Shown: positions 1-64,000 of the stretch, in pieces | Layout of the letters: the number at the start of each line of letters is the position of its first letter | Position numbering within the stretch: the first letter of the stretch is position 1 | Virus record (IMG/VR): IMGVR_UViG_3300032676_000934 | Coordinates: 3,388 to 67,387 of that record | Strand: one strand, 5' to 3' | Source: a virus | Length of the DNA stretch: 64,000 bases | Notes under the pieces: generated by a model | Database searches by the model: none | The model's input: only the letters and a program-made list of their open reading frames with translations | Told to the model about the DNA's origin: nothing | Program-made: the position numbers and the translations under genes

Positions 1-406
1 CGTTGGCGGCATCGTAGTTCGTGCGCCAGTAGCCCTCGTCGAACCCACGGCCGGCGATATCGAAGGCAAACGTCGTGTCCGGGATCGGGATCGGGACGTA
101 GCGGTCGCGACCGATCCATTGCCCATCAATGTCAAGCTGCGCGCCGACCGCCTCATCGACATCGAAAGCCTGCGGTAGGCCGGCAACGAAGGCCTGCGCA
201 TCCGCGTATGGCTGCACGCCCACCCGCACGGTCGCCTGGAACCGCGCCTTCGCTGGGTTGGCTTGCCACGGCGTGATGAGCGCCATGTAGTCGTCAGCAG
301 CCGGCGTGGCCTTCGCAACCAGCGCGAAGGGATCATAGTCCGCGGTGGGGTAGCCGCCGTCAATCGTGACGGTGGTTGAGTCCGCGCTGACGTTGTAGAC
401 GGCCAT
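1..406 (-). CDS. Baseplate protein, DUF2612-like (truncated by window edge)
   Basis: Own translation from ATG 406: MAVYNVSADS...FDVDEAVGAQLDIDGQWIGRDR; directly downstream of the baseplate J gene. Confidence 0.7.
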   Translation of the reverse strand, partial: MAVYNVSADSTTVTIDGGYPTADYDPFALVAKATPAADDYMALITPWQANPAKARFQATVRVGVQPYADAQAFVAGLPQAFDVDEAVGAQLDIDGQWIGRDRYVPIPIPDTTFAFDIAGRGFDEGYWRTNYDAAN

Positions 407-407
407 G

Positions 408-1619
408 TCAGTTAGCCAGAGGGAGCACGGTCACGGCGATGCTGGCCGGCGAACACAGGGCGGCCTCATAGAAGCCGATCGGCACGTCAACGGCACTCGG
501 CAGCGCGCCATCCCGAGCCTGCGCGAACGAGACGATCTTGAACGTCTTGGATCCCAGCCCGTCGTAGTTCTTGGCGGCGGCGAAGGCCTGATCCAGCTCG
601 ACATCTTCCCCGATCGCCAGCCCGTTCACGAAATCGGCGAGCGCGGCCTTCCAGATGCCCTCAATTGAGGCCGTGTAGCCCCCGAGGTTGCGAACCGTGA
701 CCGCGTAGGTGATCGGCACCTGCGTGAGATAGAAGAACGCCACGTCCTGCGGGATGGATGAGGCATCGATTGGCTGCACGGTCTGCACCGTCGTGCCGAA
801 GGTCGAGACGCCCGGCCCTTTCTTCAATTCGATGATCTGGGCGATGGTGGCGGCATCACCCCCATCAACCACCACCGCGATGGTGTGCCCAGGGATGCCG
901 TTCCGGTCCCGTGTGCTCAGGCCGTTGTCGTAGACCTGAAGCCGATTGACGTTGTCGATGGCAGCCAAGGCGCCCTTGAGACCATCGGTGAGCCGGAGCG
1001 ACGGGAGAGCCGTCGACATCGCCTGCCTCTGACGCAGGGCGCTGTCGCTCTCCACTGGAGCGCCGACTGATGCGGCGGCGGTGTTGGTGACGGATTGCCA
1101 TCCGCGCGTGATGGTGGCGATAGAGCCCTTGCCGTTGGCGGTGTCGATCGCGCCCGCGGAAAGCTGCACCGCTCCGATGGTCTGGCACGTCGCCGTGACG
1201 GTGACCTGCCCCACATCAGGGATCAGAACCACAGGCGGCAACGCCCACTGGTTGCCGGCCGCGTCGGTGACGAACCCGCCATCGATCTCAATCCCGGCTT
1301 GGCCGACGATGAGAAACGGAGCCGTCGAGTAAGAGGCCCGCTTGCGCCGGATGCCGTTCAGCTTGACGTTGCGATCCAGCCCCGTGCCCTGCGCGGTTGA
1401 GGGCGAGAAGCTGTTGTAGGCTGCCAGGGTTTCGCCGTTCGCGTCGTGGATCGCGTTGGCGAGGAGGGCGAGGAACTGCCCATCCTGAGTAGCGGGCTCG
1501 ATGTTGATGTCTTGGCCGTAGATCGCCCGATAGGAGGTCTGCACGTAGGCGAGGCAGTCCGCGAAGGTCGGGCGGATGCAGCCGGCAGCCGTGATCTGGC
1601 AGACAGGGGTAGCGCCCAT
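408..1619 (-). CDS. Baseplate J/gp47-like wedge protein
   Basis: YNSFSPSTAQGTGLD, G-x-R-x-x-A-x-x-S and ESDSALRQR motifs; 403 aa; baseplate position. Confidence 0.85.
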   Translation of the reverse strand: MGATPVCQITAAGCIRPTFADCLAYVQTSYRAIYGQDINIEPATQDGQFLALLANAIHDANGETLAAYNSFSPSTAQGTGLDRNVKLNGIRRKRASYSTAPFLIVGQAGIEIDGGFVTDAAGNQWALPPVVLIPDVGQVTVTATCQTIGAVQLSAGAIDTANGKGSIATITRGWQSVTNTAAASVGAPVESDSALRQRQAMSTALPSLRLTDGLKGALAAIDNVNRLQVYDNGLSTRDRNGIPGHTIAVVVDGGDAATIAQIIELKKGPGVSTFGTTVQTVQPIDASSIPQDVAFFYLTQVPITYAVTVRNLGGYTASIEGIWKAALADFVNGLAIGEDVELDQAFAAAKNYDGLGSKTFKIVSFAQARDGALPSAVDVPIGFYEAALCSPASIAVTVLPLAN

Positions 1620-1621
1620 GC

Positions 1622-2020
1622 TCAGCGACCGTTCTCGACCTTGACGGTGATGTTGGCGGTGTTGGCGCCCTGCCCCGCGAGGTAGGCGCGGGAGTAGACC
1701 GTCTGGATCGTGGCCGAGACGGTGAAGGCGCGGGTTTGGCGGTCAAGGACGCTGCTGTAGGCCTCAATCTCAACTACACCTTGTGTGTCGAGGATGCGAG
1801 CCTGCAGCGCCGGATCGCGCAGCCCTTCGGTCCGCTTGCCGAGCACCTGTTGCTCGTAGGGCGTGCCCTCGGTCCGGTCCAAGTACCACTGCTCCTGCCA
1901 GAGGTTCAGCCGCGCCTCAACGAGGATCCCGACCGCGTCCGGGGTATCACGTTCAATGGAGAGCTGATCGCCCCCGAAACACATATCGCCCGTTCCAGCC
2001 TCGACCTTGCGGATCCGCAT
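1622..2020 (-). CDS. Baseplate wedge/sheath initiator (gp25/W-like)
   Basis: Likely start MRIRKV at 2020; RLNLWQEQWYLDRTEGTPY motif. Confidence 0.7.
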   Translation of the reverse strand: MRIRKVEAGTGDMCFGGDQLSIERDTPDAVGILVEARLNLWQEQWYLDRTEGTPYEQQVLGKRTEGLRDPALQARILDTQGVVEIEAYSSVLDRQTRAFTVSATIQTVYSRAYLAGQGANTANITVKVENGR

Positions 2021-2898
2021 CACTCGTCTCCGAGCGAGGTTATCGCAGCCACGTTCACAGGCGGGGGCACGATGTGGGCGATCTGGCCCGCCACAGAGGC
2101 TGCCATGGCCTCGGCAGCGTCCGGCTGGACGATGGACTGCAGGACGCCCTGGAAGCCGCTGGCGACCCCTTCCTGGCGATATCCGTGAGCATCGAAAGTC
2201 GGAGGCACAGCCAGCGCACCCGCAACGCTCGAAACCGTGGCGATCAGCGGGTGCATCTGCTCCCCGTAGGCCAGAGCGGCGGCCGAGCCGGAGATCACGC
2301 CCCCGATCGTCCCGATCTTGCTGAGCACCCATCCCGTCACGACGTCAGAACTCGTCGTGCCAGACACGACCTGAGACACGAGAACGGGCAGAGCCTGCCG
2401 AATGCCGGCGAGGAGGTTGATCTGCGTGAGCGGCGCCGTGACGGCGTCGATACCGGCATCGGCGGGAAGAGCCGGGCCCGCCATGTCCGCCGTGTTGGCG
2501 TGGCCGAGCATCGCGAAAAAGCCAGTCGCTCCGTTGGTCAGGCCGGCGAGGTTGTCGCCGGAAGCTTGCAACTGGCCGAGGGCATTGCTGAGCCCGGCCC
2601 CTCCGGTGAGCGCGGAGATCAGATCGGAGGGCCCACCACCCGACATGCTCTGAAGCTGCGAGACCTGCGCGTTGATCTGCCCTTGAAGGGCGGTCATCGG
2701 AGCCGCCATCGGGTTCTGCATGACCGACGACAGATTGCCGTCCTGCAGCACCTTCTGCATCATCCCTTGGAGACCGGGGCCACCGTCGAGCCGCTTGGTG
2801 ATGCCGAGCTTTTCGACAAAGACCGTCACGGCCTTCATCAGCGGGGCGCCTCCCTGAAGCTGGAGGTTCTGCCCGAACGGAACGAAGCCGCCGGCCAT
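2020..2898 (-). CDS. Hypothetical virion-associated protein
   Basis: 292 aa, translationally coupled within the baseplate operon. Confidence 0.55.
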   Translation of the reverse strand: MAGGFVPFGQNLQLQGGAPLMKAVTVFVEKLGITKRLDGGPGLQGMMQKVLQDGNLSSVMQNPMAAPMTALQGQINAQVSQLQSMSGGGPSDLISALTGGAGLSNALGQLQASGDNLAGLTNGATGFFAMLGHANTADMAGPALPADAGIDAVTAPLTQINLLAGIRQALPVLVSQVVSGTTSSDVVTGWVLSKIGTIGGVISGSAAALAYGEQMHPLIATVSSVAGALAVPPTFDAHGYRQEGVASGFQGVLQSIVQPDAAEAMAASVAGQIAHIVPPPVNVAAITSLGDE

Positions 2899-3536
2899 CA
2901 GCAGTTGATCAAGATCTTGGAGGCCACGTGCTGGATCGTCATGCCGTCGACCACGTGGCTAGATCCGCCTTTCTGGCTCTGCACGGCCATGCCGTTGACC
3001 TGATGGGCGCTCTGCTCGCGAACGGCGGTCACAGCCGTGTGGCTCACATCGTGGACCGTCTGCTTGTCGTCGGTGCGCGTCTGCGTTGAATTGGGGGAAA
3101 CGCCCTTGAGCTTGTTCGGGTCGGAGCGGACGCCAGGGACGAAGACCGCGTCCCACATGGCATGCTGACGGGTATCGCCCGGCGATTGAACGCCGCCGTT
3201 CTGATGCCAGCCATCTATGCCGAGGGCGGCCGGGACGCTGAAGCCCTCGTTGCCCTGCTTGAGGCCGTAGGTCGTCGTGATGCCGCCGCCGCCCATGAAG
3301 TGGACCGGCACGTCGGGAATGACCGGCAGCGTCACTTCGACCGTCGTGCCGTCCGGCTTCCGTTGGATGGCCTTGGTAGTTGGCTGCAGCTTCGCAGTGT
3401 GGCCGTCCTGGCTGTCCTCGGCCAGCATGACCGGGCCAGACTTGGGCAGGCGCGAGAATACGGCGTCAACAACGGTTTCCAGCAGCTCGGTCTGGTCCTC
3501 GAACCGCTCGCGGATGTCGATTGCGCCGTTCGCCAT
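2898..3536 (-). CDS. Baseplate spike (Gp138/gpV-like)
   Basis: LPVIPDVPVHF...G.EG...RQHAMWDAVFVPG motifs; C-terminal beta repeats. Confidence 0.75.
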   Translation of the reverse strand: MANGAIDIRERFEDQTELLETVVDAVFSRLPKSGPVMLAEDSQDGHTAKLQPTTKAIQRKPDGTTVEVTLPVIPDVPVHFMGGGGITTTYGLKQGNEGFSVPAALGIDGWHQNGGVQSPGDTRQHAMWDAVFVPGVRSDPNKLKGVSPNSTQTRTDDKQTVHDVSHTAVTAVREQSAHQVNGMAVQSQKGGSSHVVDGMTIQHVASKILINC

Positions 3537-3580
3537 TTGATCCCCTTTGAAAGCCACCGGCTCGGGATTAGCTTTAAGCG

Positions 3581-3934
3581 ATGCGCTACGTCATAGCCGC
3601 CGTCGTGACGGCCTTCTTGTCCGTGTCTTCAATCGCCGCGGCTCAGGGGATGCCCGTGCCGCCGCACGATGTGGATCGCGCCTGCGCCAGCCTGAGGGAC
3701 AAAGGGCTGATCGCCAGTTGCGTGCGCGATGAGCAGTTCAGCTACGACGTCGTGACTTCAATCTGGGAGCGGCTATCGCCAGAGCGGCAGCGTGAAAGTT
3801 ACAAGTTCGCTAGCGAACAAGGACCGACCTACCACGCGTTCTACAAATCGCTTTCGCTTTTCGTGACCACCCAGGCCCAGATGCAGCAGCAGGACGATGA
3901 CGTTGCCCGTCCGCTGCCCCGGTTCCAGAGGTAA
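3581..3934 (+). CDS. Secreted hypothetical protein (moron)
   Basis: Signal peptide, two Cys; opposite strand to the tail operon. Confidence 0.65.
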   Translation: MRYVIAAVVTAFLSVSSIAAAQGMPVPPHDVDRACASLRDKGLIASCVRDEQFSYDVVTSIWERLSPERQRESYKFASEQGPTYHAFYKSLSLFVTTQAQMQQQDDDVARPLPRFQR

Positions 3935-3943
3935 CGAGACGCT

Positions 3944-4288
3944 ATGCGCTACGCCCTCGCCGCCGCTATTTTCTCACTATCTGTTTCGGCCGTCGCTGCG
4001 GGGCCCATGCCGCGGGTGCCAAAGGGCGCGTTCTACTACGAGGCCCGCAACAGTCTGACCGCGCTTGGCTGGCAGCCCGCACCGCTCCCCGCCGACAAGC
4101 GCGGTTGCAGTGATGGTCGGGAAGATGTGTGCGATCGATATCCCGAAACCGCGGCTTGCTCTGGGACAGGGCTCGCGCTCTGCACCTTCTTATGGAAGCG
4201 AGGCGAAACCCTTGCCGAGGTGACAACCTACGGCGAGGAGGTCGACATGATCCGCGTCCGATCTGTGCAATGTCGGGCCGGTTGTTAG
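3944..4288 (+). CDS. Secreted Cys-rich hypothetical protein (moron)
   Basis: Signal peptide, six Cys, YPETAACSGTG..CTFLW; convergent with the tape measure gene. Confidence 0.7.
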   Translation: MRYALAAAIFSLSVSAVAAGPMPRVPKGAFYYEARNSLTALGWQPAPLPADKRGCSDGREDVCDRYPETAACSGTGLALCTFLWKRGETLAEVTTYGEEVDMIRVRSVQCRAGC

Positions 4289-6462
4289 ACCGTCGCCGAC
4301 TGAGCATTCGCCAAGGCCAGATTGTGCATCCGGCCAAATGCGTTCTCCATGATCCCGGCTGCCTGTTTCGGGTTCTCGGCGCCCGTGATGGTCGTCTTGT
4401 TGTGAAACGTCTGCGTGACCGTCTTGGTGGAGTTCCCGCCGCTGTTGACCACCGAGGATGATGCTTCCGGCGCGGGCTTCATGTAGTCCCCCGCGTTGAA
4501 GCCCGGCATCTGCATCATGCGCGGCACGCCGGGGATATGGATCTGCGGCGGGGCGGTTGAGCCGTCCGCACCCTTCACCTCAATCTTAGGCGCCTTGATC
4601 TCAATCGGCTGCCGCTCAAGCGGCATCGTGGATGCCTTGGGATCCACCTTCTGCATCAGGGCGACGGCCGTCGCGTTCTTCGCACCGACGAGCGAAGCCC
4701 ACTCGTTTTGCAGACCTACAGGATCAGCACCGCGTTGCCGTGCTAGATTAGCTCCGATCCGGTCCTGCAGCTTCTCGTCATATAGGTCGGTTCCCTTCAA
4801 GCCCAGCTTATCGCGCTGCGCCCTGAGGGTTGTTCGCACCACCTGATACCGACCGATGGCGCTGCTATTCCAGCGGTTGGCAGGGTTCCGGAGCATGCCC
4901 GTCTGTAGGGCATCAATCTGGTCAAGGGTAAGTTTGGTCAGATCCTGCTCCTTCCCACCAGGGAGAAGCAGCCCGTTCGCCAGTGAGGTGTTATAGCCCC
5001 CGCCGGGCCGGTGCGCCGTCCCTTCAGAACGCGCGATGTGATCCAAGACATCCTTGTAGGCGCCAGGATTGGCCGCCACACCGCCGGACTGATCGCCTCG
5101 CATGGCACGAGCCACGCGGGCACGGAGACCACCGCGAGCGTTCGCAGGCTCGTTGGGGTCAGGCTTGCCGCCCAAGATTGTCGGGGCGTAGCGCTGATAT
5201 ATTGATCGGGTGTCCCGAACCGGCCCCGCAGTTGCTCCGGGCGTGACCACGACACCGGGACCGCCTCCATTGGCCCGCTCGAAGGCTGCAGGCCCAGCTA
5301 GGATGCTTGTGATGGTTTTGTCGTAGGCCCCCAAGATGGTTGAGAGCTGAGTGACCCCGGCGATCTTTTTGAGAACGCCGAAGATCGTCTCAAATGCGTT
5401 CGCGATGGCTTTGACGCGGTCCGCGAAGGCGTCCCAGCGCTTCATGAACGCGTCGCCCTCATTGCCCGCGAACCATGTGACCATGGCGCTGAGCTTTTCG
5501 GCGAGCCAGACGACGGCATCCGAGATGCCGCGCATGATGCGCTCGACCTTCTCAGGGTTCGCCGAGATCCATTCCTGAAACCGCTTGACGATCTGCTCCA
5601 GCGCCGGTGCGAGGCTGACCATCAGCTTGTCACCGAGCGCCGACACCGTCGCCTGAAGGCGCGTGAGCGTGCGCTGGAATGCCATGGAGGCGTCGGCGGC
5701 CTCCTTGCTGTTGATGCCCAGCGCCTTGGTCGTGGCATCGTACTCGGCCCGGTACTCCTTCACCTTGGCCGCATACTGCGTCAGGAGCTTGTAGTCCTCC
5801 TCCGAGATGCCGAGCATGCCGGCTTCGCGGCTGCCGACCTGATACTCGTGCTTTGACAGCGCATCGACCGTGTCGAGGAGCTGATCGGCCATGTCCTTGG
5901 TCGTGTCGACGCCAAGGCTCTTGACGTAGCTCTTGAGGCCGTCGTTCGTCCGCAGGGCCTGTGCGAACTTCTCGACGGCGCTGACCGCCTGCTGCGACGA
6001 ACCGCCGACCTGCTTGAACGCGTAGCCGAGCGAGTTGAGGCTCTGCACCGAGGCGCCGGTTCGCGCTGACACGAAGCCGAGGTTGTCGAACGCCTGAGTA
6101 ACCCGGTTCACCGCGTAGCTGATCGCCGTCGCTGCGGCCGTGGCAGCCAGCGCCAGCCGGCTCATGCCGGCCATGAACTCCTTGTTCCGCTCCTCGCGCT
6201 TGCGGGCAGTCTCCTTCTCGGCCTTCTCGCGCTCCTGCGCAGTCGCGAGGGCGGCGCGGGCCTCCTTCAAGTTCGCTTCGCGGGTGAGCTTGGCGATCTC
6301 GTCGGCGGTCTTGGCGCCTTCCCAGCGCGCATCCTCAATCCGCTTCTCAGCGTCACGCACCGCCTTTTCATAGTCGGCGACCGACTTTTTGGCGGTGTTG
6401 AGCGAGCCCTGGTTCACATCGAAGCCGAGGGCTACGAGGAACGAGGCAATGGTGTTATCCAT
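4285..6462 (-). CDS. Tape measure protein with C-terminal lysozyme-like domain
   Basis: N-terminal FLVALGFDV and coiled coil; C-terminal LDHIARSEGT..YNT...SSAIGRYQ muramidase-like motifs. Confidence 0.8.
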   Translation of the reverse strand: MDNTIASFLVALGFDVNQGSLNTAKKSVADYEKAVRDAEKRIEDARWEGAKTADEIAKLTREANLKEARAALATAQEREKAEKETARKREERNKEFMAGMSRLALAATAAATAISYAVNRVTQAFDNLGFVSARTGASVQSLNSLGYAFKQVGGSSQQAVSAVEKFAQALRTNDGLKSYVKSLGVDTTKDMADQLLDTVDALSKHEYQVGSREAGMLGISEEDYKLLTQYAAKVKEYRAEYDATTKALGINSKEAADASMAFQRTLTRLQATVSALGDKLMVSLAPALEQIVKRFQEWISANPEKVERIMRGISDAVVWLAEKLSAMVTWFAGNEGDAFMKRWDAFADRVKAIANAFETIFGVLKKIAGVTQLSTILGAYDKTITSILAGPAAFERANGGGPGVVVTPGATAGPVRDTRSIYQRYAPTILGGKPDPNEPANARGGLRARVARAMRGDQSGGVAANPGAYKDVLDHIARSEGTAHRPGGGYNTSLANGLLLPGGKEQDLTKLTLDQIDALQTGMLRNPANRWNSSAIGRYQVVRTTLRAQRDKLGLKGTDLYDEKLQDRIGANLARQRGADPVGLQNEWASLVGAKNATAVALMQKVDPKASTMPLERQPIEIKAPKIEVKGADGSTAPPQIHIPGVPRMMQMPGFNAGDYMKPAPEASSSVVNSGGNSTKTVTQTFHNKTTITGAENPKQAAGIMENAFGRMHNLALANAQSATV

Positions 6463-7423
6463 TCGGCGTGCCTATGCCGCGCGCTGCCATGGCTGGCGAG
6501 ATAGAGCCCGCCGAGGTGGCGACGGCCACGAAGTTGGTGAAGAACGGCTCGCCGCAGGTGTCGCCGAGATGCCCGACGTAGAAGACCTTGTAGGTGCCAT
6601 CCGCCGAGATGCCGAAGCGCTGAAGCTGCGCGTTGTTCGGTGCGCCCGTGATGCTCGGGTCGAACTCGGCTTGCTGGATGGCCTTCTGATCAATCTGAAC
6701 CGTGCAGCCGGGCACAATCTGGCCGTTGAGAAGGGCCACGCCCTCAATGCCCTGGATGGTCTGGACGGGCAGGCCAACCAGCCCGGTCTTGCTGTTCAGG
6801 ACGATGACGCCACCAGGGAGCGGCTTATCGTTGGCAAGGATCTGCAGCTTGCCGTTCTGGATAGACCACGAGGTTTTGGTCGCCTGAGCGGTCTGCCGTA
6901 ACCAGTCCTTGGCGTTCCCGAACAGGGCGCAGCCACGCGGGAACTTGACCTTGGAAAGCGCATCCTTGTCGATGTAGCCGAGCCCGATGCCGAGCGCCTT
7001 CATGGGCTCGTAGCAGGCCATAGCGCGGTCGTAGTGGGTGTGGCCGCTGGAGAGTGTCTTGTTAACCACCGCATAGTTGCGCGGCGTGCTGCCATCGGTG
7101 GCTAGGATCGCCAGCACCTTGTCGGTCACGTCCGCCCGCAGGTTGCGAGCCTGCCGGATCTCGCCCTTGAACAGGACGTAGATGGGCTCGCCGACGTACC
7201 CGGCCGAGAGCGTCACGGTCTTGCCGACGTAGAAGGCCGGCTGCGTGCTGCTGTCCGCCAGGTTGAAGATGCCGATGCGCGCCACGTTCGGCGTGCTCGC
7301 ATCCTTCTGCGTCGTCTCAAAGGTGATCCGGAGGCCCTGGCCGCCGTTCTCGTCGCCAACATAAGTGAAGGTTTTGCCGCCTTCGATCTGAACCGAGACC
7401 GTGCGAAGGTACTGCTCACCCAT
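6455..7423 (-). CDS. Baseplate hub protein
   Basis: 322 aa; I.IFNL, LSAGY, WSIQNG, TGLVGLP motifs; adjacent to tape measure. Confidence 0.75.
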   Translation of the reverse strand: MGEQYLRTVSVQIEGGKTFTYVGDENGGQGLRITFETTQKDASTPNVARIGIFNLADSSTQPAFYVGKTVTLSAGYVGEPIYVLFKGEIRQARNLRADVTDKVLAILATDGSTPRNYAVVNKTLSSGHTHYDRAMACYEPMKALGIGLGYIDKDALSKVKFPRGCALFGNAKDWLRQTAQATKTSWSIQNGKLQILANDKPLPGGVIVLNSKTGLVGLPVQTIQGIEGVALLNGQIVPGCTVQIDQKAIQQAEFDPSITGAPNNAQLQRFGISADGTYKVFYVGHLGDTCGEPFFTNFVAVATSAGSISPAMAARGIGTPNG

Positions 7424-7426
7424 GGG

Positions 7427-7768
7427 TCAGGGCGCAACGTAGTAGAGGTGCGAGGTCACGCCGAGACCGTCGAAGGTCGGCACCTCGCCCGCGCCCCGAT
7501 CCGTCGTCACGAGGAGCGCGCCAGGGATGCCAAGGTAGCGGTACTGCGAGAGCAGATCGACGCCGGTCACCATCGGGATGCCGGCCACGAGCAGCGCCCC
7601 ATTCGCATCACCGATGTCGAGCACCCAGCAGCCATCCTGCGCCACGTTGTAGGTGAGCCGCATGTTGTAGAGCGTGCCGCTCAGCGTGATGGTGAAGCGC
7701 TGAGCCTGCGACGGCTTCAGCGGGATCTCGACAGCCGTTGTCACGTCAGAAGCCGGGGTTTCCGCCAC
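7427..7768 (-). CDS. Baseplate plug-like protein
   Basis: QRFTITLSG..Y..WVLDI..GIPMVTGVDLLSQY; start may be the GTG near 7744. Confidence 0.7.
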   Translation of the reverse strand: MAETPASDVTTAVEIPLKPSQAQRFTITLSGTLYNMRLTYNVAQDGCWVLDIGDANGALLVAGIPMVTGVDLLSQYRYLGIPGALLVTTDRGAGEVPTFDGLGVTSHLYYVAP

Positions 7769-8513
7769 CGAAGACGTTGAGCGGTAGGGCTGGCTCCGGA
7801 CCCTGGTTCAGGATCTCGCCTGTCTCTCCGTCTTGGATGGTCATCTCGCCGACGTCGACCGAGTAATTTGACGCGCTTAGGCCGCTTAGACCCTCACCGA
7901 CCGCGCCGCCGAGGCCGAGGTCGCCGGGTTGAGCCGTGCTGCCTGGGCTGAAAGCGCCCGAGAAGGCCTGCGGGCCGACATCTACGGTGGAGACGCTGCC
8001 GCCGTTCGTGACGCTGCCGGTAGAGGCGGGGTTAGCCTGGTCGGCGTTGCTGCCCGGCGTGCCACTGGCGCCGCCCTGCCCCACCCCCGTGCTTGTCGTC
8101 TGGGTCGAGACGATGACGATCTCCTGCAAGGCGACGGACGCCATGAGGATGTTTTCGGAATGCCCATCGGTCACGACGGAGATGCCGCGGATGATCATGT
8201 TCCGGTAGCGACGCTTGCCGGTGTAGACCGTGAACGGCTGCCGGGCGAGCTGTAGCGCCAGCAGCGCGCGATACTGCTCCTGCACGTATCCGACATAGCC
8301 GGCCGTCGAGTTCGAGAACCCGCAGCGGATTTCCAGTTCGGCCGGTCGCTTAAAGGCGTGGTCCGTGATCACCCCGCCGCCCTCGACCGGGTGCTGAGTG
8401 ATGATGACCTCGTCCCGGTGGTTCTCTTCAACCGTCACATCGGCGTAGATCTGGCCGATGGCGCGGGCGCTGGGCTGGATCAGCGCGTAGGAGAGTTCAC
8501 CGAGAAGGGACAT
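7746..8513 (-). CDS. Baseplate/tail tube initiator (Dit-like)
   Basis: EENHRDEVIITQHPVEGGGVITDHA and PFTVYTGKRRY motifs. Confidence 0.75.
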   Translation of the reverse strand: MSLLGELSYALIQPSARAIGQIYADVTVEENHRDEVIITQHPVEGGGVITDHAFKRPAELEIRCGFSNSTAGYVGYVQEQYRALLALQLARQPFTVYTGKRRYRNMIIRGISVVTDGHSENILMASVALQEIVIVSTQTTSTGVGQGGASGTPGSNADQANPASTGSVTNGGSVSTVDVGPQAFSGAFSPGSTAQPGDLGLGGAVGEGLSGLSASNYSVDVGEMTIQDGETGEILNQGPEPALPLNVFGGGNPGF

Positions 8514-8538
8514 GCACCGCCCTCCCCGGCCGGTTGCG

Positions 8539-8835
8539 TCAGGTTCGTCGGGGCTTCAGCAAATCGCGCAGCGGGTCGCTATCTCGACCGAGCGGCTGCA
8601 AGGGCTTGGCGAGGGACAGGGCTTCGGCTGCGATGGCCTTCGGATTTTCAGCGCCGCCTGCGATCTGACTGAGCGCCGCGCCGTATTCCTCAAGGGCCTG
8701 AGCCGCCTCGCCGCAGACGGTCTCCTGCGCCGGAATGCCCTTCAGATCCTGAGCCAGATCTTCGGCCTCATCGCGCAGTTCCTCGACCAACTCCACAACG
8801 GAGCGTCGGTCAGGATGGCGGGGCGGTATCGGCAT
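8539..8835 (-). CDS. Hypothetical protein
   Basis: 98 aa ORF in operon orientation. Confidence 0.45.
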   Translation of the reverse strand: MPIPPRHPDRRSVVELVEELRDEAEDLAQDLKGIPAQETVCGEAAQALEEYGAALSQIAGGAENPKAIAAEALSLAKPLQPLGRDSDPLRDLLKPRRT

Positions 8836-8873
8836 TCAGAGGGCGTAGCACCCGAACGCGAGACACGGAAGCA

Positions 8874-9050
8874 TCACCCGCCGTTGGGCTTGTTGGCGTC
8901 GTGCAGCCGCCAGCGGTTCTCCGCGTTGGCGCGCATCATATCGTTGATCTCGGCGATGTCCTCAATCTGGATGACGCCGGTCTTGAGGTCCGCGTAGCTG
9001 TAGTAGCCGAACTCGATGGGCTGGAGATACCACTCCTCGCTGTCCGGCAT
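8874..9050 (-). CDS. Tail assembly chaperone, downstream (GT-like) part
   Basis: 58 aa, below ORF-track cutoff: MPDSEEWYLQPIEFGYYSYADLKTG..IEDIAEINDMM; lies in the -1 frame of the upstream chaperone. Confidence 0.7.
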   Translation of the reverse strand: MPDSEEWYLQPIEFGYYSYADLKTGVIQIEDIAEINDMMRANAENRWRLHDANKPNGG

Positions 9051-9055
9051 TTGGA

Positions 9056-9475
9056 CTAGTTCGGTAGCTGGAACTGGCCCCCGCCGCTGAAAAGCAAGGG
9101 GGCTTCGAGAAAAAGCGGGTAATAGTTGTCGTACAGAACCTCAGTGCTGATCCTGAGGATCAGGAGGCCGTTTTCCTGGATGTCTTTGAACATGAACGTC
9201 AGGCCGTCTGAGGCTTTGATCTTAGCCCAGCGTTGCCCGTCCTGCTTCATCTCGACGACGGCGAGCGTCCTGTCGAGGATGTAATTGAGCTTGTCGTCCT
9301 CAAGGCTGCTCAGCCCCTCGATGACGGCGGACGCAACCTCCGGGGTCATCCCGCCTTTCAGCCCTTTGAAGAGGGGTGCGATGATCGGCGAGGCGCGGCG
9401 CAGCACGTGGATCTGCGTCAGGCCCACCATCTTGCCGGAGCGGTAGGTGACGCCCTTGATGTCGAACTCAGCCAC
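9056..9475 (-). CDS. Tail assembly chaperone
   Basis: Directly after the tail tube gene; EFDIKG.TYR..K...QIHVLRR pattern. Confidence 0.7.
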   Translation of the reverse strand: MAEFDIKGVTYRSGKMVGLTQIHVLRRASPIIAPLFKGLKGGMTPEVASAVIEGLSSLEDDKLNYILDRTLAVVEMKQDGQRWAKIKASDGLTFMFKDIQENGLLILRISTEVLYDNYYPLFLEAPLLFSGGGQFQLPN

Positions 9476-9484
9476 GGCCTAACC

Positions 9485-9949
9485 TCACAGGGCCAACTGG
9501 CCGTCGCCGAGCTTGATATCAATGGCCGTGAAGATGATGACCCACTCTCTCACGCCGCCTTCCATGGCATAGGTGATGTCAGGGATCTTCAGGATCGAAC
9601 CATACTGGCACGAGATTACGTCGCCTGAGACAACGTTTGAGATGTCGATCATATTCTGGCCCGCGCCGCCAGCACCGCCATTCTCGTTCTGAACGAGATA
9701 GAGATCCATCAGCTGACGGTTCTTCGGGCTGTTCTGCAGATAGCGCACAGTCACTCGACCATGCTTGGCGGCATGGACGCTGTGCATGCCGCCGCCCCCA
9801 GCGCCTGGAGTGTAAGTGATTTTGTCTTCTGCCATAGCGACAGTAATGCCCTCGTTGGCGATGGCGCCGTCAGAGAGCGAGAAATTACCGCCCGGCCCTT
9901 CAATGGCGGCGTTCACGTCAACGAGGCTGTATGCGATAGGCGCGGCCAT
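9485..9949 (-). CDS. Tail tube protein (DUF3277-like)
   Basis: YSL.DV.AAI.GP, EGITV, MHS, L.NSP.N motifs; follows the sheath gene. Confidence 0.8.
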   Translation of the reverse strand: MAAPIAYSLVDVNAAIEGPGGNFSLSDGAIANEGITVAMAEDKITYTPGAGGGGMHSVHAAKHGRVTVRYLQNSPKNRQLMDLYLVQNENGGAGGAGQNMIDISNVVSGDVISCQYGSILKIPDITYAMEGGVREWVIIFTAIDIKLGDGQLAL

Positions 9950-9964
9950 AATTCGTCCTCAGGC

Positions 9965-11470
9965 TTAGCGGTCCAGGAGGACGCTGATGGAGATGAGGTG
10001 GACCGCGCCGGCCAGTTTGCAGCAGACCTGGAACGGCACGGACTTGCGAGCGGCGCGATCGGCCTGCGACTGGGTCGAAACGGACGGCGCGAAGATGTAG
10101 AACCCGGCCGGAAGGGGATCGAACGTACGCAGCGTGCCGACGTTCGGACCAAGCCACTGGCCTGGCGCCATGAAGCCGTTCGCAACAGCGACGGCGCATG
10201 CCCGGGTAATGACCGCCTTAATCTGCGCCATGCCCGCATCGGTCTGCGGGACCTTCGTGGCGGTGGTGTAGAGCAGGTTGTAACAGTCGGTCTGGATGCG
10301 GTTCTGCAGCCAGTCCGCGCCGATCCGCTCGTCGATGTAGTCCCCGTTCGCCATAACGGCGGGGAAGATGATCTGTGTGCCGTTCTGGACGGACACGAAC
10401 ACGTTGGTGTTCTTCGCCTTGATCTGCCCGAACTGGCTTTCGGTGATGATCTCAGCGGCGACGCCGGGCTCCTGCTTGTAGGCGCCCGTGATGGTGGTGT
10501 TGCTGCCCTCGTAATCGACGGTCGCGAACCGGCCGAACAGGCTCTCGGCCGCATAGGGATCGTTGCGCGAGAACTGCGAGAAGGCGCGGCTGAAATTGCC
10601 GGTCTTGAACAGCGAGGCCAGATCCGCGCTGGTCGTGCTGTCGAGGACGTTGGCGTTCTGGAGCGTCGCGCCGTAGATGCGGCTCTGCGACGTGCTCAGG
10701 CCCTCGATCAGAGCCGCGACGGCGAGATGGTCGCTGTCGGTCGGCGGGGTCGAGGTGGCAACCTGCAGCGAGTACCAAGCGCCGGACTGGTTCGCGAGGG
10801 TCGCGACCGCCGACACAAGGCTCTCGGCCGCGATGCCGGGCACAGGCGCCGAGGCGTCCACGCTGGTCAGGTGCAGCAGCGGGCCGAGATCGGTTCCGCT
10901 CGGGGCCGTGGTGGCATAGCCGACCGAAGAGGTTGGGCCAGTCGTCGGCGAAGCCACATCGAAGCGGTTGTAGACGCTGTCGTACTTGACGGTCGCACCG
11001 GCCACGACAGCGGCCAGCGCCGTCTGGATCAGCGAGGCGACGCCGTTCAGGTTCAGCGCGCCCGACAGGTTGATGCCGGTGATGTTGCGCGCCGTGCCAT
11101 CGATGGTGAGGCTGAGCGCGCCGGTCGTGACGCTCGTGAAGTTGGTCAGAAGCTGCTGCGTCGGCGACAGCGAGGCGCCGCGGATGTGGCCCTTGGTCGC
11201 GACCTGTGCCCAGCGACCGACGTAGAGCACGGCCGGCTGGGGCGACTGACTGAAATAGTCCTTGGCCGCTAGATACTCCGGCGCGGTGGTGCCGAAATCC
11301 TGGGTCACGCCGTCGAGCGAGGTGTAGCGCCTCAACCGCTCGTTGGTGTCGATGACTCCGGAGGTCGAGCCGAGGATCAGCCCGACGCCGAACGATCTGT
11401 ATTGGGCCGCCTTGGGCTCGATCGTGACGGAGACGTTGACGAAATCAGCGACGTTCAGGCCGGTAGCCAT
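9965..11470 (-). CDS. Tail sheath protein (DUF3383-like)
   Basis: About 500 aa; PEYLAA.DYFSQSPQP, KQEPGV, KVPQTDAG, AGAVH motifs. Confidence 0.85.
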   Translation of the reverse strand: MATGLNVADFVNVSVTIEPKAAQYRSFGVGLILGSTSGVIDTNERLRRYTSLDGVTQDFGTTAPEYLAAKDYFSQSPQPAVLYVGRWAQVATKGHIRGASLSPTQQLLTNFTSVTTGALSLTIDGTARNITGINLSGALNLNGVASLIQTALAAVVAGATVKYDSVYNRFDVASPTTGPTSSVGYATTAPSGTDLGPLLHLTSVDASAPVPGIAAESLVSAVATLANQSGAWYSLQVATSTPPTDSDHLAVAALIEGLSTSQSRIYGATLQNANVLDSTTSADLASLFKTGNFSRAFSQFSRNDPYAAESLFGRFATVDYEGSNTTITGAYKQEPGVAAEIITESQFGQIKAKNTNVFVSVQNGTQIIFPAVMANGDYIDERIGADWLQNRIQTDCYNLLYTTATKVPQTDAGMAQIKAVITRACAVAVANGFMAPGQWLGPNVGTLRTFDPLPAGFYIFAPSVSTQSQADRAARKSVPFQVCCKLAGAVHLISISVLLDR

Positions 11471-11536
11471 AAGCAAGCCGCCGCAGACCGGCGTCCCTGG
11501 TGAGTGTCGGGGTGGGATGGGCGCTTGTGCGCGGCG

Positions 11537-12151
11537 TCAGGCCGGCGGGAGCGGCGACAGGAACGGCGTGTTCTCAAGTCGCCCGGATGCGTCGGCCCGG
11601 ATGGTGCCGTCCGCTTGAAGGACATTCCGGATTTCGTACCGGCGCTCGATCGTCTGGGTCAGACGGAAGGGAAGGTCCGAGCGGCGCCTAGTCTGAGTGG
11701 CCGCGATCTCCGGCACGCGCCGGATGGTGTCGAAGCCGATGAGGTTCAGGCCGTAAGACCGCATCGCCTCGCGGTTCTGGCCGACGTAGAAGCTATCTCG
11801 CGTGAGCTTGGCGTAGGCGTCCCCCTTGGGGCCGTAGAAGCTCGCCAGCACGTCCAAGCGGTAGAAGGTGCGTAGGATCGTGTAGCCGTCGCCCTCGCCG
11901 TGGTGGATCTGGACGGGCGTATCGTCTGGCATCGTCGCCGTGACACCGACTGCGATCCATGTCTCGGTGACGTCGGGGACGCGGGGCTGTGTCTCCTGCC
12001 ATCGCGGGCGAACCATGTCGCCCGGCAGGCCCGTCACGCCCGCGATGAGCGTGCCGATGATGGTGTCGAGGTCGAGGTCATCCGGCGGAGGCGCCGAGGT
12101 GGGCCCGAGCGGGCCGCCTGTTGAACTGTCGTTAGCCGAGGAAGCCGCCAC
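11537..12151 (-). CDS. Neck/tail terminator protein
   Basis: GVTGLPGDMVRPRWQ and SFYGP motifs; upstream of sheath. Confidence 0.7.
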   Translation of the reverse strand: MAASSANDSSTGGPLGPTSAPPPDDLDLDTIIGTLIAGVTGLPGDMVRPRWQETQPRVPDVTETWIAVGVTATMPDDTPVQIHHGEGDGYTILRTFYRLDVLASFYGPKGDAYAKLTRDSFYVGQNREAMRSYGLNLIGFDTIRRVPEIAATQTRRRSDLPFRLTQTIERRYEIRNVLQADGTIRADASGRLENTPFLSPLPPA

Positions 12152-12539
12152 TGGATTGCTGCCCCGTCTGGGATGGGTTCAGGGTGGCGAGCTTGCACAC
12201 GGCCTGCGTGAACTGTTCGCCGAAGGGCCAGAGCGAGGCGTTCGTGATCTTGTAGGGGAGCCCGGCGAAGATGACGCCGTCCGCCGCGATCTCGCGCTTG
12301 CCGATGTCGATGGGGTAGCGGGTGACGATCATCAGATCGCCCTCCACCATGTCGCCTTCGCCGGTCTGCACGAGGCCGAGGCCGTTGCCGGGCCAGACGA
12401 CGCCGGTGAAGGCCTGGCCGCTTTGCAGAGCGCTGGCGATGCCGACGCTGTTTACCTCGACGATGGATTGGATCAGGACGGCCTCGGACCAGAAGTCGGG
12501 GTCGTCGATGACATCGGAGACGTTGAGGAGGGCCATCAC
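12132..12539 (-). CDS. Head closure/neck protein
   Basis: LNVSDVIDDPDF N-terminus; neck position. Confidence 0.65.
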   Translation of the reverse strand: MMALLNVSDVIDDPDFWSEAVLIQSIVEVNSVGIASALQSGQAFTGVVWPGNGLGLVQTGEGDMVEGDLMIVTRYPIDIGKREIAADGVIFAGLPYKITNASLWPFGEQFTQAVCKLATLNPSQTGQQSSGGFLG

Positions 12540-12555
12540 TTCACCGCGTGGACGG

Positions 12556-12765
12556 TCACTCTGCCAAACCGTTATCGCCCTCAGTCGAAGGCGCTTTTGG
12601 TGCCGCTGCGATCATCGCTTCATAGACAGAATATAGACCGCACCATGCTTTTGGCTCGGGCGCTGCTTCATAAGCATCCGAAGCGGCGTAGGCTGCATCA
12701 GCCATGGCCTTGGTTGCGGTCAATGGGACCAGCACCCAGCCTTTTGGAATGTTCGGCGCAGACAT
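12556..12765 (-). CDS. Small hypothetical protein
   Basis: GWVLVP..AT.AM..A...YEAMIAAAP motif, also seen in 47040..47402. Confidence 0.55.
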   Translation of the reverse strand: MSAPNIPKGWVLVPLTATKAMADAAYAASDAYEAAPEPKAWCGLYSVYEAMIAAAPKAPSTEGDNGLAE

Positions 12766-12915
12766 TCAATGGAACTCACACAGCCAGAGAATAGGCCAGC
12801 ATACAATCCAAAGAGCAGCCCAGGCAATGTGATCTTGAGGGCCGGGAAACCGGTCTGATTTCGTCAGACCGATGAAAAGCCCTGCTATCAGCCACAAAAT
12901 CAGGAGAGTGCTCAC
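12766..12915 (-). CDS. Small two-helix membrane peptide
   Basis: Own translation, 49 aa, MSTLLILWLIAGLFIG...WAALWIVCWPILWL; GTG overlaps the upstream stop. Confidence 0.45.
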   Translation of the reverse strand: MSTLLILWLIAGLFIGLTKSDRFPGPQDHIAWAALWIVCWPILWLCEFH

Positions 12916-13412
12916 GAGCCCTTCCGTGTGATCGTATACGTGACGCTGTTTCTTAGCTGGCCGGTGTCCAGCAATGGCTTCTCGCCCGTCCGCCCACGCG
13001 CCTTGCGCTCTGCCAGCGTGCGCTTTGAGAGCGGCACGAAGGGGCCTTCCGTAATCTTGTTTCGAACCGCGTTCTGAGCGATCAGACCGATGGCGTGGAA
13101 TGCCTTGTCGACCGCAGCCGCGCCGCCACCGAACAATGCTTCCTTGCCAGCCTTGCGGAGCCGTGCCCCGGCCTCAGCCGCGATGCTCTCAACACCAGGG
13201 ACGAGGAATGGCCGAGCGGGCAGGTTCTTTTCGGGATCTCCCGTTTCAAGCCGGTACGCGATTACGGCGTTAGACGGGGGTGCCGGCTCGCCCTTCTCAG
13301 GGCGCCGGTCCGAACCCTCAGCAGGAATGCCGATCAGCAGTTGGCTCTTGGTGAGAGCCAGAACGCCCTTAGCGATTAAGCCGAGATCGTTCTTGACGAC
13401 GACGACAGGCAT
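12912..13412 (-). CDS. Neck/tail-completion protein
   Basis: Likely start MPVVVVK; LPARPFL and KPLLDTGQLRNSVTY motifs. Confidence 0.75.
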   Translation of the reverse strand: MPVVVVKNDLGLIAKGVLALTKSQLLIGIPAEGSDRRPEKGEPAPPSNAVIAYRLETGDPEKNLPARPFLVPGVESIAAEAGARLRKAGKEALFGGGAAAVDKAFHAIGLIAQNAVRNKITEGPFVPLSKRTLAERKARGRTGEKPLLDTGQLRNSVTYTITRKGS

Positions 13413-13843
13413 CAGCGGCCGTAGGGATAATTCGCCATGGCCGCTAGGCTCGCGGCGCGGGCGCTCGGCCGGTAGAACCCGCCAGTCACAAGGCCGCGTA
13501 GGAGTGCCCACAGGCGCTGCCCGTAGGCTGTCCCGTTCCAGACGCCCGCGCCGGTCGAAGTGACCGCCGAGGTGTCCATGGACTTCGACACCGGCCCGAC
13601 CGACTTGGACGAGACTGGGGCGAAGGAACCTGCGCCACCCATTCCCGACGCCGACAGGATACCGAGCGTCAGATTGTGGGCGATGTAGAGCATCGTCGCC
13701 AGATCGACCTGACCCGGCGGGATGCTCTGCGGCAGCGTCACGCCCGCCTGATCCAGCCAGAACGTGACGGCCGGATCGGGATACTTCGTGGCGTCCTGAA
13801 ACTCAGGGAACACAGCACGGAAGCTGGCGAGCGTGACGGCCAT
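13412..13843 (-). CDS. Head-tail adaptor (DUF4054-like)
   Basis: FRAVFPEF, AHNL, SKSVG.VS, T.YGQ motifs. Confidence 0.8.
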   Translation of the reverse strand: MAVTLASFRAVFPEFQDATKYPDPAVTFWLDQAGVTLPQSIPPGQVDLATMLYIAHNLTLGILSASGMGGAGSFAPVSSKSVGPVSKSMDTSAVTSTGAGVWNGTAYGQRLWALLRGLVTGGFYRPSARAASLAAMANYPYGR

Positions 13844-13849
13844 GGTGAA

Positions 13850-14341
13850 TTAGCCGACCGCCTTGGTGCGGCGGCTGGTTCCAGTCGGCTCGGGCTCGCC
13901 CGGCTGGCTGGCATGGCGCGGCTCGCCCGGGTCATCGCCCGGAGGCGTGGCGTTCTCGGGCGTCATCTGCTCGCCCGTGAGGCCACCGGCAGGCGCCTCG
14001 GCGGTCGAACCGGCCTTGGCGTCCTTCTTGGCGTCTGGCTTCTTCAGCGCAGCCTCAAGGGCCGGCTCGAACCCGAACACCTCCTCCGGCGCCTGGTAGT
14101 CGTCGCCGACCTCTTCCAGGATGCCATTGGTGACGAATGTATGGTTCGGGTTGCCCTTCTTCCACGCATTGTAGGTGTCCGCGTCCACCTCGGAGACCGC
14201 GCCGTTGCCGGCGAGCGAGACGGAGCGCAGCGCGGGCGCATCGCCCGGCTTGTCGAGGTTCGGCGCCGGCTCGGTCAGGGTGAGCGCGGTGTGCGAACGG
14301 TTCAGGACGCGAATGGTCTGAGACTTCTTCGCCATGGTCAC
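13850..14341 (-). CDS. Hypothetical head-region protein
   Basis: 163 aa, downstream of the capsid gene. Confidence 0.55.
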   Translation of the reverse strand: MTMAKKSQTIRVLNRSHTALTLTEPAPNLDKPGDAPALRSVSLAGNGAVSEVDADTYNAWKKGNPNHTFVTNGILEEVGDDYQAPEEVFGFEPALEAALKKPDAKKDAKAGSTAEAPAGGLTGEQMTPENATPPGDDPGEPRHASQPGEPEPTGTSRRTKAVG

Positions 14342-14346
14342 CCTCC

Positions 14347-14787
14347 CTATTTCTCAGCGGTCTTGATCTTGCCGGCAAACTCGGCCGGCGGATTGGCGGG
14401 GTTGTACGGCTCGAAGCCACTCGGCCCGGCCTGACCGGCTTTGGCCTGCCCCTTGGCGGCGTCCTCACGCTCGTGCGCGAAGACCTGCCCCTTCACCAGC
14501 GGCTCCCAGTCCTTCATCTGGACGCGCCACTTGTCCCAGAGGTCCTTGTCGACCCCGAAGGTCAGCGCGTAGCCGCCAGCGGTCGGGATCGTGTCGCCGG
14601 CCTCGGCGCGGCGCGTGTCCCGGTTGCGGGCGGGGCCGTCGATGATGACGACCGGCCCGACGTAGCGGCTGATCTCCTCCTTGCGGGTGGGATCCTCGCG
14701 GGTCGGAGACGGCGTCGCCACCTTCTCCTGAAGCTGCATCTGGAAGCCGTGCGGCAGCGCGCACGCGACGGTCACAGTGCCGGGCAT
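14347..14787 (-). CDS. Hypothetical head-region protein
   Basis: TVTVACALPHG, GGYALT.GVDKDLWDKW, SGFEP motifs common in this phage type. Confidence 0.65.
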   Translation of the reverse strand: MPGTVTVACALPHGFQMQLQEKVATPSPTREDPTRKEEISRYVGPVVIIDGPARNRDTRRAEAGDTIPTAGGYALTFGVDKDLWDKWRVQMKDWEPLVKGQVFAHEREDAAKGQAKAGQAGPSGFEPYNPANPPAEFAGKIKTAEK

Positions 14788-14788
14788 C

Positions 14789-15832
14789 TCAGACCCCCAG
14801 CATCTGCGACATGGCGATTGGAGCCTTGACGACGACGCCGAACGTGCCCGAGGTCTTCTTCTGCGCGTAGGACGAGAGCATGCGGACGATCTGGTGATCG
14901 CGCAGCTTCTCGTTGAAGGCGCAGGTCGCGACCTGGGTGCCGTTGAAGCGATCCGCCCAGAGCTGGACGACGTTGCCCGAGGCCGTGGCGTGCCGCGGAT
15001 CCGAGACGACCTTCAGGTTCGGGAAGTTCTTCTGCAGCAGGTCCATGACGCTGATGCCGAACTGGTTGGTCGCCATCAGGGCCACGTCGCTCTGCGGCGG
15101 CATGACCAGCGTCATCGTGTCGGTCTTCTGGATCACGCCAGACGTGCGGCCGACGAGGTCGAGCACCATCGCCTGGAGATCGTTGAAGATCTCGTTAGCG
15201 GTGGCGACCACGACGCCGTTGTTGACCCACTTGGTGCCGCCCGCAGCCTTCGTGGACGGGGTGAGAGCAGCCGGCAGGCTCGGCTCGTTCAGCATGCCGT
15301 AGCAGGCCATGCCGGCGACGCCGTAGTGGTAGGTGTAGTCCTGGAACTTCGCCAGCGTGGCGGCGGCCGAGGTCTGCACCTCACCGACCCAGTTCAGGCG
15401 AGCGAGGCCAGCGCGGTCCACCTGCAGATCGCCGTACTGCACGACGGTCTGGAACAGGTAGGACGACCGGTTCACCCAGTCGAGGTTGGCGTCGGACCGG
15501 CCGTTGTTGTTCCAATCGCCGTAGGGAGCGACCTCGCCGGTGTTCTCCACGACCATGAAGGTCGCGGTCTCGGTGGTCCAGTCGCCGGTCTTGACCTCGC
15601 CCAGGATCTCCGCGCCCTTGTTCGGGGTCTGGACGATGCGGACGACCTCAGGGTCGACGTAGGCGGCGAGCCAGCCCGGGATACCCGAGTTGGCGGTCGT
15701 CACCAGCGTGGGCTGGGCGTCGAGCGCGAGGTTGAAATTGCGCTTGTACTCACTCGGCAGGAACTCAGCGTCCTGCGCGAGATGAATGCCCCAATCTGCT
15801 TCGAGAGTGGGGCGAACGGATGCGAGCTTCAT
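14789..15832 (-). CDS. Major capsid protein (DUF2184-like)
   Basis: Likely start MKLASVR; ALDAQP...NSGIP, GDWTT, YGMLNEPSLP motifs. Confidence 0.85.
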   Translation of the reverse strand: MKLASVRPTLEADWGIHLAQDAEFLPSEYKRNFNLALDAQPTLVTTANSGIPGWLAAYVDPEVVRIVQTPNKGAEILGEVKTGDWTTETATFMVVENTGEVAPYGDWNNNGRSDANLDWVNRSSYLFQTVVQYGDLQVDRAGLARLNWVGEVQTSAAATLAKFQDYTYHYGVAGMACYGMLNEPSLPAALTPSTKAAGGTKWVNNGVVVATANEIFNDLQAMVLDLVGRTSGVIQKTDTMTLVMPPQSDVALMATNQFGISVMDLLQKNFPNLKVVSDPRHATASGNVVQLWADRFNGTQVATCAFNEKLRDHQIVRMLSSYAQKKTSGTFGVVVKAPIAMSQMLGV

Positions 15833-15846
15833 TCTATTCGCCCCCT

Positions 15847-16365
15847 TTAGCCGATGGGAAGATGAGAGATTTTGACGAGTTCGCCGGCCGCGCCGGAACC
15901 GCCATCGGTCCAGCCGACGCAGTACCACTTGGTCTCGACGGAACCGGCCACGGTAGCACCGGTGGCTGCGAACGACACCGAGCCGTTCGTGGTGTTGGCG
16001 AACGCCTTCATGCCGATGGAGGCAGTGCCAGCACCCGCGTTCTTCGCGTAGTAGCAGCCGCCGGTCATCAGCGAGCCGACGCGCTGGCCGGCCTGGATCG
16101 TCATCCCGAACTCGGCCGGGAAGACGTTGATGCTAGCCTGCAGCTCACGATGGACGAAACCGGACGGAGCACCCGTCCCGGTCGAGGCCACCTTGTTCTG
16201 AGCCGCGTTCACCCAGGCGAAGCAGCCGATGGTCACGCCGCCCGTATCGGCGACGAGAATGCCGCCGGAGGTGACGAAGCTGAACGACGGATCCGCGCTG
16301 GCGAAGTCGCCGGGGACGCCGGGCGCCTGGACGACGTTGACGGAGGTCTGAAAGGTCGTGGGCAT
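15847..16365 (-). CDS. Capsid cement/decoration protein
   Basis: FQTSVN..APGVPGDFAS, GFVHRE; sits between protease and capsid genes. Confidence 0.75.
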   Translation of the reverse strand: MPTTFQTSVNVVQAPGVPGDFASADPSFSFVTSGGILVADTGGVTIGCFAWVNAAQNKVASTGTGAPSGFVHRELQASINVFPAEFGMTIQAGQRVGSLMTGGCYYAKNAGAGTASIGMKAFANTTNGSVSFAATGATVAGSVETKWYCVGWTDGGSGAAGELVKISHLPIG

Positions 16366-16379
16366 GGTTCAGGCCTCCC

Positions 16380-17804
16380 TTAAGCGCTGAGGCGGTTCAT
16401 GTGCGGGAACAGCTTCGTGGCCTCGGCCACGGAAGCCGCATCCTGCGCGACGGGGCGGGCGGAGCGCGCGGGCGCGTCGCCGGGTTTGGGCGAGCGCTCG
16501 ATCAGCACTGGCAGAGCCGAGGCATGAACGCCGTTGTGCTTGATGCCGAGGACGTCGCAGGCGGCCCGGTGATAGGCCTCCTCACTGTCCATGGCCGGCA
16601 GATCGCCGACCCACGGGCGCACGAAGCGCTCGGCGGCGCGCAGGCGAGCCTGGTGCTCATTGGCGGTCGCGAGGGCGGCCTCGGTGGCGCGCCTGATCTC
16701 GGCGTCCATGGCGGTCTTGGAGACCATGCCCTTGGTGGCTTCGCGAATGCGGGCCTGCACCATCGCGGCGTCCATGGCCTTGTCCTTCTTGTCGTCGTCC
16801 TTCTCGTCCTGGGCCTGTTCACCACCGCCCATGGCTTGGCATCCAGCGATGACCTTTTCACGGTCCTCGGGGCTGAGTTTCCGGCACATCTCAATGCAGG
16901 CTTCAGCCGCATCAGCGTCGTCGTTGACCTCCCCACCTTCTGCGCCTTCAACCGCGGCCTTCACGTCGGCTTCAGCTTCCGGCGGCAGGATCTCGGCCAG
17001 CGCCTCGATGACCTCGGCCACGTCCTCAATGTCGGCGTCCTTCGCCATACGCTTGAAGCCGAGCACGATTGCGGGGATCCGGGATTTGAAGTTCTTCGCG
17101 GTCACGCCATCGACAAGCGGGCCGAGATCGATGGGCTTGCCATCCATCGCCAGCCCAGCCTTGCGCGCGTACACAGCAAGAGCGCCCTGCAGAACAGCAG
17201 ACGCGCCCGCAGTAGCGGTCTTTGCCATGATGATTTTTCCTGTGATTGCGGAGTCGCCGACAACAACGTCAGGCCCGGCGCGGCCCTTAGGAACTAGTGC
17301 GCAATGATTGGCTTTTATTCCTCTCATTACGCCGTCGTAAGTAACGCCCTCGTAAGTTCCGGGCGTCATGTCTGGCGTATATCTATACGCACTCGACAAT
17401 TCTTTTTGGGATCCGTCCTCAATTGCGCGAATGGCTGGGCCAGACCAACAGGTTAGGTCGGCATAGAGGTATGGATGCTCAAAACGGGGATTAGAGATCG
17501 AACCAACCGTGCGGTCGTGATCGTGTTCGTCTGCGCTAACCGGATTGTGGTCAAACAGCAGAGGCTTATTATTGAAAGTCTCTGCGCCTTTGGCCAACTC
17601 GTCAGGATCGCGCAAAAGCTTGTAGCGCCGCCTCGGCTCAAGGCCGAGTTCATCGTGCCCCGGAATTTCGGAGCCTAGGTATTCGCAGACATTTGCTTTT
17701 GATATTGGCGTCCGCTTGACATGCAAATGACCGTCGTCGTCGAAAACTCGCGCCGACGCGCGATCAAAAGCGAGCCGATCTTGCGGCTTAGTTGTAAATC
17801 GCAT
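16380..17804 (-). CDS. Prohead protease/scaffold (DUF2213-like)
   Basis: ISKANV..Y.G.EIP, KELSSAY, NHCALV..GRAG motifs; AMD-repeat scaffold C-terminus. Confidence 0.85.
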   Translation of the reverse strand: MRFTTKPQDRLAFDRASARVFDDDGHLHVKRTPISKANVCEYLGSEIPGHDELGLEPRRRYKLLRDPDELAKGAETFNNKPLLFDHNPVSADEHDHDRTVGSISNPRFEHPYLYADLTCWSGPAIRAIEDGSQKELSSAYRYTPDMTPGTYEGVTYDGVMRGIKANHCALVPKGRAGPDVVVGDSAITGKIIMAKTATAGASAVLQGALAVYARKAGLAMDGKPIDLGPLVDGVTAKNFKSRIPAIVLGFKRMAKDADIEDVAEVIEALAEILPPEAEADVKAAVEGAEGGEVNDDADAAEACIEMCRKLSPEDREKVIAGCQAMGGGEQAQDEKDDDKKDKAMDAAMVQARIREATKGMVSKTAMDAEIRRATEAALATANEHQARLRAAERFVRPWVGDLPAMDSEEAYHRAACDVLGIKHNGVHASALPVLIERSPKPGDAPARSARPVAQDAASVAEATKLFPHMNRLSA

Positions 17805-17852
17805 TGTGATGCAGCCGGTTTATGCTCGGCTGCAGGAGTTAGCCGAAGCGGA

Positions 17853-18584
17853 TCACCACGCGAATTCTGCGGGCATCTTATTGCGCTTAGCCAAGTTCTC
17901 GGCCCCGGTGAGGATTTGGAGATTGGCCTCGCAGTGGAGCCCACAAGCGTTGCGCGCCTTCAGTGGGTAAATGTGATCTACGTGATGCACGATGCCGGTC
18001 TCAGCGGTCAGGCGAGCCGCCTCAACGTAGAACGCCTTGATCTTTTCTAGATTGGCCCATGGCGGCGTCGCTCGCCGCTTCCTGGCCTGTCTAGCTCTCA
18101 CATGTGCCGCGTATTCGCCACGATGCTCAATCGCATACTGACGATTGACCTCGGCGATGCGTTCGGCGTTTGCCTTCTTCCATTCACTGCGCGTCTTCGC
18201 CTGACGGTCAGCGTTCTCAGCGCGCCATCGTTTCTGGTATGCCGAGAAAGTTTCTTTGTTCTCGCGCATCCATTGGCGCTGCTTTTCAAGGTAGGCTTCG
18301 CGGTTCTTAGCCAACCATCGCGCCTTATAGAGGCGCCTGCGCTCCACCTTTTCTGCGTCAGTCAGAGGCGTTCGAGGCGGCCCGGACCTACTGCGCTTAT
18401 ACTCAGATGTGCAACTGCGGCAGACTGGGTTGAGGCCATCCGACCGGCTTTTCGATCGAGGGAAGTCCGCGAATGGCTTCGTGCTATCGCATCTGTAGCA
18501 GCGCTTAACCCCGGCGGCCCGGTTAATGGCCAACTGCGCTCGGGTGACACTCTGCCCCTTGCGCGGTACGGTCTCGTCAGCCAT
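17853..18584 (-). CDS. HNH homing endonuclease
   Basis: CxxC...CxxC; ATPPWAN; HHVDHIYPL...CGLHCEANLQIL...N..K.N. Confidence 0.85.
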   Translation of the reverse strand: MADETVPRKGQSVTRAQLAINRAAGVKRCYRCDSTKPFADFPRSKSRSDGLNPVCRSCTSEYKRSRSGPPRTPLTDAEKVERRRLYKARWLAKNREAYLEKQRQWMRENKETFSAYQKRWRAENADRQAKTRSEWKKANAERIAEVNRQYAIEHRGEYAAHVRARQARKRRATPPWANLEKIKAFYVEAARLTAETGIVHHVDHIYPLKARNACGLHCEANLQILTGAENLAKRNKMPAEFAW

Positions 18585-18673
18585 TCGGGCGCTCCTACGC
18601 TCGGCTGGTTAGGGCCGACGTAGGTGTTCCACCACCTCGTCGGTCCGCTCTACTCTAGAGCACCGACAGGCTA

Positions 18674-19513
18674 TTACAAGTCCTCAATGATCGGCTCAGG
18701 GTAGCATCGGCAGTTGAATATTGCCCCTGCGTGCGCTCTGTAGCCTGGGTCGCACTCTGGCGGCTCGCTCCACTTGATCACTTTGCCGTTTAGAGCTTTG
18801 TGCGTTACTCGGACATCATTATCGGCAGCCGTCCTCCAGATGTAGGAAGTCGATCCGATATGCTCAGCCCTCGCTTGAGTGAGGAGGGTGGACGTTCTCG
18901 AAACCTCCGTGCGGGCGATGGTATTCGCGCGCCCGAGGCTGACCTCGCCGGTCTTCATGATCTCGGCCGAGATCTGATCGGCACGCCAGCCCTTGGTGAT
19001 GCCCTCGCGGGTCATCGCGTGGACGCGCTCAGCGGCTTCGCGCGGCAGGCTGGTGATGAGCCGAACCTGCTCATCCTGCCGTGCCCGCATCACCTGTCCG
19101 ATGGGCGCCTCGGCGATTTCCTTGCGGAGCGCTGAGCCCATCTGTTCGGCGACGCGGAACCACGAGCGCTCGTCTCGGGCGGCGACCTCGGCCACCATGC
19201 GATTGCCGACCGCTTCGGCCCACGGCTTCAGCGTCTCGGCGTATCGCTCCAGAGCCCGTCCGATGGTCCCCGTCAACGACAGATTTTCGAGGTCGAAGCC
19301 CCGGACCAGATCTCCCACATGTCGGGCCACGGACCGAAGCCTGCGCCCGTACTCCCGCTCGATCTTCTTCGCCCGGATGAACGCCGAGCGAACCGACTGC
19401 CCTGCCCTGTCCTGCGCGAGAACCGGGAGGCTACTCCGCGGCCTGAGGCAACTCGGGCAATAGATCGTCGGAGCGATCCGGTAGCGGCTCGGCGCCGTCT
19501 GGCTGGTCTGCAT
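18674..19513 (-). CDS. Minor head/head morphogenesis protein (SPP1 gp7/Mu gpF-like)
   Basis: RA.TIARTE, Y.WRTA.D..VR..H, NCRC motifs; start uncertain. Confidence 0.85.
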   Translation of the reverse strand: MQTSQTAPSRYRIAPTIYCPSCLRPRSSLPVLAQDRAGQSVRSAFIRAKKIEREYGRRLRSVARHVGDLVRGFDLENLSLTGTIGRALERYAETLKPWAEAVGNRMVAEVAARDERSWFRVAEQMGSALRKEIAEAPIGQVMRARQDEQVRLITSLPREAAERVHAMTREGITKGWRADQISAEIMKTGEVSLGRANTIARTEVSRTSTLLTQARAEHIGSTSYIWRTAADNDVRVTHKALNGKVIKWSEPPECDPGYRAHAGAIFNCRCYPEPIIEDL

Positions 19514-21026
19514 CCGGGTCCGCTTCCGGCGCGGGCGCCTCGGTCGAGGCCGCGTCGATGTCCTCGTCGGTGATCTGCGTGAACACGCCCGTGGTGTCGG
19601 CCATCTCGCGCAGTTCGCGCATCACGACGTCGCTCGGCAGGGCCGGCTCAGCGGTCATGATGGCCTGTGTCCGCTTCAGAGCGACGTCGGCCTTCTCGGC
19701 CTCGCTCATCTGCCACAGCGGCTCGAACTCGAACCCGATGTCCTCGTCGATGGCGCCGAACTCGGAGAGCTGCACGAAGCCCAGAACCCGCTTCAGGTTC
19801 TCGCCGAACAGCTTCTCCTGATAGGCATGGATGAAGTCGTAGAAGACCCGGACCTCGCCATCCGAGGATGCGTTCAGGCCCGAGGGCGTGACGCCGAGCA
19901 GCTTGACGAGCGGGATGCCGCAGACGCTGGCGATCTGCTCCTGAGCCTGGGCCTGGAGCTTGTCGAGTGTCCCAAGCGGCGTCGAGACATTGAAGAACTC
20001 CTCGCCCGTGTTCAGGGCCATGAACCCGCGGTTGTCCCGCATGTTCACGAACAGATCTACGCGGTTCTGCAGGTCAGCCGTGCCGCCTGCTGCCAACATG
20101 TTGGCAAGGTCCATGCCCTTGACGCCGCTCACAGAGAACGCGGCGATCAAGTCCGACACATCCTCACGGGTTCGCAGCCAGTTTGCGACATAGGGCTGGG
20201 CCATCTGCGTCATGGCCAGGCCGCCGAACGCGTAGGCCGACTTGAGCAGGTCCGGCACCTCGCGACCGACGAAGGTCAGCAGCCGGCTCCGGTGGATCGC
20301 CTTGCCCTGCACGTACCACGTCTGAGGAACGTACCAGTCCGCATCCAGCGGGTTGATCGTGTTGTAGCTCTGCGGGTAGGCCCAGACGGCCTCGACCGGC
20401 TGCAGGCGCAGGAGCTTGCCCTTGCGAACCTTCTGACGACTGGCGGCGTCCCGACCGTTGCCGATCGGCGCCTTCAGTTCGTCTCCGACTTGATCGCCAT
20501 CCAGGGCGATGTAGAGGTGCCCGCGACCGAAGAACCCGTCCCCCTCCGCAACCCTGCGGAAGGCGTCTCGCACGTTCAGGCGTTCAAGGGCATCGGTCAG
20601 CAGGTCGACGCGTTCCTGGGTCTGCTCATCGCCCTTGCGGTTGACAAGACGGATCCACTTCCGCGTCATCTCGGTGGCGATCGTTTCCACGATGCGCCGG
20701 TACTCGGGACGCTGGGCCATCGCCGACAGCGTCGGGTAGCCGAGGAAGTGCTGGCCCTCCAGCGCGGCGTCGATCTGGCCGGCGGCGAGGACCTGAGCGG
20801 CCCAAGCCCCCGTGGCCGAGAGCGCATCATCCTGGGCGAGGCTGACAGCCGGCGTGGCGCTGCGCGGGAACTCCGGCAGGGCGAACGGGTCGACCCTCGC
20901 AGGCTTCGGCTTAGCGAACAGCGCCACATGCTCCCGCGTCACCTTGAGTGGAGCGATGGTCTCCTGCTTCTGTGTCGGGGCGGCGTTGACCCGGGCTCGG
21001 GCTCGCCGCTGAGCGCGCTTGGTCAT
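19431..21026 (-). CDS. Portal protein (DUF1073-like)
   Basis: 531 aa after TerL; EMTRKW, IHRSRL, GIPLVKLLG.TPSGLNA motifs. Confidence 0.85.
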   Translation of the reverse strand: MTKRAQRRARARVNAAPTQKQETIAPLKVTREHVALFAKPKPARVDPFALPEFPRSATPAVSLAQDDALSATGAWAAQVLAAGQIDAALEGQHFLGYPTLSAMAQRPEYRRIVETIATEMTRKWIRLVNRKGDEQTQERVDLLTDALERLNVRDAFRRVAEGDGFFGRGHLYIALDGDQVGDELKAPIGNGRDAASRQKVRKGKLLRLQPVEAVWAYPQSYNTINPLDADWYVPQTWYVQGKAIHRSRLLTFVGREVPDLLKSAYAFGGLAMTQMAQPYVANWLRTREDVSDLIAAFSVSGVKGMDLANMLAAGGTADLQNRVDLFVNMRDNRGFMALNTGEEFFNVSTPLGTLDKLQAQAQEQIASVCGIPLVKLLGVTPSGLNASSDGEVRVFYDFIHAYQEKLFGENLKRVLGFVQLSEFGAIDEDIGFEFEPLWQMSEAEKADVALKRTQAIMTAEPALPSDVVMRELREMADTTGVFTQITDEDIDAASTEAPAPEADPDADQPDGAEPLPDRSDDLLPELPQAAE

Positions 21027-22264
21027 CCGTAGCGGCGACGGCCCAGACCGAAGGCGGCTGCCTGCTCGGCCGAGACGATGAGGGGCTTGGCACCCCGCAG
21101 AAGCTCCACGGCATACCGCAGGGCGTCGATGACGTGGTTCTTCTTGTCCGCTAGCACGGGCAGCACCTCGCCTGTGAGCGGGTCGGTCTTGTAGGCGTAT
21201 AGGGTCAGCTCATCGATGGTGTGCCGGCAGTTCGGATGCACCACGATGTCGTAGGACTTCAGGAACTCGATCCCGTCCTCTACCGACCCCTGCCCTTTCG
21301 TGGCCGGCACCAGCTTGGGATAGCCATGCCGCTGTAGGTAGGAGATCGTCTCAGGCCGAGCGCTGTCGGCTCGGATCGGCCACTTGCGGGCCTGACCATC
21401 GTCCAGCGTATCGAACAGGGCCGGCGTCCGGTCGATCTCGCAGCCGACCTTGTAAACCTCGCGGTCGACGTAGAGCGTTCGCCCTTCAGTGAAGCACCGG
21501 ACCAGCGTGGTCGGGTCGACGCTGAAGCCCCAGTCCGCGCCGTAGTAGAACCGGGCATCAGTCGGGGTGTCGAACGCCTCAACCCGCCAGTTGCGGAAGA
21601 CGCGGGCCTCGCTGTTACGCTGGTAGCCACCCAGCCAGATGTGGGCGTACTTGTCAGCGTCGCGCCGCTGGTCGTAGTCCTTTTCCTCGACCAGTTCGGC
21701 CGGCAGCCACGGGTTGTCCGACCAGTTGGCCTCGACCACGATGCTGTTCGGAACGCGGGTCTCGCCGCGGAGCAGCGTATCAACCGGGTCCGTGGCCTTC
21801 GACGGGTTCCATGAGAACCACAGCTCCGAGCCCGGCATGCGGATCGTGGGACGAAGCAGATCCAGCGAGCGCTGCGACAGCGACTGCGCCTCTTCCACCC
21901 ACGCGACCCTGAACCCCTCCAGCGACTTGATGCTCTCCGCTGTGTGGTTCTGCATGCCCTGGAATACGATCAGGCCGCCGTTGTCGACCTCGATCCTGGT
22001 GTCCAGCACGCGGAAGCGCGAAGCCACGCCGAGACGGTTGATCTTGTCCTCAAGGAGCCGCTTGACCGACTGCTCCAGCGACTTCTGGATTTCACGAACG
22101 CAGACCGCCCGGGTCGGCTGGATCAAGCACTCCTCAATCAGCATCTCGCCGAAGAAGTGCGACTTGCCGGAGCCTCGACCGCCGTGCGCGCCCTTGTAGC
22201 GAGCCGGCTGCAGGAGCGGCAGGAAGACCTCAGGTGTCTCGATCTGGAGGACGGACGATGACAC
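21023..22264 (-). CDS. terL: Terminase large subunit (PBSX-type)
   Basis: Walker A GGRGSGKS, Walker B WVEEA, GADWGF, NHVIDALRY. Confidence 0.95.
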   Translation of the reverse strand: MSSSVLQIETPEVFLPLLQPARYKGAHGGRGSGKSHFFGEMLIEECLIQPTRAVCVREIQKSLEQSVKRLLEDKINRLGVASRFRVLDTRIEVDNGGLIVFQGMQNHTAESIKSLEGFRVAWVEEAQSLSQRSLDLLRPTIRMPGSELWFSWNPSKATDPVDTLLRGETRVPNSIVVEANWSDNPWLPAELVEEKDYDQRRDADKYAHIWLGGYQRNSEARVFRNWRVEAFDTPTDARFYYGADWGFSVDPTTLVRCFTEGRTLYVDREVYKVGCEIDRTPALFDTLDDGQARKWPIRADSARPETISYLQRHGYPKLVPATKGQGSVEDGIEFLKSYDIVVHPNCRHTIDELTLYAYKTDPLTGEVLPVLADKKNHVIDALRYAVELLRGAKPLIVSAEQAAAFGLGRRRYG

Positions 22265-22514
22265 GCTCGATCTTCACGATGTGCTGGACCGGGTTCTCTT
22301 CGTCGCCCGCGATCTGCATCGGGAGCACTTTGCCCAGCAGCGCTAGGAACGGCCCCGGCGTGTCGATGGCTCGCTCAGCGAGGTAGTTCGCTATCCCCTC
22401 ATCACCGCCGCCGCCGGCCGTCTGAGCGGCCTTGAGGATCGCATCCTTGAGCAGGGCGGTGGTTTTGTTCGGAACGCCCTTCGGACGCCCCTTGCCGGCG
22501 TTCGGAGGGGTCAC
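22230..22514 (-). CDS. Terminase small subunit-like protein
   Basis: GKGRPKGVPNKTT..LKDAI; FLALLGKVLP; directly upstream of terL. Confidence 0.7.
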   Translation of the reverse strand: MTPPNAGKGRPKGVPNKTTALLKDAILKAAQTAGGGGDEGIANYLAERAIDTPGPFLALLGKVLPMQIAGDEENPVQHIVKIERVIVRPPDRDT

Positions 22515-22538
22515 AGCAGATCACACTAGTTTGGTGAG

Positions 22539-22961
22539 TTAGCCGCGCTTACGCTTCGCAGCCGTGTCCTCGGCCGAAGGCTCGGGATCAGAGCCATTGG
22601 CAGGCGCAGCATCCCCGGTGCTCTCGGTCGAAGCCGGCATGTCACTGGACGAGGCAGGAGCGGCTGCGGCGGTCTCGGCCGAGGGAGACGGCGCAGCAGG
22701 AGCCGGATCGGCTTCAGCGGGCTTCTCTTCAGACGCTACGGGCATCTCACCCGTCGCCATGACGGTCGCGGTCTGGACGATGGCGTCCATGGAGGTGGTA
22801 AGATCGGACAGAAGCGGCATGGCAGCAGCCAGCTTCTCCTTGACCGTACCCATGTCAGGGGCGGCGTTGGCTTCCGCGAGAAGGTCGAGGCCCTTGGCAT
22901 GCTGCTCGGCGACATTGGCGCAGAGGCGGCTGAGGGCGATCTTGTGAGCGTCCTGCGTCAT
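22539..22961 (-). CDS. Hypothetical protein
   Basis: 140 aa, helical N-terminus and low-complexity tail. Confidence 0.55.
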   Translation of the reverse strand: MTQDAHKIALSRLCANVAEQHAKGLDLLAEANAAPDMGTVKEKLAAAMPLLSDLTTSMDAIVQTATVMATGEMPVASEEKPAEADPAPAAPSPSAETAAAAPASSSDMPASTESTGDAAPANGSDPEPSAEDTAAKRKRG

Positions 22962-23142
22962 GGATGGCTCCTGCGTGTCAGATCTCTGAACTCGCTATCA
23001 GCCGTATCAGCCTGAGCGATGCGGGCCAGATGCTGGCGATCGGTCAGGGCTGTGGGCTGTGTGGCTCGGCGAGGGCCAGCGGCAGCAGCACGGGCGATGC
23101 GAGCATGGCTCAGGGAGAGGAGGGTGTCGGTGGGGCGCATGG

Positions 23143-23538
23143 TCAGACCGTGTGCGTGCCTTCGACGCCACGGGCCATACGAGCCCGAGTGCGTGACAGC
23201 AGCGCTTCTTGCGCGGCCTCGACGTGTTTCAGCGCCTCAGCATTCTCAACACAAGCGTAAGGACCGGCCTGGAAGGCCTGAAGACGATCAGCAACAATCG
23301 CCAGCAGCACCTCTTGCGTGATGCCGTTCACGCCCATCTCGCCGATCGGGCCGTTCTGGAACAGCACCTTGAGGCATGTCTCATCTCGGCAGGTGCTATC
23401 GGCGGACGGATTGTTCAGCGTGTGAAAGCCATAGACGGCATAGAGGTGATTGGCACCTCCAGCGCCTGGCTGGTCATGGACCTGAACGGTGAGGGTGTCG
23501 TTGGCCAGATTGACCTTGTGACTGGTAATCTCACGCAT
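23143..23538 (-). CDS. tad1: Tad1-family cyclic-nucleotide sponge (anti-Thoeris/anti-CBASS)
   Basis: FQNGPIGEMGVNG...RLQAFQAGPYACVENA.A...RT..R.ARGVEGT matches the Tad1 signature as I recall it. Confidence 0.8.
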   Translation of the reverse strand: MREITSHKVNLANDTLTVQVHDQPGAGGANHLYAVYGFHTLNNPSADSTCRDETCLKVLFQNGPIGEMGVNGITQEVLLAIVADRLQAFQAGPYACVENAEALKHVEAAQEALLSRTRARMARGVEGTHTV

Positions 23539-23902
23539 CTCGTGCTCCCGTCATCAGGTCGAAGCCGGCGCAGATCCATGCTGCGTAGAAGTGGCTCGGC
23601 AAGAACAGCCAGGTCAGGACGGCGTCTGGGTTCGGCATTGTCAGAACCCTGCGGTCTCAGCGAGGATGGCGATCAGGGCACAGGCTAGCCCAGCCGAAGC
23701 GATCACAGCGCCGAGGGCGAAGCCGGACAGCGCAGGATGCTCAAGCACCCAGGCTTCCATCAGGCGCGCTCGGCGGTCTCAGCCATCACCCGGCGCCGAA
23801 TGCCGGGTAGCTCGATCTCACCGTCTGCAACCTCGTCCCAGTCCTCGGGGAGGAGGTCGTCGGGATCACGGTCTAGCCGGACGTCGGAGAGATCGTCTTC
23901 GT

Positions 23903-24247
23903 TCAACGACTGATCACCAGAATTGGCATGTCAGTTGCCGTCACGACGGCGTCATCTCGCTCATCAAGCGGCATGAAATCGTCTTCGTGGAACGCCTGCT
24001 CCTGATCGGGGCCGTTCGTGGTCAGCCGAGGCTCGTTGCGGATTTCCTCAAAGATCAGCCCAACGATGCCGGGCGCCTCAGTCCAAGGCTTGCCCCCAAG
24101 TTCCGAGGACCCCATAACGATATCGCGGATCGTGTAGATACCACCGGTTACCGGCACATGCTCGGGGCAAAGCTCCGGCGGGATATCGGGAAACCACACA
24201 GCCTCGGCGGGCTTCGTGCAGACGACGCGCATGCCGATCTCGAACAT
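23903..24247 (-). CDS. Hypothetical protein
   Basis: MFEIGMRVVC...GGIYTIRD, a common small phage protein. Confidence 0.6.
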   Translation of the reverse strand: MFEIGMRVVCTKPAEAVWFPDIPPELCPEHVPVTGGIYTIRDIVMGSSELGGKPWTEAPGIVGLIFEEIRNEPRLTTNGPDQEQAFHEDDFMPLDERDDAVVTATDMPILVISR

Positions 24248-24522
24248 CAGGCGGCTCCGCTCGTGATGGCGTCCATCGCGGCCTTTAGCTCATCGACTCT
24301 GTCGGAAAGCTGCTGGTTCTCGCGGGCGTAGCTGTCGCAGGCGCGCTCGGCGCTTCGGAGGTGCATCGCGATTGCCGCATCCAATCGCTTACGGGCTTCA
24401 CTGGCGGCGTTCGCGGCCTCGGATGAGGCTTGGGTGCCAATTCCAAGCTTGCCCTCTCTCAGGGCTCGCAAATGGAAAATGTCGATTGCCGCTGCGATGT
24501 CGGCCGGGATGGTCTCGGGCAT
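24247..24522 (-). CDS. Hypothetical protein
   Basis: First ORF after the late promoter; coupled to the next gene. Confidence 0.5.
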   Translation of the reverse strand: MPETIPADIAAAIDIFHLRALREGKLGIGTQASSEAANAASEARKRLDAAIAMHLRSAERACDSYARENQQLSDRVDELKAAMDAITSGAA

Positions 24523-24691
24523 GGCGAGGTCCGGCGAAGGCTAGCGGAATTTGGTGGCAATGCGGGCGGGCTACTCGCCACGGGTCATCTGAGGAGACCA
24601 AAGCGAGCCCGACCGAGGGCGGCGGGGTATCCCCTCATGGCCCTATGCGCGGAAGGCACTGCCTTTTGGCCCGCACAACGTCGTGGCGAGA

Positions 24692-24719
24692 ATTATAGAA
24701 GCGCCAATCGATATGTCAA
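24692..24719 (-). promoter_or_regulatory. Late (pR'-like) sigma70 promoter
   Basis: Minus strand TTGACA-N16-TATAAT; palindrome TTGATAG-N7-CTATCAA at 24724-24744 just upstream. Confidence 0.75.
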
Positions 24720-24745
24720 GCATTGATAGGCACTGTCTATCAAAG

Positions 24746-25582
24746 TTAGGCTCGGCGAAGGGCTGCCGGCGCCTTGTGCATCGGGCGATCAAGGTTCTCG
24801 ACCGTTTCCAACGACACCTCGACCAGCGCCATGCCGCCGAAGACCGAGGTCAGGATCCGGAAGCGCCCTCGCCCGTCGTTGTCGTTGTCGGCCGTGCCGG
24901 TAGCGCCTGCGAAGGGGCCTTCGGTGATCTGGATCCGGTCGCCCTTCGCGACGGCTGGCAGGGCTGCCAGACGCTGAGCCTCGGCAGTGCGTGCCTCTCG
25001 GAAGGCGATCAGGCTCTGGCGCTTGCGCTCGTCAAACCAGCCCTCGCGCTCCTCGTCAGCCATGGGGGCGATGCCGCCGAGCGTGCCGTTCGCCGTCGTG
25101 TAGCGGATCGGCATCGGGACGGGGTAGCCGTTGTTGCCGAGGCAGGACAGGACGCCGATCGGCGACGCCGGCTGGTGCCGAGGCTTGATCGTCGGGCCCC
25201 AGGCATCAGGCAGGACAGGGTAGTCTGCGCCTGCCGCGTCCGTCCGCCATTCGGGGTGCGGCAGGTGCGCGAAGAGGTAACCTCTGAACAGGGGCCGCTG
25301 CAGCTCGGTCAGGTACAGGTCCCTGCCCTTTCGACGCCGCTCCCAATAGGTCTCGGTCGGCACGTAGCTCGGGATGCCGGCCTCGCTGAGCCCATCCTGG
25401 CAGCGGTACTCGCCCTGCGGTACGGTGATGAGGCAGTACCAGCCCTTGCCGGCCTCCTTCTCGATCACGGGCGCTGTGCGACGCTCGTCGTGCTCAAGCG
25501 GGATCTCGTTGGCCTTGGCCTTCGGCTGGTTGTCGTTGTCCGGCTTGGAGCCGAGGTGCTTGCCGTACAGTCGGGCGCCCAT
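24746..25582 (-). CDS. NusG/RfaH-family antitermination factor
   Basis: NGN motifs WYCL.T.PQ.E and PLFRGYLF; KOW motif GDRIQITEGPFAG; likely start MGARLY. Confidence 0.8.
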   Translation of the reverse strand: MGARLYGKHLGSKPDNDNQPKAKANEIPLEHDERRTAPVIEKEAGKGWYCLITVPQGEYRCQDGLSEAGIPSYVPTETYWERRRKGRDLYLTELQRPLFRGYLFAHLPHPEWRTDAAGADYPVLPDAWGPTIKPRHQPASPIGVLSCLGNNGYPVPMPIRYTTANGTLGGIAPMADEEREGWFDERKRQSLIAFREARTAEAQRLAALPAVAKGDRIQITEGPFAGATGTADNDNDGRGRFRILTSVFGGMALVEVSLETVENLDRPMHKAPAALRRA

Positions 25583-25781
25583 GGTCTTACTCCGCTGCGT
25601 GATGATGCTGGATCTTGGCGCCGACGTACCAGCACCAACGAGGGGCCTCGACCCATTGCCGGTCGCCGATGAACCAAAAGAAGCTCGGCGTCGGATAGCC
25701 ACTGACAGGCTCATCCGGGTTGGCCCCGATGGAGAGGCAGTAGGCGCGGGCGTTGCGCTCTTGAGGGGTCACGCTTCGCTC

Positions 25782-26015
25782 CTAGAAGGGTATGTCGTCG
25801 TCCAGATCCGCCTGCGTTCCGCGGCCGATCGGGATGATCTCGATGTCGCGCTTGCGGACGGCGCCGATGGCCTCCAGCACGATGAAGGTCTTACCGGGAT
25901 GCAGGCGGGCAAGCCGCTCGGCCTCGCGAGTGGCAGCATGCGCGGATGGATGCTGCCACGTCGGCTGCCCCTGGCCGAGGCCGTAGACCATCCAGAACGG
26001 GTTCATTTCACTCAC
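25782..26015 (-). CDS. Hypothetical protein
   Basis: FWMV.G....P...H.S...A..EAERLA..HPG family pattern. Confidence 0.6.
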   Translation of the reverse strand: MSEMNPFWMVYGLGQGQPTWQHPSAHAATREAERLARLHPGKTFIVLEAIGAVRKRDIEIIPIGRGTQADLDDDIPF

Positions 26016-26713
26016 GCTCTCACTCCCTCGCTCTCTTGAGATCTCGCTTTGGCTTCGGCTTCTCTTAGGGTGGAGAGAGCTTGAAGACGGTCAGCGTGGG
26101 CGGTGCCGGCTTCGCGGGTTCGGTTGCCGGCGCTGGCCTCGGACAGCTCGGCCACGATCTCGGCAAAGCGGCGGGATACCTCGGCCCGCTCCTCATCGGT
26201 CGGCGGGGTGTAGATCTCGGCATCCAGCACCGCGTTGATCTTCGCGCGCTCGTACTGCGCTTCTGCGATGAGGCGGCGGCAGACAGCGGCGATCTCGCCG
26301 GGCTTGGGGGCATGGATCCCCTCCCCCTGATCGGCCGCCAGAAACTGCGCACAGGCCGCCTCTACGGCCCAGGCGGGGTACTTCGTCAGCGTGACAAGGA
26401 ACGCCTTCTTTTGAAGCTTCCGCGTCTCATCATCTACGTTCGGAACTGCCATTACCGACCGCAGCATCCCAACGGCTCGGACGATGACCGCCGCGTCACA
26501 GGGCTGAAGCCGCTCATCGAGGTGTTGGCGCCGATCGACCAAGACCGCACGCTGCTCGGCGGACGGCTCATCGGCCGCCGACAAGGCGCAGCGCCGGAAC
26601 TCGCCAGGGATCGGCTCCAGCTTGTTGTGCAGCCGGCTCGTCAAATCTGCGACCGCCCGGCTCACCGGAACGATCCCACGGGCCTGCGTCACGGCTGAAA
26701 GGGCGGTTGTCAT
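26012..26713 (-). CDS. Replication-associated protein (possible helicase loader)
   Basis: Follows the initiator; YPAWAVEAAC...APKPGEI motif. Confidence 0.5.
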   Translation of the reverse strand: MTTALSAVTQARGIVPVSRAVADLTSRLHNKLEPIPGEFRRCALSAADEPSAEQRAVLVDRRQHLDERLQPCDAAVIVRAVGMLRSVMAVPNVDDETRKLQKKAFLVTLTKYPAWAVEAACAQFLAADQGEGIHAPKPGEIAAVCRRLIAEAQYERAKINAVLDAEIYTPPTDEERAEVSRRFAEIVAELSEASAGNRTREAGTAHADRLQALSTLREAEAKARSQESEGVRA

Positions 26714-27497
26714 AGCGGCCTCCGGTGAGTTCGGCGTTCGCTTCGATGGCCTCGGCGGCCCAGAAATCGGCGGGCTTTGGCGGCGGGCGTTGCTTCTGGC
26801 GAGCATCACGTCCCGAGAACTTCACGTCGTTCCGGCACCACGTGCGCCACGCCGCCAGCCAGTCGGCCATGATGGTGCCCTTGCCGGCGTGGTAATCGAT
26901 GAACTGCGGCCAGATCACCGCCGCGCGGCTGGGCTCAACGCCGGCCTTGCGAGCCGCTGCGGTCTCATCCTCTGCCAGCAGCCAAGTCGGCTTGATCTTC
27001 GTCCGCCTCGGGCTCGGCGCCGCAGGCGCGCTCTCCGAACGAAGTGAGGAGATATCTTGAATGAGTTCAGTGCCTTTAATGTCTTCTTCTTTGCGTCGCG
27101 GGTGCGTCGTAGGTGCGTCGGAGGTGCGTCGCGTGTGCGTCGGCACGTCGGCTTCGGGTAGGCTAACCCGTTGAAAACGGTCGTATTTTAGGATCGTTAT
27201 GTGCGTCGCTTTTTTGTCAGCGGCCGCACAGATAATTTCACGCGAAATCAGGCGTCCGAGGTAACGGCGAACGCGAGCCTCAGACCACGACCATTTCTCT
27301 GCGAGGAAGCGGGTGGAGAAGGCGCACTGGCCGCGCGCAAGGTCGATGGCGCCGCTCCCGACACGGATGCGCATCGGCTTCCAAGCGGCCTGCCCAACGA
27401 GCCAAATGAACGCCTCTCGCTCGCTGAACTCGCCATCGGCAAAGTCAGGATCCGACCAGATGCCGCGGTCTACCGCGAAGACGCCGCGCTCGCTCAT
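26568..27497 (-). CDS. Replication initiator (lambda O-like)
   Basis: N-terminal wHTH (S.RFLA.KW.WS..RVRRYL), internal iterons, C-terminal DW.AAWRTW. Confidence 0.75.
   Translation of the reverse strand: MSERGVFAVDRGIWSDPDFADGEFSEREAFIWLVGQAAWKPMRIRVGSGAIDLARGQCAFSTRFLAEKWSWSEARVRRYLGRLISREIICAAADKKATHITILKYDRFQRVSLPEADVPTHTRRTSDAPTTHPRRKEEDIKGTELIQDISSLRSESAPAAPSPRRTKIKPTWLLAEDETAAARKAGVEPSRAAVIWPQFIDYHAGKGTIMADWLAAWRTWCRNDVKFSGRDARQKQRPPPKPADFWAAEAIEANAELTGGRYDNRPFSRDAGPWDRSGEPGGRRFDEPAAQQAGADPWRVPALRLVGGR
27092..27142. repeat. Replication origin iterons
   Basis: TGCGTCG at 27092, 27103, 27114, 27125 and 27136 (11-bp period) beside an AT-rich tract at about 27050-27091. Confidence 0.75.
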
Positions 27498-27769
27498 GAT
27501 GTCGCCTTCGACCAGCGCTTGCAGGCGGGGGACCGGCCGAGCACATCGCTGCAGTGGCCTCCGGTCCAGTAGGACTTCATCAGCTCGCACTTGAGATACG
27601 TGCGGGCTAGGCGATGCCGGTAGAGATGATCGCAGGAGCCGCAGGTCTCGCCAGCAGGCCCAGTACCGGGCAGCGCAGCGTAGCCCTTAGCAGTGCCGAC
27701 GCCGCGCATCTTCTTGCGCTCGGCCGGCGTCAGCGCGCGATCCTGAATGAAAGCGAGCATGTCGGTCAT
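27494..27769 (-). CDS. Cys-rich hypothetical protein
   Basis: GTGPAGETCGSC...KC...PAC. Confidence 0.6.
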   Translation of the reverse strand: MTDMLAFIQDRALTPAERKKMRGVGTAKGYAALPGTGPAGETCGSCDHLYRHRLARTYLKCELMKSYWTGGHCSDVLGRSPACKRWSKATS

Positions 27770-28338
27770 GCGGCTTCCCCGTCAGTTGCCGGGTGCTCAT
27801 GAGGGAAGTTCAGGCGCGCAACCGGTCCAAAGAACGCCAATGCTGCCTTGTCATAGGCGCGGGCAGCCTCCTCAGGAGTTTTGAACCATCCGAGGTAGCG
27901 GCGCTCGGGGTCAGCTATACGCGCCTGATAACCAATGCGATGGTTGCGTTCGCGTTTTTTCTGCACGCCTTTGTAGCCGTTCGCATTCTTGCGTGCTGAA
28001 TTGCGACAGTTCTCGCTTCGCGTCGCTGCCCTCAAATTGTCCCGTCGGTTGTCAAGCGTGTTGCGGTTCTTGTGATCTACGTCCCCGCTGATGGCCTGCA
28101 ACGCTTCGCGATGGAGGTGGATGGTCTGGCCTGTGCTGAAGCACGTTTCACCCACGCGCCGACTACGGCGGGCATAGTACTGGTGCTGAGGGTTTGTCCC
28201 CGCCATCCAGTGAGATGCTTCAAGAAGGTGCCGGTCTAAAGGGGAAACCAGCGTGACAAAGCCTTTTGTCAAAGGGGACCACGAGTGATCACCGCATGCG
28301 CAGTCATGTACGACCGGTGGGGAGCTACGCCGCCGCAT
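27766..28338 (-). CDS. HNH-AP2 homing endonuclease
   Basis: VDHKNRNTLDNRRDNLR plus YLGWFKTPEEAARAYD...ARLNFP. Confidence 0.85.
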   Translation of the reverse strand: MRRRSSPPVVHDCACGDHSWSPLTKGFVTLVSPLDRHLLEASHWMAGTNPQHQYYARRSRRVGETCFSTGQTIHLHREALQAISGDVDHKNRNTLDNRRDNLRAATRSENCRNSARKNANGYKGVQKKRERNHRIGYQARIADPERRYLGWFKTPEEAARAYDKAALAFFGPVARLNFPHEHPATDGEAA

Positions 28339-28645
28339 AATCCACCTCGCTAAAAAGGTCTGCAGCGGTATCGTCGCTGGGCTTGGCGGGAGGAGACGGG
28401 CAGTCGCGACGCGCGATCTCAGCCTCGGCAGAGGCGATGCAGGACGGGTCGGCGCAGGTGAGTACCCCCGCCGTCGTCAGCGTCTCTCCGTAGCCGTAGC
28501 AGGAGCGCTGGCCGCAGAAGTGACACCAGCGCTCAAGACGGGCGCGGGCGGCGTGCTCCTGCTGCCAACCGATTGACGACAGGTTCTCCGTTCGGAAGAA
28601 CAACCCGGCCGGCCCCGGCTGCGTTGGGTCGAACGGCCGCTTCAT
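28325..28645 (-). CDS. Hypothetical protein
   Basis: Coupled ORF with CxxC. Confidence 0.5.
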   Translation of the reverse strand: MKRPFDPTQPGPAGLFFRTENLSSIGWQQEHAARARLERWCHFCGQRSCYGYGETLTTAGVLTCADPSCIASAEAEIARRDCPSPPAKPSDDTAADLFSEVDYAAA

Positions 28646-28929
28646 GCGGCACCCGTGACTGCCACATAGCTCTGCGCATTGCCGTCACCGAACAGGCCGG
28701 CGTCGCATGGAACGATCAGACCGCTTTCGACGGCCTGGCGTGCCGAAACCGGGCCGCACTCAGACCCGCTCGGCTCAAACCACCACATCAGAACTTCATC
28801 GGTCTCGCCGATGGCCCGCGGCCGGTAGGCCTTGCAAAGCATCTCGCCGGCTTTCAGACGGTCAATGACGCGAGCAACCCGCTTCGGAAGCGGCTTCGGC
28901 TCATCAGCCTTACGCTTAGACTTGCTCAT
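28642..28929 (-). CDS. Hypothetical protein
   Basis: Likely start MSKSKRK; overlapping start/stop. Confidence 0.5.
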   Translation of the reverse strand: MSKSKRKADEPKPLPKRVARVIDRLKAGEMLCKAYRPRAIGETDEVLMWWFEPSGSECGPVSARQAVESGLIVPCDAGLFGDGNAQSYVAVTGAA

Positions 28930-29267
28930 GCCGCGTCCTTTCTGATGCTGAACCGGTTCTCTCGTCTGGCAGCGGCAGCATTGAGCTGCGCCAGCACCTC
29001 GTCGCTGCCAGTGGCCGCATCCCACTCAGGGTCGGCGCCGGGCATGCGGTGAGGCTTGTAAAGTGGCTCCCAAGGCGCCTTGCGCATAAGCCGCAGATAA
29101 ACTTCGATGACGCGCTCTCGCGTGTCTGTCTCCAGACAGGCGCGAAACTCTCCCGCTAGTCCTGAGCGCTTCCAGGCCTTGCAATGACCATCGCTGTAGC
29201 GCGAGATAGTTAGGTAGCCAGCCTCAAATTCAGCTAGATAATCGGCGGTTCCGGCGAGGATGGTCAT
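28926..29267 (-). CDS. Hypothetical protein
   Basis: Coupled ORF. Confidence 0.5.
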   Translation of the reverse strand: MTILAGTADYLAEFEAGYLTISRYSDGHCKAWKRSGLAGEFRACLETDTRERVIEVYLRLMRKAPWEPLYKPHRMPGADPEWDAATGSDEVLAQLNAAAARRENRFSIRKDAA

Positions 29268-29725
29268 GCCTCCCTCCGGACAATGAGGCTGTCGTTGGAG
29301 GGAAGACGCCAGTCTCGGACGGCCTGACGGGCTTCCTCCACCGAGCGGACGACTTTGACTGGGTGCCCGAGATCCTGAAGCGCATCATGGCACTTCTCCT
29401 GATCCTCGGACGGAACTTCCTTCCGAACACCCTTCACGATCGGCGGCTTGACTTCCAGGAACCAAATGCTCGGCGGGAAGTCGGCGGGTCCGATGATGTC
29501 GAGATCAGGCCAGCCAGCGATAGCTCCCATGCGCTTCTCACGGCGACCCTGCTGCATGCTGCGGGGCTTGTTCGGCGTGTGCTTGACCCGCCAACCGTGC
29601 GGCAGCGTTGTGCGCAGGTAATCGAGGATCGCGACATGAACCGGGGCTTCCCGATCCACCCTGGCGCGCTTCTTCGCTGCGTCGGCTCGGCGCTGCTGCA
29701 AAGCTATGGCAGATGATGCGACCAT
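29264..29725 (-). CDS. VRR-NUC nuclease
   Basis: GWPDL...FLEVK...S..Q...H..L...G..V.VVRS. Confidence 0.8.
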   Translation of the reverse strand: MVASSAIALQQRRADAAKKRARVDREAPVHVAILDYLRTTLPHGWRVKHTPNKPRSMQQGRREKRMGAIAGWPDLDIIGPADFPPSIWFLEVKPPIVKGVRKEVPSEDQEKCHDALQDLGHPVKVVRSVEEARQAVRDWRLPSNDSLIVRREA

Positions 29726-29745
29726 GGGGCCTCGTGCTGTGAGGA

Positions 29746-29979
29746 TTAGAAGGGGCTCGGCGGGACGAGCATCGGGAAGCCGAGGCGCGACGCCCGCTCG
29801 ACAAAGGCCGCGTAACGATGCGCGCGGCCGTACATCTCCAGCGCGCAGACGTACTTCTCGACCGTCCGGCGGTTGAAGCCGGTCATCTCAGCGATGACCC
29901 GCACCGGCACGTTCTGGCTGTACAGCTCGCGCATGCGGCGCACGTCGCTGGTCATCAGTTGACGCGGCGCGCTAATCAT
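29746..29979 (-). CDS. Small HTH protein
   Basis: MRELYSQNVPVRVIAEMTGFNRRTVEKY. Confidence 0.55.
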   Translation of the reverse strand: MISAPRQLMTSDVRRMRELYSQNVPVRVIAEMTGFNRRTVEKYVCALEMYGRAHRYAAFVERASRLGFPMLVPPSPF

Positions 29980-30434
29980 TGCCCGTCCTTGTCCACCAGA
30001 CGAGCCACCACGGCAGGGACTTTCCCTGCTCGCGATACTGAACGGCCCGCGTCCACATCCAGGCGTCCAGTCGTGCCTTGAGCCATCGCATGCTCCCCCC
30101 TCCCGAGCGCGAAGAACCGCGCCCTCTGAAGATCCGCTTCCGCCTCCCAGCGCTCGCATTCGCGGGCGTAGCGCTCCTGGATGGCGAGGTACGTGTCAGC
30201 GTCGGGCCGCACCGGCTGACGGCCTAAGAACTTGCGGACCCAAGATCCGCTTTCCCCGATCTGCCGGCCCACGTCGTCGTAGGCGTGCATCTTCGACCCC
30301 ACGCGGCGCGCAGCGCGCTCAACGAGGGCGGAGAGGATCGGAAGGGTGGCGCTAGCTGCGCTTTGCATTGTCCGTTTCCGGCCAAAATCTGTCCGCCACA
30401 CGACAGGGCTCCATGGTCGATTGCTGGTCGACAC
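29976..30434 (-). CDS. Hypothetical regulator
   Basis: V.RQIG.S.SWVRKFL helix-turn-helix-like segment. Confidence 0.5.
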   Translation of the reverse strand: MSTSNRPWSPVVWRTDFGRKRTMQSAASATLPILSALVERAARRVGSKMHAYDDVGRQIGESGSWVRKFLGRQPVRPDADTYLAIQERYARECERWEAEADLQRARFFALGRGEHAMAQGTTGRLDVDAGRSVSRAGKVPAVVARLVDKDGQ

Positions 30435-30647
30435 GGAGGAGCCGCAGATGGCCGGACTCGACAGGAAGGGGGGTACGCGACGTGACTACAGTGACCGCGC
30501 ATGGACCTCGCTGGACCATGAATGTGCGGTTCGAGAGAGCGGGCGTGCGTACAGACCGTGCAAGGTCCACGACCGTCCGCATGTGAGCGAGCGTCCGGGC
30601 TGCAACCCGTCCAATCGCAAAGAGGATGGAAAGTGATGGCGAAGGGA

Positions 30648-31193
30648 TCATTGCGATACCTCCGCCCAATCGGCGGCCCACAGAAGCTCAGCCGCCGCAA
30701 TCGGGCAGTCGGGCTTGGCGACATCCAAGCCCTCAAAGATCGCCTGCACCTTGTGTACGGCGAACCAGACCGACGAGTGATCTCGGCGGCCGATACGATG
30801 ACCGATCTGAGGCAGGCTCAGCAGGGTGTAGTTCTTGGCGATCCAGCAGAGGATGTGCCGCGCCTTGATCTGATGCGGCCGGCGACGATGCGCAGCGATC
30901 TCCAAGGCAGAGACGCCAGTGACGGCAACGACGATGGCCGTCAGGCGCTTCATCGGGAACGGCTTCTGATCCTCAAAGTCCTCCGGGCGAACGGGCTTCG
31001 GAGGGAGGAAGCCCTTCTCGCCTATCTCCGCCTCCGTCCTCGGCTTCGGAGCGGGCGCCTTGATCGAGCCCTGAGGCTTCGGGACGGACTTCAGATGCGG
31101 ACCGCGCACCAAGGCCATATCGACGAGCGGCGCCTTTGGGCGATTGTCGCCGAAGCTCACGCGAGCGGTCTCAAAGGGACGGAAGCCAGACAT
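30648..31193 (-). CDS. DnaA C-terminal HTH domain protein
   Basis: ARH...W.AK.YT.LSLPQIG..IGRRDHSSV. Confidence 0.8.
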   Translation of the reverse strand: MSGFRPFETARVSFGDNRPKAPLVDMALVRGPHLKSVPKPQGSIKAPAPKPRTEAEIGEKGFLPPKPVRPEDFEDQKPFPMKRLTAIVVAVTGVSALEIAAHRRRPHQIKARHILCWIAKNYTLLSLPQIGHRIGRRDHSSVWFAVHKVQAIFEGLDVAKPDCPIAAAELLWAADWAEVSQ

Positions 31194-31428
31194 TCAACCG
31201 ATCTCCGATCCGTTGGCTTCGGTGACAGCGCACAGCTCAGCGAGACGGCGGGCCATGAGACGGGCGCGCTCGACCGGAATGGCGGTGCTGACGTAGTGGC
31301 GCCCCCGGTTGCCGAGCTTGACGACGTAGATCCGGCCGTGGGCGGCGATGAAGCGGATCTGGCCGCCATCCGCCGTCTCGAGGACGTGCTTGAAAGTCGT
31401 CTCAGCCGTATCAGTGAGAGCGGACATG

Positions 31429-31995
31429 CTAAGCCGCCCCATGAGTAGCGCGCTGCGCGGAGGCAGCCGCGAAGGCGACCGAGTTGCCGCGCTTCAGATA
31501 CCGGACGACCCGAGCTGCAACGTGCTCGTCCTGCGTGCGCGCCGTGTGCTCGTAAAGTTCGAACAGATGGTCCGGCACCCAGGCTGGGACCTCGACAGGC
31601 TCCCACGTCTTGAACCGGATCAGCCGATCGTTCTCCAGATCGTTGCGCTGGCCCTGGAACGCGGCCTCGCCTCGGGTCGTCTTCACCTTGACGCCCTTCG
31701 GGGGACGCAAGCCGAAGCAGGCGCGCTCAACGATGTTGACCGAGGTGCCCAGACGCTCGGCGATGATCGGGTAGGACACCCATTCGGTTTCGCGGATGCG
31801 GCGGATCTCAGCACGCAGAGCCACAGAGCCCGGAACAACCGACCGATGGGTGTTGATCACCTTGGCGACGTCAGAGCCCTTGAGCCCCGGCGCACGGCCG
31901 AACCGGCGGAACTTCTCAGCGACCCGTGTCGGGTTGTAGCCTTCATCGTAGAGGGCCTGCGCTTCGGCGATATCGGAGGGCGACCAGATCATCAC
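31429..31995 (-). CDS. HTH-containing hypothetical protein
   Basis: SYPIIAERLGTSVNIVERA. Confidence 0.5.
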   Translation of the reverse strand: MMIWSPSDIAEAQALYDEGYNPTRVAEKFRRFGRAPGLKGSDVAKVINTHRSVVPGSVALRAEIRRIRETEWVSYPIIAERLGTSVNIVERACFGLRPPKGVKVKTTRGEAAFQGQRNDLENDRLIRFKTWEPVEVPAWVPDHLFELYEHTARTQDEHVAARVVRYLKRGNSVAFAAASAQRATHGAA

Positions 31996-32291
31996 TCGGC
32001 TGCCTCGCGTATGTGCGCGCCTACGTGCGAGGCGGCGCGATGGTAGGCGGTGCGATACAGGTCGAGCAGAGCTTCCTGCTCGGCCGCCTTGGCGCTGTCC
32101 TTCTCGGCCTTCCGGATCTCACGGACGAGCGCGCCCATGGCCGACTTGTCGAAGCCGTCCGAGCGAGCCTCGGCGTAGATCTCCTTCTTCGCCTCATTGA
32201 GGTCGTCCTGCTCCTGATGGACCCGCAAGATGCGGTCGACGTAGGAGCGCAGGACGCGATCGGCTGTGCCGTCGAAGGGCTCGTCGGACAT
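31992..32291 (-). CDS. GapR/DUF2312-family DNA-binding protein
   Basis: LRSYVDRI.R...E...L....KEIYAEARSDGFD...LLDLY. Confidence 0.8.
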   Translation of the reverse strand: MSDEPFDGTADRVLRSYVDRILRVHQEQDDLNEAKKEIYAEARSDGFDKSAMGALVREIRKAEKDSAKAAEQEALLDLYRTAYHRAASHVGAHIREAAE

Positions 32292-32463
32292 CAGCCGGCC
32301 ATCCGAGCGAGCAGCAGGAACAGCAGGCCGATGCTGGCGAGGCTGAAGAGAACGTCAGCTCCGACGGACAAGGCAGCCACGTGGCCGCTCTTCACCACGA
32401 AGGCCGAGCCAAGCAAAGCTGATGCGAGGCACCAGCAGCCAATGAACGTGAGGACAAGCCAAG

Positions 32464-32718
32464 TCACGCGGCAGCTCCCGAGCGAGAGGATGAAGCAGAG
32501 CCCCGAGATACGCCGGCCATGCGCCACAACTCGTCGGGGGCACGGAGCCCCTTCGACTTCAAAGCATCGCGTATCGCGACGTAGGTGTTGGCCGGAAGGC
32601 GGTCCGTAGCGGTCCAATTCCAGACCGCGTTCTCTGTCAGATCGAACATGGCAGACACCTTGCGGGCGCCGCCAAGGGCCTTCACGACAGCTCGAACATC
32701 AGGGAGTGCCTTGCTCAT
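32464..32718 (-). CDS. Cro-like regulator
   Basis: VVKALGGARKVSAMFDLTENAVWNW...LP; divergent from the repressor. Confidence 0.75.
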   Translation of the reverse strand: MSKALPDVRAVVKALGGARKVSAMFDLTENAVWNWTATDRLPANTYVAIRDALKSKGLRAPDELWRMAGVSRGSASSSRSGAAA

Positions 32719-32725
32719 GCCAATG

Positions 32726-32800
32726 ACGTTACCAAAGCAAATTGGGTACGGCAAGCCCGAAAAGGCCTTGGTAGAGCAAAATTCCTTGGGTGCGCATAAT
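32726..32800. promoter_or_regulatory. OR region with PR/PRM-like promoters and three 19-bp operators
   Basis: Minus TTGCCG-N17-TAACGT; plus TAGAGC-N17-CATAAT; TACCCAA-N5-TTGGGTA-like sites at 32730, 32755 and 32774. Confidence 0.7.
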
Positions 32801-32806
32801 TCGCGC

Positions 32807-33133
32807 ATGCCAAAAACGTCGAAGATCCGGGCTGAGGATGTGGCCGCCATCGCGGCGCGGCTTAAGGCTCTCCGTGCGGCGACGGGCTTAAGCCAGGAGG
32901 CCTTCGCCAAGCAGGTAGGGCTTGGCTACAAGCAGTGGGGCAACTTTGAGAGTGCGAGTGGCCGCATCGGATTGGATGCCGCACTCACCCTCACGCGCGA
33001 GCTGAAGGTGCCGCTGGACTGGATCTATCTCGGCGAGGAAGCCTGGCTCCCGGCCGGCTTGAGAGACAAGATCCGGCAGAAGATGGCCGCGCAGGAAAGC
33101 GACGAGCAGGACGACAAGGCTACCCGCGCCTGA
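32807..33133 (+). CDS. XRE-family repressor (cI-like, no peptidase domain)
   Basis: RLKALR...GLSQEAFAKQVG...WGNFES...LDWIYLG; 108 aa. Confidence 0.8.
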   Translation: MPKTSKIRAEDVAAIAARLKALRAATGLSQEAFAKQVGLGYKQWGNFESASGRIGLDAALTLTRELKVPLDWIYLGEEAWLPAGLRDKIRQKMAAQESDEQDDKATRA

Positions 33134-33353
33134 CGAACGGCACGACGTCGGGCGGCTCGCCGCCTCGCGGAGCCTCAGGTTCCGACTCGATCCATGCGTA
33201 AGGCATGTTGCGGTGCCACTTCACCAATTCCTGCATGTAGGCGATCACCTGATCAGCCTCGTCTAGGTCCGTCGGGACCTGCAGAAAGAGACCCATGGCG
33301 AGCCGCTTGAGGGCCGCATCGTCGGTCGTCTTGGGCGGGTCCTTTCGTGGCAT
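33120..33353 (-). CDS. Hypothetical protein
   Basis: 77 aa with RBS; convergent with the repressor. Confidence 0.5.
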   Translation of the reverse strand: MPRKDPPKTTDDAALKRLAMGLFLQVPTDLDEADQVIAYMQELVKWHRNMPYAWIESEPEAPRGGEPPDVVPFVRRG

Positions 33354-33468
33354 CGCTCACCCTTCTGTTCCGCAAAAGTTCTAATTCAAAACGGCGGGAA
33401 GTCCATGCCTGTCATGGCTGTCATCCAGGATCGATTGCCTACAGCTCGCGACCTGCCGAATATGTGCG

Positions 33469-33523
33469 CGCCCAAGAAAATTTGGTGAAAGGGCTTGCGC
33501 TACCCAAGCAGCCTGGGTAAGTT
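33469..33523 (+). promoter_or_regulatory. OL/PL region
   Basis: TTGCGC-N17-TAAGTT with operator TACCCAAGCAGCCTGGGTA (33501-33519) and a second site at 33469-33487. Confidence 0.7.
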
Positions 33524-33791
33524 AGGGTCATCGCAGCCGCCCTGGAGCGAAGCCGATGACCCCGCCTCCCGCCGACCACATCATTCTCGCTCTCGGCATC
33601 ATCGCCCCCTGTCTGACGCTCGTCGGGGTGTGGGCTACCGTCGATACGGCTCGACTTTTGGCCGAGTACCGTCGCGACTGCCCCCAACTTACGGGTAGCA
33701 AATTCGGTTGCACGGCTACCGAGGGTAGAGTTTACGACTCAGCCGATCTGTACGCCATCAAATGTGAAATAAGCGAGCGCGGGGAGGTGCT

Positions 33792-34181
33792 GTGATGCCC
33801 TCCCCGCAGTTCCCGGACGGGTATTGGGCCGTTGAAGGCCGCAACGAGTATCGCGAACCTTGCTTCGTTCTTCACAACGTCAGGTTTGGAATTCTATCGG
33901 ATCACGACTGTTTGGCGGAAGCTGTTTTCGCCGCGCAGGACCATGCGGATGAATTAGCTGACGAATACTCGGCCGAAGGGGCGGATATTGCAGAGGCGGC
34001 CTTTAATAGGAGCCTCGACAGCATACACGCCATGATTGCCGGCCTGATCGTCCAGCCGCTTCCTGGCGACGATGAGGCTCGGGGTGAGCAGCGTGCGGTT
34101 CGGGCTGCTTTGGCGGCCATCAATGCGATCGGCAAGGCGCCAGCTGCTGCGATCCTCGCTGAGATCGGGGAGGCCGCCTGA
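33792..34181 (+). CDS. Hypothetical protein
   Basis: GGAGG RBS; coupled ORF. Confidence 0.5.
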   Translation: MMPSPQFPDGYWAVEGRNEYREPCFVLHNVRFGILSDHDCLAEAVFAAQDHADELADEYSAEGADIAEAAFNRSLDSIHAMIAGLIVQPLPGDDEARGEQRAVRAALAAINAIGKAPAAAILAEIGEAA

Positions 34182-34349
34182 TGACCAGCATCCTCGGTCT
34201 AATAATTTGCTTCTGCTGGGGCATGTTTGCCGCAGCAATGGGCCATGTTGTCTTCTACTCGCTCGGCGACACCCTAGTGGTCATTCTGCCGTGCTTCGCG
34301 TTTGGACCAGCGATCAGGTGTTGGTCGCGGGAATTCTCGGGGGGCAACA

Positions 34350-34742
34350 ATGCCCTTCGCTGACATCGGAACGTCTAAGCGCCTCGCGATGTCTCAAGGC
34401 CGCATCCTGCGGATCTGGGAAGCTAGCAAGGGCATCTGCTGCCTCTGCGATAAGCCCATCCAAGGCACCAAAGACACTTGGTACGTCGAGCATATCCGAG
34501 CCCTGGAGCTAGGGGGCAAGGACACCGACGATAACTGCGGCCCGGCTCACTACACCTGCAAGTCGGCCAAGGACGCTGACGACCATTCTCGCGCCGCCGA
34601 GGCGAAGCGCGAGAAGGCTGCCGAGCTTGGGATACCTAAGCGCAGCACGATCAAGTCGGCCGGCTTCAAGAAGTCGGCTCCGCGCCGTCCCGCGACGACG
34701 CCCCTCAACAAGTGGACCGGTCCAGCTTTCCCTTCTCGCTGA
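34350..34742 (+). CDS. HNH endonuclease
   Basis: CxxC...EHIRALELGG.D..DN..PAH..C. Confidence 0.8.
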   Translation: MPFADIGTSKRLAMSQGRILRIWEASKGICCLCDKPIQGTKDTWYVEHIRALELGGKDTDDNCGPAHYTCKSAKDADDHSRAAEAKREKAAELGIPKRSTIKSAGFKKSAPRRPATTPLNKWTGPAFPSR

Positions 34743-34839
34743 AGAAGGACGCTTCGATGCTCCTCAATCTAGTCCCTGGGCTGATCTGCTTCGCCTTCGC
34801 AGCCCGGATCTTTTTCAACCTCCTGATCGGATTTTGACC

Positions 34840-35151
34840 ATGTGCTATTTGGTTTCTCCGTCCGACGATGCCCCCGAGCCACGCAACCTGCCGAACCGGC
34901 TCAGCCCCGTTCGCCTGCGCCGCGAGCGTGACGACCTCCACAACCTGACGGGCGATGTCGTCCGCATGCTGGAGGGCCATCAGGCCGGCGACGCTGGCTT
35001 CACGGGCGCCGGCACTCGCCTGACCCTGGCCGCGACGCTGAACGCCCTTGAGGGCTTCATCCAGCGCGTCCGTGATGTCGAGGCCGAGGTTCTTCCGCGT
35101 CCTGTCGGTTCTGACCGGCTGCCGGCTGTCGCTTCTGTCGGGAGCCTCTAG
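34840..35151 (+). CDS. Hypothetical protein
   Basis: GC3-rich ORF in the early-left arm. Confidence 0.45.
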   Translation: MCYLVSPSDDAPEPRNLPNRLSPVRLRRERDDLHNLTGDVVRMLEGHQAGDAGFTGAGTRLTLAATLNALEGFIQRVRDVEAEVLPRPVGSDRLPAVASVGSL

Positions 35152-35153
35152 TC

Positions 35154-35534
35154 ATGGCTCAGCACACTCCTGGCCCTTGGTACTTTGGCGACGACGAGCT
35201 GACCTCCGGCGTCCCCGTCATCCCTATACGTGGCGCCGATCACAGGACCGTCGCCGAGGTCGTTTCCACATTTGTCGACAAAGGCGATGTCGATTTCGCG
35301 ATTACAGATCAGGATCGCGCCAACGCCAGCCTGATCGCAGCCGCGCCCGAACTCCTGAAACAGTTGAAGGGGCTCCTCGGCTTCGCCAGCTTCGTCATCA
35401 ACGAACTCGACATCGATACCGAGTCGACTGAGGTCATCCTCAAAGCCAACGGCGAGGACGTGGCCAAGGTGCCGCTTTCGGTGGTGCTGAACAACAGCAA
35501 GGTCGCCATCGCTACTGCGGAGGGACGGTCGTGA
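35154..35534 (+). CDS. Conserved phage hypothetical protein
   Basis: HTPGPW...ANA.LIAAAPELL family; paralog of 49147..49467. Confidence 0.7.
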   Translation: MAQHTPGPWYFGDDELTSGVPVIPIRGADHRTVAEVVSTFVDKGDVDFAITDQDRANASLIAAAPELLKQLKGLLGFASFVINELDIDTESTEVILKANGEDVAKVPLSVVLNNSKVAIATAEGRS

Positions 35535-35818
35535 GCGGCTTCGTCCTCTCTCAGACGCATGAGGACTTCTTCGCTGTGCTCCACGAGGGCCGGCGGGTCG
35601 CCATCCTCTTCCCGGCTCGCCCCTACGTTCGCGCTGACATCTGGCCGGCTCAGCAGGCGCTGCCGTGGTCGCTAATGCCGGATCCGGAAGCCTTCCCGGA
35701 CCCGGCCTGCACCGGCTTACCGAGCCCGCTCAGCCCCGCTGGCAACCGGTTCGACAGCCTGTCCGAGGTTCTGAGCTTCCTCGGCATCGAACAGCGTGCG
35801 GAGGCGCAGGCCGCATGA
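35531..35818 (+). CDS. Hypothetical protein
   Basis: Coupled GTGA/ATGA overlaps. Confidence 0.5.
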   Translation: MSGFVLSQTHEDFFAVLHEGRRVAILFPARPYVRADIWPAQQALPWSLMPDPEAFPDPACTGLPSPLSPAGNRFDSLSEVLSFLGIEQRAEAQAA

Positions 35819-36102
35819 CCCTCACCGACAACGATATTGCGGTGCTACGGGCCATGGAGATGCGAAGCCCAGACTTCGGCTTCATGAGCTTCGGTGCCAT
35901 CGCCAGGGATAGCGGCGTCGATCGAAAGGCCATCCGCCGGATTGTCCGGAAACTGGCGCGCTATGGGCTCGCCGAGTTCAGCAGTGGCCTTTGGACCGAT
36001 GACGGCCGTCCTGCGGGCGCCGGCTATGCGATCACATCAGCGGGCCGCGCCGAAATCCCATTCGATGCTTCGTTCTACGCCGGTACGGGGCAGGCGGCAT
36101 GA
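35815..36102 (+). CDS. Winged-helix protein
   Basis: SFGAIARDSGVDRKAIRRIVRKLAR.GL...GYAIT..G. Confidence 0.6.
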   Translation: MTLTDNDIAVLRAMEMRSPDFGFMSFGAIARDSGVDRKAIRRIVRKLARYGLAEFSSGLWTDDGRPAGAGYAITSAGRAEIPFDASFYAGTGQAA

Positions 36103-36329
36103 CTCCCGTCTATTGCCACGATTGCGATTGGGTCGCCCCATCATCGCGCATCGAGACCAAGCCTTGGCGATACCGCTGTATGAAGGCGCCGACGCGAGCC
36201 GGCTATGCCTTCGTGCATCCCAAGTATTCGCCAGATCCGCCGTATTTACTTTGCGAGCGCCGGAACTTCGACGGCAAATGCCCTGATTTTCAGCCCCGCC
36301 GTGTCGCAGATGAGGAGACTGCATCGTGA
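36099..36329 (+). CDS. Cys-rich hypothetical protein
   Basis: CxxC...C...C...N.DG.C. Confidence 0.55.
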   Translation: MTPVYCHDCDWVAPSSRIETKPWRYRCMKAPTRAGYAFVHPKYSPDPPYLLCERRNFDGKCPDFQPRRVADEETAS

Positions 36330-36964
36330 TTGAGAGCAGCCCATCCATCGGCGAGCTTTGCAAGGCGCTCCACGGCGCCCAGGGCGTGCTGACCGGCGTC
36401 GTGAAGGACGCCAAGAACCCGCACTTCAAGAACCGCTACGCCACCCTGGAGGCGGTTCTCGATACGGCGCGGCCCGCCCTCCAAGCGAACGGTCTGATCG
36501 TATCCCAGGCGCCCGGCCGGATGGTCGACGGCTGCGTTGAGATCACCACCATGCTCGCCCATGTGTCGGGCGAATGGATGCGCTCCACGCTGCACGTGCC
36601 TCTCGCCAAGCGGGATCCGCAGGGCTTGGGCTCCGCGGTCACCTACGGCCTGCGCTACGCCCTGATGGCCGCCCTCTGCGTGCCGCCGACCGATGACGAC
36701 GGCGAGGCCGCGATGCCCAGCCGGCAGATTGAGCGACCAGCCGAGCGGCCGGCGCCGCGCACGAACGGCCACACGGCATCTGAGCCAACCGCCTCTCAGC
36801 TCATGGCTCGGGAGATGTCCTCTCGGCTCTGGAAGGTGTCCGGTGAGGCCGCCGTGAAAGTCGTCACGGGCGATGAAACATTCCGGCAGCAGTTCCGTGA
36901 CCTCGATGAGGAGGACCGCCAGCGGGTCGGCGAACTCATCAAAGAGCGGAGGGCAATCGCGTGA
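36326..36964 (+). CDS. erf: ERF-family ssDNA annealing protein
   Basis: KDAKNPHFKNRYA.L, H.SGEW, Q..GSA.TY..RYAL, DDDG. Confidence 0.9.
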   Translation: MIESSPSIGELCKALHGAQGVLTGVVKDAKNPHFKNRYATLEAVLDTARPALQANGLIVSQAPGRMVDGCVEITTMLAHVSGEWMRSTLHVPLAKRDPQGLGSAVTYGLRYALMAALCVPPTDDDGEAAMPSRQIERPAERPAPRTNGHTASEPTASQLMAREMSSRLWKVSGEAAVKVVTGDETFRQQFRDLDEEDRQRVGELIKERRAIA

Positions 36965-37383
36965 GCGGCGATCGCCACACCCTCCGCATCGCCAACGAGG
37001 CCGTGCGCGCCAAGGCCCTGCACTGGATCAGCAAGGCGCCGATCGGCTGGCTCGTGGAGTTCTCCGCGCCACGCCGGACAGATGAGCAGTCCCGTCGCAT
37101 GTGGGCCATGCTGGGGGATATCTCCAAGCAGGTTGAGCACTTCGGCCTGCACTACGAGCCGGAAGCGTGGAAGCTGATCGCGCTCGCCGCCCTCGGCAAG
37201 GAAGTGCGGATGGCCCCTGCCCTTCACGGCAACGGCCTAGTCCCGCTCGGCATCAGCACGCGCCGGCTCACTAAGGCCGAGATGTCGGATCTGATCGAGC
37301 TTCTTTTTAGCTGGGGCGCCGAGCGCGGCGTCATCTGGTCCGACCCTTCCCTGATCCAGCCCCATGACAGGAGGGCTGCATGA
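36961..37383 (+). CDS. ninB: NinB/Orf-family recombination protein
   Basis: RT.EQ...MWAML.DIS.Q, WK, ST..L...EMSDLIE. Confidence 0.85.
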   Translation: MSGDRHTLRIANEAVRAKALHWISKAPIGWLVEFSAPRRTDEQSRRMWAMLGDISKQVEHFGLHYEPEAWKLIALAALGKEVRMAPALHGNGLVPLGISTRRLTKAEMSDLIELLFSWGAERGVIWSDPSLIQPHDRRAA

Positions 37384-37913
37384 CCAAGTCAAAAGGTCTC
37401 TACGAGCGACACGGCATGCGGCGTACCAAGATCTATGCGGTCTGGCGTTCGATGCGATCACGATGCGAGAATGCAAACGCCGAGTTCTATGCGGATTATG
37501 GCGGTCGTGGCATCACCGTTTGCCCTGAATGGAAGAAATTTAGCGCATTCTACCGAGATATGGGCGAGCCGCCCGAAGGCATGACGCTGGAGCGCCGCGA
37601 CAACGACAAAGGTTATTCGCGCGAGAACTGTCGGTGGGCCACACGCGCGGAGCAGTCAAGAAATCAGCGCAGCAACCTGCGGATCACCATCGGTGATGAG
37701 ACGCTGCCGCTAGCAGATTGGGCCGTTCGATACGGCATCAAGTACGCCACAGTCCATCAGCGGATCCGCAAGGGATGGCTGCCGTACTTCGCCGTCACAA
37801 CGCCACTCGTCACGAAGCGGAAGGGGATCCCCCGTGGCGAGCGTGTCGGCACTTTCGGCGCCGACCCAACCTTGATCCAGCCTGAGCAACCCGCCGCTCG
37901 GAGGGCCGCCTGA
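37380..37913 (+). CDS. HNH-type homing endonuclease
   Basis: W..M..RC...YGGRGI.VC.EW..F..F..DMG...TLER.DN..GY..ENCRWAT..EQ..N. Confidence 0.85.
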   Translation: MTKSKGLYERHGMRRTKIYAVWRSMRSRCENANAEFYADYGGRGITVCPEWKKFSAFYRDMGEPPEGMTLERRDNDKGYSRENCRWATRAEQSRNQRSNLRITIGDETLPLADWAVRYGIKYATVHQRIRKGWLPYFAVTTPLVTKRKGIPRGERVGTFGADPTLIQPEQPAARRAA

Positions 37914-38261
37914 TGTTCTGGCTCGGCCTCGTCTGCGGCATCGGCCTCTCCATCATCGCCGCCCTCTGCATCGGCTTCCGGGATGCTCGTCGAGATCTCC
38001 GCGAGGAGGACGCGATGCTTGAGGCGGATCGTCGGTTTCGTGAAGAGCAGGACCGATGAGTGTGCTCCTTCTCATCGCCCTCGGCGTAGCGCTCGCCCTG
38101 CTGCCGTCGCTCCTTGTGATCGCTCTGATCACCATCGCCTCACTGCGTCGGGATCGGAACGAGGGCAATTCCCAGCCGGCAGCGGATGACGTCGCGCCTG
38201 TCGTGGTGGGGCGAGCTGAGATCGGCTGCCTGGTCGCATCGAACGATCGGAGGGCGGCGGC

Positions 38262-38513
38262 ATGATGGCTGAGCCCGATTTCGTCTGCGTCGTGTGCCGC
38301 CGCGACATCGAGATGCGCTGGCACCGTCGCAACGGCCGCGACCGCGTCGTCCCGCCGGTCTGCCGGCACTGCGAGAGCACCTACGGCTCGCGGCCACCGC
38401 AGGCCGGCGACTTCATGGATCGTCGCAAGGCGGTGCAGGTCTCTGCGCTCGCTGAAGCCCTGCGCACCGCCGCCGCTCATCAGAAATGGGGAGGCCCTTA
38501 TGGCCGCTCGTGA
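38262..38513 (+). CDS. Zn-finger hypothetical protein
   Basis: CVVC...CRHC. Confidence 0.5.
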   Translation: MMAEPDFVCVVCRRDIEMRWHRRNGRDRVVPPVCRHCESTYGSRPPQAGDFMDRRKAVQVSALAEALRTAAAHQKWGGPYGRS

Positions 38514-38745
38514 TTACGAGGTGGCGCCCGTCACCGAGGGCTTGCAGCTTGACAAGATCATCACCGGGCTGGCGGGCGATCTGGAGGAGCTTCGCGCCGG
38601 CCGGATCAGCGTCAACGACGCTATCGCCCGCAGCATGCTCGCCAAGCAAATCTTCAACGGCGTTCGCCTCTACCTGAACGGCACGAAGATGCTGGCCGAT
38701 CAGGCCCGCGAGGTGAAGGCCATCAAGCCCGGAGAGCGGGCATGA
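38500..38745 (+). CDS. Hypothetical protein
   Basis: GGAGG RBS; GC3-rich. Confidence 0.55.
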   Translation: MAARDYEVAPVTEGLQLDKIITGLAGDLEELRAGRISVNDAIARSMLAKQIFNGVRLYLNGTKMLADQAREVKAIKPGERA

Positions 38746-39141
38746 TCGCCGACCTTCCTTACCTCGCCCTGGCTCTGCTCGCCTTCGCCGTGCCGACGAG
38801 CATCACCCTTTGGCTTGACCCGCATGTTCGGGCGGCCGGCGCTCGGAGGTGGCGGCGATGACCCACGCCTTCGCCATGCGCTCCTGCCTTCAGCAGATCT
38901 ACCGGCATCGGACGATGGGAAAGCCGCCCGGCCGCCCAGTCAACTACGCCAAGCATCAGCAGCTCGTGACGGCTTTCGAGGCTGCGAAGGCCAAGGGCGA
39001 CTATGCTCTCGACCGCCTCGTGATCCGAGAGGGCTACGCGTCGAGAGACAGCCTGACGAAGGCCTACAAGCTCGCGAAAGCCGCTCTCACCCGTCGTGTT
39101 TCAGAAGCCGACCGCTCCGGCGGAGAGAAGGAAATCGGGCG

Positions 39142-39597
39142 ATGAGCGAGAGCGCCACAGCAAAGCCCGTCCGCCTCTACGAAGTGACCGTCAGCATGTG
39201 GGGGCAGTCCTACATGCGCCCCGTGTCGGCCCGGTCGCCGGCCGCCGCCCGGTATCGCGCCTACCTCGACGCGGACCTGAGCATGCCGTTCCGCGAGTAC
39301 CTGCGGGCCGCGAGCGTGCGCTTGTCGGCTGGGTCACCGGCTGACGACGGCTACGGCTACATCCGCCGGGCCTATAAGGTCGACCCACGCATCGGCCAGC
39401 GCGTCACCCTCAGGAACGAGGGCAAGGACTGGGAAGGTCGCGAAGGCGAGATCGTCTACCCGGGTGCGTCCCGGCAGTACGTCCATGTGATGTTTGACGA
39501 CCTTGATAACCCTGTCGTCGTGCATCCGCTCAGCATCGTGTTCCCGTCTCCTTCCACCCCGGTGATCGGCGAAGGAGAACAACAGAGCGCGTCCTAA
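39142..39597 (+). CDS. Hypothetical protein
   Basis: Likely start MSESATA; SH3-like C-terminus. Confidence 0.55.
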   Translation: MSESATAKPVRLYEVTVSMWGQSYMRPVSARSPAAARYRAYLDADLSMPFREYLRAASVRLSAGSPADDGYGYIRRAYKVDPRIGQRVTLRNEGKDWEGREGEIVYPGASRQYVHVMFDDLDNPVVVHPLSIVFPSPSTPVIGEGEQQSAS

Positions 39598-39623
39598 CGG
39601 ACCGAGCTTTCGTCCTTCGGAGA

Positions 39624-40133
39624 GTGACCATGGATGAACAATGGCGTGAGATACCTGGCTATGAAGGTCTATACGAAGCCTCAGACGCCGGTCGTATCCG
39701 GAATAGCAAATCCGGTCTCATCCTGAAACCATACGCACGCGGCCTGTACCTTTGTGTGAGCTTGTTTGGCCCTTCAGGGCGGAAAACCCCTGAGGTCCAC
39801 CCGATCATTCTGAAGACGTTCGTGGGGCCGAGACCTTCGGGATTGGTGGCGGCCCACCTCGATGGGAAAGGCACGAACAACTGCCTTTCGAATTTGGCTT
39901 GGGTCACTCCGGCAGAAAATGAAGCCCATAAGCTGATACATGGCACTCACAACAGAGGCAGGAGATCGCCTCACGCTAAGTTTACGGATGAACAGGTCGC
40001 AATAATCCGAGAGATCTGTGCGCTTGGCGTTTCTGCCAACAAATTAAGCATTCTACTTGGCGTCTATGTATCTACAATAGCCGACATTGTCGGCGGCGAA
40101 ACTTACCAGCCCGATCAAGCCCTTCGGTCTTGA
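39624..40133 (+). CDS. NUMOD4-HNH homing endonuclease
   Basis: W.EIPGYEGLYEASD.GRIR; HLDG...NN.LSNL.W.T..EN. Confidence 0.88.
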   Translation: MTMDEQWREIPGYEGLYEASDAGRIRNSKSGLILKPYARGLYLCVSLFGPSGRKTPEVHPIILKTFVGPRPSGLVAAHLDGKGTNNCLSNLAWVTPAENEAHKLIHGTHNRGRRSPHAKFTDEQVAIIREICALGVSANKLSILLGVYVSTIADIVGGETYQPDQALRS

Positions 40134-40174
40134 CCTATCGGCTTCAATCTCTCGCGCACCAACGGAGAAGTCTT

Positions 40175-40621
40175 ATGGATATTTTTGGCGCCTTTGCTCG
40201 CGGTGAGGCCGCACGGCGCGCGGGCAGCAGAATGATGGTCTTTGATTGGGACAAGGCCGCCCGGATCATCAAGGAACGGGGCGCAACGGAGGCCAGTGCC
40301 GGGCTATCTGAGGATTGGGAATATACTGGCGGTGAAATTCTGAGCGACGGCAAGCCCGTCCCAAAAGAGGATACATACGTCTATCTCGCCAGTTTGTGGG
40401 CTACGCCTGAGCTGGATATCGATGGCGATCTCATTGATTGCTGGAAGTACCAAGAGGAAACCCCGGGCTGGGACGAGAACACTTACTGGCCGCAGTCCGC
40501 GCTTGAACTTGCCTTTGAGAGCGGTGAGGGCCGCGCCAAGGATGGAAGCGGCGAAGCCGGCGCGACCGCAGGGCGCGATCCGAAGGACGACAGCCTGATC
40601 GCCGAAGGCGAGGCGCCATGA
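40175..40621 (+). CDS. Conserved phage hypothetical protein
   Basis: VFDWDKAA.II...AGL.EDW..TGG...YLAS.WATP. Confidence 0.65.
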   Translation: MDIFGAFARGEAARRAGSRMMVFDWDKAARIIKERGATEASAGLSEDWEYTGGEILSDGKPVPKEDTYVYLASLWATPELDIDGDLIDCWKYQEETPGWDENTYWPQSALELAFESGEGRAKDGSGEAGATAGRDPKDDSLIAEGEAP

Positions 40622-40711
40622 ACATCTCCCTCCCTTTCTATCCAGAGGGGCGCGGAGCAGAGCGCCTTACCGAGAAGTCCCATCCCTTCAGAGAGACCGG
40701 AGAATAGGGCC

Positions 40712-41179
40712 ATGTTGAACATCCCGAACCTCGACAAGCTCATCGCGCATCTGGAGGCGCAGCCGCCGGAGCGGATCAATATGGCTTTCTGGACCACGGA
40801 GCGGACTGGCTGTGGTTGTTACATTGCCCATGGGCGTGAGGTTTTTCCATACGAGGGGATTGAGGCAATCGGGTTGCCGACCCGGCTTTACGAAAAGCTC
40901 TTTAATCCGCCTGGCCACTACGACGAACGATACGGCGTCAAGCGCTACCCCGCCCACCGCGTCATCGCCACCCTCAAGCGCCTCTGCGACCACTACCTTG
41001 CCACGGGCGAGGTCGTCGTCGACTGGGGACCTGAGCCGACCGCTGGCGAGCCCTGGGCCGCTCCGCAGGCGATTGAGCTGACGCCGCCGGCTCTTCCTGC
41101 CGAGATCACCCGGCTTCTCTCCGCTCCGTCCGACACGACAGAAAGCGCAGGGGTTGCGGGGGAGGCGGTCAATGGGTGA
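40712..41179 (+). CDS. Hypothetical protein
   Basis: 155 aa coupled ORF. Confidence 0.5.
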   Translation: MLNIPNLDKLIAHLEAQPPERINMAFWTTERTGCGCYIAHGREVFPYEGIEAIGLPTRLYEKLFNPPGHYDERYGVKRYPAHRVIATLKRLCDHYLATGEVVVDWGPEPTAGEPWAAPQAIELTPPALPAEITRLLSAPSDTTESAGVAGEAVNG

Positions 41180-41408
41180 GGCCCGCCGGAAGACGATCTT
41201 CGTCGCCGAGATCAACGCCACCGAACTGACCCTTCGGATCGCTGAGATCGCCATCGGCCTCAAGCGCCCGCCCGGTCGGGACGCCGCTCAGTGCCTCGCC
41301 GACCTGCGAGCCGAGCAGCCGCAGTTCTGCGCGACCTTCGACCGGATGGCCCAGGCAGCCGCCGAGTACGTAACCGAGTGCATTCGAAGCGGGAGCCGTC
41401 CGTCATGA
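41172..41408 (+). CDS. Hypothetical protein
   Basis: Likely start MGEARRK. Confidence 0.5.
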   Translation: MGEARRKTIFVAEINATELTLRIAEIAIGLKRPPGRDAAQCLADLRAEQPQFCATFDRMAQAAAEYVTECIRSGSRPS

Positions 41409-42856
41409 CCACCATTCCGTCCGGTGAAGCGTTCACGAAGGTCCTGCGCGACGTCTACGGGCAGGGCTGGGACCACGCTGTCAAAGAAGGTTCCGCATCA
41501 GAGCAGGAGTATCAAGACAAGCGCGACGCCTGGATCCGCCAGTACCTCGCGCGGATGCCCGTGGCTGTCCCGGCTCAATCCACACATCGAGACTCGATGC
41601 CCTACTCGCTACAGGCTGGCGAGGGCGGAACATTCCTTAATTCTGAGGCCGGGCAACTGTTCATCTGCGCCGATGTCGACACCGTGCGTCGGTGTCTTGC
41701 TGCGATCGCCGCTGCACCCGTCTCCTCAAGCGGGGATGGGGATGGTGGTGAACTGGAACGGCTGAGTGCCAAGGCCACGAGCGGCGAGTGGTCTGCCGAG
41801 GAAGCGGGTCAGATCACAGCCTCCGGCACATCGCCCGGCCACGACACCCCCGTCTGGGGCACGATCCTGACAGCCCGCGACACGAAGGACATTGAGGACG
41901 GCGTTACGCACTGGGCAACCGATGGCGAACGGCAGGCCAACGCTCGGTACGTCGCGGCCTTGGTCAACGCTCACCGTTCCGGGAAGCTCGTTCTCGCCCC
42001 TGGGTCAGGGGAGGAGAAGTCTAGCGCGACCCTAAAGGGTCAGGCCACTCAGCAGAGCCCGAGCCAACAAGTTGTCTCGGCCCTTACGGGTGAGTGTCCT
42101 TCGCGCGACGAGGTGGATTTCGATGAGCTGAACCGGCTTTTCGCACTGATGCCGGAAGGCCCGTGGCACACGCTTCGGACCGGCGGCGGTCATGAGATCC
42201 GCCAGATCGATACCGATCCGACGAACAAGCATCATTGGCCATTCCGACTTTGTCAGAGCATCGCAGGCCAGCGAGCGGCGTGCGACGATGCCGTGTTTGC
42301 CTTCATCGCTGGCGTCCTGAACGCTTGGCCAAGCATCTCGGCCGCCAACTCGGATGACGCTTTCATTGAGCGCACGCTGGCGATGCCGGAGGATGAGCTT
42401 CGCAAGCGCTTCCTAGTCGATGGTAAGTGCCCTGAACAGGCGGCAGATATCGCCCGGCAGTCCTTCAAGATCGCCGTGCTGAAGATGGCCCTGATCCAGA
42501 TCAGAGATCAGTATATTGCCAATCGCGGCGGCATGACCGATGCAGAAGCACTGGAAGCAATCGGGAAGATCGCCGACAAAGCGTTAGCGGGAGAAGCGGC
42601 GCAAGCCGCCGAGACCGAAGGGCTCGGTCCGAAGGACGATCACGCGGCCGACTTGTCGGCAACGCCCGAACCCTCCCCCCAGTCTTCTCCCACCCTCAAG
42701 ACCGGAGCCATGACGGTCGAGGAGGCGGATCCTTGGAAGACGCTTCGGAAGATCGCCGAGCTTCGCTTCGCCGAGGACGCCTGCGAGCCGTTCGATGAGG
42801 CGCTTGACCTCGCAGACGCCGCGCTCCGCACCCTTCAGGGGGAGGCGGCAGAATGA
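41405..42856 (+). CDS. Mosaic multi-module protein (Ead/Ea22-like segments)
   Basis: Likely start MTTIPSG; two EL.RL....G.W...NA-type modules. Confidence 0.55.
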   Translation: MTTIPSGEAFTKVLRDVYGQGWDHAVKEGSASEQEYQDKRDAWIRQYLARMPVAVPAQSTHRDSMPYSLQAGEGGTFLNSEAGQLFICADVDTVRRCLAAIAAAPVSSSGDGDGGELERLSAKATSGEWSAEEAGQITASGTSPGHDTPVWGTILTARDTKDIEDGVTHWATDGERQANARYVAALVNAHRSGKLVLAPGSGEEKSSATLKGQATQQSPSQQVVSALTGECPSRDEVDFDELNRLFALMPEGPWHTLRTGGGHEIRQIDTDPTNKHHWPFRLCQSIAGQRAACDDAVFAFIAGVLNAWPSISAANSDDAFIERTLAMPEDELRKRFLVDGKCPEQAADIARQSFKIAVLKMALIQIRDQYIANRGGMTDAEALEAIGKIADKALAGEAAQAAETEGLGPKDDHAADLSATPEPSPQSSPTLKTGAMTVEEADPWKTLRKIAELRFAEDACEPFDEALDLADAALRTLQGEAAE

Positions 42857-43088
42857 GCATCCCCGCGGCTCTTTCAATCGCCTGTGCGGTCAGCGCCGTC
42901 GCCGTTCCGGCCGTTCTCGCAATCCATGCTTGGACGACCCGGACTGGTGAGAGCCGACTGGCTCGCGCCATAGATTTCGTCGTGCCAGCCTTAATGCTGA
43001 TGCCTCTCGGTTCCTTCGTCGGGTTCATGCTGCCGATCGCCATGTACAGCCTCGGGCGCGCCATTCTCACCATGCTGGAGGCATCACT

Positions 43089-43577
43089 ATGACCTCCTCC
43101 GCACCCCGCCGGACCGCCGACAACGCCCGCTTCGGGGAAGAGGCCGAGGTCCCTGAGAACGAGACCGCGAAAAAGATCCGGCACGAGATCGCCGTCGCAG
43201 GCCTGTGCGGCTTCGACAGCCTGGATCAGATCCGCGGGCTGCTGAGCGATGCCGCCAACGAGGTCGAGAAGCTGGCCCAGGAAGCCGCCCAACTCCGCTC
43301 CCGTCTCCTTGAGGCTGAGAAGGGCGCCGAGGCGATGCGATGGCAGAGGACTGGCACGAGCACTCAGCCAATCGGGAACGGTCGCGGTGAGAACCAGTGG
43401 TTCCGTTCAGCGGACGGCAGCATCCGCATGTTCCCGATGGGCTTCGATCCGAACTCGGGCACCTACGGCCGGGTCATCATGCACCGCGGGTTCACCGTCT
43501 ACCTATGCCCAGGCGAGACGTTCATTCCGGCGCCTGATCCTCTTGCGCAGAGCCCCGAGGAGTCCGGCGATGCGTGA
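43089..43577 (+). CDS. Hypothetical coiled-coil protein
   Basis: 162 aa coupled ORF. Confidence 0.5.
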   Translation: MTSSAPRRTADNARFGEEAEVPENETAKKIRHEIAVAGLCGFDSLDQIRGLLSDAANEVEKLAQEAAQLRSRLLEAEKGAEAMRWQRTGTSTQPIGNGRGENQWFRSADGSIRMFPMGFDPNSGTYGRVIMHRGFTVYLCPGETFIPAPDPLAQSPEESGDA

Positions 43578-43935
43578 ACAAGCTTGGCTCGGCTTGATGG
43601 TGCTGCTGGGGTGTGAACTGCCGCCGGAGGCCATGGCCATCGCTCTCGCCATGCCACGCGTCTCTGAGCGGATCTTCCCGTTCAATACGGACGCGGTGTC
43701 GGCCTCGTTCACCCGAGCGTGCGCATTCCTCGGCATTGAGGATCTCCACTTCCATGACCTCAGACATGGAGGGATCACACGCCTTTTCGAGATGGGGCGC
43801 ACACTGCCTCTCGTCGCATCCGTCAGTGGCCACCGCTCCTGGCAAAGCCTCAAGCGCTACACCCACCTCAATCACAAGGGCGACCGGTTCGCCGGCTGGC
43901 CTTGGCTGAAGGTCGTTACCGAACCAGAGGCTTAA
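43570..43935 (+). pseudogene. Tyrosine integrase C-terminal remnant
   Basis: LHFHDLRH...SGHRSW..LKRY (box II and catalytic Tyr) only; no N-terminal domains or first catalytic Arg. Confidence 0.8.
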
Positions 43936-44310
43936 TCACTCCGGCTCCTCTCCGGGGTCGCTAGCGATGGCATCGTAAGCCTGCCCGCCGATCCGATCGG
44001 CAATGTCATCGTCGGCGATGCCTTCGACCTTCACCTCCAGCGTTATCCGGCCGCCTTCAGCGCGAGCCATCGTAAGGGCTTCGTAGAGCTTGTTGGCCGC
44101 GTCTCGCATGTCCTGAACGGCAGCAGGGTCGGCAGGCGTGTCTAGCCCAGGCGGCCGAAGGGTGCGTTCAAGGCGCGCCACGATTTCCGCGTTCATGCTG
44201 CGCTTGTTCGCCTTCGCCGCCTCGGCGAGCAAATCCCGCATGCCGTCAGGCAGCCGGACGAGGAACTTGTCGGCCTGTTCGCTTGGGTACTCGGATCGAG
44301 GTTTACGCAT
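43936..44310 (-). CDS. Arc/Mnt-family repressor
   Basis: [15 protein letters not shown]...[13 protein letters not shown]. Confidence 0.85.
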
Positions 44311-44319
44311 GAGGGCGCG

Positions 44320-44393
44320 CCATAGCACGTCGCTATGGAGCTTGACACGGCGGCGAGTCGATATGTAGAACTCCATAGCGGCTTGCTATGGAG
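44320..44393. promoter_or_regulatory. Divergent promoter with two palindromic operators
   Basis: CCATAGC-N5-GCTATGG at 44320-44338 and 44373-44391; TTGACA at 44342. Confidence 0.75.
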
Positions 44394-44398
44394 AGAAC

Positions 44399-44650
44399 AT
44401 GCCTCGCCCACGCTATCCCAGCGATGATGTCGACAAGCTGATGCTGCGGTTCCCGGCAGGGCTTCGCCCCCGGCTTGAACAGCGGGCGAAAGCAAACCTG
44501 CGATCGATGAATAGCGAGGTCGTCATGATCCTCGCGACGGCACTCGGAGCCGAAAGCAAGGAGACGACGACGGGGGTGCAGTTTGGCGACCCATCCCCCG
44601 CCGCCGCGCACGAAGCCGCCCGCAAGGGCGATCCCGTCACCCACGGCTAG
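44399..44650 (+). CDS. Arc-family regulator
   Basis: DKLMLRFPAGLR..L...A..N.RSMNSEVV. Confidence 0.85.
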   Translation: MPRPRYPSDDVDKLMLRFPAGLRPRLEQRAKANLRSMNSEVVMILATALGAESKETTTGVQFGDPSPAAAHEAARKGDPVTHG

Positions 44651-44659
44651 GAGCCGCAG

Positions 44660-45409
44660 ATGAGCAACGATAGCACGAACGGCAGCCTGACGCCCTTCAA
44701 TTTCGAGGGCGCGCCGGTTCGCGTCGTCCAGATTGACGGCGAACCTTACCTCGTCGGCAAGGATGTGGCCGAGCGCCTGGGTTACGCAGACGCAACGACA
44801 GCGATCCGGTCGCACTGCCGTGGGGTGCAAAAGCTGCACCCCATCCCCGATAGCCTTGGCCGCGTTCAGGAAGTTCGCGTTCTCTCCGAACCTGATGTGC
44901 TTCGGCTGATCGTCAAGAGCAACCTGCCGGCCGCCGAGCGCTTTGAACGCTGGGTCTTTGAGGAGGTTCTGCCGACGATCCGGAAGACCGGACGGTATGG
45001 CGCGGCCGATCCGATGGCCGCCTTGAATGACGCGGCATCGCTGCGCACCCTGCTTCTCGCCTCCGCGGAGCGCGAACTGACGCTTCAGGCAAAGATCGAG
45101 GCCGACAAGCCCAAGACCGGCTTCTTCGATCGCTTCATGAACGCGGACGGCCTTTTCGGCCTCCAGAATGCCGGCCGGATCTTGATTGAGCCGCCCAACA
45201 AGTTCGTCGGCTGGCTGAAGCAGCAGTTCCTCTTCTACCAAGGCGGGTCGCTCGTCCCCCGCGCGCAGTACCGCACAATGGGGATCTTTGAGGTCAAGGC
45301 GACGGTCGTAGACGACAAGGCCCGCTATCAGACCTACGTCACGCCGAAGGGCCTTCAGTACCTCGCCAAGAAGCTCGGCAAGAGCATCCCCGGACTGGAG
45401 GAGGCATGA
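44660..45409 (+). CDS. ant: Antirepressor (Bro-N plus KilAC)
   Basis: F.FEG..VRVV..DGEP...GKDVA..LGY; FERWVFEEVLPTIRKTG.Y; QTYVTPKG. Confidence 0.88.
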   Translation: MSNDSTNGSLTPFNFEGAPVRVVQIDGEPYLVGKDVAERLGYADATTAIRSHCRGVQKLHPIPDSLGRVQEVRVLSEPDVLRLIVKSNLPAAERFERWVFEEVLPTIRKTGRYGAADPMAALNDAASLRTLLLASAERELTLQAKIEADKPKTGFFDRFMNADGLFGLQNAGRILIEPPNKFVGWLKQQFLFYQGGSLVPRAQYRTMGIFEVKATVVDDKARYQTYVTPKGLQYLAKKLGKSIPGLEEA

Positions 45410-45651
45410 TGTCGGCGTTCATCGTGGACGTGAACGACCGCGGCGAGGATGCCGAGGGCAACGACTACAACTACCGCGTCCAGCCGCACGTGATCGCGGC
45501 CGGGCTGATGGTCGAGTTGCCGGTCCTGATCCGCTTCCCCGACGGCCGGCTTCAGGAGGCCATGCAGCCGCGGATCACACAGAAAGGGCTCGCGCACATG
45601 CGGGCCGAACTGGACGCCGAGAAGGCCGGTCACAAGCCCGGTCGCGCCTAA
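45406..45651 (+). CDS. Short KilAC-like protein
   Basis: QPRITQKGL resembles the antirepressor C-terminus. Confidence 0.45.
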   Translation: MMSAFIVDVNDRGEDAEGNDYNYRVQPHVIAAGLMVELPVLIRFPDGRLQEAMQPRITQKGLAHMRAELDAEKAGHKPGRA

Positions 45652-45678
45652 CCCCTCCCCACAGATAGGAGAGAAGCG

Positions 45679-45975
45679 ATGCCGAAAGTCACCGACCCGC
45701 AGCAGTCCGCGCTAGTGAAGCTCAAGGCTCACGGCGGCGAAGGCGTCCTCGACAAGCACGGAAAGATCGTAGCCAGCGGCGTCCGGCTGCTCGGCTTCGA
45801 TCCGGTAACGTGGCTGCGTCTGCTCACGACCGGCCACTTGGAGGTGCGCGGCGACCTTCGCGTCGGCCTCACAAAGAAAGGCGAGGCAGCTGCCATCGCC
45901 ACGCCGCTCAAGGTCAACCCGCACGGCATCCATAGCCGACGCGAGCCGACCCCCGCTCACCCCGGAGCAGAGTGA
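45679..45975 (+). CDS. Hypothetical protein (cassette 1)
   Basis: ATG supplied by repeat 1. Confidence 0.6.
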   Translation: MPKVTDPQQSALVKLKAHGGEGVLDKHGKIVASGVRLLGFDPVTWLRLLTTGHLEVRGDLRVGLTKKGEAAAIATPLKVNPHGIHSRREPTPAHPGAE

Positions 45976-46226
45976 TGACCGACGAGATTTCGCAGATGGA
46001 CGAGGACAACGCTTGGCGAAAAGACGGCGAGCGCCACGGCTGGACTCTCCCGCCGAAGGCCGCTTGGCCGCTGCGTCTACCGATCGTCCGCGCCGTCCGC
46101 GCCGCGTGGCTGGACTACCAGGTCCACAAGGCCGCATCGGAGTGGGCGTCTATGGGCATCGGCGTCGGTGGCCCCAATCAGCGCGATCTCTGGATCCTGT
46201 ACGCCGTCGCTCGCGGGTGGTGCTGA
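45972..46226 (+). CDS. Hypothetical protein
   Basis: Coupled ORF. Confidence 0.5.
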   Translation: MMTDEISQMDEDNAWRKDGERHGWTLPPKAAWPLRLPIVRAVRAAWLDYQVHKAASEWASMGIGVGGPNQRDLWILYAVARGWC

Positions 46227-46382
46227 TGAGCGCTTTGCTCGCCATTCTTACCGCGGTCGGCATCCTCGCGAACGTCGTCGGCGCGCTGTGCATCATCGTG
46301 CCGTGCGTCGCGTGGCTCGGCTTCATGGCCTGGGCTTTGACTGACCCCGCCTAACCCCTCCCCCACAGATAGGAGAGAAGCG

Positions 46383-46568
46383 ATGGAAGACGTGGATCTT
46401 GGCCTCAAGCTGCTGGCCTACTGCCGCAATCACATCAAGGAGCAGGCCATCACCTGCCCGGAAACCGTCTACCAGAGCGACCGGGTTGTGGAGAGTTCCT
46501 ACGCCTTTGTCGAAGGCGTTTGCGACATCGTTGGGTACGCGCAAAGCGCCGATGATGACGAGGACTGA
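46383..46568 (+). CDS. Hypothetical protein (cassette 2)
   Basis: ATG from repeat 2; I.C.ETVYQSDRV...FVE.VC.IVGY. Confidence 0.6.
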   Translation: MEDVDLGLKLLAYCRNHIKEQAITCPETVYQSDRVVESSYAFVEGVCDIVGYAQSADDDED

Positions 46569-46756
46569 CCCCGCCTAGCCTTTCTGCGCAAATAGGAGAG
46601 AAGCGATGAGCGAGGAGACGCCCCGGCGGTTCAAGGGTGCTGCGCATCGCTGCGCGACTTCGCCCTTGAGCCGCCAAAGCTTACGGCCGGTAGTGGTTTT
46701 CATAGAGCCGCGGCAACACCTGAGCACCTCAGGTGCTCTAATCATGGAGCACTGAG

Positions 46757-47038
46757 ATGGATATCGGCTATCCATTAATACTGATATCTGGGATAGCAAT
46801 CGGTTGGGGCTTCACACAATTTTATTGGGAGCGCCGAGAACTACGCACAGCAAAAGCCTCTCAAGATCAGGGAGAGCGGGCATTTGAGCGATCGGCTCAG
46901 ATCGCCGAAGCCTGGAGATGCGAAGTCACAGGACCTTACGACGCCCCGCAAAATGTTCGAGAGCGCATCGAGCGCCAGAACAAGGTTGCTTGCGAGATAG
47001 CCGCTGCAATCCGGGCAGAAATTGGGGGAAGACGTTGA
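46757..47038 (+). CDS. Hypothetical membrane-anchored protein
   Basis: N-terminal hydrophobic helix; ..EIAAAIR C-terminus. Confidence 0.5.
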   Translation: MDIGYPLILISGIAIGWGFTQFYWERRELRTAKASQDQGERAFERSAQIAEAWRCEVTGPYDAPQNVRERIERQNKVACEIAAAIRAEIGGRR

Positions 47039-47039
47039 A

Positions 47040-47402
47040 ATGAAGCATGGGCACCAACCCACCGTTAGAAATCACGAACGTCCAGATCCGCCCACTACAG
47101 GAAGTGCTGTCGTGCCTCCAAAGACTTCGTGGAATTGCGCGGCACGCAAGCAAGGTACGGCCGGTGGCAATGATCCTGCTGATTGCGACTGGCCGGTCTG
47201 CGGCTGCGATCCTTACGCGGACAAGGTCATTGCCGCGCTTCAAGACGCCGGAGTCATTGTTGCCGCACCCGGCTGGAAGCTGGTTCCCGCCCGACCCACG
47301 GAAGCGATGATCAAGGCCGCGGGAAGCGAATGGGTGCTCGAACGCCTTTGGCGAGCGATGCTTGCGGCCGCGCCAAATCCTACGGGAGGCGACGCTAAGT
47401 GA
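47040..47402 (+). CDS. Hypothetical protein
   Basis: PADCDWPVCGCDP and GWKLVP..PTEAM..A modules. Confidence 0.55.
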   Translation: MKHGHQPTVRNHERPDPPTTGSAVVPPKTSWNCAARKQGTAGGNDPADCDWPVCGCDPYADKVIAALQDAGVIVAAPGWKLVPARPTEAMIKAAGSEWVLERLWRAMLAAAPNPTGGDAK

Positions 47403-47679
47403 GCGGCCCCTTGGATCAACGAACCGCCACATCCGGCGAGGCACTAACAGATGGGATGATAGGGGTCGGGACAGCGGTGCCTCCTGAAAATGGACTGATC
47501 GAATTTTCGTGTGCGAGCCGCACGAGAATTTTCGAACCTTGACGGTGCGGAATACGCAGATCGCTTGCTTTCGGCCTTGAGAACGCGATGTCGGCGGCGT
47601 TGCCCGAACCGCGCCCAGCCGCCTTCGGACCTAAAATGGGGCATTCCGCCTCGATTTTAGGTTCAGGTGAGACAGCGCA

Positions 47680-48705
47680 ATGTACTATGTCGGCCTCGAC
47701 CTCGGTCTCAAGAAGACCGCCGTGTGTATCGTTGACGAAGACGATAAAATTATTCGCAGGGGCGATATTGATAGTGAGCCAGAAGCCATCGCGCTCTGGC
47801 TGTACGAGCAGAAGCTGACCTACAAACGCGTCGGCCTGGAGTCGGGCATGATGCATGAGTATATTTATTTCGGCCTCGTGAAGGCCGGGTATCCGGCCAT
47901 CGTCATCAACTCGGCCGACTCGCGGAACTTCCTCAAGAACAAGATCAACAAGACGGATAAGTCTGACGCGCATGGCATCGCCCGCATGATGCGGATGAAG
48001 CACTACCGCGAGGTCTACGTGAAGACGGAGGAGAGCAGGCGCCAGAGGGCGCTGCTCGCATCGCGCAAGTTGGCCATCGCCAAGATGCGGGACACTGAGA
48101 CCCACATCCGCGGGATCATTCGTCACTTCGGGTTCAAGCTTGGCAAGGTCACGAGAAAGCAGTTCGAACCTCGCGTCCGTGAACTCATCGAGCATGATGC
48201 CATGCTAATGGCGACCGTAGAGCCGATGCTGGCCTTGGCTCGGGCGGCGCGGGAACAGGCGAACACCCTGACCCGGCAGGTGTTGGCCATCGTCAGAGCC
48301 TGTCCCGTCTGTCAGATCCTGATCACGTGCCCTGGGGTCGGTCCCATTGTGGCGCTGATGTTCAAGACCACCATTGACCTGCCGACCCGGTTCCGGAACG
48401 CCAAGGCAGTCGGTGCGGCAGTGGGATTGACCCCGCGACGGTGGGAGTCAGGCGACACGAAGCGCATGGGCCGGATCTCCAAAATTGGAGACGAAGAGCT
48501 TCGCACCAGCCTATTTGAAGGCGCCCAGGCGTTCCTGGCGATGAACAAGAGGCCGTGCTGGCTGCACACTTGGGCGCAGGAACTGAAGGAGAAGAAGGGG
48601 CACTACAAGGCGGTCATTGCGCTTGCCCGCAAGATCGCGATGGTCCTATACATTCTGTGGATCGAGATGCGGCCGTTCCGTTGGGACGATCAGCCCGTAG
48701 CTTGA
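47680..48705 (+). CDS. IS110-family DEDD recombinase/transposase
   Basis: GLD, VGLESG, KTDKSDA (DEDD); PGVG, GLTPRRWESG (catalytic Ser), GRISKIG; intact 341 aa. Confidence 0.95.
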   Translation: MYYVGLDLGLKKTAVCIVDEDDKIIRRGDIDSEPEAIALWLYEQKLTYKRVGLESGMMHEYIYFGLVKAGYPAIVINSADSRNFLKNKINKTDKSDAHGIARMMRMKHYREVYVKTEESRRQRALLASRKLAIAKMRDTETHIRGIIRHFGFKLGKVTRKQFEPRVRELIEHDAMLMATVEPMLALARAAREQANTLTRQVLAIVRACPVCQILITCPGVGPIVALMFKTTIDLPTRFRNAKAVGAAVGLTPRRWESGDTKRMGRISKIGDEELRTSLFEGAQAFLAMNKRPCWLHTWAQELKEKKGHYKAVIALARKIAMVLYILWIEMRPFRWDDQPVA

Positions 48706-48712
48706 TCACGAG

Positions 48713-48902
48713 CTTCCGCCGTTGAGGCGGGAGGTGTCCGTCAAGGACCGAGGGGTTGGTTGGTTCCGGGTCTTACCTTGCAGGGGCATCCGCCTGCTGC
48801 GTCTAACAGATTGGAACACCAACTCGCGGATACCCATCTTGGAGCAGGTTCGCCCTGGCTCCGTAAGCAAGAGCGCAGTCCCTGACGTGATGACTACCTT
48901 CC
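48713..48902 (+). ncRNA. Bridge RNA/seekRNA
   Basis: 5' hairpin, basal stem and two looped arms containing CTAACAGA/TCTTACCTT and CCCATCTTG/AAGCAAGA. Confidence 0.75.
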
Positions 48903-49146
48903 TCAACTTCGATCAGTTCGAAAGGCGGTAACGACGCAGATGCGTTGAACGAGATCCCCTCAAGGGGAGCACCTTCGGTGTGCCGTTAAATACGTTGGCC
49001 CGCGCGAGTGGGAGCCGTAGATGAGATTGGCAGCCGTACTTTTTATGATCGCCCGACGCTCGGGTAGTTCAAGGACGCTTCGCGCCGCTGCGCGGTAAAT
49101 CCTTGAGCTACCCGAGCTTACGGCCGTTCCTGCTCGGCATGGGTTG

Positions 49147-49467
49147 CTAAGGCGGGGTACTGCCTTCCGCTCTGAAGATAATTCGGTTGGCCTGATCGAC
49201 CGGACCGTCTGGGACGAAAGTCCCGTGCTCGTAGACGGCTTCGACCAACTCTTTAAGTGCGGTCAGAAGTTCGGGTGCGGCGGCGATCAGCCGGGCATTG
49301 GCTCTCGCCTCCTCCAGCGTTGCCGTCATCGCATTACCCATGAACGCCACGGTGATCGTGGCCGGGTGATCGCAGGAGACAGTCACATCCGCCGGACGCG
49401 GAATGGAAGCGATGGCTGGATCTGTAAAGTCGTGGACGAACCAAGGTCCACGGGTAAAGGCGGCCAT
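49147..49467 (-). CDS. Cargo: conserved phage hypothetical protein
   Basis: FTRGPW...ANARLIAAAPELL; GGAGGA RBS. Confidence 0.7.
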   Translation of the reverse strand: MAAFTRGPWFVHDFTDPAIASIPRPADVTVSCDHPATITVAFMGNAMTATLEEARANARLIAAAPELLTALKELVEAVYEHGTFVPDGPVDQANRIIFRAEGSTPP

Positions 49468-49473
49468 TCGAAA

Positions 49474-49548
49474 TCCTCCAATCCGATACCGTATTGCAGC
49501 CTAATCCGGTATCGGATAGCTTGCAACAAGCGGTATCGGATTGGAGGA
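49474..49548. promoter_or_regulatory. Palindromic divergent control region
   Basis: Perfect 18-bp IR TCCTCCAATCCGATACCG / CGGTATCGGATTGGAGGA with central ATCCGGTATCGGATA. Confidence 0.75.
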
Positions 49549-49553
49549 CGAAA

Positions 49554-49772
49554 ATGACGGACCACAAGAGCGTAGATACCCTTGGAGATGCGCTTCCTCG
49601 CGAGATGACGCGAGTTCGTGAATTGATCCCGCGGTACGAGAGCGTTCCCATGGGCGGGTTGGCCGCCAACATGATGCGGCACTCGCTGGACCGAGCGCAG
49701 ATAGCCCTCGCTCACGGTGACGTGGTGGCGATGATCCGCTGTTACAAAGACCTCAAGGGTTACGAGGCGTGA
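49554..49772 (+). CDS. Cargo: small hypothetical protein
   Basis: GGAGGA RBS; LGDALP.E..RVRE...GDVVAMIR.Y.DLK. Confidence 0.7.
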   Translation: MTDHKSVDTLGDALPREMTRVRELIPRYESVPMGGLAANMMRHSLDRAQIALAHGDVVAMIRCYKDLKGYEA

Positions 49773-49804
49773 CGCCAGATCCGGTATCGGATACGGCCGC
49801 ACGC

Positions 49805-49981
49805 ATGCCGAAAGAGAAATTCCCTGACGTGATGACGATCCGCCTCCGCGAGGGGACGTTCAAGCGCATCGACGCGATCACCGATCCGAACAAGCGCGGG
49901 GAGTGGATCAGGGACCTGATTGAGCGCGAACTGAAGCGCGAGCGACCGCGTAAGCCGGGCTCAGCGTCGAGCGTGTCATGA
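49805..49981 (+). CDS. Cargo: ribbon-helix-helix regulator
   Basis: MTIRLREGTFKRIDA....RGEWIRDLIERELKR. Confidence 0.7.
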   Translation: MPKEKFPDVMTIRLREGTFKRIDAITDPNKRGEWIRDLIERELKRERPRKPGSASSVS

Positions 49982-50532
49982 CCCCTATCAAGCAAGAGGA
50001 GATCGCTGCGGCGATTGAGGCGCTGGTCTTCTCGTCCTACTCGCACGGCCTCGGGGTCGGAGACGGCACGCTGAGCCAAATGGAGCCTCGCCGCTCCGCA
50101 GAGGCTCGTTTAGCCCTCACCGCCGCGATCCTATCCCGTCTCTCTGCCGCCGAGGCCGGGAGAGAGGCGCACCGAGAGCAGCTACAAGAAGCGCTGGACG
50201 AAATTGACCGGCTAAACGACCCGACGCTCAAGCACATGCGGCTGGAGAACGGCGAGATCAATATGGCCGTCGCCGGGCCGATGGTCGAGCGCTTGGCTCT
50301 GGCAATGACCGCCTGGTTCCGGGAGAGCGGCGCCGAGAACTACGTCGAGATGAACCTCAACGCGCGGGACAATTCGGACGACCGCTACTGCGTCACGGTG
50401 CAGAAGGTGTGGGCGAAGTCGCCTCACCAACTCCGTGCCGAAGCTGAAGCCGCCCGCGACTCCGCCCTTCGAGAACGAGACGAACTAGCTCACCGGCTGA
50501 AAGCGCTGGAGGCGAGTCATGAACGTAGCTGA
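49978..50532 (+). CDS. Hypothetical coiled-coil protein interrupted by the IS
   Basis: In frame with the 47399-47451 fragment across the empty site; present ATG lies in the IS right end. Confidence 0.65.
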   Translation: MTPIKQEEIAAAIEALVFSSYSHGLGVGDGTLSQMEPRRSAEARLALTAAILSRLSAAEAGREAHREQLQEALDEIDRLNDPTLKHMRLENGEINMAVAGPMVERLALAMTAWFRESGAENYVEMNLNARDNSDDRYCVTVQKVWAKSPHQLRAEAEAARDSALRERDELAHRLKALEASHERS

Positions 50533-51040
50533 AAAGTTCTGGAGCAAGGTCAAGCGAAGTGATGACTGCTGGGAGTGGCAGGGAGGAAAGTCACCTCTCG
50601 GGTATGGAAGAGTACGACATGAAGGTAAGGATTGGTTCGCGCATCGAGTGGCTTATTATTTGATTTATGGCGTCCATCCAGGGAACCTGAGCGTTTGCCA
50701 CAAATGCGATAACCCACCCTGCGTTCGCCCGGACCATTTGTTTCTAGGGACTCGTCACGACAACATGATGGACTCGGCAAGAAAGGGCCGTAACGCGATG
50801 CAGCGGTACCCAGAAAAGAACCCGCTCATCCTCAAGATAGCAAGCCAAACTCATTGCAAACGCGGGCATCCGCTGAGCGGCGACAACCTCTATCAAGGGA
50901 GGCGCACAAATCCTCGTCGCGAATGCTTAGCTTGCAAGCGAATGCGCGACCGCTCTGACAAATCGCAGGCGGCACATCGGGCGCGTAGAGCCGCCCGAAG
51001 GATCATAGCTTGTGTGGCCGTGGAGCATGCAAATGGCTGA
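50519..51040 (+). CDS. HNH homing endonuclease
   Basis: FWSKV..DCWEW, AHRVAY, VCHKCDNPPCVRPDHL.LGT..DN; THCKRGH. Confidence 0.88.
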   Translation: MNVAEKFWSKVKRSDDCWEWQGGKSPLGYGRVRHEGKDWFAHRVAYYLIYGVHPGNLSVCHKCDNPPCVRPDHLFLGTRHDNMMDSARKGRNAMQRYPEKNPLILKIASQTHCKRGHPLSGDNLYQGRRTNPRRECLACKRMRDRSDKSQAAHRARRAARRIIACVAVEHANG

Positions 51041-51452
51041 CACATTCGACGAAGCTCTTGATTACATCCGGCCCCACCCATTCACAAACGGCCCGGTGGT
51101 ATTGAAGTCTGGCATGCTTCGATGCTGCGTTTCGGCCATCCTCGTCCACGCGGGGAACCTAGAACGCGAACGCGATGACTATCGAGATGACAGCCTGCGT
51201 CTCCATCGAGAGAAGATGGACCGGTTGCATCGTGCGATTGAGGCTGAGGCTGCCCTGACCGCCGCCCTCGCCCGCGTGGAGAGGCTGGAAGAAGCCCTGC
51301 GCACCGTCGACCAAGACGCACGGGACCACATCCGATCAGATGAGATCGCACCCGCGCTCTTGCGCCCTCATGCCTTGCGGGCTGTCCGGCAAGCCCTCTC
51401 CGATCCCAGCGTTCCTGATCTGAAAGAGACGAGAGAGGGAGCCGAAGGATGA
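51033..51452 (+). CDS. Hypothetical coiled-coil protein
   Basis: Likely start MADTFDE. Confidence 0.5.
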   Translation: MADTFDEALDYIRPHPFTNGPVVLKSGMLRCCVSAILVHAGNLERERDDYRDDSLRLHREKMDRLHRAIEAEAALTAALARVERLEEALRTVDQDARDHIRSDEIAPALLRPHALRAVRQALSDPSVPDLKETREGAEG

Positions 51453-51703
51453 GCGAGCGCACGCTCTACATCACCTATTCGGTGCAGTCCGGCAGTAACA
51501 CGGGGGTCGGCCGCAACACCGTGACCCTGAGTAGCAAAGGCGCCCTCCCCGATCTGCTCAGCATGGCCGACATCCGCCGGATCGAGGAGGATAACTTGCG
51601 GATCGTTCGCGAGACCATGCCAGAGGTAACCGCACTGCACATCACATGGTGGACCGAGATCCGGCCAGAGGTCTCCTCCCCTGCTCCTACCGAGGAGGGC
51701 TAG
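51449..51703 (+). CDS. Hypothetical protein
   Basis: ATGA-coupled. Confidence 0.5.
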   Translation: MSERTLYITYSVQSGSNTGVGRNTVTLSSKGALPDLLSMADIRRIEEDNLRIVRETMPEVTALHITWWTEIRPEVSSPAPTEEG

Positions 51704-51705
51704 CC

Positions 51706-51933
51706 ATGACCGTCGCATCCGACATCCACACCATGCAGCCCGGCGACATCTACGAGGACAAGCACGGCATCAAGTGGGCTGTCGCCGGCTTCTGGACCGA
51801 TCCCGTCGTTCTGATGGAGCAGGTCTGGCCGCCGACTGAGGGCGAGTCTCGCAGACAGCAGGCCGGCATCCACGGCTTGCTCTGGGATGGCTTCCGGAAG
51901 CTCGCCCCCACTCAGGCAGAAGGAGAGCGGTGA
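51706..51933 (+). CDS. Hypothetical protein
   Basis: GGAGG RBS; MQPGDIYED..G..W. Confidence 0.5.
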   Translation: MTVASDIHTMQPGDIYEDKHGIKWAVAGFWTDPVVLMEQVWPPTEGESRRQQAGIHGLLWDGFRKLAPTQAEGER

Positions 51934-52266
51934 TGTCCTCCCACAACCCAGCAGGAGAAGGGCGGGGACGGGGGTTGATCACCTTCCGGTCAGCGGCACG
52001 GGCGAAGGGGTGGGCTTCCGGGAACTCCGCCATCAGGCGGGACAGGAGGTGACGATGTATCCGATTGCGTGGCTGCCTTGGGGCAAGTGGTGGTTCAGAT
52101 CATGCCGGGGCGGCCGGCTTGAGGCGGCCGGCGTTACATCGGTGCCAGAGCTTCCCGCCAACGATCCCGACGTGATTGCCATGGGCTACGTCCCATACTG
52201 TCACGACGGCGAGGACTACTAGGGCAGAGGGGAAATCCGCCCACTTCAAAAATGGCAGGAGGTTTG

Positions 52267-52539
52267 ATGAGCAGGGCAGTTGGGTACATGCGCGAGGAAA
52301 TCGAGCAGCTAAAGGGTGAGAACGAGCGGTTGCGGGCCGACTATGCAGCCTTAGAAGCTGACATGCGGGATGTGCGCGACGCCTTGGCACGGACCTTCAG
52401 CAAGGACGACCCGCCGCAGATCTTCACGAGCGCCACAGACAAGCTGGATCGGGCACCGGTCCTTTGGGCCTACGAGCGGGCGAGCAGTGCTGTTCTGTCG
52501 GATGAGGTTCGGAATGTGGGGCAACGGCACCCCACATAA
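52267..52539 (+). CDS. Hypothetical protein
   Basis: GGAGG RBS; coiled coil. Confidence 0.45.
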   Translation: MSRAVGYMREEIEQLKGENERLRADYAALEADMRDVRDALARTFSKDDPPQIFTSATDKLDRAPVLWAYERASSAVLSDEVRNVGQRHPT

Positions 52540-52674
52540 CCGCCCACAACGCCGAGGCGGCGCAAGAGCGTGAAGGCCCGGCTGGAGGCATCCGTTCAGC
52601 CCGCAGGAAATGTGGGGCAAATTGTGGGAAGGGGTCATTTTTCGACTGTTCGCGGGACCCCGAAACGATGTCAG

Positions 52675-52989
52675 ATGGAGCACATACAGCCCATGAACTG
52701 CGTCAATAAATTAAACCCAGAGGCGTATGCCCGGGTCCTCGATGTAGTGCGCAAGGCGGACTTGTTGGTTGACAGCACATCCAACGGAGGGATGGAAAGC
52801 CAATTCGTTTCGCAGAACGCATGGCTTGAACTTTCGCATGCGCTTCTTGCGCTGCGGAACATAATACCCATCGAAGAAAAGCCCGCTGAAACGCCGCACG
52901 CCGTCGTGCTGTTCTGGCCGGAGATGGGTAACTCAAACGAGCGGCTAAACGAGGACGAGGTCCTTTCCGCCGCACTTGCAGAGACCTGA
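52675..52989 (+). CDS. Hypothetical protein
   Basis: AT-richer ORF; start uncertain. Confidence 0.4.
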   Translation: MEHIQPMNCVNKLNPEAYARVLDVVRKADLLVDSTSNGGMESQFVSQNAWLELSHALLALRNIIPIEEKPAETPHAVVLFWPEMGNSNERLNEDEVLSAALAET

Positions 52990-53048
52990 GCAGGGCGGAG
53001 GGGGCATCCTCCCTTCCCCGAGCGATCCGCCCCCGCTACCTTCACCTT

Positions 53049-53237
53049 ATGAGCGACGACCACGACGCCATTCAAGAAGCCGCAGATGCTCTGATCCTGG
53101 CCGGCTATGACGTGAAGCCTTGGGGCGACGATCTAAGCATGTGGCTCGTGAACGGCGAGACGGTCTCAGACGGGGACCTGATGGCCTTGGCTATCCGGCT
53201 GGGATTGATGGATCCGACGACGACGCGCCTGCAATGA
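53049..53237 (+). CDS. Hypothetical protein
   Basis: 62 aa acidic ORF. Confidence 0.5.
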   Translation: MSDDHDAIQEAADALILAGYDVKPWGDDLSMWLVNGETVSDGDLMALAIRLGLMDPTTTRLQ

Positions 53238-53449
53238 ACTCGCTCGGCCTCGTCCTCCCGCTCAAGATCCTCGTTCTGGAGGAGGCGGTGAAGGTTGTGG
53301 ATCACCAAGGGAAGGTCGCCTTCTACTGCTACATCGCGGCCGACCGAGAGCGCCGGATCCAGACCAACCGGCTGTCGCCAGAGTAAGGCGTTGAGGTCGC
53401 GAGGATCTGTGCGAGGGCGCTGACGGATGCGCTGGAAACTGGAGGGTAA
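53234..53449 (+). pseudogene. Small gene with probable internal stop
   Basis: ...NRLSPE*GVEVARICARALTDALETGG*; coding-like sequence continues past TAA at 53384. Confidence 0.4.
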
Positions 53450-53693
53450 AGTGATCTCGAACCAACTGCCGTTCGATCCGCTGAACGCTACGCCGGAGGA
53501 AGAAGCCGGCATGATGAAGGGCTACCTCGCCCTGGCCTCGCGCCTCGTGATGCGGCCTGTCCCGAGACGGCTTCGATCGCCTTCGCGCACGGCTGGCGGA
53601 TGCGGAAGAATGATCGGGCCGGCGTCGTTGACGATGACCAACGCGAGTTGGCGCAGAGGATGCTGGCGCGAGCTTAGCCGCAGCGGTGCAGGC

Positions 53694-53725
53694 AAAAAGA
53701 AACCCGCGCGGCAAGCCGGGCGGGT
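53694..53725 (-). terminator. Rho-independent terminator ending the lysis operon
   Basis: ACCCGC.CGGC/GCCG.GCGGGT hairpin followed by TTCTTTTT on the minus strand. Confidence 0.7.
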
Positions 53726-53773
53726 GGGTAGAACGACAGCGATGTGAAGCGCCAGGAGAGGCGCGGGTCGGGG

Positions 53774-54181
53774 CTAGGTCGTCAGCTTCATGTCGCGGAG
53801 CCGGTCGCAGAGCGTGCGGAGAAGGTCGGAACTCTGCCGCCATTCCTCGTGCCGGCGATCCGCCATGTCGACTTCGTGTTCCCGGCGCTCCTTCGCGAGC
53901 CTCTTACGCACCTCCATCTCGGCTTCTCGGGCCAGGGTGCAGCGGTCATGTGAGGCTGCCATCGCGCGAAAAGCCTCAATCAGATCGCGGAGATCCTGCT
54001 GCCCCATGACCATGCCGCCGATCTGGCCAAGGGCAGATGGGCCGACAGTCGGCGGGGCGATGTAGGGCTTTTCAGCCTTGGCCTTCAGCCATCCGAAAAA
54101 TGCGAGAGCAATCGCGCCTCCACTTCCAGTTCCGAGTAAGGCAAGCAACCAACTCCAGATATCCGTGGCCTCAGGCGCCAT
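53774..54181 (-). CDS. Membrane-anchored lysis-region protein
   Basis: Likely start MAPEATD; N-terminal TM helix plus coiled coil. Confidence 0.55.
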   Translation of the reverse strand: MAPEATDIWSWLLALLGTGSGGAIALAFFGWLKAKAEKPYIAPPTVGPSALGQIGGMVMGQQDLRDLIEAFRAMAASHDRCTLAREAEMEVRKRLAKERREHEVDMADRRHEEWRQSSDLLRTLCDRLRDMKLTT

Positions 54182-54630
54182 CACACCACCCGGTAGCTGA
54201 GCGAGCTGTTCTTGAAGATGTCGTAGCCGGCAGCGGCCACGCACCAACCCTCAAACACGAAGAAGATGACGTAATAGACCCAGGCGGCCGGCATTGGCGC
54301 GTCGAACGCCCTGGTCGAGACGAACATCAGGAAGGCGATCGTCAGCCAGAGCAGCCCGGACGCGATAGAGCCCGCCATACGGATCAATGGCGTGCGTCGC
54401 CAGAGACCGTTGATGCCAAGGCCAAGGCATCGGAGCGTTCCAATCAGGATTGCGAGGCACCCCCAGGTAGGCTCCCGGAAAACCGCGCTCATGAGGCGGT
54501 ACATCGGCTCCTGAAAGAGCGCGTTCGGCTGAAGCACTGTCCAGCCCCAGCCGAGGGCGCAGAGAGCCAGAAGCCACTCCGTCGAGCGCGTTTTGTTCAG
54601 AGATGTCATGCCGACGTTGTTGTTGCTCAT
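54181..54630 (-). CDS. Four-TM membrane protein (holin-region)
   Basis: Four hydrophobic helices. Confidence 0.6.
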   Translation of the reverse strand: MSNNNVGMTSLNKTRSTEWLLALCALGWGWTVLQPNALFQEPMYRLMSAVFREPTWGCLAILIGTLRCLGLGINGLWRRTPLIRMAGSIASGLLWLTIAFLMFVSTRAFDAPMPAAWVYYVIFFVFEGWCVAAAGYDIFKNSSLSYRVV

Positions 54631-54661
54631 GGGGCTGCGCCCTTCGGGGCTGGAGGGGGCA

Positions 54662-55024
54662 TCATCCCTGCGTAATGCCGGGGAGCTTCGCGGCCTCGGC
54701 GACGGACGGGACCACGTTGGACAGCGGGATCTCGGAGGCCGTCTTCGGTTTCGTCACGACGGCATCGACCTGATCAAGGTCCGCTGCCGACTGGATGATC
54801 CCGTGCGGGCGGTTCTTGATGAGCCCCCACAGGCCAGCGCCCGCGAGCAGGATGCTGCCGACGACAGCCTGGAACTCAGGCGTGCCGAGATAGGCCAGCG
54901 TCTCCTTGGTGATGAGCCCACGGCTGGCGAGGATGCCGGCCACGAAGCTGATCACGAGGCAGACCATCGCGATGAGCTGCGGAGAGATGACGACCTTGTT
55001 GGTCGTAGGTGTCTGATCCGGCAT
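54662..55024 (-). CDS. Holin-like two-TM protein
   Basis: Two TM helices; downstream of the endolysin. Confidence 0.55.
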   Translation of the reverse strand: MPDQTPTTNKVVISPQLIAMVCLVISFVAGILASRGLITKETLAYLGTPEFQAVVGSILLAGAGLWGLIKNRPHGIIQSAADLDQVDAVVTKPKTASEIPLSNVVPSVAEAAKLPGITQG

Positions 55025-55033
55025 TGGTTCCTC

Positions 55034-55267
55034 TCAGCCTAGATGGGGGGCGAGCTTGTCCCAAAGGTCGGCTGGAATGCTGTCCAGCTCGTCCTTGGTG
55101 AAGGTCGGGTGATTGAAGAAGCTGCACGCCTGGAGCTTCGCCACGAGTTCGGGCTTGAGGCGCGGCAGGGCGTCGTGAACCGGCTTCATGTTCAGCGCCA
55201 TGCTGATGGTCGCGCCCTCGCCGGCACTGATCTTGTGAGGCAGGGAGAATGGGTACTTGCGAGCCAT
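55034..55267 (-). CDS. Hypothetical protein
   Basis: 77 aa in the lysis operon. Confidence 0.5.
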   Translation of the reverse strand: MARKYPFSLPHKISAGEGATISMALNMKPVHDALPRLKPELVAKLQACSFFNHPTFTKDELDSIPADLWDKLAPHLG

Positions 55268-55274
55268 GGCGCCC

Positions 55275-55763
55275 TCACCGCGTGCGAGTGCCGGTAACGG
55301 GCACCGGCTGGCCGTTCACGATGATCGTCTTGGTGACGGTCTCACCGACCTTCGGCTCGGCAGGCTTTGCGGGGGCCTTCTTTGCCTTCTCGGGCGCCTC
55401 ACCGGCCGTGTAGGACGTCGGAGCCGCGTTGCTCAGCGCCGTGCAGGCGATCTGCGCGACCTTCGTCACCGGCACGCTCACGGAAGCGATGTCCGGGTTC
55501 AGCGCGACGATGATGTTTTGAACTGAGGTAACGGTCGGCAGGTAGCCGCAGGCGGTCTTGGTGGCCGTGCGGACCTGATTGATGATCGCCGTGACCTTCT
55601 GGATCTGGGCGGTCGAGAGGCCGATGCCGGAGAGGCCAGACGGGGAAGTCACGCCGCCGTTGAGGACGTCGTTGATCTGGCCCTGGCTGGCCGTCAGGTT
55701 GCACGCAGAGAGGCCGACGCCGACGCAGCCAAGCGCCAGCGCCCGAGCGATGTTCGGAAGCAT
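55275..55763 (-). CDS. Lipoprotein (possible spanin)
   Basis: Likely start MLPNIAR; lipobox LSAC. Confidence 0.6.
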   Translation of the reverse strand: MLPNIARALALGCVGVGLSACNLTASQGQINDVLNGGVTSPSGLSGIGLSTAQIQKVTAIINQVRTATKTACGYLPTVTSVQNIIVALNPDIASVSVPVTKVAQIACTALSNAAPTSYTAGEAPEKAKKAPAKPAEPKVGETVTKTIIVNGQPVPVTGTRTR

Positions 55764-55826
55764 GGTGGTTCTCGCGATGTAGGGATTGCCGGAGACCGCC
55801 GGCTCGGGACGTGCTAGGATTGACGG

Positions 55827-56135
55827 ATGCTGGACGCCGATCACGTCACCCGAAAACTTGCCGCCCTATGGGAGGGGCGCGGGCCTATCGCGCTGACGCC
55901 GATGAATGTCGATGCGATCAGGTCGAGTGTGTTGGCGACTCTCGGAGAGTTGGCGGATCAATACGATGTAGAAGTGGGGCCCGCTCCCGACGGCACTGTC
56001 AGGGTCACGGCTCAGCCAAAAAAATCGGAGGCCGAACAGGCGGCTATTGATGCCCGGACTCGCGAGATCGCAGAGGATCTCCAGCGTCTTCGTGAGATCG
56101 GCGACCGCTACCGCGCTACCGCTTCCAAGCCGTAA
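55827..56135 (+). CDS. Hypothetical protein (counter-oriented)
   Basis: 102 aa, opposite strand inside the lysis cluster. Confidence 0.4.
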   Translation: MLDADHVTRKLAALWEGRGPIALTPMNVDAIRSSVLATLGELADQYDVEVGPAPDGTVRVTAQPKKSEAEQAAIDARTREIAEDLQRLREIGDRYRATASKP

Positions 56136-56368
56136 GCAGTCCGTACAACCACCCGCCGGCCCGCTTGCCGAGGCTATCGCCGTATTTTGGCGGCGGAAGC
56201 TTCGGCATAGGCGGCAGCCGCTTCTTTGGCTTCTCAGTCATGGCGGGATCCCCAGATACGAGAACGCGACGCACCACATCACCACCAGGATCACGCATCC
56301 CAGGATGAGGTGGAGGTACAGAGACCGGACCGCAGCGCGGAACTCCGGATCATCGTCCGGGTCGATGT

Positions 56369-57016
56369 TCACCGCTTGGCCTTGGCCCGGTGAATGACGT
56401 GCGCGACGGGAGCGGCGCGCTTCTTGACCGGGACAGGCTTCTTTGGCTCAACGGCGTGCTTGTCGGCGACAGGTTTGGGCTTTGCGGGGGCTACGGAGGC
56501 CGCTGGCGGCGTTGAGGCTTCTGCGGGCGCAATGGGAGCCGCAGGCTGCGCAAGGCCTTTCCTGATGGCCGGCAGAGCCTTCTTCGCCCAGACGAGCCGG
56601 CTGGCGAGCAACGGCTTACCCGGCCGCTCAAAATTGACCATGAAGCTGTGCGTCGCCCCCTCAAGGGTGTGCTCGCGCTTCAGGGCTGCCAGAGACGCCT
56701 TTTCGGATCCGCGCAGCTCGACGTACAGATAGCCGATGTTGGCTGCGTCAGATGCCGGATCCAGCTTGTTGGCCTTGCACCATGCCTCCATGGCGCGGCG
56801 ACGCGGGCCGGTCCATTGGGCGAGCCCCCACCCGCCCCGGGAGCCCTTCACGACAGGCTTGATCTCTTGGAGGTAGCGGAACCCGCCGCTCTCGTGGCCC
56901 AGATTGCCTAGGAGTCCAGCGGCCTGAATATCGGTCAGTCCGAGGTCATGCATCAGCCGAGGGCCGAAGGCCGCAGATTTGGTCGAGAACAGATCGACGA
57001 TGGTCTTGACGGTCAT
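56369..57016 (-). CDS. Endolysin (phage tail lysozyme-like)
   Basis: QAAGLLGNL.HESG, GWGLAQWTGPRR, FERP motifs; basic Pro-rich tail. Confidence 0.85.
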   Translation of the reverse strand: MTVKTIVDLFSTKSAAFGPRLMHDLGLTDIQAAGLLGNLGHESGGFRYLQEIKPVVKGSRGGWGLAQWTGPRRRAMEAWCKANKLDPASDAANIGYLYVELRGSEKASLAALKREHTLEGATHSFMVNFERPGKPLLASRLVWAKKALPAIRKGLAQPAAPIAPAEASTPPAASVAPAKPKPVADKHAVEPKKPVPVKKRAAPVAHVIHRAKAKR

Positions 57017-57504
57017 CGGCCAGCAGCCTCACCCATGAACGTCGCGCAGTGGCCGATCCAGTCGGTGCGGAACATGTCCTGCGCCTGCTGGACGGTGATC
57101 TTGCCGGCGCAGAGCGCCCGACCAGCCGCAGCTTCACAGCGATCTTTGACGTGGTAGTTGTTCGGCCCGTCGCCGCGCATCGGCCAGAGGTTCTTGATTG
57201 AGCCCGGCGGGTTGCCGCCGCCGGCCGTCAAAGGGATGAGGTGGTCAATCTCCGTGTCGCAGCCCCTGCCGGCGGCACACCAACCATCGCGCGGCGGGAG
57301 GATCCCGTAGGCGCGCCGCGCCGCGATCTTCTCCGTCACCGTAACATGCCGGAACTCGCGGGTGCTGTGGCCGCAGATCTCGTGAATGTCGGTCGTCCTC
57401 ACCGCCCCCGGCGTGAGCACCGGATCGGGCTCGGTGCCGTCGCTGGCGGCCATAGCGGGGGAGTAGACGCAGGCGAACGCCAGCGCCGCAAAAAGGCGGT
57501 GCAT
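57013..57504 (-). CDS. Secreted HNH-like protein
   Basis: Signal peptide; PDP.LTPGAV, EIDHLIPL..GG, NLWP; multiple Cys. Confidence 0.7.
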   Translation of the reverse strand: MHRLFAALAFACVYSPAMAASDGTEPDPVLTPGAVRTTDIHEICGHSTREFRHVTVTEKIAARRAYGILPPRDGWCAAGRGCDTEIDHLIPLTAGGGNPPGSIKNLWPMRGDGPNNYHVKDRCEAAAGRALCAGKITVQQAQDMFRTDWIGHCATFMGEAAGR

Positions 57505-57545
57505 GTGAGGTCCTGATGCTTGAGAAGCGCGGCGGCCGGGCGGCT

Positions 57546-57874
57546 CTACCGATGCGCAGTCACGCGCCAGTTCACCGTCTGAGACAGTGAGATCAGCGCC
57601 GACGACGTGAAGCCTATGGCGACCGTGTTGGTGGCGCTCACGAACGAGAAGGCAATGTTGATGCCGTTCGGAAGGGCTGCGGTCGGCTGAACGGTGATGT
57701 CCTCACCGGCTGCGAGGCTATCTCCCGTGACGGCGGTCCCGGCGGACCGGGGATGCTTACGGAAGCCACGACGGGCCGCACACCAGCATTCACCGTCACA
57801 CTGGCGCGCGAAGGCGCAGGCACCTGAATGACAGGCACGCTAAAGGGCGCGCTGGTGGAGGGGTATTGGGCCAT
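57546..57874 (-). pseudogene. Frameshifted small beta-rich structural gene
   Basis: Frame 0 MAQYPST...SIP continues in the -1 frame as GTAVTGDSLAAGEDITVQP...WRVTAHR*; span is 329 bp. Confidence 0.55.
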
Positions 57875-57970
57875 GGGCGGCCTCAGCGGTGTCGAGAAGG
57901 TGGGGCGGCCGATCAGACGCCCGGTGTCAGATCACCCGCTCCCGGCTTGGTGTGCGGGGAGCGGGTGGGG

Positions 57971-59776
57971 TCATGTGTCGATGGCAACGATCGTATAAGT
58001 GATGTTCAGCACCCAATACATCGTCGTGGCGGCTACGCCTGTAATCTGCACACGGATGACGTTACTGGCGGTGTCCGCAATGATGTTGATGCCGGGCGTT
58101 GCTCCAAAATCATTCTGGGGCGCGCCAAACTCTGTCGTACCGACCTGCGTGACGGCGCCGCCGTTTGGCCGGCGAAATGTCGCACGCGCAGACTGTCCAA
58201 ATGCATTGGCGCCCAAACCGTTGGCTACAGCGGACACCTCAACGCGAGTTGAGCGTGAATTGCCGATTGTAATTGTGTAAACGTTACTAGTGTTTCCGTT
58301 GGTCGATTTGAGCGACGCTTGCGCTTCTACTTTCTCCGCGCCGGTAAACCCGGTCGCGAGGCCCTGCAAGCGCCGGATCTGCTGATCCGAGATGTAGCTG
58401 CGAGCGCTTAGTACGCTCGGCGTCGAAGTGTTGCCGGCATAGACGTTGTTGAGAAAAGCGTTGCTGGTTTGGTTCGCGTCCAATTCGCGCATCGGCGTGT
58501 AGACGCCGGAGAAGGTGTTGTCCTGAACGATATTGCCAGAACTGTTGTAGGTCATACCGTTGAAGGTGCGCGCTTGGACTACGACGCCGTATTGCGTGCT
58601 CGGGCTGACGTAGACAGCGGGATCGATGAACAGGCGGTTGTTCTTGACCAGCGCTCCGGATGTGCCTTCAAGCGAGATAAAGTTTCCCTGCAAATTGTAA
58701 CCGGTATTACCGCTAATTTGGTCGAGCTGGGAAATTCTCGATGTGATTGCGGTGCCTGTGAGCCCTTCAAATCGATTATTCAGGAAAAGATTTCGGACCC
58801 CAGGCAGGTTAGAGGTATCGGCCTCGCCGGAGAAAAACCCGTTCTGCCCGCCGATGATTACATTGTCATGCCATGATACGCTTTGGTAAAGTCGCTTAGT
58901 TCCGCCCGCATTGGCGCAATTTATGAACGTGTTGCTATAGACTTCTCCGCGCCCGTTCGTTGTATCTCCATTTCCGAGACCGCTGATATATACTCCTTCG
59001 TCAGAGAAGCCCTCAAAGATATTATGATGGATCTTTACGGCGTCGCATGCGCCAAAGACTCCGCTATCTCCGCCAGCCGTCACATAGGAAGCGCCGGCAT
59101 ACAGGCGCAGATGATCTACTTCGCAGTTGGAGCCGCCTGAGAAGTAGATGGCGTCATTGGCCTGCCCCGCCTGACTGTTCGGAGCGGCTGACACGTCGAT
59201 CAAGCTCGCGCGCCCGGATCCAGTCAGGCGCACACGGGTGCAGTTATTGAATTGGAGGCACTTGCTCGCCAGCGTGGGAGCTTGTTTTACGGTCGCTCCC
59301 GCCAGCAGCTCGATTATAAGGTCGGATAGCGCCGATGCTCCGACCGTCGTGCCGATCAGGTACACTCCTGCCGGGATCAGAACGTGTCGATTTGAGGACA
59401 GCGCTTTCTTGAAGGCAGGGCCGTCATCCGTGATACCGTCGCCCGTCGCGCCGAAATCCTTGACGCTCACTTTGTCAGCGGCTCGGTCAGCATGCGTACG
59501 GGCCGCCGTCCCGCCAGCCGCCGTTACGCTCAGCGCCGACGCGTCGCCGGTGGTGTTGCCGGTGCCGCCCTGCGCCACAGACAGCGCGGTGGTGAGTCCG
59601 GTGAGGCTGGTGATGTCGGAGTTGGCACCGTTGGCGGCGGCGCCAAGGTTCGTGCGAGCAGCGGGGGCGTTACCCGCCCCTGTACCGCCGAACGCGACAT
59701 CCACGAACTCGCCAGCCTGCGTATTGCGCTGGTTGCCGGTGGTCGTGTCGCGCGTGATCGGTGTGACGACGCCCAT
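57971..59776 (-). CDS. Tail spike/fibre with beta-helix depolymerase domain
   Basis: VSVKDFGATGDGITDD..AF..AL, IPAGVY, N-x-F ladder repeats. Confidence 0.8.
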   Translation of the reverse strand: MGVVTPITRDTTTGNQRNTQAGEFVDVAFGGTGAGNAPAARTNLGAAANGANSDITSLTGLTTALSVAQGGTGNTTGDASALSVTAAGGTAARTHADRAADKVSVKDFGATGDGITDDGPAFKKALSSNRHVLIPAGVYLIGTTVGASALSDLIIELLAGATVKQAPTLASKCLQFNNCTRVRLTGSGRASLIDVSAAPNSQAGQANDAIYFSGGSNCEVDHLRLYAGASYVTAGGDSGVFGACDAVKIHHNIFEGFSDEGVYISGLGNGDTTNGRGEVYSNTFINCANAGGTKRLYQSVSWHDNVIIGGQNGFFSGEADTSNLPGVRNLFLNNRFEGLTGTAITSRISQLDQISGNTGYNLQGNFISLEGTSGALVKNNRLFIDPAVYVSPSTQYGVVVQARTFNGMTYNSSGNIVQDNTFSGVYTPMRELDANQTSNAFLNNVYAGNTSTPSVLSARSYISDQQIRRLQGLATGFTGAEKVEAQASLKSTNGNTSNVYTITIGNSRSTRVEVSAVANGLGANAFGQSARATFRRPNGGAVTQVGTTEFGAPQNDFGATPGINIIADTASNVIRVQITGVAATTMYWVLNITYTIVAIDT

Positions 59777-59792
59777 AAATTCCGCCCTCAGC

Positions 59793-60287
59793 TCAGTTCA
59801 GGAAAGGAGCCTGCGGCGCCACACCAAGATCAGTCGCGGACAGCGCCGTGCCGAGCTTGGTGATGACGGTGGATCCTGCCGTAGTCGGAGGGGTCGCCGT
59901 GAGGTTTCCAGCCGTGGTCGCGGATAGGAAATAGTCCTGTCCAGGCGTGAGGCCGCCAGTCGTGCCGGCGATGGCATCCCATTGTGCGGTGGTCAGGCTC
60001 AGGATGCCGTTGAACAGGAAGTTGCCGGTTCCGTTGGCCGGGATTGAAGGGTCCAACACCAAGGCAAGCGCTTTGCCTGCCGCGACCGAAGTGGCGATAG
60101 CGCGAACGTGCTTGCTGGAACTGTTGATGATGACCGGCATGCCAGCGGTCATGGCCGCCGAAGCCTCGCCGCTCGTGCCCTGCCGAACGTCGGCGAGAGC
60201 TGCGAACACGGTCATGGTCTCACCCGCTTGAATGTTGCGGACGAGGCCGGTGGTCGCGTCACGCACGACGGGAACGACAACGGGCAT
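59793..60287 (-). CDS. Fibre/adaptor structural protein
   Basis: GLTPGQDYFLS..G...G.A.SAT motif; shares segments with both neighbours. Confidence 0.6.
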   Translation of the reverse strand: MPVVVPVVRDATTGLVRNIQAGETMTVFAALADVRQGTSGEASAAMTAGMPVIINSSSKHVRAIATSVAAGKALALVLDPSIPANGTGNFLFNGILSLTTAQWDAIAGTTGGLTPGQDYFLSATTAGNLTATPPTTAGSTVITKLGTALSATDLGVAPQAPFLN

Positions 60288-60294
60288 GGCTACC

Positions 60295-61350
60295 TCAGTT
60301 TAAGAAGGGCGGGGAGATATCGAGGATGAGCGTCGTGGCGTTGACCGCACGGCCGACCTTGACGGTGCAGTGGCCCGTCGTGACATCCGGGAGAAGCGAC
60401 AGCGTGCCGTTGAGCGCGAGGAAGTAGTCGCGGCCGATGGCGAGCTGCGCCGTGCCGACGACAGCGGTCCAATCGGGCAGCGCCAAGGTTTCGCGCTGGA
60501 TTGATACCGGATAGCCTGAGGCGACCGCACTTGTGGCGAGCCCCTCGACGTAGGCAGAGGACAGGCCCACCGAAGATGCTGGCTGCGCCCCAGGGGGCAC
60601 GGCGAGGACGACGACGGGCTGTCCCGCGGCAATAGCTGCCGACGCGATCACGGTAGCGGCGACGCTGATCTGGACAGTCGTCTGCTTAGGCGATCCCGTC
60701 GCCCCGGCGAGCGTTTCAGTCAGGGTGACTGTCGGCGTACCCGCGTTCATGAACCGGCCGGAGATCGTGGAGCCGGTGACGCTGAGCGTCATGCCGTCGT
60801 TTGACGTAGCGGTGATGGTCGAGCCGGCGGTCTTGCCGATGATCGTCGCCGAGAAAAGCGCGCCCGCGTCTGCGGAGATCGAGGACAGGAGCAGCGCAGA
60901 AAGCACCGGGCTCGGCGGGGCATAACGGCCGGTGGGGGCGCCCGTCGTCGGCTTGACGAGCAACCGCAGGCTGGTCAAAGCGACCGGCTCACCGCCTGCG
61001 ACTTGCCGATAGACATCGCCTTCGACGACAGCGGCGAGCGATAACGCCAACCCCAGTCGGGGGGCCTTCCATGTCCGGGCCTCTGGATAAGCTGAGAACG
61101 TCGCTTGGCCGCCAGTGCCGGGTGCGATGACGAGGGAGCCATCACTCGCGGCGCTGTCACAAGTCTGGATGGCGATCTGCCCGGCAGGTCCCTGTATGGC
61201 GAAGGTCACGAACAGGCGGGACCCAGTCAGGTCGATCGGGTTGTTCGTGCCGGGGTCGTTGAACGTCACCGTAAAGACCCAAGCCTCTGCGTCGAGGAAA
61301 GCACCGGGGCCTACCGCAGTGACGCGCGGGTCGGTCGTGGCCACAGGCAT
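60295..61350 (-). CDS. Multi-domain fibre adaptor (BppU-like N-terminus)
   Basis: PIDLTG motif, Ig-like middle, C-terminal domain similar to 59793..60287. Confidence 0.55.
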   Translation of the reverse strand: MPVATTDPRVTAVGPGAFLDAEAWVFTVTFNDPGTNNPIDLTGSRLFVTFAIQGPAGQIAIQTCDSAASDGSLVIAPGTGGQATFSAYPEARTWKAPRLGLALSLAAVVEGDVYRQVAGGEPVALTSLRLLVKPTTGAPTGRYAPPSPVLSALLLSSISADAGALFSATIIGKTAGSTITATSNDGMTLSVTGSTISGRFMNAGTPTVTLTETLAGATGSPKQTTVQISVAATVIASAAIAAGQPVVVLAVPPGAQPASSVGLSSAYVEGLATSAVASGYPVSIQRETLALPDWTAVVGTAQLAIGRDYFLALNGTLSLLPDVTTGHCTVKVGRAVNATTLILDISPPFLN

Positions 61351-61449
61351 GCGTCAGCTCCCGGCGTGCAGGATGAGAGAGGAAGGCGTTGAGGGGGTGG
61401 TTCAGCGTGGGCTCAGCGCGTCGGGGCTGCTGGCGGTGATGGCCATGGG

Positions 61450-64000
61450 CTACTGGACCTGCATGGAGCCGTTAAACTGGAGGTACTGCCCCGATGCCGT
61501 GCCCAATGACCCGCCCGGAAACGGCTGAATAGTCATGGTGTTGGTGGTGTTTCCGAACACAAACTGCGGCACGTTCAGGTCCGCGTTGTATCCGGTAAGC
61601 GTCATGCCACCGGATGTGATCAGCCCGCTAGGCAGGGTAAACCGTACGGCGTAGGGCGCCCCAGTGTAGCTTACCTGGACGTAGCCCCAGATGAGCAATG
61701 TTTTGCCGTCGAGCTTGTACTTAGCACCCCCAGCCAACGTGACGCCCGAGCCGTCCACGGCCGTGAAGGTCGGGGTGTAGGAAGTCAGGTCGTTGTACTG
61801 AGAAGCCGGCGCGAGGCTGATTTGCTGGTTCACATTGCCGACGGCGCGATAGCTCGACGGCGGTCCGAGACTGACGTCCGCGATGTTCGGATCCGCGGGA
61901 ATAGAGACACCGACTGACTGAGAAGGGATCCCCTGGACCCCGCACTGCACGAGTTGAGCCGAGGCCCCCGTGAGCGCAGCGCCGGCCTGCGTGTCCATCT
62001 GAAGGTGCGTGTCGTCGATGACGCCGCCGACCTTCAGATACTGGCCACCCGCGAGAAGATAGGCTGGTCCGGTGATCGCGCTCGTGAACGAGGTCGCGGA
62101 CCCAGTGAGCAGGTTGGTGTTGGCGGACATGGTGATCGTGCCCGCGAGGGACGCTCGGCAGGCCGCATCGTTGAACGTCATCGCACCGGCGGTCCGCACG
62201 GTCACCCGATCATCGGTCAAGTCCGTGATCCGCACCGTGTTGTCGCCCGGCGATCCGGCGCCGATGACCTTGATCTGCTGACCGATGTGCAACTGGGCGC
62301 TGTTCGAGGCGATCAGCTCAAACGCGTTCCCGACACTCGCCCCAGGGACGAACGACAGCTTCGCCGCGATAGGCTCGGCTTGGTCGTCGACGGAAGACCA
62401 TCCGTTAAAGAAAAGGCGCTTCTTGTCCCCGCCAAAACCAGCCGTAGCGACGATGCCTTCGGCGTGGTTGGTCACCGCGACGCTCTGACCATTGTTCCGG
62501 ACATCGAGGCCGGACCACCGGACATCCACGCCGTCGGCAACCAGGATGCCGGCTCCGCCATTGTATGCGGAGGTGATCCCTGCCATCTGGATATCGCGGA
62601 CCGGGAATTTTGCCCCGCTGGGGTAGCTGTCGGACCGCGCGTTGGCCCAGAACTGAATGCCCGCATCCTCGTTGCCGACCGCGCGCAGATTGGAGGCGCT
62701 GAAGCCACCGCTATACGCCGTGAAGCCGACGTTGGAGCGCGTCGCCACCACATTGCCGATCGAGACGTCCGCCGACGGCTCTGCATTGTAGTGGTCGAAG
62801 GCCGAGGACAGCCCCGGGTTCTCTCTGAGCTGGCCAGAGGGCTGGATCCACAATGCAGTGGCGCTGGACGCTCCGCTGACTGAAGCGGTGTTGTACTGGC
62901 CGTCGAGGACCGCACCGTTCAGGCTAAACCGCCTCGCTCCCTTGAGCGATGCGCCCCAGTAGAACCCCTTGATCGTGATGTCGGATGCTGAGACGTCGAT
63001 GCAGTTCTCGCATGAGAAGCCCCAGCCAGCGGGGGTGGCCCGACCGTCAGAGAAGTCATTGCCACTCGCGGCGAGGCCACGAACCGTGCTCCCATTCAGG
63101 CGAATGCCCATAAAGGCGCCGCCGTAGGGATCGCCGATGCGCTGGCCGGGCGCCGCCGAGGTGCCATCGCGGGCCAGCAGCGTGTAACCGTTCAGCGCGA
63201 CATTGTAGATGTGGCTATTCTTGAGATCCGAGAAAATGTTGGCGTAGGAAAACCACGGGATGGCCGTGCCATCGACTACATTCCCGATGTTGGTTTCCGT
63301 GATGTCGCCGATGACTGCGCCGTCAATGACCTGGAAATTTGTTGCCGCGCTGGTATCGAGGATCTTGACGTTGGTCACGCGACCGCGGCGGCCGGCGGCG
63401 TAGGAGACGCCGAAGCTCATGCAGTTGCGGGCCGTGATGCCCTCGATCCGCACATCGTCAGCGGCTTCTGCGACGACGCAGTCCCACTCGGACGACATCA
63501 CATAGAGGCCATTCGACTGCTGCGACTTCGGCAGGGCCAGGTAGCTCGAGACGAGCGCCGCTCGGTTGCCGTCGATGGTGCCTGAGCCGGTCAGTGTTGA
63601 TCCGGACGCGGCCCCCTTGAAGTGAATGACGCCTCGCATCTGAACGCCGGCCGCGAAGCCGCCGATCTGCTTGATGGTGGCGCCGGCATCAAGCACGACG
63701 TTGACAGCGCAGGTCTGCGCAACGATCTCGCTGGCCACGCCATATGTGCCGGCCGGGAACTCGATAGTCGGCGCCGGCAGTCCGGGCATGCAGGAATTGA
63801 GCACCGCGTTGATCGTCGGTGCCAGGTCCATTGTGGCAGCGCCCGATCGCGCGTCGGCCACCTGTGCCGGCGTGAGGCGCGTCAGCACCGATTTGATGAT
63901 GCCCCCGCCGAGTGGGGAGCCTCCGACGCTCAGGCCCGATGCATCGCACACCGAGCCCGGCGCGCAGTTTAGCGGACCGTGCGCGGTGAGCTGATCGACG
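61450..64000 (-). CDS. Large tail spike with beta-helix domain (5' end outside window)
   Basis: IEFPAGTY, GTIDGN and parallel beta-helix repeats; frame stays open to the window edge. Confidence 0.75.
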   Translation of the reverse strand, partial: VDQLTAHGPLNCAPGSVCDASGLSVGGSPLGGGIIKSVLTRLTPAQVADARSGAATMDLAPTINAVLNSCMPGLPAPTIEFPAGTYGVASEIVAQTCAVNVVLDAGATIKQIGGFAAGVQMRGVIHFKGAASGSTLTGSGTIDGNRAALVSSYLALPKSQQSNGLYVMSSEWDCVVAEAADDVRIEGITARNCMSFGVSYAAGRRGRVTNVKILDTSAATNFQVIDGAVIGDITETNIGNVVDGTAIPWFSYANIFSDLKNSHIYNVALNGYTLLARDGTSAAPGQRIGDPYGGAFMGIRLNGSTVRGLAASGNDFSDGRATPAGWGFSCENCIDVSASDITIKGFYWGASLKGARRFSLNGAVLDGQYNTASVSGASSATALWIQPSGQLRENPGLSSAFDHYNAEPSADVSIGNVVATRSNVGFTAYSGGFSASNLRAVGNEDAGIQFWANARSDSYPSGAKFPVRDIQMAGITSAYNGGAGILVADGVDVRWSGLDVRNNGQSVAVTNHAEGIVATAGFGGDKKRLFFNGWSSVDDQAEPIAAKLSFVPGASVGNAFELIASNSAQLHIGQQIKVIGAGSPGDNTVRITDLTDDRVTVRTAGAMTFNDAACRASLAGTITMSANTNLLTGSATSFTSAITGPAYLLAGGQYLKVGGVIDDTHLQMDTQAGAALTGASAQLVQCGVQGIPSQSVGVSIPADPNIADVSLGPPSSYRAVGNVNQQISLAPASQYNDLTSYTPTFTAVDGSGVTLAGGAKYKLDGKTLLIWGYVQVSYTGAPYAVRFTLPSGLITSGGMTLTGYNADLNVPQFVFGNTTNTMTIQPFPGGSLGTASGQYLQFNGSMQVQ

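Follow-up and report, generated by a model that had tools for sequence, protein, structure and literature searches.

A passenger-carrying IS1111-type element at a gene-end repeat of a phage genome and the candidate start codon that its right end offers to an apparently truncated neighbouring gene

Within the window, by which we mean the whole 64,000-nt stretch of viral DNA that was analysed, an IS1111-type element of the IS110 family occupies positions 47451..49996 (2546 nt, with the AG crossover dinucleotide counted once). Genes and other directional features lie on the plus strand unless stated otherwise. Upstream of the element lies a phage ORF of 126 aa (47022..47402), to which weak PHROG matches assign no function; residues about 22-98 of its product have relatives in 11 IMG/VR loci, none of which has neighbours in common with the window. 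Downstream lies a phage ORF of 184 aa (49978..50532), whose first 6 codons belong to the element and whose conserved sequence starts at the junction. The element itself encodes a DEDD transposase of 341 aa (47680..48705) that matches PF01548 (E 7.6e-16), PF02371 (E 3.1e-19) and NF033542 (223.4 bits; cut-off 140). The closest relatives of the transposase share 82, 76 and 70% identity, the first of them being protein P0013. Close copies were found neither in genome_contigs nor in viral_contigs, and metagenome_contigs contained only 35 transposase loci at 22-32% identity; thus, the ends of the element could not be set by an alignment of copies. A megablast search of the element against plasmids gave no match, and the Rfam search yielded three sub-threshold chance matches only.

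The left subterminal inverted repeat (47457..47467) is an 11-nt perfect match to 49980-49990, which extends to 17 nt at 88%, and the two repeats pair across the entire 2.5 kb of the element. Moreover, the match of contigs from two other, unrelated data sets (X4 and X6) to the window breaks off immediately behind 49996; all statements on these contigs cover only the matches listed. Since the inverted repeats and the divergence of the contigs agree, we conclude that the boundaries of the mobile element are real, and those given in the earlier note were right to within 1-2 nt. The X4 and X6 contigs also cover a conserved right-end module (49953..49996), which contains the right inverted repeat and an ATG at 49978. 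Near the left end, a variable segment with a hairpin (47490..47563) has 35 other letters in its place in the other copies of the element among the matches listed (two X4 contigs and one X6 contig).

One of the X4 contigs aligns with the window up to 49140 and resumes at 49953, the letters in between not being reported, and the X6 sequence is dissimilar before 49954. Thus, a copy of the element exists without the 812 nt at 49141..49952, and the three extra genes of this segment can be regarded as passengers, which bears out the earlier proposal that cargo lies inside the element. The first passenger gene (49147..49467, minus strand) encodes 106 aa and belongs to a phage protein family of unknown function (phrog_1273, E 1.9e-13). 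It is followed by a putative divergent control region (49474..49548), in which a perfect inverted repeat of 18 bp is found; the 11-mer CGGTATCGGAT is present in three copies, the last of them at 49782. For the second gene, an ORF call of 72 aa (49554..49772), no family was found. The third gene (49769..49981, likely start ATG 49805) had been read earlier as encoding an RHH protein. A Pfam search up to E = 5 gave no match; the nearest Atlas clusters are YlcI/YnfO-like, at 0.93, and RHH_1 is present in 11% of the members of one Atlas cluster near it. The final 9 codons and the stop codon of this gene are encoded by the right end of the element. Promoter and terminator scans remained at shuffle level.

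The non-coding region 3' of the transposase gene (48706-49140, 435 nt) contains a predicted guide region for a seekRNA or bridge RNA (48772..48871). Four 7-mers at 48772, 48803, 48833 and 48865, about 31 nt apart, match the target and the ends of the element: two of them correspond to the left flank plus AG and to the complement of AG plus GTAAG, and two to the complement of AG plus the left end and to the right end plus AG. The guide would hence specify the target CTAAC-AG-GTAAG together with the element's own two ends, and all four 7-mers occurred together in 0 of 200,000 shuffles. The complement-type match (48772) precedes the same-sense match (48803), in agreement with the order described for IS1111 seekRNAs, where the complement-type (top-strand) match lies 5' of the same-sense (bottom-strand) match (PMC11187229, section 9). 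Folding of the 139-nt guide region was no better than that of shuffles (z = -0.02); the predicted loops nonetheless put the four 7-mers as expected. Farther downstream, a long hairpin (49051..49124) is related to positions 46617-46689 of the window. The passages of PMC11187229 that define the IS1111 group name subterminal inverted repeats of about 11-13 bp, and the perfect repeat of 11 bp falls into this range; several copies of the element, in X4 and X6, lie at one specific target, as is usual for the group. Taken together, these features identify the element as a member of the IS110 family, IS1111 group, and thereby as a presumably RNA-guided one.

The left half of the target is the end of a repeat of about 45-50 nt (47401..47450) that ends in GGCACTAACAG and has six listed copies; it aligns with positions 4655-4745 and 4440-4530 of L051. 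Among the matches listed, the left flanks of the copies in X4 and X6 have 12-46 nt of the repeat end in common with the window, and both copies have GTAAG as their right flank. Unoccupied copies of the target are found in L051, L052 and L055. In the three canonical ones, which come from two other virus records, GTAAG follows GGCACTAACAG directly (3/3), and downstream of all five unoccupied copies, 8-17 nt separate the repeat from the start of the next gene. Among the matches listed, the nearest phage relative is an X4 contig that shows 22 differences in 509 nt; from the position equivalent to 47450 it continues with GTA and then other sequence, without the element. Searches for the exact pattern of the left flank and of the right end each hit a single unrelated sequence by chance. 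From these comparisons, we conclude that the element has its cognate target in this multi-copy gene-end repeat, one copy of which forms the left flank. The two flanks of the window copy differ in this respect: the left one matches the guide at 7 of 7 positions, whereas the right one reads AGGAG in place of GTAAG (2/5), and the GTAAG half-site has no counterpart in the window.

At the right junction, ATGA (49978-49981) serves two ORFs, ending the last passenger gene and opening the 184-aa ORF, as noticed earlier. Since an in-frame TAA is located at 49951-53, ATG 49978 is the first possible start of this ORF, and the ATG in the right end of the element is, from the reading frames, the only available start for the conserved N-domain. 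The ribosome-binding site in front of it is weak. All five homologues of the 49978 protein have a stretch of 12-23 other residues, with LPEEI at its end, ahead of the point at which the conserved sequence of the window begins; the junction leaves all conserved residues of the N-domain intact. Past the junction, 19 of 20 nt are identical to the homologue in L054, which encodes its own L and P in the nucleotides before the matching stretch. Searched exhaustively, the N-domain retrieved only 4 representatives, the same ones as a word-based search; tblastn of the whole protein against phages and plasmids gave C-domain matches only, and a peptide-pattern search found no relatives in viral_contigs, metagenome_contigs or genome_contigs.

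The earlier note had also pointed to a GTG at 47399-47401, which opens a 47-codon ORF (47399..47542) and overlaps the TGA (47400-02) of the upstream phage ORF; a GGGAGG is located 9 nt upstream. Both the GGGAGG and the overlap with the stop codon resemble a real start. Removal of 47452-49997, 47451-49996 or 47450-49995 indeed joins this GTG to the 49978 ORF; in each case the resulting frame (47399 to 50532) has 195 codons and no stop inside. Each in-frame relation has a chance of 1 in 3, and the two are linked, since the right-end ATG and the GTG frame have a common phase with respect to the AG crossover dinucleotide. The joined frame restores a leucine where 5/5 homologues have one; the conserved proline is not restored. 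Third-position GC is of no help in the decision, the 17 codons having 0.59 and the two upstream genes 0.47 and 0.57, and scoring of the N-terminus against the homologues was near zero for both forms. In the comparison with homologues that had been suggested for settling the matter, none of the five starts in a MTPIKQ-like manner, which speaks for the reading of the note, and none carries a 47399-like N-terminus, which speaks against it; all of them have LPEEI at this place. The 47399 ORF, which reads the gene-end repeat in another frame, is probably not the coding start of the 49978 protein, and the idea that it is the gene's own N-terminus is not supported.

The history that we consider somewhat better than an even bet starts with the entry of the element (47451-49996), in the usual way, into the gene-end repeat behind the upstream phage gene. 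A second event would then have deleted a short stretch after the repeat, comprising the ribosome-binding site of the next gene, its start codon and about a dozen of its initial codons, and would have set the right end of the element directly against it, so that the right flank AGGAG would now begin at the second nucleotide of the first conserved codon. In the present state, the right end contributes an ATG and six codons. As this ATG overlaps the stop codon of the last passenger gene, the 184-aa protein may be translated by coupling, and the gene, whose conserved domain is complete, may be read as the final member of the passenger operon. That the frame of GTG 47399 is open across the repeat would be just a by-product. 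No IS-free copy of the window phage was found; hence, the earlier state is deduced from relatives. The position of the junction, exactly at the crossover dinucleotide, fits a recombinase event at a poor site better than a random deletion. Since the right flank is off the guide, the junction is probably secondary. The same mismatch makes the excision switch suggested in the earlier note unlikely, because excision of IS1111-type elements is reported to depend on the correct target on both sides (PMC11187229, Discussion), and the restored form is not the natural one in the five homologues. The low tolerance of mismatches is a measurement on IS621 (PMC11208160) and not on the element of the window.

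It may be argued that the phage gene originally ran from GTG 47399 across the junction to 49997 and beyond, that the element was inserted in codon 18 and that the gene survives with either N-terminus. A single insertion would suffice for this; it would explain the open join, the good ribosome-binding site and stop/start overlap at 47399, the leucine two residues ahead of EEI as in the homologues, and a junction located precisely at the AG crossover with a left half-site that matches the guide perfectly. However, the supposed coding stretch is a multi-copy repeat that is followed by GTAAG in every canonical unoccupied copy, the next gene begins downstream of it in all five unoccupied copies, and X6 has a 1-nt insertion within the 47399..47542 ORF. 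Moreover, the break in homology would need to coincide exactly with the cleavage point of the element, the right half-site fits the guide poorly, and no homologue has such an N-terminus. We therefore regard an uninterrupted ancestral gene as distinctly unlikely. Rather unlikely, although with a better claim, is that the 184-aa ORF is a 5'-truncated remnant without a functional protein, its in-frame ATG being a 1-in-3 accident. The weak ribosome-binding site before 49978 is consistent with a remnant, as is the expectation, from the flank consensus, that the same ATG frame would stop after eight codons at one X6 copy, and an intact ORF is uninformative if the event is recent. Yet within this operon, genes with coupled translation usually overlap in the way that ATGA joins the 184-aa ORF to the preceding one, all conserved residues of the N-domain lie on the retained side of the junction, and the phage with the element and its passengers occurs in several lake-water runs, which may belong to one campaign.

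The existence of a passenger-carrying unit can also be questioned, as the 812-nt segment could be native phage DNA and the 44-nt right end a separate relic. Passenger gene 1 does belong to a phage family, and relatives of the operator, of the small ORF and of the third gene occur elsewhere in X4 contexts. This view is very improbable, given that an X4 contig joins 49140 to 49953-49996, that two data sets diverge right after 49996, that the third passenger gene lacks a stop codon of its own and continues into the end of the element, and that the inverted repeats pair over its whole length. Quite improbable, too, is the more far-reaching idea that the right end evolved as a portable translation start by which neighbours are read from the passenger operon. 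The right-end ATG is in phase with the start of the next gene, without a stop in between, at 4 of the 5 unoccupied target copies and in the window; if the idea were true, the downstream gene would be read from the element wherever it lands in the repeat, even without a start of its own.

A related module is located farther upstream in the window. Positions 46617..46759 comprise a hairpin and a 54-nt 'R' module that ends in GGAG-N7-ATG, the start of the ORF at 46757, and share 95% identity with positions 3901-4043 of L051 and 100% over 54 nt with L052. The 'R' module is also found behind the transposase gene of a related element in L051, and it heads three unrelated genes in three phages; as part of the same improbable idea of a portable start, this hints that the phage group may use right ends derived from such elements as exchangeable leaders of genes.

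The locus illustrates that the guide, the target and the ends of a natural IS1111-type element can be read from the sequence, with independent copies and empty sites as a check. RNA-guided elements of this type apparently live in phage genomes, can carry passenger genes and, in one phage group, home to a short repeat at gene boundaries. The window also offers a concrete case in which the end of an element may provide the start codon of a truncated neighbour. For annotation, it calls for caution: where a gene seems to be 'restored' in frame once a mobile element is taken out, this can reflect phase relations at the target rather than an ancestral gene.

Some IS elements drive or fuse to neighbouring genes via outward promoters or end-encoded starts. 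As in these cases, the end of the element would provide expression signals to the adjacent gene; in contrast to them, the gene served here misses its own 5' end and would receive both its start codon and six codons from the element, and translation would be coupled to a passenger gene. ISPpu9 of Pseudomonas putida, also of the IS110 family, likewise has an optional module 3' of the transposase gene and a repeated sequence as target; in ISPpu9, however, a small-RNA gene forms the module and a chromosomal REP element the target, and the abstract describes no fusion to a flanking gene (PMC12288879). With members of the IS1111 group such as ISEc11, ISPa11 and ISKpn4, the element shares the transposase domains, the subterminal inverted repeats, the long non-coding region 3' of the transposase gene, two target-matching segments in the order given in the cited section, the multi-copy sequence-specific target and the common dinucleotide at both junctions. 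The extensions past the repeats are 6 nt on the left and 4 or 6 nt on the right, depending on the assignment of the shared AG, versus 6-7 bp and 3 bp in the description of terminal extensions in PMC11187229. The element further differs from the group by its 229-nt left non-coding region, by the 812-nt passenger segment of three genes between the guide region and the right end, by its location in a phage genome and by the non-cognate right flank of the window copy.

The virus record containing the window is 67,387 nt long, and the region of interest carries a series of small genes on the plus strand whose stops and starts overlap. This run is broken between ORF 47022-47402 and ORF 49978-50532, which encodes a 184-aa phage protein, by an IS1111-type (IS110 family) insertion sequence (IS) at 47451-49996. 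As the earlier note had claimed, removal of 47452-49997 (or the equivalent 47451-49996) yields a stop-free frame of 195 codons from a GTG at 47399, which overlaps the TGA of the upstream ORF and has GGGAGG 9 nt before it. Its observation that ATGA at 49978-49981 both ends ORF 49769-49981 and begins the 184-aa ORF also held, and an earlier start is excluded by the in-frame TAA at 49951-49953. The two in-frame relations carry less weight than they seem to, because the GTG frame and the right-end ATG share the same phase at the AG dinucleotide. Thus, a downstream ORF that fits the frame of either will necessarily fit that of the other.

The interrupting stretch encodes a 341-aa transposase with both IS110-family domains, which scored 223 bits against the NCBIfam model of the IS110 RNA-guided transposase (cut-off 140). 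The transposase gene is followed by a non-coding region of 435 nt; moreover, there are three further small ORFs and a perfect inverted repeat of 11 bp (47457-47467 and 49980-49990), which reaches 17 nt at 88%. The IS ends and the passenger were judged from contigs of four public sequencing runs aligned to 46000-51500. In this comparison, the entire stretch is present in run X1, possibly the source sample itself, and X7, another lake-water run, contains identical pieces including the IS and the passenger. A leaf metagenome (X4) and an isolate named organism A (X6) match 47443-49140 (for the most part 95-99% identical) and, further on, 49953/4-49996. Past 49996, both continue, among the matches listed, with sequence unlike the window that opens with GTAAG. 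In one X4 contig the alignment runs to 49140 and picks up again at 49953, any intervening letters being unreported, and X6 has at least 255 unlike letters ahead of 49954. On the left side, the match is lost at 47405 in X6, which has one extra C after 47419, and at 47432 and 47439 in X4. At least three contigs among the matches listed carry 35 other letters instead of 47490-47563. The IS copies in X4 and X6 place the end of the element at 49996. Judged from the alignments, 49141-49952 (812 nt) is an optional passenger, and the final 12-46 nt of the window's left flank belong with the target rather than with the IS. The X6 contigs also break within the transposase gene (47859-47866) with unlike sequence on either side, which suggests a disrupted or truncated transposase copy in organism A.

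Downstream of the transposase gene, four 7-mers spaced about 31 nt apart mark a predicted guide RNA. CTTACCT (48772) complements AG plus GTAAG, CTAACAG (48803) is identical to the left flank 47444-47450, CCCATCT (48833) complements AG together with the five bases that open the IS, and AAGCAAG (48865) is identical to its last seven bases (49990-49996). Among 200,000 shuffled versions of the region, no sequence contained all four and a single one contained three. Folding predictions place the members of the first pair of 7-mers, and likewise those of the second, on either side of a small hairpin, where they form the two strands of an internal loop; in energy, the guide region folds no better than shuffles. 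The top-strand match lies 5' of the bottom-strand match, the same order as reported for IS1111-type seekRNAs (PMC11187229). The predicted guide specifies the target CTAAC-AG-GTAAG together with the element's own junction. In the window, the bases after the IS are not GTAAG; this sequence was found only in the flanks of other copies, which therefore provide an independent check of how the guide was read.

A palindrome from window 46717-46735, used as a query, led to two other virus records. The locus L051 contains a related IS with a 47% identical transposase and then a module 95% identical to window 46617-46759. About 700 nt beyond this module lies GGGCACTAACAG followed by GTAAG, an empty copy of the predicted target. 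By pattern search, the L051 record yielded two exact copies and a degenerate one, and the other record a single exact copy. When all occurrences of GGCACTAA in the available loci were listed, there were six copies of a repeat of about 45 nt ending in GGCACTAA(C/A/G)AG, namely L051 4495 and 4712, L055 38 and 280, L052 (reverse) 4731 and the window's own at 47440. Window 47401-47450 aligns with the other copies, and the one at L055 6-47 is nearly identical to it and carries the extra C of X6. Where unoccupied, the repeat closes a gene: one C-terminal tail of 13 residues is common to two unrelated ORFs, and its last five residues also occur in a third. The start codon of the next gene follows 8, 9, 11, 11 or 17 nt behind the repeat in all five unoccupied copies, an arrangement resembling a cassette boundary. 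The repeat is followed by GTAAG in each of the three canonical unoccupied copies and by GCAGA and GGCTG in the two degenerate ones. Moreover, the closest relative of the window's phage among the matches listed, an X4 contig with 22 differences over 46942-47450, passes from 47450 through GTA into a copy of the 54-nt R module and lacks the IS. Taken together, the repeat copies, their GTAAG continuation and the IS-free relative indicate that the left flank is where this IS usually lands, namely a gene-end repeat of the upstream gene.

On the right flank, the 184-aa protein consists of two parts, a C-domain with many relatives and an N-domain with just four representatives among 1.84 billion proteins; the search of the two other virus records added two N-domain homologues with their DNA. 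In all five homologues, whose start codons were chosen by gene callers or ORF listing, the shared sequence is preceded by 12-23 residues ending in LPEEI. None of the five resembles the 47399 fragment, which the earlier note had regarded as the beginning of the gene without the element, and none begins like MTPIKQ, the start it had ascribed to the presence of the element. In one homologue with DNA, the ATG is overlapped by the stop of a preceding 70-aa ORF; in the other, a 120-aa ORF ends 11 nt upstream. Neither upstream ORF matched any of the window proteins. In the locus L054, the 20 nt that follow the point equivalent to 49997 show a single difference from the window, and ahead of this point lie the homologous gene's own codons for L and P. 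The homologue N-termini and the L054 comparison indicate that the window gene probably lacks its own first dozen or so codons, the IS supplying an ATG plus six codons instead. The product of ORF 51012-51452 resembles the L054 N-domain homologue (L054 1327-1467) at the C-terminal end, its residues 85-131 being 55% identical to the C-terminal part of the latter, and in the protein P0002 the C-domain is joined to yet another tail; small early proteins here appear to undergo domain shuffling.

How the two flanks came together has to be weighed against the history proposed earlier, in which the 47399 frame and the 49978 gene were continuous before the IS. In its favour are a junction lying exactly on the AG dinucleotide, the good ribosome-binding site at GTG 47399 and a join that places leucine where all five homologues have leucine. 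Nevertheless, we consider it unlikely. Of the five bases of the right flank, AGGAG, two match GTAAG of the guide. IS621 tolerates single mismatches poorly and double mismatches still less (PMC11208160), and movement of IS1111-type elements needed a donor flanked by the correct target (PMC11187229). Furthermore, repeat and gene part company precisely at the IS, from which we infer that the flanks were apart, not neighbours, before the IS. In the two-step history that we prefer, the IS would have entered the gene-end repeat, and a later event would have removed the spacer, the start codon and the first codons of the next gene. Either a deletion may have done this, or recombination with another IS copy at a weak look-alike site formed by the codons for L, P and E.

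The passenger comprises gene 1 (49147..49467, minus strand), a member of a phage protein family of unknown function, gene 2 (49554..49772) and gene 3 (49769..49981), for which the label RHH of the earlier note was not confirmed. Gene 3 has lost its own end and stops within the IS right end, overlapping the ATG at 49978; genes 2 and 3 overlap by GTGA, and the divergent control region contains a perfect 18-bp inverted repeat and three copies of one 11-mer. These features suggest that reading of the passenger operon would continue through the 184-aa gene and those that follow, which would form its tail; scans for promoters and terminators gave nothing above the level of shuffled sequence. Insertion of the IS into four of the five empty repeat copies would bring its ATG into frame with the next gene and leave no intervening stop; the spacers are homologous and thus not independent trials. 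That the right end is designed as a portable start would be a minority reading. The IS non-coding region (48879-48904) and the start of gene 3 (49821-49846) share a direct repeat that is exact over 16 nt and 85% identical over 26 nt; the copy in the IS would specify a short peptide resembling the N-terminus of the gene 3 protein, followed by a stop.

Further local features were observed. A hairpin plus the R module, ending GGAG-N7-ATG, lies directly ahead of the start codons of three unrelated genes in three virus records (window 46617-46759, L051 3901-4043 and L052 3975-4028). In L051, R occupies non-coding sequence behind the transposase gene of the related IS, and it occurs in at least five X4 contigs. 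The related IS (L051 2051-4722; transposase 47% identical) has the first eight bases of its left end in common with the window element. How far it extends could not be settled from its guides; since bases 2060-2068 are the inverted complement of repeat copy 4711-4719, the element may reach to 4722 and carry two ORFs. The long hairpins at 49051-49124 and 46617-46689 have a central TTCAAGG...CCTTGA in common, and their outer stems differ on both sides yet pair, which suggests a conserved structure. At 46000-46385, the X1 contig contains a joint going back 386 nt with 318 other letters between, which may be a local duplication variant; direct repeats lie at 46339-46385 and 46563-46608.

Subterminal repeats and a downstream non-coding region mark the IS1111 group (PMC11187229), and the window element agrees with this group in every feature testable here except the exact length of the terminal extensions. 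An optional module, in that case for a small RNA, is described for ISPpu9 (PMC12288879). We make no claim on what is in print, but four features of the window element appear unusual: the passenger segment, the phage as home, the target in a gene-boundary repeat of a phage group, and a putatively stranded copy whose right end would now give the neighbouring gene its start.

What the first reader, a model, noticed from the sequence alone, without database searches (positions are those of the whole stretch)
47449..49997. Bridge-RNA recombinase unit whose programmed ends enclose three phage-like cargo genes
Seen: the RNA region after the IS110 gene contains AAGCAAGA (48865-48872), identical to 49990-49997. 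It also contains CCCATCTTG (48833-48841), complementary to CAAGATGGG, the sequence formed when 49997 is joined to 47452 (the circle junction). Both ends carry an AGA core and 11-bp sub-terminal inverted repeats (15 of 17 when extended). The right end therefore lies about 1.1 kb beyond the RNA, enclosing 49147-49467, 49554-49772 and an RHH regulator. Known: IS1111-type elements have sub-terminal IRs and a downstream bridge/seekRNA with target and donor loops, and excise as circles. Inference: an RNA-guided excisable cassette moving a self-regulated phage gene module, either a cargo-carrying IS or a recombinase adopted by the phage.
Basis: partly seen in the sequence, partly recalled or inferred. 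Interest (0 to 1): 0.9.

Follow-up and report, generated by a model that had tools for sequence, protein, structure and literature searches.

The report
RNA-guided insertion sequence carrying phage genes
A jumping gene of the IS1111 type, which uses its own small RNA to recognise its ends and its landing site, sits inside a gene of a bacterial virus and carries three small virus-type passenger genes just inside its right end; natural cargo-carrying relatives were described in a 2026 preprint.

Summary
An IS1111-type element occupies 47451-49996 (2,546 bp). It has a 341-aa DEDD recombinase gene and a downstream seekRNA/bridge RNA at 48706-48897. A covariance model built only from 34 distant relatives finds that RNA at E 1e-9. 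The 11-bp sub-terminal inverted repeats lie at homologous offsets.

All four guides sit in the columns where relatives' guides covary with their flanks. LTG, RDG and LDG match this copy's left flank, left end and right end. The core is AG, not AGA.

An unrelated isolate assembly (run X4) holds the same 43-nt right end, stopping at 49996. Its flank GTAAG fits the fourth guide (RTG). The phage's own right flank fits it at only 3 of 7 positions.

An 812-bp passenger (49141-49952) lies 44-45 bp inside the right end. It has a phrog_1273 gene, a four-operator palindromic region, a phage-type 72-aa gene and a CopG-like RHH gene. Another virus carries the operator-orf72-RHH module without any IS.

Relatives are about 1.43 kb and lack such cargo. 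The insertion splits a phage gene in frame. Movement of the loaded element was not shown. A 2026 preprint reports natural cargo-bearing IS110 elements, so this is a new member of a known kind.

The parts
47399..47450 (+). 5' stump of the interrupted phage gene. Its GTG start overlaps the stop of the upstream gene. It holds the left target word CTAAC (47444-48) and the core AG (47449-50).
   Evidence: The computed join with 49997 onward gives an open 195-codon frame. Homologues have Leu-Pro-Glu-Glu-Ile where the join gives Leu-Thr-Glu-Glu-Ile.
47451..49996 (+). Whole IS1111-type element, 2,546 bp.
   Evidence: The left end is homologous to the relatives' left end. The right end is bounded by run X4's loose end at 49996.
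47457..47467 (+). Left sub-terminal inverted repeat TGATAGGGGTC.
   Evidence: It sits at the same place as the relatives' repeat after the conserved AGATGGG.
47680..48705 (+). DEDD recombinase (transposase), 341 aa, with the GL-P----SG motif.
   Evidence: Pfam PF01548 at 7.6e-16 and PF02371 at 3.1e-19. NCBIfam NF033542 at 223 bits against a cut-off of 140. Translation.
48706..48897 (+). seekRNA / bridge RNA with a target loop and a donor loop.
   Evidence: Model R1, built from 34 relatives only, gives 39.7 bits, E 1.1e-9, full length.
48770..48780 (+). Right-target guide (RTG), 5' side of the target loop. It predicts core AG plus GTAAGAC.
   Evidence: It lies in the column that covaries with the right flank in relatives. 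It fits X4's flank GTAAG. It fits the phage flank at 3 of 7.
48803..48811 (+). Left-target guide (LTG), CTAAC plus AG plus AT.
   Evidence: Identical to 47444-52. Its column covaries with the left flank in relatives.
48833..48841 (+). Right-donor guide (RDG), complementary to the core plus the left end.
48865..48873 (+). Left-donor guide (LDG), identical to the right end plus the core.
   Evidence: The geometry matches the relatives: last base of the repeat, then 7 nt, then 1.
48898..49140 (+). Extended 3' non-coding part. It includes a long hairpin (49055-49126) that also occurs in the phage at 46617-46689.
   Evidence: Contigs of X4 and X5 continue from the RNA to 49098 and 49091 with 1-2 differences.
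49141..49952 (.). Passenger segment, 812 bp.
   Evidence: An X5 contig joins 49140 to 49953, but its shorter side is only 25 letters and the letters between are not known. In X4, 255 unlike letters precede 49954.
49147..49467 (-). orf106, a phage-family protein of unknown function.
   Evidence: phrog_1273 at E 1.9e-13.
49474..49548 (.). Palindromic divergent control region with three operator copies. A fourth copy is at 49779-92.
   Evidence: 7 strand matches against 0.37 expected.
49554..49772 (+). orf72, a small helical phage-type protein.
   Evidence: Its Atlas look-alike clusters are 76-89% viral. A homologue stands in the same order in L084.
49769..49981 (+). CopG-like ribbon-helix-helix protein. 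An alternative start is the ATG at 49802. Its last 9 codons and stop are supplied by the IS right end.
   Evidence: The family profile hits CopG regulator 7by2_A at E 1.2e-5. 6 of 16 family members hit Pfam RHH_1. The window's own protein hits nothing alone.
49953..49996 (+). Right end, with the repeat GACCCCTATCA at 49980-90 and AGCAAG after it.
   Evidence: X4 holds 49954-49996 between unlike DNA on both sides.
49978..50532 (+). Phage gene re-started from an ATG inside the IS right end. Six IS-encoded codons are followed by the native frame.

Best explanation
This is an IS1111-type insertion sequence at 47451-49996. Its DEDD recombinase works with a seekRNA/bridge RNA encoded just downstream of the gene.

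The RNA has two internal loops. In the donor loop, RDG pairs with the core plus the left end, and LDG matches the right end plus the core. The right end lies 1.29 kb after the stop codon, so the element recognised by its own RNA includes an 812-bp passenger placed 44-45 bp inside that end. In the target loop, LTG reads CTAAC plus the core AG, and RTG reads AG plus GTAAG.

The expected cycle is excision as a circle that joins right end to left end at the AG core, followed by RNA-guided insertion at a CTAAC-AG-GTAAG type site. This cycle is inferred from the family and was not observed here.

This copy sits in the 5' end of a phage gene. There only the left half of the site fits the guides. An ATG in the IS right end re-starts the gene in frame.

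The passenger is a phage accessory module: orf106, a divergent operator region, orf72 and a CopG-like RHH that probably represses its own module. Other copies of the same IS carry other DNA in that slot.
For: Family:
- Pfam and NCBIfam name the recombinase.
- It has 341 aa and the motif GL-P----SG. It also has sub-terminal repeats, a downstream non-coding region, and the top-strand guide 5' of the bottom-strand guide. These are the IS1111 features described in Siddiquee 2024. Guide naming follows Durrant 2024.

RNA:
- A model made from 34 relatives without the window finds 48706-48897 at 39.7 bits, E 1.1e-9, over the full model.

Guide columns validated in relatives:
- RTG against the right flank: 7/7 in 34, 6/7 in 15 and 5 or fewer in 3 of 52. 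The mean is 6.60 against a permuted mean of 5.21 (maximum 5.69 in 2,000 permutations).
- LTG against the left flank: 5/5 in 22, 4/5 in 8 and 3 or fewer in 12 of 42. The mean is 4.12 against 2.45 (maximum 2.98).

Window:
- LTG, RDG and LDG each match as 9-mers.
- The best inverted repeat pairs 47457-67 with 49980-90.
- End geometry equals that of the relatives.

Independent copy:
- Contigs of run X4, an isolate from another study, hold 47576-49098 with 0-2 differences per contig.
- X4 also holds 49954-49996 between unlike DNA on both sides. The letters after 49996 begin GTAAG, as RTG predicts.

Slot:
- In X4, 255 unlike letters precede 49954.
- In X5, a contig joins 49140 to 49953.

Cargo origin:
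- phrog_1273, viral look-alikes and the RHH family.
- The operator-orf72-RHH module stands in virus record L084. That record has no match to the recombinase and no R1 hit.

Insertion:
- The computed join gives a 195-codon open frame whose junction resembles the homologues' LPEEI.
- An X5 contig of the left flank (46710-47450, 49 differences in 741) ends exactly at 47450, and an IS contig starts at 47443.

Experimental precedent:
- A 745-bp cargo placed 46 bp from the ISEc11 right end still moved.
Against: - No circle junction, no empty site of this very phage and no second location of the loaded element was seen.
- All laid runs are contigs, which drop rare variants.
- The X5 joint across the cargo has only 25 letters on its shorter side, was called at 90% likeness, and the letters between are 'not known'. 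The tool warns that such joints are weak.
- In X4, the recombinase-RNA contigs and the right-end contig are not physically linked.
- RTG fits the phage's right flank at only 3 of 7 positions. Only 3 of 52 relatives fit that badly (5 or fewer of 7). So this junction is either a half-match insertion or a later rearrangement.
- 58 of 63 relatives end 255-300 nt after the stop and none has non-IS cargo. A degenerate end-like word lies at the homologous inner position, 48952-64 (read by eye).
- 9-mer recurrences between the RNA and downstream DNA are common.
- The window's RHH protein matches no family on its own, and its model is of low confidence at pLDDT 68.
Confidence: 0.78

Rival explanations
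1. Short IS plus trapped phage DNA. The working element is recombinase plus RNA and ends at an inner, now decayed end near 48950-49140. The outer end is a leftover of another copy or a surrogate end. The three genes are ordinary phage genes caught in between and do not travel.
For: 58 of 63 relatives end 255-300 nt after the stop, with a median element of 1,435 bp. A word resembling the right repeat plus TCAAG lies at 48952-64, the homologous distance (by eye). The cargo module is native to another virus that has no IS. The preprint reports that large IS110 loci mostly move as partial segments.
Against: The inner word needs indels and shares only 5 nt with LDG. LDG and the perfect 11-bp repeat point to 49980-96. 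Contigs of X4 and X5 run unchanged through the inner site to 49098 and 49091. X4 has the outer end with a flank that fits RTG. The reading frame is restored only across 47450/49997.
Confidence: 0.12
2. The right junction is secondary. The IS first entered a cognate CTAAC-AG-GTAAG site. A later deletion or end-driven recombination at the right end then brought the 184-aa gene next to it, and the in-frame re-start was selected afterwards. This concerns history and is compatible with the best explanation of what the element is.
For: RTG fits the phage flank at 3 of 7, while 49 of 52 relatives fit at 6 or more of 7. X4 shares 46 nt of left flank (47405-47450) but has a GTAAG right flank. An X5 contig reads from 47450 through GTA into other phage DNA (window 46706 onward), that is, CTAACAG followed by GTAAG without the IS.
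Against: The join across the IS gives Leu-Thr-Glu-Glu-Ile where three homologues have Leu-Pro-Glu-Glu-Ile, after N-terminal extensions of similar length. This is expected if the left flank is the gene's own start. Half-match boundaries are reported as the most enriched configuration at expanded IS110 loci. In relatives, 12 of 42 left flanks fit LTG at 3 or fewer of 5.
Confidence: 0.3
3. The phage has adopted the recombinase and its RNA for a purpose of its own, such as switching or moving the module. It is not a parasitic IS.
For: The insertion keeps the downstream gene translatable, and the RHH reading frame runs into the right end.
Against: Copies of recombinase gene and RNA differing by 0-8 letters per contig occur in an isolate and in a leaf metagenome from other studies, while the phage flank there differs at 49 of 741 positions. 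The ATG in the right end is also present in X4, where it opens only a short frame (by eye). No RHH operator lies near the recombinase gene.
Confidence: 0.04

Closest known systems
IS1111-family insertion sequences with seekRNA (ISEc11, ISKpn4, ISPa11; Siddiquee et al. 2024, PMC11187229; abstract and sections 6, 9, 10, 11, 13 read)
   Same: Shared features: a DEDD recombinase of 330-350 aa with GL-P----SG, sub-terminal inverted repeats, and the long non-coding region downstream. In the RNA the top-strand match is 5' of the bottom-strand match. In ISEc11 an engineered 745-bp cargo placed 46 bp from the right end was moved. Here a natural 812-bp cargo sits 44-45 bp from the right end.
   Different: Here the cargo is natural and phage-derived, and the host replicon is a phage. 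The 3' non-coding part is extended by about 240 nt. One target half-site does not fit. Movement was not tested.
Expanded cargo-bearing IS110 elements (Hu et al., bioRxiv 10.64898/2026.08.14.744561; abstract, sections 5 and 9 and searched passages read)
   Same: The preprint describes natural elements larger than about 1.5 kb with multi-gene cargo, extended 3' non-coding regions homologous to nearby DNA, half-matches between guide and boundary, and part of the captured DNA matching phage references.
   Different: That work stresses plasmid-derived DNA and resistance genes. The word IS1111 occurs 0 times in its main text. Its supplements could not be seen, so a like element may be listed there. 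Here the element is small (2.5 kb), of IS1111 type, and lies in a virus genome.
IS621 bridge RNA system (Durrant et al. 2024, PMC11208160; searched passages read)
   Same: Two loops, four guides (LTG, RTG, LDG, RDG), and a core dinucleotide that is included in the pairings.
   Different: Here the RNA lies 3' of the gene, the guide order in each loop is reversed, the core is AG instead of CT, and sub-terminal repeats are present.
ISPpu9 modular circles (Pares-Guillen et al. 2025, PMC12288879; abstract only)
   Same: An IS110-family element with an extra module downstream of the recombinase gene. Alternative circles form with or without that module.
   Different: The ISPpu9 module is a small-RNA gene. 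Here it is three protein genes, and no circles were observed.

Membership tests
IS1111 family (within IS110 sensu lato) | DEDD/RuvC-like N-terminal domain plus PF02371 C-terminal domain | tested here: met
   PF01548 at 7.6e-16 and PF02371 at 3.1e-19. NF033542 at 223 bits against a cut-off of 140.
IS1111 family (within IS110 sensu lato) | Recombinase of 330-350 aa with the motif GL-P----S(t)G | tested here: met
   341 aa. Residues 249-258 read GLTPRRWESG. G249, L250, P252, S257 and G258 are invariant in 11 homologues.
IS1111 family (within IS110 sensu lato) | Sub-terminal inverted repeats a few bases inside both ends | tested here: met
   11 bp perfect, 15 of 17 extended. The left repeat starts 6 nt inside the left end and the right repeat ends 6 nt inside the right end. 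The placement is homologous to the relatives' repeats.
IS1111 family (within IS110 sensu lato) | Long non-coding region downstream of the gene that encodes the seekRNA | tested here: met
   R1 hit at 48706-48897, directly after the stop at 48705.
IS1111 family (within IS110 sensu lato) | In the RNA, the match to the top strand lies 5' of the match to the bottom strand | tested here: met
   RTG at 48770-80 precedes LTG at 48803-11. RDG at 48833-41 precedes LDG at 48865-73.
IS1111 family (within IS110 sensu lato) | Both target guides match the flanks of the copy | tested here: not met
   Left flank 5 of 5 plus core. Right flank 3 of 7. The flank of the copy in run X4 does fit. This feature concerns this one insertion, not the element's family.
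IS1111 family (within IS110 sensu lato) | Excision as a circle and RNA-dependent insertion | not testable with these tools
   Only contigs could be laid. No circle joint was listed.
Cargo-bearing (expanded) IS110 elements | Non-IS genes lie between the two ends that the element's own donor guides recognise | tested here: met
   RDG and LDG match 47449-55 and 49990-98. Three ORFs lie between the RNA and the right end. None is a transposase.
Cargo-bearing (expanded) IS110 elements | The same loaded element occurs in two contexts, or a whole-element circle exists | tested here: inconclusive
   X9 holds the same phage, so it is not independent. X4 and X5 hold the IS with other DNA in the slot.
CopG/Arc/MetJ ribbon-helix-helix regulators (cargo gene 49769-49981) | Sequence or profile match to RHH families | tested here: met
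   Only at family level. The profile of 16 sequences hits 7by2_A at 1.2e-5 and 6iya_A at 0.0022. 6 of 16 members hit RHH_1, best 5.7e-4. The window protein alone gave 0 hits.
CopG/Arc/MetJ ribbon-helix-helix regulators (cargo gene 49769-49981) | Strand-helix-helix fold | tested here: inconclusive
   The model has pLDDT 68 and pTM 0.31, with two helices at 30-37 and 43-57 after an extended stretch. No fold search was run.

The most novel reading that the evidence does not exclude
This IS1111 lineage acts as an RNA-guided shuttle for phage accessory modules. Its guides are written for a short word at a conserved gene boundary of a group of mosaic phages (CTAAC, AG, GTAAG). The slot 44-45 bp inside its right end takes up and swaps phage modules: different contents in this phage, in run X4 and in run X5. 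Half-site recognition lets the loaded element land in related but non-identical boundaries. Bridge-RNA recombination would then be one of the engines of module exchange between phages.
Probability: 0.2. Interest if true: 0.7.

Novelty: new member of a known kind. Interest (0 to 1): 0.42.

Why it matters
This is a compact natural example in which the anatomy of an RNA-guided IS can be read almost completely from sequence: four guides, an AG core, both ends, and an extended 3' region. The element's own donor guides enclose foreign genes.

The passenger sits almost exactly where a laboratory cargo was shown to be tolerated in ISEc11. The host replicon is a virus, so the element and its load can travel between cells in a capsid.

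It gives a small, testable system (2.5 kb, known cognate and non-cognate sites) for two questions. Can IS1111-type elements move natural cargo? How much of the target must match?

It does not open a new category, because natural cargo-bearing IS110 elements were reported in a 2026 preprint.

Tried and rejected
- Rfam holds no family for this RNA. One search gave only three sub-threshold chance hits (mir-932 on the operator palindrome, and two others).
- Close DNA relatives were not found in GenBank phages. In plasmids there were 3 weak hits on the recombinase gene only. By tblastn in phages the best recombinase match was 34%.
- Scans for relatives of the recombinase found nothing in genome contigs or viral contigs. 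Relatives of the 184-aa protein were not found in viral contigs.
These would be the best test of cargo variation.
- orf106 by tblastn and the orf72-RHH DNA by blastn found nothing in phages. The 184-aa protein found only a 34% partial match in a Bordetella phage.
- An exact 17-nt right-end word found one viral contig, L085. It is AT-rich and shares nothing else with the window, so it is a chance match.
- Eleven viral loci with a homologue of the upstream 126-aa gene share only a 65-90 nt conserved stretch. They do not hold the target word, so they give no empty site.
- The window holds no further good copy of the ideal 12-nt target (1 match with 2 mismatches, as expected by chance) and no second copy of the left-flank word.
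- The flanks of the 16-nt direct repeat are no more alike than shuffles: 12 of 40 and 18 of 60.
The best hexamer pair across the computed junction is 4 of 6 plus 4 of 6. The scan of the linear region gave 2 sites against 0.8 expected, neither at the ends.
- L029 and L078 looked like cargo-bearing relatives (right end about 1,900 nt after the stop). Their extra gene is a second IS110-family transposase nested in the RNA region, so it is not cargo.
- Parts of the stretch without cover in X4 (49328-49895) and X5 are not used as evidence.

Full report
**Where and what**

The window is part of an IMG/VR virus record of 67,387 bp. The region around the finding looks like the accessory part of a temperate phage. 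It has two divergent Arc-like repressors and a Bro-N/KilAC antirepressor at 43936-45409. Many small ORFs follow, and an HNH endonuclease lies at 50519-51040.

**Check of the observation**

- The right-end word recurs in the RNA region as a 9-mer (48865-73 = 49990-98).
- The left junction also recurs as a 9-mer (48803-11 = 47444-52).
- 48833-41 is the reverse complement of right end joined to left end.
- The 11-bp inverted repeat 47457-67 / 49980-90 is the longest between the left region and everything from 48706 to 50300.

In 20,000 dinucleotide shuffles of the RNA, the three 9-mers appeared 1, 7 and 12 times, and never two together. The same script also shows that 9-mers from the 4 kb downstream recur in the RNA at about a dozen places. 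A single recurrence therefore proves little. The case rests on position and on independent data.

**The recombinase**

The gene at 47680-48705 encodes 341 aa with both IS110-family domains. It passes NCBIfam's cut-off for 'IS110 family RNA-guided transposase'. It has the GL-P----SG motif and the length that Siddiquee et al. give for IS1111-type enzymes.

Its nearest database relatives are 82, 76 and 70% identical.

**The relatives**

Eighty metagenome loci with 42-47% identical enzymes were fetched.
- A right-end motif was found in 63 of 80 loci. In 58 of those 63 the right end lies 255-300 nt after the stop.
- The 48 loci with both ends have a median length of 1,435 bp.
- Two long outliers carry a second, nested IS110-family transposase, not cargo.
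- Four loci with 330 nt or more downstream showed no end motif, and 13 were too short to tell.

**The RNA**

The non-coding DNA after the stop aligns with that of the relatives. A consensus fold of 34 relatives has a long closing stem and two internal loops, and 16 of its 47 pairs show compensatory changes.

A covariance model built from those 34 sequences, without the window, finds 48706-48897 at 39.7 bits, E 1.1e-9, over the whole model. The window's own minimum-energy fold has the same layout.

In the relatives, the 5' side of loop 1 is the reverse complement of the right flank: 7/7 in 34, 6/7 in 15 and 5 or fewer in 3 of 52 loci. The 3' side equals the left flank: 5/5 in 22, 4/5 in 8 and 3 or fewer in 12 of 42 loci. 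Both are far above permuted pairings. Some of the low left-flank values come from my anchoring of the guide.

So the columns are RTG and LTG in the terms of Durrant et al.. Their order is the IS1111 order of Siddiquee et al.. Loop 2 holds RDG and LDG. In the relatives LDG covers the last base of the right repeat, then 7 nt, then 1 flank base. The window shows exactly the same geometry.

**Ends and core**

The left end is homologous to that of the relatives: AGATGGG followed by the repeat. Comparison with other genomes places the crossover after AG.
- An X5 contig of the left flank stops at 47450.
- The copy in X4 stops at 49996.

The element is therefore 47451-49996, and the shared core is AG.

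**Independent copies (contigs only)**

Runs X1-X3 may be the source. X9 holds the same phage at low depth. None of these four is independent.

X4, an isolate from another study:
- It holds the recombinase gene and RNA from 47576 to 49098 in contigs with 0-2 differences each.
- It holds a left flank alike from 47405.
- On a separate contig it holds 49954-49996 between 255 unlike letters before and 232 unlike letters after.
- The letters after begin GTAAG, which is what RTG predicts (core AG plus GTAAGAC).

X5, a leaf metagenome from another study:
- It holds the IS with 0-8 differences per contig.
- It holds the phage's left flank with 49 differences in 741 letters, ending at 47450.
- It has a contig that joins 49140 to 49953. 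This joint is weak: 25 letters on the shorter side, 'between: not known', 90% threshold.
- It has another contig that keeps 49480-49547 and 49802-49938 but skips orf106 and replaces orf72 with 38 letters.
- It has a contig that runs from 47450 through GTA into other phage DNA. That reads as the target word without the IS.

The far right end is therefore real. It is used elsewhere with the cognate flank, and what lies between the RNA and the last 44 nt differs between copies.

**The passenger (49141-49952)**

- orf106 on the minus strand matches phrog_1273, of unknown function, at E 1.9e-13.
- The divergent intergenic region is a near-perfect palindrome. The 14-nt operator word occurs four times, all in the cargo: 7 strand matches against 0.37 expected.
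- orf72 has look-alike clusters that are 76-89% viral.
- The last gene matches nothing on its own. It has 20 relatives in the representative library. 6 of 16 aligned members hit Pfam RHH_1, and their profile hits CopG regulators in the PDB at 1.2e-5. The model has two helices after an extended stretch but is of low confidence.
- Another virus record, L084, carries operator region, orf72 homologue and RHH homologue in the same order. They align with 49465-49935. That record has no IS110 recombinase and no seekRNA, though it is only 61% complete.

The module is thus native to phages and was taken into the IS. The last nine codons of the RHH frame and its stop are supplied by the IS right end.

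**The interrupted gene**

Joining 47450 to 49997 by coordinates gives a 195-codon open frame. It starts at a GTG that overlaps the upstream stop. Three homologues have 10-20 residues before Leu-Pro-Glu-Glu-Ile, and the join gives Leu-Thr-Glu-Glu-Ile after 17 residues.

In the occupied state, an ATG inside the right end re-starts the gene with six IS-encoded residues. X4 has the same ATG, so this is a property of the IS end and not a phage adaptation.

**The misfit**

RTG fits the phage's right flank at only 3 of 7 positions. There are two readings.
- A half-match insertion. The 2026 preprint reports half-matches as the most enriched configuration at expanded IS110 loci.
- A later rearrangement at the right end.

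The GTAAG flanks in X4 and X5, next to the same 46-nt left flank, favour the second. I put the second at about 0.3.

**How it most likely works**

Inferred from the family, not observed here:
- The recombinase bound to the RNA pairs RDG and LDG with the two ends.
- It excises a circle joined at AG.
- It pairs LTG and RTG with a CTAAC-AG-GTAAG type site and inserts there.

Because the donor guides are written for 47451 and 49996, the circle would contain the passenger. The RHH protein most likely represses its own divergent module through the four operators. No operator lies near the recombinase gene.

**Comparison and novelty**

The element meets the IS1111 features I could test (see the membership table). 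Siddiquee et al. moved an engineered cargo placed 46 bp from the ISEc11 right end, and here nature has put one 44-45 bp from the end.

Natural cargo-bearing IS110 elements, extended 3' regions homologous to nearby DNA, and half-matches are described in the preprint of Hu et al.. I saw its abstract, sections 5 and 9 and searched passages.

I found no paper on an IS1111-type element with natural phage cargo inside a phage genome in two searches. That is a weak negative. I class this as a new member of a known kind.

**Limits**

No reads were available, only contigs. No circle, no empty site of this phage and no second site of the loaded element was seen. The closest relatives' DNA could not be reached.

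Noticed in passing
48879-48894 and 49821-49836: An exact 16-nt direct repeat, TCCCTGACGTGATGAC. The first copy is the 3' strand of the seekRNA closing stem. The second encodes Phe-Pro-Asp-Val-Met-Thr at the start of the RHH protein, a motif native to that protein family. The flanks are not alike. This may be a recombination scar of cargo uptake, or a site where the RNA's 5' stem strand could pair with the RHH mRNA. It remains unexplained.
   Followed up: partly
49055-49126 and 46617-46689: A long hairpin element occurs inside the IS 3' region and again in the phage. The copies are 74% alike, with compensatory changes in the stem. X5 depth is high over the phage copy (41.8), so it may be a repeated element of the host or phage group.
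   Followed up: partly
47490-47563: In X4 and X5 a variant of the IS left region replaces these 74 nt, a hairpin-rich stretch, with 35 other letters. The left non-coding part is also about 100 nt longer than in the 42-47% relatives.
   Followed up: no
48952-48964: A word resembling the right repeat plus TCAAG lies where relatives have their right end. It is also a perfect small hairpin (CCCCT..AGGGG). It may be a vestigial inner end.
   Followed up: partly
L004-L083 (metagenome relatives): The relatives mostly sit in a palindromic, REP-like target. ATGTCCGCT lies about 20 nt left of the insertion and AGCGGACAT lies directly to the right. The commonest right flank, CGGACAT, occurs in 24 of 59 loci.
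   Followed up: partly
L029:1738-2961 and L078:1533-2705: A second IS110-family transposase is nested in the seekRNA region of another IS of the family, between RDG and LDG.
   Followed up: partly
43936-45409: An immI-like set: two divergent Arc-like repressors and a Bro-N/KilAC antirepressor.
   Followed up: no
window 46706-47450, as seen in X5: An X5 contig reads from 47450 through GTA back into 46706 (depth 20.6). This suggests a tandem or repeated two-gene unit in a related phage. It also shows the uninterrupted target word.
   Followed up: no
43635-43750 (-): A weak second hit of the RNA model R1 at 12.4 bits, E 0.03, with large deletions. It is probably noise.
   Followed up: no
49134-49144 and 49801-49811: An 11-nt inverted repeat, 91% complementary, pairs the left cargo boundary with the start of the RHH gene. 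Its meaning is unknown.
   Followed up: no
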